Source: Actinomycetes bacterium
GTDB lineage: Bacteria > Actinomycetota > Acidimicrobiia > Acidimicrobiales > Acidimicrobilacustridaceae
Length of the DNA: 32,000 bases
Direction: 5' to 3'
NCBI GenBank assembly: GCA_029782025.1
Contig: JAKOVR010000013.1
Coordinates: forward strand, 4,903-36,902
The translations under genes were made by a program, and so were the position numbers. Below the pieces are notes generated by a model. That model did not search any database. It worked only from the letters and a program-made list of their open reading frames with translations, and had not been told where the DNA came from. This document shows, in pieces, positions 1 through 32,000 of this stretch. Positions within the stretch are counted from its first letter, which is position 1. The number at the start of each line of letters is the position of its first letter.

Positions 1-2193
1 GATGCCCAAGCGCACCAGGTGCTCGGCGAACTCGGGCCGGTTGGACGGCGCCTGCCCGCAGAGCGACGAGGTCAGCCCCGCGGCGCGGGCGGTGCGGATG
101 ATGGCGCCGATGGCGCCGAGCACGGCGGCGTCGCGCTCGTCGAACAGCTCGGCGCAGATCTCCGAATCCCGGTCGACGCCGAGCATCAGCTGGGTCAGGT
201 CGTTCGACCCGATCGACACCCCGGTGATCCCCATCGAGGCGTAGGTCTCGAGGTGGTAGACGACGGAGGGCACCTCGGCCATGATCCAGCGCTCCAGGCC
301 CCGGTGGGAACCGAGCGGGTGCCGGTCGATGAGCTCGAGGCAGGCCTCGAGCTCCCACGGTGTGCGGACGAAGGGGATCATCACCCGCAGGTTCGGCGTC
401 TGCTCGTGGACCCGGGCCAGGACGTCGAGCTCGAGCGCGAACACCTCCGGGTCGTGCAGGTACCGGAAGCACCCGCGGTACCCGATCATCGGGTTCTCCT
501 CGTGGGGCTCGAACGCCTCGCCACCGTCGAGGTTGCGGAACTCGTTCGTGCGGAAGTCGGTGGTGCGGTACACGACCGGGCGCGGCGCGAACGCCGTGGT
601 GACCTCGAGCAGCGAGCGGGCCATGGCGTCGACGAAGTCGGCGCTGCGGCCGTCGGCGATCAGCTTCCGCGGGTGCGTGCCCCCCAGGGCGCTGGTCAGC
701 ATGAACTCGGCCCGCAGCAGCCCGACGCCGTCGACCGGGAGCGCCGCCGCGGCCGGGGCCTTCTCCGGGAAGGCGAGGTTCACGTAGAGCAGCGTGCCGA
801 TGGGCTCGAGACCGGCCGCCGGCGCTGGCGGCGCAGCCGGGGTCCCGACCGCCACGGCGGCGGCGGTGGGGGAGGGTGCGGTGGGCGCCGGCCCGGTGGG
901 GGTGCCCGGGGCGGCGGCTTCGACGGTGCCGCGGGCGCCGTCGACGGTGACCAGCTCGCCGTCGCGGAGCGCGGTGGTGGCCGTCCGGGCCCCGACGATC
1001 GCCGGCACGCCGAGCTCGCGGCTCACGATGGCGGCGTGGCAGGTCATCCCCCCGCCGTCGGTGACCACGGCCGCCGCCCGGCGCAGGGTGGGCACCCAGT
1101 CGGGGTTGGTCATCGGGGCCACCAGCACCTCGCCGGCCTGCAGGAGGTAGCCGTCCTGCGGGTCCCGCAGGATGCGGACCGGGCCCGTCACCACCCCGGG
1201 GGAGGCGGCGAGGCCCTGGACCAGCACCCCGCCGGGGGCCAGCGTGGTGATCGGGCGGGCCTGCACCAGGAACAGCGCGGCGGTGGCGTCGAAGGCGAAC
1301 TCCACGTCCTGGGGTCGCCCGTAGTGGGCCTCGACCCGCAGCACCAGCTCGGCCACGGCCAGCACCTGCTCGTCGGTGAGCACCCTCGCGCCACCCTCGG
1401 CCGGGTCGAGGTCGACCCGCTCGTCGTTGCCGTCGGCGCCCGTGCGGATGGCGAAGGCCTGGTGGCCGACGCGCACGCTGACCAGGCGGTGGTGGACCTT
1501 GTCGACCACGTAGGTGTCGGGCTCCACCAGCCCGCCGACGACCACCTCGCCGAGCCCGAGCGCGGCCTCGACCACGAGCCGATCGGGATCGGCGGTGCTG
1601 GGGTCGACGCTGAACGCCACGCCCGATCGGTCCGAGGCGACCATCGCCTGCACGACCACGGCGATGGCCGGCTCGCCCACCTGGCCGCGGCTGGCCCGGT
1701 ACGACAGCACCCGGGGCCCGTAGGCCGAGGCCCAGCAGTCGGCCACGCGTCGCAGCAGGTCGTCCCGACCCTGCACGTTGGTGAAGGTGGCGTTCATGCC
1801 GGCGAAGGACGAATCGGCGCTGTCCTCGCCGGCGGCGGAGGACCGCACCGCCACCCGGCCGCCGCCCATGGCCTCGTAGGCCCCGACGATGGCCTCGGCC
1901 AGCGGCCCGGGCACGGGCCGGCCGGTCACCAGCGCCCGCAGGCGGTCCGAGGCGGCCTGGAGGCCGGCCGGGTCGTCGACCGGCGGGGTGGCGGCCCCGG
2001 CGGCGAGCTCGGCCCGGACGCCGTTGTCCTCCATGGCGGCGAGGAAGGCCGGGGCGGTGATCACGAACCCCGGCGGGACCGGGAACCCGGCCGCCGTCAG
2101 CTCGCCGAGGTTCGCGCCCTTGCCCCCGAGCACGGCCTCGTCGGCCAGCGACGCCCGGGCGAAGGGAACGATCGGATCGTGGAGTTCGGCCAT
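1..2193 (-). CDS. ppsA: Phosphoenolpyruvate synthase (pyruvate, water dikinase); 3' end runs off the left edge
   Basis: Absent from the ORF track because there is no stop in the window. Own reverse-strand translation from ATG at 2193 gives [43 protein letters not shown] (ATP-grasp N-terminus). It has the phosphohistidine motif [24 protein letters not shown] and the C-terminal PEP-utilizer segment [17 protein letters not shown]...[21 protein letters not shown]. The frame stays open to nt 1. A Pro/Ala-rich linker is encoded around 800-900. Confidence 0.93.
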
Positions 2194-2330
2194 CACCCGG
2201 AACGTACCGACGGGGGCCGGGCCGGGGTAGGGGCCAATGGCCCCGGCCAACGGGCCGGTCGGGTCCTGTGCCCATGGCCTCGGGACGTTGGACCCTGGAA
2301 CGCGGGGGCCGGCGCGGGAACGATGGCGCC

Positions 2331-3500
2331 ATGGGAGCACCGGTCGGGTCGACAACGTCTGCGTCGCCCCCCTCGTCCGTCCTGTCGGCCGGAGACCTCG
2401 ACGCGCTGATCGGCGGCCTCGCCGAGGACGGGTACCGCGTGCTGGGCCCCACCGTGGTCGACGCCGTGATCGACTGGGGGCCGGTGCGTTCGTCCGACGA
2501 CCTCCCGCGGGGCTGGGTCGACGACCAGCGGGCCGGCCGCTACCGCGCCGAGCCGTCCGACGCCGTCCACCCCGACGCCGCCTTCGCCTTCGCCTCACCG
2601 GCGTCGGCCCCGAAGCGGTGGTTCCTCCCTCCCACCGAGCCGCTGTTCCGGGCGACCCGGCGCCCCGGCGGGTCGATCGCCTTCCTGCCCGCTCCCGACC
2701 CGGACCCGGCGGTCGCCCTGGTGGGCGTGCGGGGCTGCGACCTGGCGGCGCTGGCCGTCCTCGACCGGGCCCTGGCCGCCGACCCCGCCTTCCGGCGCCG
2801 CCGTGACGCGGCGTTCGTCGTCGCGGTGGAGTGCGGGCATCCCGCCGACAGCTGCTTCTGCCCCTCGGCCGGCACCGGCCCCGGGATCCCCGACGAGGCG
2901 GCGGCGGCCGCGGGGGCCGACCTCGTGCTCACCGAACTGGTCGACGAGGCCGGCCCGCGCTACCTCGCGCGCCCGGTCTCGGCCGCCGGGGCCGAGCGGG
3001 TGGTCGGGCTCGGTGACCGCCGCCCCGCCACCCCGGCCGACATCGACGGTGCCGCCACCGTGGTCGCCTCGGCCCGGGACGCCATCACCCGCACGCTCCC
3101 CTTCGCCTCCGCCCCTGCCCTCGTCCGCGACGCGCCCGAGGCGGCGGCGTGGGACCAAACCGTCGAGGCCTGCTTGCTGTGCGGCAACTGCACGATGGCC
3201 TGCCCCACTTGTTTCTGCACGTCGGTCCACGACCGCACCGACGTCGCCGGCACGACGGCCGAGCGGTGGCGGGAGTGGGATTCGTGCTTCTCCCTCGCCT
3301 TCAGCGAGCTGCACGGCGGGTCGGTGCGCGAGAGCCCGGTCAGCCGGTACCGCCAGTGGCTCACCCACAAGCTCGGCATGTGGCCCGAGCAGTTCGGTTC
3401 GAGCGGCTGCGTCGGGTGCGGTCGGTGCATCACCTGGTGCCCGGCCGGCATCGACCTGACCCGGCACGTCGCCGCCCTCGCGATGGAGGTGGGGGCGTGA
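2331..3500 (+). CDS. hyhB: Hydrogenase Fe-S subunit, AsrA / sulfhydrogenase-beta-like (two 4Fe-4S ferredoxin-type motifs)
   Basis: ORF 2268..3500. Cys motifs [16 protein letters not shown] and [12 protein letters not shown]. The start is uncertain: ATG 2331 is preferred because codons 2268-2330 look non-coding. The stop overlaps the next start (GTGA at 3497-3500). Confidence 0.8.
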
Positions 3501-3979
3501 AGTCGCTGCCCGAGCTCCTGAGCGAGCAACCGGTCTTCGCCGGGCTGTCCGAGTCCGATCTCGTGTTCCTCGCCGGGTGCTGCGGCCTCCACCACGTTCC
3601 CCACGGCGACGTCGTGTTCCGCGAGGGCGGACCGGCCGACCGGGCCTTCGTCGTGCGGTCCGGCCGTGTGGTCCTCGAGCTCCACGAGCCCGGGCGGGGC
3701 TCGTTCAGCGTCGGCACCGTCGAACCGGGCGAGGTGCTGGGCTGGTCGTGGCTCCACGCCCCGTACCGGTGGCGGACCGACGCCCTGGCGGTCGGGGACT
3801 CGAGCCTGTTCGCCTTCGACGCGGCCTGCCTCCGCCAGAAGCTCGAGGCCGACCCCCGCCTCGGCTACGCCGTCGTGCTACGCATGGCCGAGCTGGCGAC
3901 CGAGCGGCTGCACGCCACCCGGGTGCAGCTCATCGACCTCTACGGTCCCCGCAGCGGCGATCGCGAGGACCGGCGATGA
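3497..3979 (+). CDS. Stand-alone cyclic-nucleotide-binding (CAP effector-like) domain protein, 160 aa, no DNA-binding domain
   Basis: GTG at 3497 is in frame with the tail of ORF 3149..3979. Sequence [27 protein letters not shown]...GDVVFREGGPADRAFVVRSGRVVLEL...GEVLGWSWL...RWRTDALAV resembles a cNMP beta-roll with a G-E...R-T phosphate-binding cassette. Both ends are coupled to neighbours (GTGA and ATGA overlaps). Confidence 0.75.
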   Translation: MKSLPELLSEQPVFAGLSESDLVFLAGCCGLHHVPHGDVVFREGGPADRAFVVRSGRVVLELHEPGRGSFSVGTVEPGEVLGWSWLHAPYRWRTDALAVGDSSLFAFDAACLRQKLEADPRLGYAVVLRMAELATERLHATRVQLIDLYGPRSGDREDRR

Positions 3980-4809
3980 GCGGCTACGACGCCTTGTGGA
4001 CGCCGGTCCTCCACCGCATCACCCGGTGGCGCCGCGACCTCGACGACACGGTGACGTTCGGCCTGGCGCCGGTCGAGGGGGCCGAAGCCTTGGCCCCTCC
4101 CCGTCCCGGGCAGTTCCACATGCTGTGGGTGTACGGCATCGGCGAGGTGCCGATCTCGGTCAGCGGCATCGATCGCGACGGCACCCCCGTGGTGCACACC
4201 GTGCGGGCGGTGGGCCGGGTGACCGAGGCGCTGTGCCGGCTCCAGCCCGGCGACACGGTGGGCGTGCGGGGGCCCTTCGGTTCGGCGTGGCCCGAGGCCC
4301 GCCCCGGTGAGGACCTCCTCGTGGTGGCCGGGGGTCTCGGCCTGGCCCCACTGCGCCCGGTGGTGCACGCCGCCATCGAGGCGCCGGAGCGGTTCGGCTC
4401 CCTCACCGTGGTGATCGGGGCGCGGTCGCCGTCCGCCCTCCTGTTCGAGGAGGAGATCCGGTCGTGGTCGCACGAGGGCGTCGACGTGCGGGTCACGGTC
4501 GACTACGCCGATGCGGGGTGGCGGGGCTCGATCGGCGTCGTCACCCGCCTCCTGCGGGACGCCGTGCGGGATCCGGCCCGCACCGTGGCCCTCGTGTGCG
4601 GGCCCGAGGTCATGATGCGGGCATCGGCTCGGGAGCTGACGTCGATCGGCCTGCCGGGCGCGTCGATCCTGTTGTCGCTGGAGCGCAACATGGAGTGCGC
4701 CGTCGGGCTGTGTGGCCACTGCCAGCTCGGCGCCAAGTTCGTGTGCGTCGACGGGCCGGTGCTGAGCTGGGAGCGGATCGAGCCGCTCCTCGGCATCCGG
4801 GAGGTCTGA
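3976..4809 (+). CDS. hyhG: Hydrogenase FAD/NAD(P)-binding subunit with C-terminal 2Fe-2S motif (AsrB / sulfhydrogenase-gamma / PyrK-like)
   Basis: ATG 3976 lies within ORF 3577..4809. Ferredoxin-reductase-like fold signals include [13 protein letters not shown]-terminal motif [25 protein letters not shown] overlap upstream and TGATG overlap downstream. Confidence 0.85.
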
Positions 4810-5564
4810 TGGCTGCCGGGCCGTCGCTGGCCGTCTGGAAGTTCGCGTCGTGCGACGGCTGCCAGCTGACCCTCCTCGACTGCGAGGACGACCTCCTCGA
4901 GGTGGCCGGGGCGGTGCGGATCTCGTCGTTCCTGGAAGCGTCGAGCGCGGTCGTCGACGGCCCGTACGACATCTCGCTCGTCGAGGGCAGCATCACCACC
5001 GAGGCCGACGCCGCCCGCATCCGTGAGGTGCGCGCCGCGTCGAAGACCCTGGTCACCATCGGGGCCTGCGCCACCGGCGGCGGCGTGCAGGCGCTGCGCA
5101 ACTTCGCCGACGTCGAGGAGTACCTGTCGATCGTCTACGCCCAGCCGCAGTTCATCGACACCCTCGATCGCGTGACCCCGATCGCCGACCACGTCCCCGT
5201 CGACCTCGAGCTCCGGGGCTGCCCCGTGACCCGGGCCCAGCTCCTCGAGGTGCTCGCCGCCCTGCTCGCCGGCCGCCGACCGGTGCTGCCGTCCTCGAGC
5301 GTGTGCGAGGAGTGCAAGCGGGCCGGCAACCCCTGCGTCCTCGTGGCCCACGGCACCCCGTGCCTCGGCCCGGTCACCCACGCCGGCTGCGGCGCCCTGT
5401 GCCCCAGCTACCACCGCGGGTGCTACGGCTGCTTCGGCCCGCACGACTCGGCCCGGCCCGGCCCCCTCGTGCCCCTGCTGCGGGCCGTCGGCTCGTCGGA
5501 CCCCCGCATCGTCGACCTGCTGCGCACCTTCAACGTGCACGACGGATCGGTGGTCTCGCCATGA
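4809..5564 (+). CDS. hyhS: [NiFe]-hydrogenase small (delta) subunit, NuoB-like
   Basis: ATG 4809 lies within ORF 4464..5564. Sequence [30 protein letters not shown]...[17 protein letters not shown]...RGCP, plus C-terminal Cys clusters [12 protein letters not shown] and [11 protein letters not shown]. Confidence 0.9.
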
Positions 5565-6883
5565 CCCACCGGAGCCCTCCGTCGCGCACCGTGCGGGTCG
5601 ACGCCCTCTCCCGGGTGGAGGGGGAGGGCGGGCTCGACGTCCAGATCGAGGACGGTCGGGTCAGCGGGGTGCAGCTGCGCATCTACGAGCCCCCCCGGTT
5701 CTTCGAGGCCTTCCTCCGCGGGCGGCACCACACCGAGCCGCCGGACATCACGGCGCGGATCTGCGGCATCTGCCCCGTCGCCTACCAGATGAGCGCCTGC
5801 CTGGCCATCGAGGACGCCTGCGGGGTGCGGGTCGACGGCCCGCTGCACGAGTTGCGCCGGTTGCTCTACTTCGGCGAGTGGATCGAGAGCCACGGCCTGC
5901 ACGTGTACCTGCTGCACGCCCCGGACTTCATGGGCTACCCGAGCGCCATCGACATGGCGGAGGACCACCCCGACCTGGTGCGGCGGGGCCTGGCCATGAA
6001 GAAGGTCGGCAACGACCTGCTGGAGCTGATCGGGGGCCGGGCCGTCCACCCGGTCAACGTGCGGGTGGGCGGGTTCTACCGTCTCCCCACCGCCGCGGAG
6101 CTGGCGCCGATGCGGGAGCGCCTCTTGGTCGGGCTCGACGCCGCCCTGGAGACGGTGGCGTGGGTGGCGGGCTTCGACTTCCCGGACCTCGAGCACCACC
6201 ACCCCTACGTGGCGCTCGAGCAACCCGACGACTACGCCGTGCTCGGCGGCCGCATCCGCTCCACCGCCGGCCTCGACGTCCCGGTGGCCGACTTCGACCG
6301 GGCCATCGAGGAGACCCAGGTGCCGTGGTCCACGGCGCTGCACGCCCACCTGCTCGACGGCGACCACTACCTGGTGGGGCCGTTGGCCCGCTTCGCCCTC
6401 AACCGGGAGCGGCTCCACCCCGCCGCCCTCGCCGCCGCTGCCACGGCCGGGCTGACCGGGCCGTGTCGCAACCCGTTCCAGAGCATCGTGGTCCGGGCCG
6501 TCGAACTGGTGCACGCCTTCGCCTCGGCCGTCGACGTGATCGACGCCTATGAGCGGCCGGACCGCCCCGCCGTGGACGTGCCGGCTCGGGCCGGTGTCGG
6601 GCACGGCGCCACGGAGGCACCGCGGGGGTTGCTCTACCACCGCTACGAGCTGGCCGACGACGGCACGATCCTCGACGCCCGCATCGTGCCGCCCACCTCC
6701 CAGAACCAGTCGGCCATCGAGCACGACCTGTTCGACTTCATCGACGACCGGCTGGCCGATCACGACGACGTCGCGCTGGCCGCCGGCATCGAGGCGCTGG
6801 TGCGCAGCTACGACCCGTGCATCTCCTGTGCCACCCACTTCCTCGACGTGCGGGTCGACCGGACCGGGAGCGGCGCGCCGTGA
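5561..6883 (+). CDS. hyhL: [NiFe]-hydrogenase large (alpha) subunit
   Basis: ATG 5561 (ATGA overlap) lies within ORF 5303..6883. N-terminus [18 protein letters not shown]-terminal Ni-site motif [10 protein letters not shown], and C-terminal DPCISCATH followed by a 14-aa extension (a protease substrate). Confidence 0.93.
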
Positions 6884-7431
6884 GCCCGGGCGACGATCGC
6901 CGGGACCGCCGGTCCCTCGTGATCGGCGTCGGGAACGACGCCCGGGGCGACGACGGCGCCGGTCTCGCCGTCGCCGGGGCGGTGCGGGCCGCGCTCGGCG
7001 CCGCTGGGTCCGGAGGGCCGGACGCCGACGTGCGCGAGCTCGACGGGGAGGCGGCCCGGCTCATCGAGGCCTGGGACGGACGGGCGCTCGTGGTGGTCGT
7101 CGACGCCGCCACCCCGTCGGCGGCAGGAGGGCCGGCCGGCACGGTGCACCGCGTCGAGGTGGGCGACGAGCCGCTGCCGGCCTGGGTCGGCGGGCGCGGC
7201 ACCCACGACGTCGGGGTGGCCGACGCCATCCGGCTGGCCCGGGTGCTGGACCGACTGCCCGACCGGCTGGTGCTGGTCACCGTCGCCGGCGCCTCCTTCG
7301 CCGAGGGCGATGGTCTGTCGGCCGAAGTGGCGGGCGCCCTCCCGGCCGCGGTCGACGCCGTGTTGGCCGAGCTCGGTCCCCGGCCCGCGGAAGGGAGGTC
7401 GCCGTGTGCATCCACGTCATCGGCGAGGTGA
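6880..7431 (+). CDS. Hydrogenase maturation endopeptidase (HyaD/HybD/FrhD family)
   Basis: GTG 6880 (GTGA overlap with hyhL) is in frame with ORF 6817..7431. LVIGVGNDARGDDGAGLAV is the typical N-terminal motif. Sits immediately after the large subunit. Confidence 0.85.
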   Translation: MSPGDDRRDRRSLVIGVGNDARGDDGAGLAVAGAVRAALGAAGSGGPDADVRELDGEAARLIEAWDGRALVVVVDAATPSAAGGPAGTVHRVEVGDEPLPAWVGGRGTHDVGVADAIRLARVLDRLPDRLVLVTVAGASFAEGDGLSAEVAGALPAAVDAVLAELGPRPAEGRSPCASTSSAR

Positions 7432-7652
7432 CCGGCGTCGACGCCGGCGGGGGGACGGCGACGATCGTCATCGACGGCCGGGACGTGCCCGTGTCGCTGC
7501 TGGCGCTCGACGGGGTGCCCTCGATCGGCGACTGGGCCGTCGCCCACCAGGGTTACGTGCTCGAGGTGCTGCGCCCCGACGAGGCCGCGGCCGTGCTGGC
7601 CGCCCGCGCCGGGCTCGACGCGTGGAGAGAACCGGAGGAGGAGGGATCATGA
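7404..7652 (+). CDS. hypC: HypC/HupF-family hydrogenase assembly chaperone-like protein (82 aa)
   Basis: GTG 7404 is preceded by AAGGGAGG (7391-7398). The N-terminus is (M)CIHVIGEV, with the invariant Cys2. Size and position fit HypC. It overlaps the protease gene by 28 nt. Confidence 0.7.
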   Translation: MCIHVIGEVTGVDAGGGTATIVIDGRDVPVSLLALDGVPSIGDWAVAHQGYVLEVLRPDEAAAVLAARAGLDAWREPEEEGS

Positions 7653-8635
7653 CCACGAGGAACCGGGGCCTGCTGTTGGCCCTCGCCGCCGCGGCGATCA
7701 GCGGCGTGTCGGTGTTCGTCAACGGCTACGGCGTCAAGCAGTACCCCGACGCCACCGCCTACACCACGGCCAAGAACGCGGTCGCGGCGCTGATCGTCGT
7801 CGTCGCCGCCGTGGCCGCCGCCCGCCGCAGGGCGGCCGGGCGCGGAGCAGCCGCGGCAACCGCGGCCGTGGCCCCGACGGCCCCCGAGGCGTCGCCGGCG
7901 GCGCGCCGGCTCGGCCTCGTGGTGGTCGCCGTCGTGGGCGGCAGCACGGCCTTCGTGCTCTTCTTCGAGGGCCTGGCCCGGTCCTCGGCCAAGGACGCCG
8001 CCTTCATCCACAAGACCCTCGTCGTGTGGGTCGCCGTCCTCGGGGCCACGATCCTGCGCGAGCGGGTCGGGGCCCTGCACGTCGCCGCGGTGGCCGTCCT
8101 CGTCTCCGGGCAGGCGCTCCTCGGCGTCCGCCTCGGGGCCATCGGGGTGGGGAGCGGCGAGGCGATGATCCTGGCGGCGACGGTGCTGTGGGCCGTCGAG
8201 GTGGTGGTGGCCAAGCGGCTGCTGGCCTCGGTGCCCCCCACCACGGTGGCGGTGGCCCGCATGGGGGGAGGGGCCCTGCTGTTGCTCGGCCTCCTCGCCG
8301 TCCGAGGCGATCTCGGCCACCTCGTGCCGACCGATCGCGGCGCGCTGGTCTGGGTCGGGGTCACCGGCGCGCTGCTCGGCGCCTATGTGCTGACGTGGTT
8401 CCATGCCCTGGCCGCGGCGCCGGCGGTCGACGTCACCGCGCTGCTCGTCGCCGGCGCGGTCGTGACCGCCCTGCTCGACGCCGCCGTGAAGGGGGCGGCG
8501 CTCGGGCCCCTGGCCGGCGGGCTCGCCCTGATCGTGGCCGGCACCGCGGTGGCGCTGCGGGCGGCGCGGCCGACGTCGGCGCCCCGCGTGCCCCGGACCA
8601 CGGCGCCGTCGGCCGCGGGGGCGACGGCGCCGTGA
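7649..8635 (+). CDS. EamA/DMT-superfamily permease (about 10 TM helices)
   Basis: ATG 7649 (ATGA overlap with hypC-like) lies within ORF 7310..8635. The protein is hydrophobic, Ala/Val/Leu/Gly-rich with two repeated halves. N-terminus MTTRNRGLLLALAAAAISGVSVFVNGYGVKQY. Confidence 0.75.
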   Translation: MTTRNRGLLLALAAAAISGVSVFVNGYGVKQYPDATAYTTAKNAVAALIVVVAAVAAARRRAAGRGAAAATAAVAPTAPEASPAARRLGLVVVAVVGGSTAFVLFFEGLARSSAKDAAFIHKTLVVWVAVLGATILRERVGALHVAAVAVLVSGQALLGVRLGAIGVGSGEAMILAATVLWAVEVVVAKRLLASVPPTTVAVARMGGGALLLLGLLAVRGDLGHLVPTDRGALVWVGVTGALLGAYVLTWFHALAAAPAVDVTALLVAGAVVTALLDAAVKGAALGPLAGGLALIVAGTAVALRAARPTSAPRVPRTTAPSAAGATAP

Positions 8636-9426
8636 CCGCCACCGGGCTCCGGCCCCGGTCCGTCGCCGGGCCGACCCTGTTCGCCCGCTTCGCCTACCCC
8701 CCGAACGAGCGGGGGCTCTGCGGTCCCGACGACAGCGCCGCGCTGCTCGGCTACGCCGCCAGCGGCGTCGTCGACGGGGGGCTGCGGGAACTGGCCGCCG
8801 CCTTCGACGGGGCGTGGCCGTACCTGGAGCTGATCGCCGGCAGCAACGGGCGGCCCGACCCGCTCGACCCCGCCGTGGTCGAGGCCTACTGGATCGGCAA
8901 CGGCCTCTCCGACCGTGCCGCCGGCGCGCCGCTGGCCCGCACCGTCGTCGACCGGTTCCGTCCCCGGGCCGGCCGCCACACCGAGCACGTCCTCGACGCC
9001 GTGCGGGCCGGGCTACGGCCCACCCACTGCTTCCACGTCTTCGGCGTGTACCCCTGGGTGGGCCTCCTGAGGGACGGGCGGGCGCAGCCGGCGGTCGAGG
9101 TGCTCGACTGCTGCCGCATCCGCTGGGGGGAGGTGGTCGACCTCGACGGCGACTCGGCGGTGGTCCGCACTCGTCGCCTGGCCATGGGGCCCGACGGACG
9201 GACGGTCGCCCTCGGGCTCCCGGCCGACGAGGTGGTGCGGGTGGGGCGGGCGGGCGAGATGCTCGGCGGCCCGGTGGCGCCGGGTCGGCGCGTCGCGTTG
9301 CACTGGGACTGGGTCTGCCAGTCGTTGACCGACGCCCAGGTCCGCCGGCTGGCCCTCGACCTCGAGGCCTGTCTCGCTGTGGCCAACGCTCCGACCCTCA
9401 GCGGATCGTCGGCTCCGCGTGGGTGA
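8632..9426 (+). CDS. Conserved-looking hypothetical protein, Cys-rich, last gene of the hydrogenase operon
   Basis: GTG 8632 (GTGA overlap) lies within ORF 8026..9426. Motifs FARFAYPPNERGLCGPDD, HCFHVFGVYPW, LDCCRIRWGEV and WDWVCQSL. High GC3 throughout. I cannot assign a family with confidence; it may be an actinobacterial DUF. Confidence 0.65.
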   Translation: MTATGLRPRSVAGPTLFARFAYPPNERGLCGPDDSAALLGYAASGVVDGGLRELAAAFDGAWPYLELIAGSNGRPDPLDPAVVEAYWIGNGLSDRAAGAPLARTVVDRFRPRAGRHTEHVLDAVRAGLRPTHCFHVFGVYPWVGLLRDGRAQPAVEVLDCCRIRWGEVVDLDGDSAVVRTRRLAMGPDGRTVALGLPADEVVRVGRAGEMLGGPVAPGRRVALHWDWVCQSLTDAQVRRLALDLEACLAVANAPTLSGSSAPRG

Positions 9427-10540
9427 TGGCGCCCACCAGCAGGGCCCGGTTGAGGTCCGTGGCCGTCAGGATGCCGACGAGCTCGTCGCCGTCGAGCACG
9501 AGGGCCCGGGTGCCGCCGCTGGCGAGCAGGCGGGGCAGGAGGTCCACCACCGGCTCGGCCGGTTCGGCGCACACGACCCGGTCGATCGGCACGGCCACGG
9601 ACCCGATCGCCACCTGGCCGCGATCCCGGGGCGGCACGTCGCGCACCTGGTCGAGCGTCACCAGACCGATCGGACGGCCGTCCTCGTCCACCACCGGGTA
9701 GGCGGTGGCCCGGTTGCCGAGGACGTAGCGCTCCACGAACTCCTCGACGGGCACGCCGGCCGGGGCGGTGAGCACCGGCGACGACATGATCGCCGCGACG
9801 CGGATGCCGGCCAGCAGCTCCTGCTCGGCGACGACCTCGGCCTCGGCCCGGCTGGCCTGCAGCACGAACCAGCCGATGAAGGCCAGCCACAGGCCGCCCA
9901 GCGTCCCCGTCGACAGGAACTCGAGGAGGCCGAACGCGATCAGCACCGTCGACAGCATCCGGCTCACCGCTGCGGCCTGCTCGGTGGCCTTCACATGGTC
10001 GTCGTTGCGCATCCACAGCGCCGCCCGCAGCACCCGGCCACCGTCGAGCGGGAAGGCCGGGAGCAGGTTGAACAGGCCCAGCATCACGTTCATCGCCGCC
10101 AGCCACGCCAGGCCGTCGAGGACGAGGTCCGGCGCCCCGAGGGCGCTGGCGCCCACGGCGAGGGCGCCAGCCGCCGCCCCGAGGGCGATGCTCACGGCCG
10201 GGCCCACCACGGCGATCCGCAGCTCGTCCCGGCCCGACGACGACTCCCGTTCCAGCTTCGACACGCCGCCGAAGAGCCACAGCGTGATCGTCTTGACCTC
10301 CACGCCCAGGCGGCGGGCCACCAGCGAGTGGCCGAACTCGTGGGCCAGCAGCGACGCGAAGAACGCCGGGGTGACGGCGAGGGCCACGGCCCAGTAGGCC
10401 CAGGCCGGCTGGTCGGGCGAGTTCGCGGGCAGGATCGCCGCGGCCAGCGACCAGGCGATCAGGGCCACGGTCACGAGCAGGCTCCAGTTGGCCGTGATCT
10501 CGATGCCGAGGAGCCGTCCGATGCGGAAGGAGTCCTTCAT
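9398..10540 (-). CDS. Site-2-protease-type M50 zinc metalloprotease with C-terminal CBS pair
   Basis: ORF 9398..10540. HEFGHSLVARRLG (HExxH) and FNLLPAFPLDGGR (NxxPxxxLDG). The C-terminal half is CBS-like. SD GGAAAGGA lies upstream of the ATG. The 3' end overlaps the convergent gene by 29 nt. Confidence 0.88.
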   Translation of the reverse strand: MKDSFRIGRLLGIEITANWSLLVTVALIAWSLAAAILPANSPDQPAWAYWAVALAVTPAFFASLLAHEFGHSLVARRLGVEVKTITLWLFGGVSKLERESSSGRDELRIAVVGPAVSIALGAAAGALAVGASALGAPDLVLDGLAWLAAMNVMLGLFNLLPAFPLDGGRVLRAALWMRNDDHVKATEQAAAVSRMLSTVLIAFGLLEFLSTGTLGGLWLAFIGWFVLQASRAEAEVVAEQELLAGIRVAAIMSSPVLTAPAGVPVEEFVERYVLGNRATAYPVVDEDGRPIGLVTLDQVRDVPPRDRGQVAIGSVAVPIDRVVCAEPAEPVVDLLPRLLASGGTRALVLDGDELVGILTATDLNRALLVGAITHAEPTIR

Positions 10541-10579
10541 GTGTCGTCCTTTCCGTCCCGGCCGGACGTGGGACCCGCG

Positions 10580-10585
10580 TAGGGT
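10580..10585 (+). promoter_or_regulatory. Candidate -10 box (TAGGGT, TANNNT type) positioned for a leaderless or near-leaderless mRNA of the kinase gene
   Basis: TAGGGT lies 8 nt before ATG 10594. No SD is visible, and the divergent spacer is only 53 bp. Confidence 0.3.
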
Positions 10586-10593
10586 TCCCGACG

Positions 10594-12129
10594 ATGGACG
10601 AGCAGCCGGCCCGCGTCGTCGAGACCCACATCTCGGTGTTGTTCTTCGTGGGCGACCGCGCCTACAAGCTGAAGAAGCCCGTGCGGTTCCCGTTCCTCGA
10701 CCTCACCGATCGCGACCGGCGCACCGAGCTGTGCCACGCCGAAGTGGCGCTCAACCGGCGGCTGGCGCCCGACGTGTATCTCGGCGTGGCCGAGGTCCGG
10801 GGACCGGCGGCCGGCGAGGCGGAGTCGTTGGTGGTGATGCGCCGGATGCCCGACGACCGGCGGCTGTCGACGATGGTGGCGGCGTCGGACCCGCGGGTGC
10901 CCGCCGCCCTCGATGCGTTGGCCACGCTGCTGGCCGCGTTCCACGCCGCCGCCGACCGGTCGCCGGCCATCGACGCCGCCGGCGCGGTCGAGGCGGTGCT
11001 CGCCCGGTGGGAGGAGAACTTCGAGGAGCTGGCGGCCTTCGCCCGGGCGCCGGGTGACGCGGCGGCCGGCGTGGGGGTCGACGCCGGCGCCCTGGCGGAG
11101 GCCCGCCTGCTCGCCCACGGGCTGATCGCCGGGCGAGGGCCGCTCTACGCGTCGCGGGTGACGGCCGGCGCCATCGTCGACGGGCACGGCGACCTGCAGG
11201 CCGCCGACGTGTTCTGCCTCGACGACGGGCCCCGCGTGCTCGACTGCATCGAGTTCGACCCGGCGTTGCGCTACGGCGACGTGATCGACGACGTGGCCTT
11301 CCTGGTGATGGATCTCGAGCGCCTCGGCGCGGCCGACCTGGCGCGGCGGTTCCTCGACGCCTACCAGGTCGCGGCGGGAGCGGTGTTCCCCGCCGTCCTC
11401 CTCGACACCGCCATCGCCTACCGGGCCCAGGTCCGGGCCAAGGTGGCCTGCCTGCGGGCGGCACAGCAGCACGACGACCCGGTCGCCGCAGCCGGGGCGT
11501 GGGCCGAGGCCACGGCCGAGCTGGCGCTGTGCCGGCGTCACCTCGAGCGGGGACGGTCGGCGGTCGTGCTCGTCGGTGGGCTGCCCGGCACCGGCAAGTC
11601 CACGGTCGCGGCCGGGCTCCTGGCCCGCCACGAGCTCGGCGACGCCGACCTGGTGCGGTCCGACGCCATCCGCCGCGAGCTGGGCCTCGCCGGCCGGTAC
11701 GACGCCGAGTCGGTGGACGCCGTGTACCGGACGATGCTCGACCAGGCCCGGGTGGCCTTGGGCACGGGGCGGTCGGTGATCCTCGACGCCACGTGGTCGA
11801 GCCGGGCGCACCGTGCCGTCGCCCTCGCCATGGCCGACGAGTTCGCCGCCGCCGTGGTGCCGCTCCGGTGCGAGCTCGACGCGGCGGTGGCGGCGGCGAG
11901 GATCGAGAGGCGACGGGCCGAGGGGGTCGATCCGTCCGAGGCCACGCCGGCGGTGGCGGCGGCGCTGGCCGCGGGCGCCGACCCGTGGCCCGAGGCGACC
12001 GTGATCGACACGGCCGGGCCGGCCGACGCCGTGATCGACCGGGCCGCCGCGGTGGTGCGGGCCGCCGTTGACGAGCGAATCGAGAGGGTCGAGCGGGCGG
12101 CGCGGGTCGAGGGGGGCCGGCCGGCCTGA
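10594..12129 (+). CDS. Bifunctional phosphotransferase-like / P-loop ATP-binding protein (M. tuberculosis Rv2004c-like)
   Basis: ORF 10594..12129. N-terminus ETHISVLFFVGDRAYKLKKPVRFPFLDL with an APH-like kinase core (HGDLQAADVF). The C-terminal half carries the Walker A motif GGLPGTGKST. Confidence 0.82.
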   Translation: MDEQPARVVETHISVLFFVGDRAYKLKKPVRFPFLDLTDRDRRTELCHAEVALNRRLAPDVYLGVAEVRGPAAGEAESLVVMRRMPDDRRLSTMVAASDPRVPAALDALATLLAAFHAAADRSPAIDAAGAVEAVLARWEENFEELAAFARAPGDAAAGVGVDAGALAEARLLAHGLIAGRGPLYASRVTAGAIVDGHGDLQAADVFCLDDGPRVLDCIEFDPALRYGDVIDDVAFLVMDLERLGAADLARRFLDAYQVAAGAVFPAVLLDTAIAYRAQVRAKVACLRAAQQHDDPVAAAGAWAEATAELALCRRHLERGRSAVVLVGGLPGTGKSTVAAGLLARHELGDADLVRSDAIRRELGLAGRYDAESVDAVYRTMLDQARVALGTGRSVILDATWSSRAHRAVALAMADEFAAAVVPLRCELDAAVAAARIERRRAEGVDPSEATPAVAAALAAGADPWPEATVIDTAGPADAVIDRAAAVVRAAVDERIERVERAARVEGGRPA

Positions 12130-12149
12130 TCGGTGACGGGGGGTCGGGT

Positions 12150-13115
12150 TCACGGGCCCGGCCCCGGCCCGTCGCCGTGCGCGGCCGTCCGTCGGTCGGT
12201 GTCCGCTCGGCGCTCGGGTTCGTGCCGGCGCTCGGCCCCGGCCGTGCCGGCGGCCTCGGCCCCGGCCCCGGCTGTGCCGGCGGTCCCGGTCGCCGCGGGG
12301 GCGTCCACCGGGGTCGGCCGGACCAGCACCGGACAGGTGGCGTGGCGGACCATGCGGACGGCCACGCTGCCGAGGGCGGCGTGGACCAGGCCGTGGTGGG
12401 TGTGGGCGGCGGCGACGATGAGCGGGGCGTCGACCGCGGCGGCGTGGCGGGGGATCGCGGTGGCCGGGTTGAGGCCGTCCACGACGTGCAGCGCGGCGTG
12501 GGTGCCGCCGGCTTCGAGCCGTTCCACCAGCGCATGGGCCGCCTTGCGGGCGGCGGTGGCCGGCCGGTCGCCGAGGTAGGCGCCGTCGTGGTGCACCGCC
12601 ACGGTGACCACCATGGCGGTCCCGAGCCGGCGGGCCCAGGCGGCGGCATCGTCGGCGGCCCGGTCGGCGCCGGGGGAACCGTCGTAGGCGAGGACGATGG
12701 GCCCGCCCCGGGCCGGCGTCCATGCCGGGTCGAGGTGGGGGCCGGCGGCCAGCAGGGCCCGGTCGGTGGCGCCGATGACGGCTTCGACGACCCCCTCCCC
12801 GAGCGCCCGCAGCGCCGCGCCGGTGCGGGCGTGGGTCGGCAGCCACAGCAGGAGGGTCGGGTCGGCATCGAGGGCGCCGACGATCGCCGCGGCCGGGGCT
12901 CGGGGGTCGACCCGCAGGTCGACCGAGCCCGGTCCGCCGAGGTGGTAGCGGTCGGCCAGGCCGGCGAGGTAGGCCCGCTGGGCCGCCTCGGCCGGGTCGG
13001 CTTCGGCGATCAGCAGGGCGATCCCGGCGTCGAGGGCGCGGGCCAGGTGGGGGAGCGGTGTGAGCGCCAGCTCGGCCCGGGCCGACCCGTCGACGGGAGC
13101 GAGGATCGTGGTCAC
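12150..13115 (-). CDS. Tandem universal stress protein (two UspA domains) with low-complexity C-terminal tail
   Basis: Start is the in-frame GTG at 13115, preceded by GGAGG; the ORF-track start at 13256 lies inside a palindrome and has poor codons. Sequence TILAPVDGS...IVLAYDGSPGADRA...GSVAVRMVRHATCPVLV. Confidence 0.82.
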   Translation of the reverse strand: MTTILAPVDGSARAELALTPLPHLARALDAGIALLIAEADPAEAAQRAYLAGLADRYHLGGPGSVDLRVDPRAPAAAIVGALDADPTLLLWLPTHARTGAALRALGEGVVEAVIGATDRALLAAGPHLDPAWTPARGGPIVLAYDGSPGADRAADDAAAWARRLGTAMVVTVAVHHDGAYLGDRPATAARKAAHALVERLEAGGTHAALHVVDGLNPATAIPRHAAAVDAPLIVAAAHTHHGLVHAALGSVAVRMVRHATCPVLVRPTPVDAPAATGTAGTAGAGAEAAGTAGAERRHEPERRADTDRRTAAHGDGPGPGP

Positions 13116-13215
13116 GGTGTCACCTCCATCTCCATCCTCCGGCCCGCCGTCCCACGGTCGACAGGGGCCAACGGCCCAACCTCCCCCGTCCGTCCTCCCC
13201 TCGCCCCCCTCCTCC

Positions 13216-13263
13216 CGTCTGGATGCAGATCGACGCACATGTGTCGCTCCCTGCATCCAGACG
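13216..13263. promoter_or_regulatory. 48-bp composite palindrome, copy 1 (candidate operator) in the USP/bcp divergent promoter
   Basis: Sequence CGTCTGGATGCA-GATCGACGCACATGTGTCGCTCCC-TGCATCCAGACG. The 12-bp arms are perfect inverted repeats. A second copy lies at 17653-17700. Confidence 0.6.
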
Positions 13264-13306
13264 AGGGCGTGGGAACACCGGACGGAGGTGCGGGGTTGGC
13301 GACGGT

Positions 13307-13765
13307 ATGACGATCGCCAACGGTGCCCAGGCGCCCGACTTCGAGCTCCCGTCGGCCGGTGGGCCGATCCGCCTCTCCGACCACCGTGGGTCCTGGGTGG
13401 TGCTGTACTTCTACCCGGCCGACAACACCGCCGGCTGCACGGCCGAGGCCTGCAGCTTCCGCGACAACTACGAGGACTTCACCGACGCCGGTGCCGTGGT
13501 GATCGGGGTGAGCGGCGACTCGGTCACCTCCCACGAGGGCTTCGCGGCCAAGCACCGGCTGCCCTTCACCCTGGTGTCCGACACCGACGGCACCGCGCGG
13601 GCCGCGTACGGGGTGAAGAAGTCGCTCGGTCTGTTCGACGGCCGCGTCACCTTCGTCATCGACCCCGAGGGCGTCGTGCGCATGGTCTTCAGCTCGCAGA
13701 TCCGGGTCAAGGACCACGTGTCCAAGGCCCTCGAGGTCATCCGGGCCGCGTCCCCCGTCGCCTGA
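13307..13765 (+). CDS. bcp: Thiol peroxidase / peroxiredoxin, Bcp (PrxQ) type
   Basis: ATG 13307 lies within ORF 13223..13765. Sequence APDFELPS...VVLYFYPADNTAGCTAEAC, with the P-x3-T-x2-C active site plus a resolving Cys 5 residues later. Confidence 0.9.
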   Translation: MTIANGAQAPDFELPSAGGPIRLSDHRGSWVVLYFYPADNTAGCTAEACSFRDNYEDFTDAGAVVIGVSGDSVTSHEGFAAKHRLPFTLVSDTDGTARAAYGVKKSLGLFDGRVTFVIDPEGVVRMVFSSQIRVKDHVSKALEVIRAASPVA

Positions 13766-13779
13766 CCGCCGCCGCCACC

Positions 13780-13826
13780 CCTTGGGTGCGTAAGGGCGCG
13801 CATAGCGCACCCTCACGCACCCAAGG
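13780..13826. repeat. REP-like palindromic element, divergent copy A
   Basis: CCTTGGGTGCGTAAGGGCGCGC-ATA-GCGCACCCTCACGCACCCAAGG, with 20 of 22 positions pairing. The outer arm is related to the CCGTGGGTGCGCAATG arms at 20812 and 21836. It lies between convergent bcp and the secreted-protein gene. Confidence 0.6.
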
Positions 13827-13844
13827 ACGGTTGGGTCGGGGGCG

Positions 13845-15266
13845 TCAGCCGGTGAAGGCCGGCGTGACCACGGGGGCGCGGGGCGCCGTGGTCGACGTCG
13901 TGGTGGTCGGCCCGGTCCACGGCGGGACGTCGGCGATCACCGACGACGCCGGCGTGGACAGCCGTCGCCGCCCCTCGATGCTCGTCTCGCCGCCGTCGAT
14001 GGGCAGCGCGGCGTCGGACGCCGGTGCGCTGTGCAGCAGGCCGCCGCCGAGCTCGATCCCACCGTGTGACTGGCAGAGGCAGAAGCCCACGTCGAGGTTG
14101 TCGGCTGGCCCCTCGAGCGAGAGGCGGAGCGATCGGCCGTTGGTCGCCCCCGCGTCGCGGCTCAACGTGAACGGGTGACCCATCCAGCCGAAGGCGATGT
14201 CCACCCCCACGGGGGCGGGCCACCCGTCGTTCCACCCGTCAGCCGTGAGGGTGCGCTGCCGGTACGGATCGGGGACGTCGGCGATCTCCGGGCGGATGAA
14301 GGCGTTCAGGGCCTTGGCCGGCATGGGGTCGGGCCAGGTGGTCACCACGAACCCGCCGATGAAGCTGAACGGTCCGGAGAACGGCGGGTTGCCCGCCGGG
14401 TTGCGCACCTGCAGGATCCGATCGATCCGAGGCTCGGAGCGGGAGAGCTCGTAGCCCACCCGGAGGTACACCGGCCGGCGGATCCCGTCGGGGAACAGCC
14501 AGTCCTCGTGGCAGCCCGTGGTGGTGGTCCAGGGGAAGTGGCCGCCGGCCCGCTTCACCAGCCGGGCTTCGTACACCAGTCGAAGCCCGTCGGCCGTGGG
14601 CGTGACCTCGATCGGGTCGACGTGGTCGAGCGCGCCGAGGGCCCCCGGATCACAGAGCTTCCACCAGGGGATCCCCGGGTAGGTGTAGGTGCCGGCCTCG
14701 TCGAGGGAGAACTGGGAGCACCAGCTGCCGGTGGTCGTGCAGGCCGGATCGTCGTCGGGTTGGGCCGTCCCGTTCGGCATCTCGATGTGCTCGGCCCCGC
14801 GGTAGCCGGGGGGCCAGGCGCCGTCACCCCGCTCGCCGACCACCAGCTGGTTGATGGGTCGCCCGTCGGTGTCCCGCATGGTGAACGAACGGTCCCCCGA
14901 GGTCGTCGGCGCCAGCCACCACAGACCGTTGAGCTTGCCGTAGAACCCGGTCTCGTCGATCCAGGCCACCGCAGCATCGGTGACGATCAGCCGGTCGTCG
15001 GCGCGGGGCCCGTCTGGGGCACCGGGGGCGAACCCGAGACCGAGCAGCGCCTCGGCGCCGAGTTCGGCCGCCCGGAGGTCCGTGAGACCGGAGAGGTTGG
15101 TCAGCGCGGGGAGCGGCGGGCGCGGGGCGTCGGCAACGGCCCCGGCGACCGTTCCGGCGGCCGGACCGCCCGGCGCAGCCTGGGCCACCGGGGGCCGAAG
15201 GCCGGCGCTCGCCGTGGTGACCAGCATGGCCACGAGGGCCGCGACCCAGGTGTGGTGGTTCGGCAC
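13845..15266 (-). CDS. Secreted hypothetical protein (473 aa), signal peptide, Thr/Pro-rich C-terminus
   Basis: ORF 13845..15266 with a GTG start. N-terminus MPNHHTWVAALVAMLVTTASAGLRPPVAQA-AP looks like a Sec signal. Several Cys pairs and high GC3. I recognise no family. Confidence 0.65.
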   Translation of the reverse strand: MPNHHTWVAALVAMLVTTASAGLRPPVAQAAPGGPAAGTVAGAVADAPRPPLPALTNLSGLTDLRAAELGAEALLGLGFAPGAPDGPRADDRLIVTDAAVAWIDETGFYGKLNGLWWLAPTTSGDRSFTMRDTDGRPINQLVVGERGDGAWPPGYRGAEHIEMPNGTAQPDDDPACTTTGSWCSQFSLDEAGTYTYPGIPWWKLCDPGALGALDHVDPIEVTPTADGLRLVYEARLVKRAGGHFPWTTTTGCHEDWLFPDGIRRPVYLRVGYELSRSEPRIDRILQVRNPAGNPPFSGPFSFIGGFVVTTWPDPMPAKALNAFIRPEIADVPDPYRQRTLTADGWNDGWPAPVGVDIAFGWMGHPFTLSRDAGATNGRSLRLSLEGPADNLDVGFCLCQSHGGIELGGGLLHSAPASDAALPIDGGETSIEGRRRLSTPASSVIADVPPWTGPTTTTSTTAPRAPVVTPAFTG

Positions 15267-15293
15267 CGGACCATCATGGCGCGATCTCCCCTC

Positions 15294-15299
15294 TACGAT
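15294..15299 (+). promoter_or_regulatory. Candidate -10 box (TACGAT) for the SGNH hydrolase gene
   Basis: TACGAT lies 8 nt before ATG 15308 with no SD. The divergent spacer is only 41 bp. Confidence 0.3.
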
Positions 15300-15307
15300 C
15301 AGCGGCG

Positions 15308-16120
15308 ATGATCAGCAGGCCCCGACGCGCCCTCCTCGTGGCCGGGTTGGTGGTGGTGCTCCTGGCGCTCGGCACCCTCCCGGCGTCGGCGGTGCGCCCG
15401 GTTCGGGTGTCCTACTTCGGCGACTCGGTGGCCTTCACCTACGTCTTCGGGGTCACCGAGGCCGGCACCGCCGCCTTCGAGTCCGGCGCGCTGGTCATGG
15501 TGCCGGGGTCGGCCCGCATGGGCTGCCCGGTCGCCCGCTACGCCCGCGGCCACCCGGGTGGGTTCAACCCCGAAGGCGACACCGACCCGGCCTGTGACTG
15601 GTCGCGGGACGTGACGTGGGAAGGGGACCCGGTCCCCGGCTTCACCCACGTGGTCCAGACCAACCCGACCGACATCGCCGTCCTCATGTACTGCGGCTGG
15701 GACACGGCCCAGAAGCGGATCCCCACCGGCCCCGGCACCTGGGACACCGAGTTCCGCACGATCGGCGACCCGGCCTTCGACGCCTACCTCCAGCGCGAGC
15801 TGGTGGGGATGGCCGATGCGCTGTTCGCCGGCGGGGCCCGGGTCGTGGCCTTTGCCACCTGCGGGTCGCTCCGGAGCCCGAAGACCGGCGAGCCGATCCC
15901 GGCCAACGAAGGGATCGGCAAGTGGATGGACCTGCTGCGCCACCAACCCGAGATCGACCCTCGGGTGGCGGTCATCGACTTCGGGGCCTGGCTCGATCAG
16001 CAGGAGATCCCGCTGGCCAACCGGCCCGACGGGGTCCACTTCAGTGCCGTCGGCGCTCGACTCGCCGCCGACGACTACCTCGACCAGCAGATCCTGGCCC
16101 TGGCCCGCGCCGCCGGCTGA
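15308..16120 (+). CDS. Secreted SGNH/GDSL-family hydrolase
   Basis: ORF 15308..16120. Signal-like N-terminus MISRPRRALLVAGLVVVLLALGTLPASA, block I YFGDSV and block V DGVHFS. Confidence 0.75.
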   Translation: MISRPRRALLVAGLVVVLLALGTLPASAVRPVRVSYFGDSVAFTYVFGVTEAGTAAFESGALVMVPGSARMGCPVARYARGHPGGFNPEGDTDPACDWSRDVTWEGDPVPGFTHVVQTNPTDIAVLMYCGWDTAQKRIPTGPGTWDTEFRTIGDPAFDAYLQRELVGMADALFAGGARVVAFATCGSLRSPKTGEPIPANEGIGKWMDLLRHQPEIDPRVAVIDFGAWLDQQEIPLANRPDGVHFSAVGARLAADDYLDQQILALARAAG

Positions 16121-16123
16121 CCC

Positions 16124-16180
16124 GGCGCACCGCAGGCGCACCGCGGGCGCACCGCGTCCGACCGTCCGACCGCTCGACCG
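16124..16180. repeat. Two adjacent tandem arrays: 3 x 11 bp (GGCGCACCGCR) then 3 x 8 bp (YYCGACCG)
   Basis: GGCGCACCGCA GGCGCACCGCG GGCGCACCGCG TCCGACCG TCCGACCG CTCGACCG. These fill 57 of the 64 bp between two convergent stop codons. Confidence 0.85.
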
Positions 16181-16184
16181 GGCG

Positions 16185-16844
16185 TCAGGCGGCGTGGCCG
16201 GCGAGGCGGTCGCGCAGCGGCTGGCGCCACTCGTGGGCCAGCGCGGGGTGGGCGGCCAGGGCGGCGACGAGGTCTCGGTGCTCGAGGTGGCGATCGCCCA
16301 TCGCGACGTGGGCGTCGTGGACGGTGAGCCGTGCCTCGTCGAGCTGCTCCACTTCGATGGGCGAGCCCACCGTGACCTCGGCCGGCTCCAGCACCCGGAG
16401 GTACCAGCCGGTGCGGCCGGTGCTGCGCATCATGCCCTGGATGTCGGCCCGTTGGCGGTACACGGCCAGCTTGCTGCAGGGCCAGCGGGGCTGGCACACC
16501 TCGAGCAACGCGTCGTCCCACCGCCATCGGTCACCGATGTTCACGTCAGTCTCCATCGCGCCGCGCGTCGAGAGGTTCTCACCGAAGGGGGCGTCGCCCA
16601 GGGCCTCGCCGAGGTCGGCCTCCCACGCCGGCAGGTGCTCGGAGGGGTAGGCGTACACCGCCTTCTCGGGCCCTCCGTGGACGCTGAGGTCGGCCTGCGC
16701 GTCGCCGGCGAGGTTGCCGGACGAGAGCCACAGCCGGGTGCCGAGAGGAACCGGGTGCTTGGCGATGGCGCTGTAGATGCGTGTGCCGTTGCGCTCGGCG
16801 AGCACGCTCGGTTGGCCGACGTTGACGGTGACCACCTCGATCAT
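16185..16844 (-). CDS. MOSC domain protein (YiiM-like)
   Basis: ORF 16185..16844. Motifs GDAQADLSVHGGPEKAVYAY, GENLST.G, and CQPRWPCSKL with the conserved MOSC Cys. An internal GTG 9 nt downstream is an alternative start. Confidence 0.85.
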   Translation of the reverse strand: MIEVVTVNVGQPSVLAERNGTRIYSAIAKHPVPLGTRLWLSSGNLAGDAQADLSVHGGPEKAVYAYPSEHLPAWEADLGEALGDAPFGENLSTRGAMETDVNIGDRWRWDDALLEVCQPRWPCSKLAVYRQRADIQGMMRSTGRTGWYLRVLEPAEVTVGSPIEVEQLDEARLTVHDAHVAMGDRHLEHRDLVAALAAHPALAHEWRQPLRDRLAGHAA

Positions 16845-16896
16845 CTCCGCAGCCTGTCAGATGCCCGACGGCGACACCGACCCCCGGGGCATCCGG

Positions 16897-17190
16897 TCAC
16901 GGTGCGACGGGCGGCCGGAGACGGGGAGGGCGGGGCGCCCCGTTCGGCATGATGAGGGTGATCGCCCGTTCGGGGCAGGCGCTCGCACCGAGCAGGGCCG
17001 AGTAGGCGTGCTCGTCGGGCACGTCGAGCAGGTGCAGGTCGAGGTGGCCGTCGGCGTCGAGCGGGTACACCTCGGGGGCGAACTGGTGGCAGTTGCCCCA
17101 TCCCTGGCAGAGCCCGGGATGGGCCCGCACCCGCACCCCCGTGCCGTCGGCGGTGGCGTCGTCGCCGGGGGCGACCTCCCGCTCGCTCAT
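16897..17190 (-). CDS. Small single-cluster ferredoxin (3Fe-4S/4Fe-4S type)
   Basis: ATG 17190 overlaps the rrf2 stop (ATGA). Sequence MSEREV...CQGWGNCHQFAPEVYPLD...ACPERAI. It lies in the tail of ORF 16897..17646. Confidence 0.8.
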   Translation of the reverse strand: MSEREVAPGDDATADGTGVRVRAHPGLCQGWGNCHQFAPEVYPLDADGHLDLHLLDVPDEHAYSALLGASACPERAITLIMPNGAPRPPRLRPPVAP

Positions 17191-17600
17191 GCGGTGCTCC
17201 TCGGTTGGGCGATGCTGGCGAGGTCGGTGGTGGCCAGCTCGTGGAGGAACTGGCCCCGGGCCCGGGACCAGGCGTGGTGCAGGGCGCACGGCGTCCCGCC
17301 GGCGCAGGGCCGTCCCTCGAGCACGCACTGGGCCACGTCGGTGGGTCCTTCGACGGCCTCGATGACGTCGAGCACGGTCACAGCGGTGAGATCGACCGAG
17401 GCGGTGTAGCCCCCGGTCGGTCCGGGGTCGGAGCGCACCCACCCCCGGGCCACGAGCGGGGCCACGGCCTGGGTGGTGAAGCCCGGAGACGAGCCGAGCG
17501 TGGCGGCCAGCTCGCTGGCCTTCAGCCTCCCGGGCGCGGCGGCCAGGGCCAGCAGCGCGCGGGTGGCGAGGTCCGATCGTCGCGTCACCTCCAGTCGCAC
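17187..17600 (-). CDS. Rrf2-family transcriptional regulator with three-Cys Fe-S ligand motif
   Basis: ORF 17187..17600 with a GTG start. N-terminal wHTH (RSDLATRALLALAAAPGRLKASELA) and the Cys motif CVLEGRPCAGGTPC. Confidence 0.88.
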   Translation of the reverse strand: MRLEVTRRSDLATRALLALAAAPGRLKASELAATLGSSPGFTTQAVAPLVARGWVRSDPGPTGGYTASVDLTAVTVLDVIEAVEGPTDVAQCVLEGRPCAGGTPCALHHAWSRARGQFLHELATTDLASIAQPRSTA

Positions 17601-17606
17601 AGTGCG

Positions 17607-17612
17607 AGACTA
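17607..17612 (-). promoter_or_regulatory. Candidate -10 box (TAGTCT) for a leaderless rrf2 mRNA
   Basis: The minus strand reads TAGTCT-CGCACT-GTG, placing the hexamer 6 nt before the start codon. No SD is present. Confidence 0.35.
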
Positions 17613-17652
17613 CAGGATGAGCCCGATGCTCACCGCCTCGGCCCACCCGGGC

Positions 17653-17700
17653 CGTCTGGATGCAACGAGCGACCCATGTGTCCCGATCTGCATCCAGACG
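17653..17700. promoter_or_regulatory. 48-bp composite palindrome, copy 2 (candidate Rrf2 operator), inverted relative to copy 1
   Basis: CGTCTGGATGCA-ACGAGCGACCCATGTGTCCCGATC-TGCATCCAGACG. The arms are identical to copy 1. The core matches copy 1 at 18/24 positions after reverse-complementing. Confidence 0.6.
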
Positions 17701-17806
17701 ACCGGTCGACGCCGAGGCGCCGGGCCGGGGCCGGGTCGGCGGGGAGGATCGCTACGATCCGGGGGCGCTCGGCCACGGCCGGCGCCGACGAAAGGATCGA
17801 TCGACG

Positions 17807-18979
17807 ATGACCGAGGCTGTGCTCCTGTCCGCGACCCGCACCCCGATCGCCCGGGCCAACAAGGGATCGCTCGTCGACGTCGACGCCTTCGAGCTGGCCA
17901 AGATCGTCATCGTCGAGGCCATCCGGAGGGCCGGTGTCCCCACCGAGGACATCGACGACCTCGTCCTGGCCGAGTCGCTCCAGGGCGGCGGGGTGATCGG
18001 CCGCTACGCCGCCGTCGAGCTCGGCCTGGTCTCGGTGCCCGGTCTGGCCGACAACCGCCACTGCGCCGCCGGCCTCAGCGCCGTACAGATCGCGGCCGGG
18101 AGCATCCGGGCCGGCATGGACCAGGTGGTCGTGGCCGGCGGCACCGAGAGCCTCAGCTCGATGCCCCAGGTGCTCAAGTCCGTCCCCGCATCAGCCCGGG
18201 ACTACCGCCAATGGATGTCGGCCAGCCACCCCGCCACCCCAGAGGCACCGGCCTTCGACATGGCCCTCACCGTGGGCGAGAACACCGCCCGCCTCGCCGG
18301 CCTCACTCGTGACGACGTCGACGACTGGGCCTACCTCACCCACCAACGGGCCGGCAAGGCCCTGGCCAACGGGTGGTTCGACGAGGAGATCGTCCCCGTC
18401 CCCCTCCCCGCCGGCGGTGGCGCCGACCGCTTCGCCCGCGACGAGCACCCCCGGCCCGACACGCCTCGCGAGGCCTACGCCGCCCTCAACCCGCTGCACC
18501 CGGAGCTGCCCAACCCCACCGTCACGGCCGGCAACTCGGCCGGCCTCAACGATGCCGCTGCCGCGGTCGTGCTCGCCTCCGACGCCTACGCCGCCGCCTC
18601 GGGGGCCACGCCGAGGGCCCGGATCGTGTCGTGGGCGTCGGTCGGGGTCGATCCGGTGGAGACGGGCCTCAGCCCCACCATCGCCATCCCCAAGGCGCTG
18701 GCCCGGGCCGGCATGGCGATCTCCGACATCGACGTGTTCGAGATCAACGAGGCGTTCTGCGCCGTCCCCGTCGCCGCCGTCCGCGCCCTCGGGCTCGACC
18801 CGGAGATCGTCAACGTCAACGGCAGCGGGTGCAGCCTCGGTCACCCGATCGCCGCCACCGGCGCCCGCATGGTGGTGTCGATGCTCCACGAGCTCGAGCG
18901 CCGTGATGCCCAGGTCGGCCTCGTCAGCATGTGTGCCGGCGGCGGGATGGGCTCGGCCCTGGTGCTCGAGCGCGTCTGA
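17807..18979 (+). CDS. Acetyl-CoA acetyltransferase (thiolase)
   Basis: ATG 17807 (SD AAAGGA) lies within ORF 17660..18979. Motifs NRHCAAGLSAV (active-site Cys), NEAFCAV, GCSLGHPIAATGARM and CAGGGMGSA. Confidence 0.9.
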   Translation: MTEAVLLSATRTPIARANKGSLVDVDAFELAKIVIVEAIRRAGVPTEDIDDLVLAESLQGGGVIGRYAAVELGLVSVPGLADNRHCAAGLSAVQIAAGSIRAGMDQVVVAGGTESLSSMPQVLKSVPASARDYRQWMSASHPATPEAPAFDMALTVGENTARLAGLTRDDVDDWAYLTHQRAGKALANGWFDEEIVPVPLPAGGGADRFARDEHPRPDTPREAYAALNPLHPELPNPTVTAGNSAGLNDAAAAVVLASDAYAAASGATPRARIVSWASVGVDPVETGLSPTIAIPKALARAGMAISDIDVFEINEAFCAVPVAAVRALGLDPEIVNVNGSGCSLGHPIAATGARMVVSMLHELERRDAQVGLVSMCAGGGMGSALVLERV

Positions 18980-19023
18980 CGGCTGGGCCCGGCTGGCGGT
19001 GGCGCGCGGCTGGCGATCGCCGG

Positions 19024-19845
19024 TCAGCGGGTGCGCCACTGGGGGCGCTGGCCCCCGGCGAAGCGAGCCTGGCCGTCGGCGAAGGCCTGCGGGTCCGAGC
19101 CGATCCGGGTGAAGAGGTTGGCCACGTCGATGGCCTGCTTGCGGGAGACCTCGAGCGCGGTCCACAGCGCCCGCATGGTGCCCTGGATCACCAGCGGCGG
19201 TGAGTCGGCGATGACCTGCGCGGCCCAGCGGGCCCGCTCGTGGAGCTCGTCCCGCGGCACGACCTCGGTGACGAGCCCGATGTCGAGCGCCCGCGCCGCG
19301 CTGATCCGCTCGTAGGAGCCGAGCAGCGACATGCGCATCACCTCTTGGAACGGCATCTTCGGCAGCATCTGCATCGGTTCGAACGCCGCCGTCATGCCGT
19401 AGGTGACGTGCGGGTCGAAGAAGGTGGCGTCGTCCGACGCGATGATGAACTCGGTCTCGCCGAGCATGTAGAAGGCACCCCCGCAGGCCATGCCCTGCAC
19501 GGCGGCGATCACCGGCTTCCACAGGTCGCAGGCCTTGGGCCCGACGTCACGGCCGGGATCGTCGTACATCCACGGGGTGGGGTAGCCGGGGTACCGGCCG
19601 GCGGCGATCCCCTCGATGTTCTCCTCGGCGATGGCCTCGCCCCGGTCGATGCCGGTGCAGAACGAGTCGCCCTCCGCGGCCAGCACCACGCAGCGGACGT
19701 CGTCGTCGTAGCGGAAGGCCTTCCAGAGGGCGGCCAGCTCCTCCTGCATCTTGGCGTTGATGGCGTTGCGGACCTGCGGCCGGTTCAACGACACCCACGC
19801 CACACCGTCGGTGATGTCCACCAAGATCGTCTCGTGCGCGTCCAT
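19024..19845 (-). CDS. Enoyl-CoA hydratase/isomerase (crotonase) family protein, 273 aa
   Basis: ORF 19024..19845. Motifs VAWVSLNRPQVRNAIN, FCTGID and AAVQGMACGGAFYMLGE. Confidence 0.88.
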   Translation of the reverse strand: MDAHETILVDITDGVAWVSLNRPQVRNAINAKMQEELAALWKAFRYDDDVRCVVLAAEGDSFCTGIDRGEAIAEENIEGIAAGRYPGYPTPWMYDDPGRDVGPKACDLWKPVIAAVQGMACGGAFYMLGETEFIIASDDATFFDPHVTYGMTAAFEPMQMLPKMPFQEVMRMSLLGSYERISAARALDIGLVTEVVPRDELHERARWAAQVIADSPPLVIQGTMRALWTALEVSRKQAIDVANLFTRIGSDPQAFADGQARFAGGQRPQWRTR

Positions 19846-19968
19846 GGAGGCCGGAGCTTACCGACCGGTGTCCCGGCCCTCCGCCTCGATGCACCGCCGA
19901 CAGCCGCGATGCGCCGTCGATAGCATGCGCAGGCTCGCCGGGTGGGGCTCGGCACGACAGGGGGACCG

Positions 19969-20790
19969 GTGCAGGACTTCGAGACGATCTTGTACGAGGA
20001 GCGCGAAGGCGTCGCCTACGTGACGCTGAACCGGCCCGAGGTCCACAACGCCTTCAACGAGGCCATGCAGCGCGAGCTGCGCCACCTGTGGCGGGCGCTG
20101 CGGGAGAACGACGACGTGCGCTGCGTGCTGCTCACCGGGGCGGGCGAGAAGGCGTTCTGCACCGGGATCGACCGGGCCGAGGCCATCGACGCGTGGCTGG
20201 CGGATCCCGACGCCCGTCCCAGCACCGGCATCGTCTCGACGCCGTTCATGTACGACGACCCCGGCGCCAACATCAACCCGAAGCAGAACGACCTGTGGAA
20301 GCCGATCGTGGCTGCGGTCAACGGCATGGCCTGCGGCGGCGCGCTCTACATGCTGGGCGAGGCCGACATCATCGTGGCGGCCGAGCACGCCACCTTCTTC
20401 GACCCCCACGTCTCGTTCGGGATGGTGGCCGGCTTCGAGTCCGTGCATCTCCTCCAGAAGCTCCCGCTCGGCGAGACGCTGCGGGTGGCGCTGCTCGGGT
20501 CGAACGAGCGGCTCTCGGCGGCGCGGGCGTGCCAGATGGGGCTGGTGTCCGAGGTCGTCCCGGCCGAGGAGCTGATGGAGCGGGCCACCTGGGTGGCCCA
20601 GTGCATCGCCGACGCCCCGGTCCTGGCCGTGCAGGGCACGGTGCGGGCGGTGTGGATGGCCCACGAGCTCGGGCGCCGGATGGCCCTGAGCCAGGTGTCC
20701 AGCCTTGTGGAGCTCGGGACGGAGTACGGCAACATCGACGAGGGCCAGCAGGCCTTCCGCAACGTCCGCCGGGAGTGGCGCCTCCGCTGA
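19969..20790 (+). CDS. Enoyl-CoA hydratase/isomerase family protein, paralog of 19024..19845
   Basis: ORF 19942..20790. GTG 19969 is preferred (GGGGGA 5 nt upstream) and gives 273 aa, the same length as the paralog. Motifs VAYVTLNRPEVHNAFN, FCTGID and AAVNGMACGGALYMLGE. Confidence 0.85.
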   Translation: MQDFETILYEEREGVAYVTLNRPEVHNAFNEAMQRELRHLWRALRENDDVRCVLLTGAGEKAFCTGIDRAEAIDAWLADPDARPSTGIVSTPFMYDDPGANINPKQNDLWKPIVAAVNGMACGGALYMLGEADIIVAAEHATFFDPHVSFGMVAGFESVHLLQKLPLGETLRVALLGSNERLSAARACQMGLVSEVVPAEELMERATWVAQCIADAPVLAVQGTVRAVWMAHELGRRMALSQVSSLVELGTEYGNIDEGQQAFRNVRREWRLR

Positions 20791-20811
20791 CACCGGCGCC
20801 CCGCCGTCCTT

Positions 20812-20858
20812 CCGTGGGTGCGCAATGTCACGGTCGACGGTGCATTGCGCACCCACGG
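20812..20858. repeat. REP-like palindromic element, copy B
   Basis: CCGTGGGTGCGCAATG-TCACGGTCGACGGTG-CATTGCGCACCCACGG, with perfect 16-bp arms. It lies between the convergent echA paralog and adk. Confidence 0.75.
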
Positions 20859-20892
20859 CCCCCGGCCCAGGGCGCCGGTCCTCCGGTGCCGA

Positions 20893-21471
20893 TCAGGTGA
20901 GGTCGAGGCCGTCGAGCGCGGCTTCGAGCCGGCCGCCCACCTCGTCGACGGATCCCGTCCCGTCGACCTCCCGGAGGATCCCCCGGGACCGGTAGTACTG
21001 GATCAGCGGCTCGGTCTCGGCCTTGTAGACCTCGAGCCGGTGCCGGAACGTGTCGAGATCGTCGTCGGACCGTCCGGACTGCTTGCCCCGCTCCACGATC
21101 CGGCGCAACAGCTCGTCGTCGGGGACGGTGAGTGACAGCACCGCATGGAACGTGCTGCCCGCCGCCCGTCCCCACTCGTAGGCGGCCTCGGCCTGGGCGA
21201 TCGTTCGGGGGAAGCCGTCGAGCACGAACCCCGAGAGCCGCTCGGGGCTGGTGATCCGGTCGTAGACCATCTGCACCACGAGGTCGTCGGGAACGAGCTC
21301 GCCGCGGTCCATGTAGGCCGTGGCCGCCTGACCGATCGGCGTGCCGTCCGCGACGTGGGCACGGAGCATGTCCCCCGTGGCGATGTAGGGCACACGGTGG
21401 GCGCGGGCCAACCCGGGACCCTGCGTTCCCTTTCCCGCTCCGGGTGGAGCGAGGAACAGCGCTCGTAGCAC
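20893..21471 (-). CDS. adk: Adenylate kinase (short-lid form)
   Basis: ORF 20893..21471. GTG start preceded by GAGGAGG. Motifs LAPPGAGKGTQ, ATGDMLR, LDGFPRT and the short lid GRSDDD. Confidence 0.9.
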   Translation of the reverse strand: MLRALFLAPPGAGKGTQGPGLARAHRVPYIATGDMLRAHVADGTPIGQAATAYMDRGELVPDDLVVQMVYDRITSPERLSGFVLDGFPRTIAQAEAAYEWGRAAGSTFHAVLSLTVPDDELLRRIVERGKQSGRSDDDLDTFRHRLEVYKAETEPLIQYYRSRGILREVDGTGSVDEVGGRLEAALDGLDLT

Positions 21472-21673
21472 GGCGGCCTCCTCTGCCTACGGGTGCGGGA
21501 CACCGTAGGCGAGCGGCGTCGCGGTGCAGGACGGAACGGACGCGGACGCCAAGTTGGCATCGACGTGAGGGCGCAACGAATGCTGTCCCCGAATGCCTAC
21601 TCGGGATCGGGGGCGACCTGGAGTTCTGTTCCGGGACAATGTATGGGACACCGACCGGAAGCGGTCGACGCAT

Positions 21674-21696
21674 GGTCAGAAAAAACGCCTCTGACC
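21674..21696 (-). terminator. Hairpin just downstream of tRNA-Thr (possible terminator, no trailing U-tract on the minus strand)
   Basis: GGTCAGA-AAAAACGCC-TCTGACC. This is a 7-bp stem in an unusually AT-rich patch, 11 nt beyond the tRNA 3' end. Confidence 0.3.
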
Positions 21697-21707
21697 TGCA
21701 TGTTTTC

Positions 21708-21783
<76 letters not shown>

Positions 21784-21835
21784 GGACCGGTCGATGCTAG
21801 AGGCTCGTGCCGCCGCGCCGTACCGGACTTCACCG

Positions 21836-21894
21836 CCGTCCCCGTGGGTGCGCAATGCACCGGGCCCCGTGACATTGCGCACCCACGGGGACGG
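21836..21894. repeat. REP-like palindromic element, copy C (22-bp perfect arms)
   Basis: CCGTCCCCGTGGGTGCGCAATG-CACCGGGCCCCGTGA-CATTGCGCACCCACGGGGACGG. The loop is the reverse complement of copy B's loop at 11/15 positions. It lies between divergent tRNA-Thr and the DUF3263-like gene. Confidence 0.75.
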
Positions 21895-21971
21895 AGCAGA
21901 GCGGAGGGGCAACGGCGGTGCCGGGGGAGGGTCCTTGATTCGCGTGGGCCCATCGGCCAAGGTGTCCGGCG

Positions 21972-22232
21972 ATGGATCTGACCGAACGCGACCGCGCCAT
22001 CCTCGACTTCGAACGCACGTGGTGGTCGATGACGGGGCCGAAGGAGGCCCACATCCGGGAGCAGTTCGAGCTGTCGGCCGCCCGCTACTACCAGATCCTC
22101 AACGAGCTGCTCGAGTCGCCCGAGGCCTACGACTACGACCCCCTGGTGGTCCGTCGCCTGCGCCGCATGCGGGACCGCCGTCGCCGTGCCCGCCACGAGG
22201 GCGTCACCGTCAGCGAGCCCCCGAGCCGCTGA
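21972..22232 (+). CDS. DUF3263-like small protein (86 aa)
   Basis: ORF 21972..22232. Sequence DRAILDFERTWWSMTGPKEAHIREQFELSAARYYQILNELLESPEAYDYDPLVVRRLRR matches my memory of the actinobacterial DUF3263 pattern. Confidence 0.75.
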   Translation: MDLTERDRAILDFERTWWSMTGPKEAHIREQFELSAARYYQILNELLESPEAYDYDPLVVRRLRRMRDRRRRARHEGVTVSEPPSR

Positions 22233-22310
22233 CCCCGGCGGCCCGGCACGCTTCCGGGGTGCCAACCTCCCTATGATCGCCGTCGTGCACACGCCGCGGG
22301 AGCCCCAGCT

Positions 22311-23180
22311 GTGAGCCCGGACGATCCGGGTCGCCCGCCCGGTGGCGCGCCCGGCGCGCCGGGGCCGACCGACCCGCCCGACTCGCCGCTCGGCATGCTG
22401 GCCGACGCCACGCCGGCGCCCGTCCCCCGGCCGGCCAAGAAGGTGGTGAAGAAGGTCGTCAAGAAGGCGGTGAAGAAGGCGCCGGGCCCGGGGAGCGGCG
22501 CCGGTCAGGGTGCGCCCCCGCAGAGCAAGCCCGCCCGTCCGGCTGCCGCCGTGGCCGACGCCCCGCGCGCCCGACCTCGGCCCCCCCGGGGCGGCGACGC
22601 CATCGATGCCCTCCTCGACGACCGCACCGCGCCCACGGAGCGCACACTCGGGTCCGACGCCACCGCCACCATCAAGGGTCTGGTGATCATCGGCCTCGCC
22701 GTGCTCCTCGGGTTCGTGCTCATCTCCAGCGGCTACCAGCGCGACGGGTCGCTCGTCGCCGGCCGCCCGGCCGAGGTGGCCGAGTCCACCACCACCACGG
22801 CGTCGCCCTTCTACAACACGACCACCACCCGTCCGCTCAACGCCGCCACCACGGCCCCGCTCAAGCCGCCGGCCGACGTCACCGTGGTCGTGGCCAACGC
22901 GGCCAAGATCCCGGGTACGCCGGCAGGCGACACCACCCGCAAGGTGAGCGGGGCGGGCTACAAGACGAAGACCGCCGTCGACGACCCCAACACGGTCGCC
23001 GCCACGATCGTGTACTACGCCGAGGGCTACAAGGGGGAAGCCGAGGCGCTGGCCAAGCTCCTCAAGCTCGACCCGTCGAAGACCGGTCCCATGCCGAGCC
23101 CCCAGCCCACCTTCGCCCAGGGGGCCCAGCTCGTGGTGGAGCTCGGCCCCGACTTCGACCCCCAGAGCGTCAAGGGCTGA
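22311..23180 (+). CDS. Membrane-anchored LytR_C (LytR/CpsA/Psr C-terminal) domain protein
   Basis: ORF 22311..23180 with a GTG start (uncertain). Pro-rich N-terminus with a KKVVKKVVKKAVKK repeat (12-bp DNA repeat around 22437-22481). One TM helix (IKGLVIIGLAVLLGFVLISSGY). C-terminal VTVVVANAAKIPGTPAGDTTRKV...IVYYAEGYKGEAEALAKLL. Confidence 0.72.
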   Translation: MSPDDPGRPPGGAPGAPGPTDPPDSPLGMLADATPAPVPRPAKKVVKKVVKKAVKKAPGPGSGAGQGAPPQSKPARPAAAVADAPRARPRPPRGGDAIDALLDDRTAPTERTLGSDATATIKGLVIIGLAVLLGFVLISSGYQRDGSLVAGRPAEVAESTTTTASPFYNTTTTRPLNAATTAPLKPPADVTVVVANAAKIPGTPAGDTTRKVSGAGYKTKTAVDDPNTVAATIVYYAEGYKGEAEALAKLLKLDPSKTGPMPSPQPTFAQGAQLVVELGPDFDPQSVKG

Positions 23181-23224
23181 CGAGCCGGCGGGGCAGCATC
23201 ACGGCGGCGGTAGGCGGACCCGGC

Positions 23225-24085
23225 ATGCACCCTGATCCCCTCGCCACGTTCGCGGCTGCGGCCCAACACGCCGCGCTGTTCACCGACTTCGACGGGACGC
23301 TGTCGGACATCGTGGCCGACCCGGCCGATGCCCGACCCCACGGCGACGCCGCCGACCTGCTCGGCATCCTCGCCGGCCGGCTCGCCATCGTCTGCGTCCT
23401 CTCCGGCCGCCCCATCGCCTTCCTCGAGCCCTTCTTCCCCGACCCGGCCATCCGGCTGGTGGGGCTCTACGGCCTCGAGCAGCGCATCGGTGGCGCCCGG
23501 ATCGATCTTCCCGGCGCGGGCGTGTGGCGGGAGGTCGTGGCCGACACGCTCGCCGCCGCCGGCACCGGGCCGGCCGGGATGCGGGCGGAGGGCAAGGGCC
23601 TGTCGCTCACGTTGCACTACCGGGAGCACCCCGAGATCGAGGATGCCGTGGCCACGTGGGCCGCGGGGCAGGCCCGCCGGACCGGCCTCGTCGCCCGCCG
23701 GGCCCGCATGTCGGTCGAGCTGCATCCCCCGATCGAGGTCGACAAGGGCTCCGTGCTGCGGGCCGCCGTCGAGGCCGCCGACCAGGCCAGCGACGAGGCC
23801 GGTGGCGCCGCCATCGAGGCGGATGTCGGCGGTGACCGCGCCACCGGCGAGCGCGAGCCGACGGTGCGGGCCGTGTGCTTCATGGGCGACGACGCCGGCG
23901 ACCTCACCGCCTACGACGCCCTCGATGCGCTGGCGGCGACGGGCCGGCACACCGTCCGGGTGGCGGCGGCCAGCCCCGAAGCCGTGCCCGAGCTGCTGGC
24001 CCGGGCCGACGTCACGGTGGACGGGCCCGGTGCCGTCGTCGCCATCCTCCGGGAGCTGGTGGGCGCCACCGCCCCCCGGCGCTAG
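23225..24085 (+). CDS. otsB: Trehalose-6-phosphate phosphatase (HAD family)
   Basis: ORF 23225..24085. The HAD motif FTDFDGTLS, plus VLSGRP and FMGDDAGD. Convergent with otsA; the stop codons overlap within CTAG at 24082-24085. Confidence 0.82.
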   Translation: MHPDPLATFAAAAQHAALFTDFDGTLSDIVADPADARPHGDAADLLGILAGRLAIVCVLSGRPIAFLEPFFPDPAIRLVGLYGLEQRIGGARIDLPGAGVWREVVADTLAAAGTGPAGMRAEGKGLSLTLHYREHPEIEDAVATWAAGQARRTGLVARRARMSVELHPPIEVDKGSVLRAAVEAADQASDEAGGAAIEADVGGDRATGEREPTVRAVCFMGDDAGDLTAYDALDALAATGRHTVRVAAASPEAVPELLARADVTVDGPGAVVAILRELVGATAPRR

Positions 24086-25491
24086 CGGCCGATCTCGGCC
24101 GCCGCGAGCTGGTCATCGAGCCAGTCGCCCGGCGAGCGGGCCGCCGCCAGCTCGCGGAGGCGGGCGGCCCGGGCGACGCGCTCGGGGTCGTCGGGATCCA
24201 TGGCCAGGGCGCGGTGCAGCGTGTCGGCCGTGCCGGTGATGTCGAACGGGTGCACGGGCAGGGCCGCGTCGGCCAGCTCGTCCCACGCCCCGGCTTCGGG
24301 CGAGAGCAGGAGCACGGCGTCGCGCTGGTTCAGCAGCGGGGCCTCCTTGGCCACCAGGTTGAGGCCGTCGCGGATCGGGTTCACCATGACGACATCGGCC
24401 AGGGTCAACGCGGCCAACGACAGGGCGTAGTCGTCGGAGGCGTCGAGGTGGATCGGCGTCCAGGTCGAGGTGCCGAAGCGCTCGTTGATGCGGGCCACCG
24501 TGGCATCGACCTCCTGCCGGTAGGTGCGATACGCGGGGACGCCGGTGCGGGAGGGATACACGAAGGCGCCGAAGACCACACGGCCGAGCCACTCGGGATG
24601 GCGCTCGAGGAGGTCCTCGTAGGCGAGGAACCCGCGCACGAGGTTCTTGCTCAGCTCGATGCGGTCGACCCGGGCGACCAGCCGCCGTTCGCCGACCACG
24701 GCGGCGAGGCGGGCCACCGCCGTCTGGGTGGCGGCGTCGGCGGCGGAGCGGGCCAGGCCGTGGGCATCGGTGGCGAGCGGGGAGACGAACGTGGGCGGGA
24801 CGTGCCCGATCGCCGCCCGGCACGCCGTGTCGAACGCCGACGCCCAGCGGGCGGAGTGGAAGCCGCAGGCGTCGTTGCCGGCGAGACCCTCGAAGAGCTC
24901 TCGACGGACGGCGTCGGGCAGCACGGTGCACAGACCGGGCGCGGCGAACGGGGTGTGCGAGAAGTGGACCAGGGACAGGTCGGCGCGGGCGGCCCGCACC
25001 ATCGGGGCCAGGAGGGCCAGGTGGTAGTCCTGCACGAGGACCACGGCGTCGCCAGGCGCGGTGGCGATCACGGTGTCGGCGAAGCTCCGATTGACCGACC
25101 GGTACGCGTCCCAGGCCACGTCGAAGCGGCGGTCGAACACCGGCGACCGCACCAGGTCGAACAGGTGGTGGTGCAGGAACCACAGCACCGCGTTGCCCAC
25201 CTCGTCGTAGGCCAGGCGGAAGGTCTCCGGGTCGGGGGCCACGTACTGCAGCCGGAACCCGGCCGCCTCGATGGGGACACCGGACGCGGCGCTGCGCTCG
25301 GTGTCGTTGAACGCGGCGGCGATCCAGGTGGCCCCGGTGCCGACCATCAGGGGACTGAGCCCGCTGGCCAGCCCGCCGGCGGCCCGGCGCGCCCGGGCCG
25401 GCCCGCCCGCCGCGTCGGGGGCGAGGCTCACGGGCCCACGGTTCGAGACGACGACCACAGGCCGGTCGGAATGCACCGGGTCACGTGCCAC
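24082..25491 (-). CDS. otsA: Alpha,alpha-trehalose-phosphate synthase (GT20)
   Basis: ORF 24082..25491 with a GTG start. Motifs VVVSNRGPV, VLVQDYHLALL, and RVDRIELSKNLVRGF with the typical GT20 C-terminal half. Confidence 0.88.
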   Translation of the reverse strand: MARDPVHSDRPVVVVSNRGPVSLAPDAAGGPARARRAAGGLASGLSPLMVGTGATWIAAAFNDTERSAASGVPIEAAGFRLQYVAPDPETFRLAYDEVGNAVLWFLHHHLFDLVRSPVFDRRFDVAWDAYRSVNRSFADTVIATAPGDAVVLVQDYHLALLAPMVRAARADLSLVHFSHTPFAAPGLCTVLPDAVRRELFEGLAGNDACGFHSARWASAFDTACRAAIGHVPPTFVSPLATDAHGLARSAADAATQTAVARLAAVVGERRLVARVDRIELSKNLVRGFLAYEDLLERHPEWLGRVVFGAFVYPSRTGVPAYRTYRQEVDATVARINERFGTSTWTPIHLDASDDYALSLAALTLADVVMVNPIRDGLNLVAKEAPLLNQRDAVLLLSPEAGAWDELADAALPVHPFDITGTADTLHRALAMDPDDPERVARAARLRELAAARSPGDWLDDQLAAAEIGR

Positions 25492-25522
25492 GCGCCGTCG
25501 ACCCTACATGCGACCATGGGGC

Positions 25523-26515
25523 ATGCGAGTCCTGGTCGCGCCCGACAAGTTCCGCGGCACCATCGATGCGGCCGGCGCGGCGGCGGCGATGGCCACAGGC
25601 GTGCTCGAGGCGCGGCCCGACGCCATCTGCAAGGCCTTCCCCATGGCCGACGGCGGCGAGGGCACGCTGGAGGTGCTGGGGGGCGCCAACCGCACCACCA
25701 CGGTGTCGGGTCCGCTCGGCGATCCCGTCGATGCCGGGTGGCAGCTGCGGCGGGGGCGGGCCGTGATCGAGATGGCGCGGGCCTCGGGACTCGACCTCGT
25801 GGGCGGCGCCGAGGGCAACGATCCCCTGGCCGCCTCCACCTTCGGCACGGGCGAGCTGATCACTGCCGCCCTCGATGCCGGTGCCCGCCACATCATCGTG
25901 GCCGTGGGAGGGTCGGCCACCACCGACGGCGGGCTGGGGGCGCTCCGGGCCATGTACCCCACCCAGCGCCTGCGGGGCGTGCAGCTGGTCGTGGCCTGCG
26001 ACGTCCGGATCCCGTTCGTGGAGGCGGCCCGGCGGTTCGCACCCCAGAAGGGGGCGACCCCGGCCCAGGTGGCGCTGCTCGAGCGCCGCCTCGAGCGTCT
26101 CGTGCAGACCTACCAGCACGACTACGGGGTCGACGTGTCGGCCATCGAGGGCGGCGGCGCCGCCGGCGGGCTGGCCGGGGGCCTCGCCGCGGTGGGGGCC
26201 GAGCTCGTGCCCGGCTTCGAGGTGGTGGGGGAGGCCCTCGGCCTGTTCGACGCCCTCGCCGAGGCCGACCTCGTGATCACCGGCGAGGGCTTCGTCGACG
26301 AGGGGAGCTTCGAGGGGAAGGTGGTGGGCGGCGTGGCCGAGGCGGCCGAGGAGCTCGGCGTGCCGGTGCTGGTGGTGGCCGGTCAGGTGTTCGGCGACGT
26401 CGCCGACCGGGTGCGCTGCGTGTCGCTGGTGGAGCGCTTCGGCGACGAGCGGTCTCGCACCGCCACCGCCGCTTGCCTCACCGACGCGGTGGCCGAAGCG
26501 GTGGCCGCCCTCTGA
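25523..26515 (+). CDS. glxK: Glycerate kinase
   Basis: ATG 25523 (alternative 25508) lies within ORF 25271..26515. Motifs MRVLVAPDKFRGT, PMADGGEGT, GGSATTDGGLG and LVITGEGFVDEGSFEGKVV. Confidence 0.85.
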   Translation: MRVLVAPDKFRGTIDAAGAAAAMATGVLEARPDAICKAFPMADGGEGTLEVLGGANRTTTVSGPLGDPVDAGWQLRRGRAVIEMARASGLDLVGGAEGNDPLAASTFGTGELITAALDAGARHIIVAVGGSATTDGGLGALRAMYPTQRLRGVQLVVACDVRIPFVEAARRFAPQKGATPAQVALLERRLERLVQTYQHDYGVDVSAIEGGGAAGGLAGGLAAVGAELVPGFEVVGEALGLFDALAEADLVITGEGFVDEGSFEGKVVGGVAEAAEELGVPVLVVAGQVFGDVADRVRCVSLVERFGDERSRTATAACLTDAVAEAVAAL

Positions 26516-26522
26516 GCCCGGG

Positions 26523-26720
26523 TCAGGTCGACCGCTGCTTGAGGGCGGTGAAGACCTTGAACACCAGGAAGACGATGAGGGCGATGAAGGCCAGGCGCAG
26601 CACCACCAGCAAGGTGCCGACGACGAACCCGGCGATGCTGATCGCGCCGATGATGGCGAGGACGCCGACGACGGCGTAGGCGATCAGCGGGAAGCTCGAG
26701 GAGCGGGTGGACTCGGACAT
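26523..26720 (-). CDS. Small hydrophobic membrane protein (65 aa, two predicted TM helices)
   Basis: ORF 26523..26720. Sequence FPLIAYAVVGVLAIIGAISIAGFVVGTLLVVLRLAFIALIVFLVFKVF. GC3 stays high despite the hydrophobic composition. Confidence 0.55.
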   Translation of the reverse strand: MSESTRSSSFPLIAYAVVGVLAIIGAISIAGFVVGTLLVVLRLAFIALIVFLVFKVFTALKQRST

Positions 26721-26859
26721 GGCACGGACCTCCGGCGGGGACGACGGTCCTGACTCCAGAGGGGATGGACCGTTACCGAGAGCGTACGGACACCCGGCCC
26801 GGGCCGGTAGGGCGGAGGGATGGTCCTTTGTCCGATCTTCACGCCCGGCGGGCCGGCCC

Positions 26860-26865
26860 TACGAT
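26860..26865 (+). promoter_or_regulatory. Candidate -10 box (TACGAT) for a leaderless amidase mRNA
   Basis: TACGAT-GCGGCC-ATG places the hexamer 6 nt before ATG 26872. No SD is present. Confidence 0.35.
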
Positions 26866-26871
26866 GCGGCC

Positions 26872-28338
26872 ATGACCGACAGCACCGACCTCGCTGCCCT
26901 CGATGCCACCGCCCAGGCCGAGCTCGTCCGCCGCGGCGAGGTGTCGCCGCTCGACCTCGTCGACGCCGCCATCGAGCGGATCGAGCGCCGCAACCCCGAG
27001 ATCAACGCCGTGATCCTTCCCCGCTTCGAGCAGGCGCGGGCGGAGGCCGCGGCGGCGGCCTCGGGTCCCGACGCGCCGTTCCGGGGCGTGCCCATGGTGC
27101 TGAAGGACCTCGACGGCGTGTCGGCCGGCGACCCCTACCACGCCGGGACGCGGGGCCTGCGGGCCCGGGGCCACGTCGCCGACCACGACAGCCACCTCGT
27201 CACCCGGTTCCGGGAGGCGGGCTTCATCGTCGTCGGGCGGGCCAACACGCCGGAGCTGGGGCTCGTGCCCACCACCGAGCCGTTGTCCTACGGTCCGGCC
27301 CGCAACCCCTGGAACACGGCCCACTCGACCGGCGGGTCGAGCGGTGGCCCGGCCGCGGCCGTCGCCTCGGGCATGGTCCCGATCGGGCACGCCGGCGACG
27401 GCGGCGGGTCGATCCGCATCCCGGCCAGCGAGTGCGGCCTCGTCGGCTTCAAGCCCTCCCGGGCCCGCCACTCGCTCGGCCCCGAGGCCGGCGAGGCGTG
27501 GGGTGGTCTCGTGGCCCGCCTCGCCGTGACCCGCACCGTGCGCGACACCGCCGCCGTGCTCGATGCCGTGCAGGGCACCATGCCGGGCGACCCCTACACC
27601 GCGCCCCCGCCGTCGCGGCCGTACCTCGACGAGGTCGGGGCCGACCCCGGCCACCTGCGCATCGGGTTCACCCTCGCCTGCCCCGATCCCGCCGTGGCGG
27701 TCCATCCCGAGTGCGTGGCCGCAGTGGAGGGTGCCGTCCGGCTGCTCACGGCCGAGGGCCACCGGGTCGAGGAGGCCCAGCCCGCACCGTGGGCCGACCC
27801 GAGCACCATGGCCGAGCTCACGACGCACTTCATCAACTGCTACGCGGCCTGGACGCTGGCCGACGTCGAGCATCTCGCGGCCGCCACGGGCGGGCCATTC
27901 GGTCCCGACGACCTCGAACCCAATACCTGGGCCCTCGTCGAGATGGGCAAAGGGGTGACCGCCCTCCAGTACCTGCAGGCCCAGTCGATGATGAACGACT
28001 ACTGCCGGTCGATGGCCGCCTTCTGGGCCGACGGGTACGACCTCCTGCTGAGCGCCACCATCCCCGAGCCGCCCCCGACGCTCGGACAGTTCGACGCCAC
28101 CGACGACAACCCGATGGTCGGGCTGTTCCGGTCGGCGGCCGTGGTGCCCTACACGATCCCGTTCAACATCACCGGCCAGCCGGCGATCTCGCTGCCGCTG
28201 CACTGGTCGGCCGACGGCCTCCCGATCGGGGTGCAGCTCGTGGCCGCCTACGGCCGGGAGGACCTGCTCATCCGGGTCGCCGCCCAGCTCGAGACGGTCG
28301 CCCCGTGGGCCGACCGGCGCCCGCCCCACTGGGCCTGA
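26872..28338 (+). CDS. Amidase-signature family amidase
   Basis: ATG 26872 lies within ORF 26707..28338. Motifs [24 protein letters not shown] and [12 protein letters not shown]. Confidence 0.88.
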
Positions 28339-28377
28339 GCGCCGCAGAGGAGGAAGCCGGCCAGGGCCCGGGTCAGG

Positions 28378-28761
28378 TCAGGGCTCGGGTTCGGGTGCGG
28401 GGTCGATCGGGGAGGGACCGTGCCGCCCGTCCCCGTCCCCCTCGGCGTCGCCACCGGGCGGCCCCACGTAGCGGCTGAGGCGCAGCTCCTTGGGCGGGGG
28501 CTGGTCGACCTTCACCATCGCCCGGGCCACGACCTCGAGGGCGTCGGCGGTGTCGGGGCCGGCGTCGTGGCGCACGGCGTGGAGGGCCTGGCCCTTGGGC
28601 GAGCCGGTGAGTCCGGCCACGAGCTCGGCCAGCCGGCCCTCTCGCTCGACCTCGGCCGTGTCGCGCCGTCGGGCGCGCCGACCGGGACGGGCCGGGGGGT
28701 CGGACGGGCCGGGCGGAGGCTCGGCTGTGGCGCCTGGCGGCTCACCGAGACCCGCGGCCAT
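28378..28761 (-). CDS. Hypothetical 127-aa Pro/Asp/Glu-rich protein downstream of gpgS
   Basis: ATG 28761 is preceded by a strong SD (GGAGGGAG) and is in frame with ORF 28378..29295. High GC3. The central block SPKGQALHAVRHDAGPDTADALEVVARAMVKV looks globular. I recognise no family. Confidence 0.5.
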   Translation of the reverse strand: MAAGLGEPPGATAEPPPGPSDPPARPGRRARRRDTAEVEREGRLAELVAGLTGSPKGQALHAVRHDAGPDTADALEVVARAMVKVDQPPPKELRLSRYVGPPGGDAEGDGDGRHGPSPIDPAPEPEP

Positions 28762-28873
28762 CGCTCCCTCCTGCTCCGTCGTCGTGGTGTGGACGGTGGG
28801 GCTGCTCGCCCGCACCTTCCTCCACCTTTCGGCGGGCCGAGCGGCGGTGTGAGGTTCCTCGGCCGAAAATCGC

Positions 28874-29779
28874 TCAGTGGCGGGGGTGGCGCTCGCGGTA
28901 CTCGGGCAGGCCGGCGAGCGGCGGGCGCTGGCGGGCTTCGACGTAGGCGGGGTCGAGACCGGGCCGGACCAGCACGGCCACGTCGGCGATCTCGTGGCCG
29001 GCCCGGGTGAGCGCGGCCTGGAGCACCGCGGTGGCCTGCGGTCCGAGCTCCTCGAGGGAGCGGTTGCGGTGGGTGCGGGTGCCGAGGTCGACCTGGGCGA
29101 CGGCGTGCTCGCCGGCCAGGCGCACGACGTCGATGAGGAGCGCCAGGTCGACGCCGTAGCCGACGACGAAGGGGAGCCGTTCGAGCACGTCGCGGCGGCC
29201 GGCGTACTCGCCCGACAGCGGTTGGACGATGGCGCCGAGGGCCGGGAACAGGATCGACAGCACCGGCCGGGCCGCCAGCTCGGTGACCCGGCCACCGCCG
29301 GCGCCGGCGTCGGACACGGGCCGGCGGTAGAAGCCCTTCACGAAGGCCAGATCCGGTCGGCTGATGAGCGGCCCGGCCAGCCCGGTGACGTAGCCCGGGT
29401 GGAAGTCGGTGATGTCGGCGTCGCACCACACGATCAGGTCGCCCGAGGACGCGAACACCGACTTCCAGAGGGCCTCGCCCTTGCCGTGGCCCTCGCCGTG
29501 GTCGGGGAGGACGTCGGCGGCCTGGACCACGGTGGCGCCGGCGTCGGTGGCGATGCGGGCGGTGGCGTCGGTCGAGTGGTCGTCGACCACGAGGATCTCG
29601 TCGACCAGGGGTACCTCCTCGACCAACGCGGCGCGCACCGATTCGACGATCGGACCGATGGTGGAGGCCTCGTCGCGGGCGGGGATGCACACCGACAGGG
29701 TCCGGCCGGCCTTGCGCTCGCTGAGCGAGGCGGCCTGGAACTCGTCGTGGTGGAAGGTGCGGATCACCGAGGCGGGCAC
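28874..29779 (-). CDS. gpgS: Glucosyl-3-phosphoglycerate synthase (GT81)
   Basis: ORF 28874..29926. The sequence closely parallels mycobacterial GpgS as I recall it: LSVCIPARDEASTIG, DDHSTD, GKGEALW, FVKGFYRRP, GGGRVTELAARP, LQPLSGEYA, YGVDLALLID and THRNRSLEELG. The start is set at GTG 29779 (alternative 29767) because codons 29780-29926 have low GC3. Confidence 0.85.
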   Translation of the reverse strand: MPASVIRTFHHDEFQAASLSERKAGRTLSVCIPARDEASTIGPIVESVRAALVEEVPLVDEILVVDDHSTDATARIATDAGATVVQAADVLPDHGEGHGKGEALWKSVFASSGDLIVWCDADITDFHPGYVTGLAGPLISRPDLAFVKGFYRRPVSDAGAGGGRVTELAARPVLSILFPALGAIVQPLSGEYAGRRDVLERLPFVVGYGVDLALLIDVVRLAGEHAVAQVDLGTRTHRNRSLEELGPQATAVLQAALTRAGHEIADVAVLVRPGLDPAYVEARQRPPLAGLPEYRERHPRH

Positions 29780-29928
29780 CCCCAGATGGTCACCGACGCC
29801 GTCGTGGGGCGCAAGGCCGGTAGCGGCAGGGGCACGGGCCGGGAAGGTGTGCCGCCTCCGGGTGGTTGTGGCTCGGGCCGGTCCAACTACGCTTCCGGCC
29901 CCGGAACCGCATCGAGGGAGTCGCATCC

Positions 29929-30207
29929 ATGTCCGTCACCGTTCGCATCCCGCCCACGCTCCGCACGCTCACCGGCGGCGCCGCCTCGGTCGAGGTCGAG
30001 GGCGACACCGTCTCGGCGGTGATCGACGCGCTCGACGCCGTCCACCCCGGGTTCAAGGGCAAGTTGCTCGATGACGCCGGCAGCCTGGTGCGGTTCGTGA
30101 ACGTGTTCGTCGACGACGAGGACGTGCGGTTCATGGAGGGCCTGGGCACCGCGGTCGCCGCCGGCGGGACGGTGTCGATCATGGCCGCCGTGGCCGGCGG
30201 CGCCTGA
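29929..30207 (+). CDS. MoaD/ThiS/CysO-family sulfur-carrier protein ending ...AVAGGA
   Basis: ATG 29929 (SD GAGGGAG) lies within ORF 29866..30207. Sequence MSVTVRIPPTLRTLTGGAASVEVEGDTVSAVIDAL...RFVNVFVDDEDVRF...GGTVSIMAAVAGGA parallels M. tuberculosis CysO (...FVNIYVNDEDVRF...ILPAVAGG) as I recall it. Confidence 0.8.
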   Translation: MSVTVRIPPTLRTLTGGAASVEVEGDTVSAVIDALDAVHPGFKGKLLDDAGSLVRFVNVFVDDEDVRFMEGLGTAVAAGGTVSIMAAVAGGA

Positions 30208-30237
30208 GGCCCGGCCGCCGTGGCCGGCGGCGCGTGA
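30184..30237 (+). repeat. In-frame tandem duplication of the last 24 nt (AAVAGGA + stop) of the sulfur-carrier gene
   Basis: GCCGCCGTGGCCGGCGGCGCCTGA-GGCCCG-GCCGCCGTGGCCGGCGGCGCGTGA, 23/24 identical with a 30-nt period. Each unit contains the hairpin GCCGCCG-TGGC-CGGCGGC. Confidence 0.85.
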
Positions 30238-30445
30238 CGGCCGGCCGATCCTTCCGATTTGAAGTGTCGTCACGCTCGGTGTGGAGAGACGATCCGATGG
30301 TCCCTGTGCGTGACCCGCGCTTGAGCCGTCCGGCTCATTGAGGGGACCGAACGGCCCATTGGGGTCAAGTGGGCGCGCACATCGGCCCGATGCTGTCTGC
30401 GAGTAGCGGCGGCGGAACTCGGCGGCGGGAACCAATGCCAGCGAG

Positions 30446-30475
30446 ACCGGCTGATCTTCGGACCAGCCGGTTTTC
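30446..30475 (+). terminator. Intrinsic terminator-like hairpin with 3' T-tract on the plus strand
   Basis: ACCGGCTGATC-TTCG-GACCAGCCGGT followed by TTTCGCACTTTT. There are 10/11 stem pairs and a TTCG loop. It sits 18 nt from the stop of the convergent minus-strand gene, so it may act in both directions. Confidence 0.55.
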
Positions 30476-30492
30476 GCACTTTTCGGGCCGGG

Positions 30493-32000
30493 TCAGAGCA
30501 GGGCGAGCATCTCGCGGCGGGGTGGGCCGAGCGGGGGTTCGGGGTCGCGCTCGTCCCTGGCCTGGTACACCTCCATGACGCGGGCGAGCACCTCGGCGTC
30601 GGTGAAGAGGGCGTCGGGCCGGTCGAGCAGGTTGAACATCCGCACGAAGGCGCGGAACACCGAGGCGTGGAGCCGGAGGGCCGGCATCACCCCGTCGATG
30701 AGGAGGTCGCGCATGAAGGCGGCGGGGTCGGCGTCCGTGCCCGCCGCGTCGGTGCCCGGCGGGTCGGCGGCCTCCGGGTCGGCGGCCCCGCCGGTCCCGT
30801 CCTTGGCCTCGCGCTCTCTCGCCGCGGCGTCGCGGGCCATGCGGTCCTGCTGGCGTGCCGCCTGGTACCACGGCGCGATCTCGCGGGCGCACGCCTCCTC
30901 GTAGGCCCGGCCCCGCTCGTCGTGGTCGGCGCCGTGGGCGGCGGTGGCGTCGGCCAGCAGCGCGGCCTGGACGAGGGCGAGGGAGCAGCCCCGCCCGTAG
31001 AGCGGGTTGGTGCAGGTGTGGGCGTCGCCGACGGCGTGGAGCCCGGGCACGAGCGGTCGACCGTCCTCGGAGGTGAAGGTGATCGCCCGGTTGATGAGCC
31101 CGGCCATGACGTGCACCGGGGTGAGGGGCTCGGCCAGCGCGGGGTCGGCCCACGCCGCGGTTGCGGGCAGGGCCCGGGCGGCGGCGTCGAAGCGGTCGGG
31201 GTCGAGCAGGCGGCTGCGGAGCTCGTCGTCGTGGGTGCGGACGGCGAAGGTGACCGAGAACGTCCGGTTGTCGCCCTGGAAGATGGCGTACTTGAGGTAG
31301 CCGAGGTCGCCGCCGATCGGCCCGCTCTGGTCCGGCGGCACGGCACCGTCGCAGAGCCGGTAGAAGCGGCTGAGGTACACGATGCCGGTGTCCTCCTCCT
31401 CGACGTCGAGGGGCGTGCCGGCCGCAGCCAACCAGGCGGCGATGGGGGAGCGGCGGCCGTTGGCGGCGATCACCAGGTCGGCGCGGTGTTCGACCGGCGA
31501 GCCGTCGCCGTCGGTGACGACCACGCCCCGGACCCAGGGCCGGCCGTCGGGCCGGCGGTCGATGACGAGTCCCTCGGCGGCGTGGCCGTCGAGGAGGCGC
31601 ACGTTGGGGTCGTCGAGGACGGCGTGCCGCAGGACCCACTCGAAGGTGGTGCGGCGGCAGGCCAGCGCCACGAGGTCCTCGTCCTCGGGCACCGGCGTGG
31701 GGTCGTCGATGGTGTCGGGCATCATCTCGGCGAAGCGCATCTCGGTGGCACCGGCGTCGAGCAGGCGGGCGAGGACGTCGGGGTAGCGGTCGCGCAGCAG
31801 GTTGCGCAGCCGGGCGAGGAGGGCGTGGCTGTGACGGACCTGCGGTGCGCCGCGCCGGTTCCAGTCGAAGGCGTGGTCGGGGTCGGCGGGCAGCGGCGTG
31901 GCGTCGCGCTCGAGGACGGTGACGAGGTGGCCGGCGCGGGAGAGGGCCAGGGCGGAACCCAGGCCGGCGACCCCGCCGCCCATCACGATGCACTGGAGCG
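30493..32000 (-). CDS. FAD-dependent oxidoreductase (Rossmann GxGxxG N-terminus); 5' end just beyond the right edge
   Basis: ORF 30493..31986. The frame continues open upstream to the window edge (..LQCIVMGGGVAGLGSALAL), so the true start lies outside. A GD-type FAD motif (AVGDAHTCTNPLYGRG) is present. The specific function is not recognisable. Confidence 0.8.
   Translation of the reverse strand, partial: LQCIVMGGGVAGLGSALALSRAGHLVTVLERDATPLPADPDHAFDWNRRGAPQVRHSHALLARLRNLLRDRYPDVLARLLDAGATEMRFAEMMPDTIDDPTPVPEDEDLVALACRRTTFEWVLRHAVLDDPNVRLLDGHAAEGLVIDRRPDGRPWVRGVVVTDGDGSPVEHRADLVIAANGRRSPIAAWLAAAGTPLDVEEEDTGIVYLSRFYRLCDGAVPPDQSGPIGGDLGYLKYAIFQGDNRTFSVTFAVRTHDDELRSRLLDPDRFDAAARALPATAAWADPALAEPLTPVHVMAGLINRAITFTSEDGRPLVPGLHAVGDAHTCTNPLYGRGCSLALVQAALLADATAAHGADHDERGRAYEEACAREIAPWYQAARQQDRMARDAAAREREAKDGTGGAADPEAADPPGTDAAGTDADPAAFMRDLLIDGVMPALRLHASVFRAFVRMFNLLDRPDALFTDAEVLARVMEVYQARDERDPEPPLGPPRREMLALL

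Follow-up and report, generated by a model that had tools for sequence, protein, structure and literature searches.

The window analyzed here is a stretch of 32,000 nt, and positions 7404–9426 within it are a translationally coupled three-gene accessory module, encoding HypC, an EamA/DMT permease, and a DUF6390 protein, with which a group-3b-type [NiFe]-hydrogenase operon closes. The evidence is about evenly balanced on whether this HypC–EamA–DUF6390 module assembles or acquires the hydrogenase metal center in place of the missing Hyp proteins.

Operon layout and conservation of the module

The genes of the operon are all located on the + strand. The gene of the Fer4_22 4Fe-4S subunit of the 3b-type hydrogenase (2331–3500; PF17179, E 2e-32) was aligned to its ortholog from locus L031, and its start is uncertain within 2268–2379. 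It is followed by a gene for a small cNMP-binding-domain protein (3497–3979; PF00027, E 1.5e-11), which is kept in 3b-type operons and was found in nearly all 3b-type loci, and then by genes for the NAD(P)/FAD-binding subunit with an Fe-S domain (3976–4809; PF00175 and PF10418), the hydrogenase small subunit (4806–5564; PF01058, E 3.5e-23), the [NiFe] large subunit (5561–6883; PF00374), and a HycI-type maturation endopeptidase (6880–7431; PF01750, E 6e-7). Inspection of the large subunit showed that its RICGIC...DPCISCATH motifs are intact, so that none of the four Ni-Fe cysteines of the pattern RxCGxC ... DPCxxC is missing, and that the protein ends in a putatively cleavable tail. The hypC gene (7404–7652; PF01455, E 3.7e-9) has a GGGAGG Shine-Dalgarno sequence upstream, and its product starts with M-C-I-H-V. 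The stop codon of hypC overlaps the ATGA start of the permease gene (7649–8635) at positions 7649–7652, and the stop codon of the permease gene overlaps the GTGA start of the DUF6390 gene (8632–9426) at positions 8632–8635. The strand of the two genes after hypC was assigned by GC3 frame analysis and translation, which together with the matches to PF00892 and PF19927 confirmed the first-pass annotation of a 10-TM DMT permease and a 264-aa soluble protein. The 4-nt overlaps, which had also been noted there behind the HypC-like gene, are present in the sequence and recur in the relatives L031, L115, and L116. A convergent M50-CBS protease gene (9398–10540, − strand; PF02163 and PF00571), which covers the 3′ end of the DUF6390 gene by 29 nt, lies outside the module.

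About 26 further loci, which belong to several classes of actinobacteria, have a group-3b-type operon of this kind that likewise ends in HypC–EamA–DUF6390; the nine-gene operon was found in L031 and L116 and in some 24 loci besides. Hence, the conservation of the permease–DUF6390 pair beside hydrogenase genes, which had been set as a test of its proposed role, held well beyond the window. The three genes stand as a detached unit in Kribbella shirazensis, and fusion proteins of EamA with DUF6390 (in some lineages) and of HypC with DUF6390 were also observed. Among 96 DUF6390 loci, hypC was located within 1.5 kb in 66 and an adjoining transporter was present in 73, which leaves about a quarter of the loci with no adjoining transporter. 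A lone DUF6390 gene also follows hypC in group-1h clusters, where its neighbor is mostly an ABC importer, and the DUF6390 tree required just three changes of hydrogenase type. The analyses support the view that the DUF6390 family adjoins hypC for two hydrogenase classes that are unrelated to each other, that it has diversified along with these classes, and that its usual neighbor is a transporter, which is EamA here and an SBP-dependent ABC importer elsewhere. The ABC binding proteins near DUF6390 showed weak similarity to their nearest relatives, which bind Fe3+, 2-aminoethylphosphonate, or PLP, and the accompanying permeases are BtuC-like. A NicO gene was present in some DUF6390 loci.

The 328-aa permease matched PF00892 with two repeats (E 3e-23, 83 bits versus a cut-off of 28.2), and a Kyte-Doolittle scan placed about 10 hydrophobic segments in residues 6–306. 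PF00892 was the sole Pfam family detected at E ≤ 0.1, with no match to the NiCoT/NicO or HupE/UreJ families, and the conserved Cys or His residues expected of a soft-metal site are absent from the EamA orthologs. DMT/EamA proteins are typically metabolite carriers, which together with the lack of conserved Cys or His could suggest that the permease exports a metabolite linked to H2 or redox metabolism, with DUF6390 having no function in the assembly of the hydrogenase. However, the EamA ortholog group is strictly paired with DUF6390 and hypC, including the fusions, its members always adjoin DUF6390, and other lineages have binding-protein-dependent ABC systems, which are importers, in the place of EamA. 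We consider this combined explanation highly improbable, though EamA itself may still be an exporter.

The family also includes fusions of DUF6390 to four unrelated DNA-binding domains, which are GntR, PadR, XRE, and MarR. The GntR fusion is kept in eight clusters, as the first gene of an SBP–permease–ATPase operon, and in Arthrobacter-type loci the DUF6390 gene is divergent from the ABC operon, with a control region common to both. These arrangements are consistent with DUF6390 being a domain that senses a ligand or metal and thereby controls the adjoining transporter or hydrogenase expression, rather than a cofactor carrier. On the other hand, a DNA-binding domain is missing from most DUF6390 members, including that of the source genome, whose translational coupling to hypC and the permease is unlike the placement of a regulator. 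The HypC and permease fusions suggest a physical hand-over instead, and a pure sensor would not account for the link to the loss of HypDEF described below. Hence, we consider a sensory role improbable.

Domains and conserved residues of the DUF6390 protein

The DUF6390 protein matched PF19927 over profile positions 3–239 of 244 (E 4.7e-80, 269 bits versus a cut-off of 25), and its AF2 model had a pLDDT of 90.4. The analyses support a cytoplasmic protein of two domains, which are an all-helical N-domain (residues 1–160; 8632–9111) and a HypC-like OB-fold domain with a C-terminal helix (residues 161–251; 9112–9384), modeled as strands in residues 163–231 followed by a helix in residues 234–251. 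Six residues are invariant among 48 homologs. Three of them, Cys30 (8719–8721), His132 (9025–9027), and His135 (9034–9036), are located in the N-domain, and the other three, Cys161 (9112–9114), His224 (9301–9303), and Cys229 (9316–9318), are located in the HypC-like domain. The protein holds six cysteines, at positions 30, 133, 160, 161, 229, and 247, which had been described as lying in conserved-looking contexts. This description was borne out for Cys30, Cys161, and Cys229, but not for Cys133 (HCFHVF) and Cys160 (LDCCRIRW), which are not conserved in the 48 homologs.

The HMM and structure searches called for in the first-pass annotation gave, besides PF00892 and PF19927, a link of DUF6390 to HypC. 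In a Foldseek comparison against the PDB the top match was HypC 2z1c_B (TMt 0.63, E 0.025), and the alignment of the C-domain to the HypC profile by hhalign had a probability of 93.7% (E 1.9e-7), compared to 0.1% for the N-domain used as a control. PF01455 itself was not reached by the C-terminal 111 aa, even at E ≤ 10. Where the hhalign alignment is of high confidence, it pairs His224 with the conserved histidine of the last HypC strand (His51 of E. coli HypC), and in the low-confidence part of this profile alignment alone Cys161 pairs with HypC Cys2; this histidine and this cysteine are the signature residues of HypC. HypC requires an essential cysteine at position 2, with the N-terminus free; the counterpart in DUF6390, Cys161, is internal.

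The N-domain folded alone had a pLDDT of 77.8, and its comparison to PDB structures gave nothing better than E 7. The search of PDB sequences against the whole DUF6390 family profile gave chance matches only. A heme-oxygenase-like identity of the helical domain was considered and rejected, as fold support for it was absent. The HypD family PF01924 was not matched by DUF6390 at E ≤ 0.1, which left PF19927 as the sole family.

Missing Hyp genes and the possible role of the module

The source genome contains one hydrogenase and one DUF6390 gene. No matches to the HypA, HypD, HypE, HypF, or HydG families were found in it, tblastn detected no HypB homolog, and DUF5947 and DUF6084 were also absent; the radical-SAM protein HydG, sought there as an alternative source of CN and CO, was not found. 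This genome is 95.7% complete and consists of 219 contigs, and a single gap between them could conceal a cluster of hyp genes. In an even sample of the phylum, HypD was absent from six of 14 DUF6390-positive genomes, including the source genome, and the other five also had neither HypE nor HypF. By a comparison of lists by hand, HypD was absent from only three other genomes of this sample with a strong large-subunit match. HypD, HypE, and HypF were all missing in 46 of 50 further DUF6390 genomes, and the carriers without them include a complete Pseudarthrobacter genome and Arthrobacter globiformis NBRC 12137. Among the genomes with the 3b-type operon, HypB was found in none of 26 and HypA in five of 26.

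The apparent absence of these genes could be an artifact of assembly gaps or missed matches, given that many carrier genomes are MAGs and that hyp genes are usually clustered, or the hydrogenases could be decaying relics. However, the same absence was observed in the one-contig genome G067, in the complete Pseudarthrobacter genome, and in several type-strain assemblies, and the same searches detected HypD, HypE, and HypF at E ~1e-150 in positive genomes. The Ni-Fe motifs of the large subunits are intact in all loci of HypDEF-less carriers, and the conservation of the protease and HypC also argues against relics. Either form of this explanation is therefore hardly credible.

The association is not strict, as HypDEF were present in 12 DUF6390 carriers, eight of them from the phylum sample and four from the 50 further genomes, and the gene order in one genus is hypC-hypD-DUF6390. 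Hence, DUF6390 is not simply an alternative to HypD. A rule by which the transporter is present if and only if HypDEF are absent was also tried and failed, as L067 has both, and L049 and L059 have neither. The presence of DUF6390 alongside HypDEF, its position right after hypC-hypD in one genus, its HypC-like domain, and the inconstant adjoining transporter could all be explained if DUF6390 were an auxiliary HypC-type chaperone only, which holds or protects the large subunit like HupF or HoxL, or buffers iron. The chemistry of HypD, HypE, and HypF would then be performed by unrecognized, non-homologous enzymes encoded elsewhere, and the transporters would provide an ordinary supply of iron or nickel; hydrogenase clusters often bring their own metal transporters, as the NicO of some DUF6390 loci also suggests. 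This explanation is less easily reconciled with the source genome, which has no other hydrogenase accessory genes among those sought (HypA/B, DUF5947, DUF6084, and HydG), and it leaves the bias of the carriers to HypDEF loss (46 of 50) unexplained. We regard it as rather unlikely.

Our preferred reading is that the module takes part in making or acquiring the metal center. The first-pass annotation had suggested a new metal or cofactor supply or maturation module, or else an export route for a metabolite. The former suggestion is supported by the conservation of the pair with hypC, the HypC-like domain, and the loss of HypD, HypE, and HypF in carriers; maturation or metal supply is favored over export because of this domain, the HypD/E/F absence, and the absence of HypA/B from most EamA carriers. 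DUF6390 would pair with HypC as a carrier or scaffold for the iron portion of the active site, a role that is usually HypD's, and could be handed a metal, or a precursor with ligands attached, on the cytoplasmic side of the permease. EamA, in turn, might take over the supply that elsewhere falls to HypA/HypB and to a transporter for nickel or iron. The proposed module does not account for the CN and CO ligands. A wider form of this proposal, in which we place somewhat less trust, is that many Actinomycetota mature [NiFe]-hydrogenases without HypD, HypE, and HypF, and the EamA-type lineages also without HypA/B, with DUF6390 as the scaffold partner of HypC and with EamA or an ABC importer bringing the metal or a ligand-bearing precursor, which would be a second route to the NiFe(CN)2CO center.

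To our knowledge, HypC, HypD, HypE, and HypF are regarded as universally required for building the Fe(CN)2CO moiety of any [NiFe]-hydrogenase. Enzymes of group 1h or 3b that are intact and accompanied by HypC and DUF6390, without HypD, HypE, and HypF, are here seen in culturable soil bacteria that include Arthrobacter, Pseudarthrobacter, Nocardioides, and Kribbella. If such enzymes are active, their cyanide and CO ligands must come by an unknown route, and DUF6390 with its permease may mark an undescribed way to make or acquire the hydrogenase metal center. This matters for the way in which oxidizers of atmospheric H2 make their enzymes, for the smallest set of genes with which a hydrogenase can be produced in a foreign host, and for annotation pipelines in which the score for "hydrogenase maturation" depends on the presence of Hyp genes.

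Comparison with known systems

The published descriptions of group 3b operons consulted here name only hyhGB-hupSLD (PMC11879354). The structural genes and the protease of the operon are like those of actinobacterial group 3b operons (hyhBGSL; Frankia "synton-4," PMC11879354), whereas those descriptions mention neither the HypC–EamA–DUF6390 tail nor the cNMP-binding gene, nor that hypABDEF are missing. The module is described neither in that Frankia hydrogenase paper nor in Jaffe et al. 2020, no paper of the literature searched mentions DUF6390, and the search for literature on Arthrobacter hyp genes or on maturation without hypD gave nothing relevant.

The EamA permease resembles NiCoT/HoxN/NicO, HupE/UreJ, and NikABCDE in being a membrane transporter encoded within a hydrogenase operon, and the absence of HypA/HypB from most EamA-type carriers is compatible with nickel supply. 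It differs from them in belonging to the DMT superfamily, in having no conserved His/Cys metal motif, and in its fusion to DUF6390 in some lineages. The comparison with HypD (PF01924), the Fe-S scaffold partner of HypC, points to a likeness of possible role, as DUF6390 is Cys/His-rich, directly follows hypC in many loci, and is found in HypD-less genomes. However, it is not a HypD member; it has no sequence or fold similarity to HypD, its N-domain is all-helical, and the CGxHxH and GPGCPVC motifs and the Fe-S cysteine set are missing from it.

The closest likeness is to HypC/HybG/HupF/HoxL (PF01455; 2z1c). The last third of the DUF6390 protein is predicted to form the same OB-fold barrel with a helix, it has the same motif around the conserved histidine (pGD-V-L-H-x-G/W-x-x-x-x-L) and a cysteine directly ahead of the first strand, and its gene adjoins a true hypC. 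In contrast to HypC, this cysteine is internal (position 161), behind a helical domain of 160 aa that carries an invariant Cys, His, and His of its own, and DUF6390, which scores below the PF01455 threshold, is present alongside HypC rather than replacing it.

The hydrogenase operon and its conserved 3′ end

Because the G+C content of the window is 74%, its genes were assigned from third-position GC together with Pfam matches. This analysis defined one operon on the + strand, from about 2331 to 9426, which encodes in order a Fer4_22 subunit, a small cNMP-binding protein, a NAD-binding subunit, the small subunit, the [NiFe] large subunit, a HycI protease, HypC, an EamA permease and a DUF6390 protein. 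The last three genes, also on the + strand, are hypC (7404-7652; assigned by Pfam), the gene of the 328-aa EamA/DMT permease (7649-8635; PF00892, E 3e-23) and that of the 264-aa DUF6390 protein (8632-9426; PF19927, E 4.7e-80). The sequence contains both stop/start overlaps described in the first-pass annotation, ATGA and GTGA, and the 10-TM DMT permease proposed there agrees with the approximately ten hydrophobic segments and the PF00892 match. The DUF6390 gene also shares 29 nt of its 3′ end (9398-9426) with a convergent M50-CBS protease gene, which in another DUF6390 locus, L031, lies upstream of the operon, so that this overlap is local.

The DUF6390 family is large: of 8,000 candidates scored in a database clustered at 90% identity, more than 3,600 were matches, and its clusters at 50% identity have 1,072 representatives. 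To place the window among its relatives, 96 DUF6390 loci with flanks were gathered and annotated by tblastn with Pfam-labelled reference proteins; two architectures dominated, which were the 3b-type order of the window and group-1h clusters. The complete window order, from Fer4_22 to DUF6390, was found again in about 26 loci from Acidimicrobiia, Nocardioides, Phycicoccus, Hamadaea, Demequina, Gaiellaceae and others. Hence, the permease and the soluble protein, which could have proved a chance pair beside the hydrogenase, are kept there together with hypC, and HypC-EamA-DUF6390 is a conserved module. The window EamA has many close homologues (at least 50% identity), and the three genes stood together in both contexts sampled. 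In Kribbella shirazensis (L115) they form a separate unit with 4-nt overlaps, away from the rearranged structural genes. The surroundings of this detached unit (L115 1-8640), which are GAF histidine kinase, response regulator, USP protein, nitroreductase-like and cation P-type ATPase genes, make up a DosR/hypoxia-type neighborhood resembling that noted for the window.

In the group-1h clusters, recognized by the large-subunit motifs TSRICGICGDNHAT and SFDPCLPCGVH, hypC adjoins the DUF6390 gene on the same strand or convergently. About 29 loci of the Micrococcaceae type have a Peripla_BP_2-FecCD-ATPase importer divergent from DUF6390, and in about 18 other 1h loci an importer of SBP_bac_11, double-permease and TOBE-ATPase components adjoins it, as in L046 (HypC-DUF6390-SBP-permease-ATPase-HypA-HypB). 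Overall, 66 of the 96 loci have HypC within 1.5 kb of DUF6390 and 73 have an adjacent transporter, with EamA restricted to the 3b type. In the DUF6390 tree, proteins linked to EamA make up a basal grade and those linked to the 1h type a derived clade, and just three changes of hydrogenase type suffice; DUF6390 is thus a long-standing companion of its hydrogenase. A hydrogenase gene within 10 kb was missing only in one small Pseudonocardiales group (L096, L097 and L103, to which a side listing adds L068). These four loci form a tight clade with class-V aminotransferase (cysteine-desulfurase-like) and SDR genes as neighbors, and HypDEF are present in the genome of L103.

Two further features of the operon were observed. 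The small cNMP-binding-domain gene (3497-3979, + strand), located between the Fe-S and flavoprotein subunit genes, is kept in nearly all loci of this operon type (e.g., L031 4821-5288), and in L106 it is relocated directly after DUF6390. In the L1 motif of the large subunit (5756-5785), tyrosine replaces the usual histidine in 27/27 loci of this type, the window included, which marks it as a trait of the hydrogenase lineage and not a local mutation; histidine was found only in L027, whose large subunit is a different one.

A HypC-like domain in DUF6390

All six cysteines on which the first-pass annotation based its description of a Cys-rich soluble protein are present, but their conservation is limited to Cys30, Cys161 and Cys229, which are invariant in 48 homologues along with His132, His135 and His224. 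An AlphaFold2 model from the 48-sequence alignment (pLDDT 90.4, pTM 0.89) predicted a helical domain (13-161), a five-strand beta domain (163-231) and a final helix (234-251). The top Foldseek match in the PDB was Thermococcus kodakarensis HypC (2z1c_B; TMt 0.63, E 0.025), followed by ribosomal S17-type OB folds. When a 96-sequence profile of the last 110 residues was compared by hhalign with that of 71 HypC proteins from the same loci, the probability was 93.7% (E 1.9e-7), versus 0.1% for the N-domain control. The confident block pairs the invariant His224 motif with the conserved histidine of HypC, and the extended, low-confidence alignment pairs Cys161 with the essential Cys2. These data support the presence of a HypC-like domain in DUF6390. 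Since this domain alone did not match PF01455, and since its cysteine is internal, unlike that of HypC, it is HypC-like rather than a member of the HypC family. The helical domain, modelled alone with pLDDT 77.8, had neither a structural match nor a sequence relative in the PDB. Together, the HMM and structure searches recovered PF19927, PF00892 and the HypC-like domain in the pair of proteins singled out by the first-pass annotation.

Hyp proteins in the genomes of DUF6390 carriers

The genome of the window (95.7% complete, 219 contigs) contains one [NiFe] hydrogenase and one DUF6390. HypD, HypA and HypF gave no match in it, HypE none above threshold, and neither HypB, HydG nor homologues of the 1h-cluster accessory proteins were found. 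In an evenly drawn phylum sample of 301 genomes, HypD was present in 159 and DUF6390 in 14, all 14 with a large subunit. Six of these carriers, from six different families and including a one-contig genome, lack HypD, and the five besides the window genome also lack HypE and HypF. When the lists were compared by hand, HypD was missing from just three more of the genomes that strongly matched the large subunit, and these are all fragmented assemblies. HypD, HypE and HypF are each absent from 46 of 50 further carriers, reached via named loci, and all present in the remaining four; those without include Arthrobacter globiformis NBRC 12137, a complete Pseudarthrobacter genome, Nocardioides aquiterrae, Demequina pelophila and Kribbella alba. 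DUF6390 carriers are thus strongly biased towards genomes without HypD, HypE and HypF. Every large subunit encoded at these loci retains its four Ni-Fe cysteines and a cleavable tail, and it is very improbable that the absences are artefacts or the hydrogenases decaying relics. An auxiliary chaperone role for DUF6390, with unrecognized enzymes elsewhere performing the missing Hyp chemistry, would suit the HypC-like domain but leave the carrier bias unexplained, and is considered rather unlikely.

Where HypDEF are present, DUF6390 sometimes looks degraded, and long tree branches occur there (L017, L022, L025). Two such genomes with HypD, HypE and HypF are G146, whose copy has an internal TGA stop (L028, C20:761-1480), and G231, with a 40-residue remnant directly after hypD (L029, C1:2956004-2956123). 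HypB was not found in any of the 26 genomes that carry the 3b-type operon. Five of them have HypA: two from Gaiellaceae, in which the protein is short, and all three with no EamA in the operon. The pattern is complementary, with the EamA-less operons (L045, L086, L089) in HypA-bearing genomes and HypA absent from 21 of the 23 EamA-bearing ones.

Fusions, transporters and a possible maturation route

Cluster representatives include fusions of DUF6390 to HypC (P0116, P0261) and to EamA (P0251, P0253), which supports the view that in some lineages DUF6390 is physically coupled to HypC and transporters. Both termini of ten-helix DMT proteins are cytoplasmic, so that DUF6390, where fused to EamA, lies on the cytoplasmic side of the permease. 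Other representatives join DUF6390 to four types of DNA-binding domain (GntR, PadR, XRE and MarR). The GntR fusion is real, recurring in eight clusters (61-85% identity); its gene follows hypC as the first of an SBP_bac_11/double-permease/TOBE-ATPase operon inside hydrogenase clusters (L117 7210-11893; L118 1468-6119). A sensor or regulator role could explain such fusions, and is judged unlikely beside those to HypC and EamA. As to substrates, the EamA helices have conserved Asn, Lys, Glu, Arg and Asp and no conserved Cys or His, and the ABC binding proteins show weak similarity to binders of Fe3+, phosphonate and PLP or to uncharacterized Peripla_BP_2 proteins.

The conserved module, the HypC-like domain, the fusions and the HypDEF-less carriers all support the earlier proposal of a maturation or metal/cofactor supply module. 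DUF6390 could act with HypC as a carrier or scaffold for the iron part of the active site and might be loaded at the dedicated transporter, and EamA may take over tasks of HypA/HypB and of a nickel or iron transporter. A Hyp(A/B)DEF-independent route, with DUF6390 as the HypC-partner scaffold and a dedicated importer, is the more radical reading and is put forward tentatively, as a real possibility short of an even chance.

The name DUF6390 did not occur in the literature searched. A survey of Frankia hydrogenases (2024; PMC11879354) gave the group-3b synton as hyhGB-hupSLD only, and near the 3b-related enzymes of CPR only a hypC-like family was noted (Jaffe et al. 2020). The module described here is best supported as a new, DMT-permease-coupled variant of the HypC-type maturation machinery.
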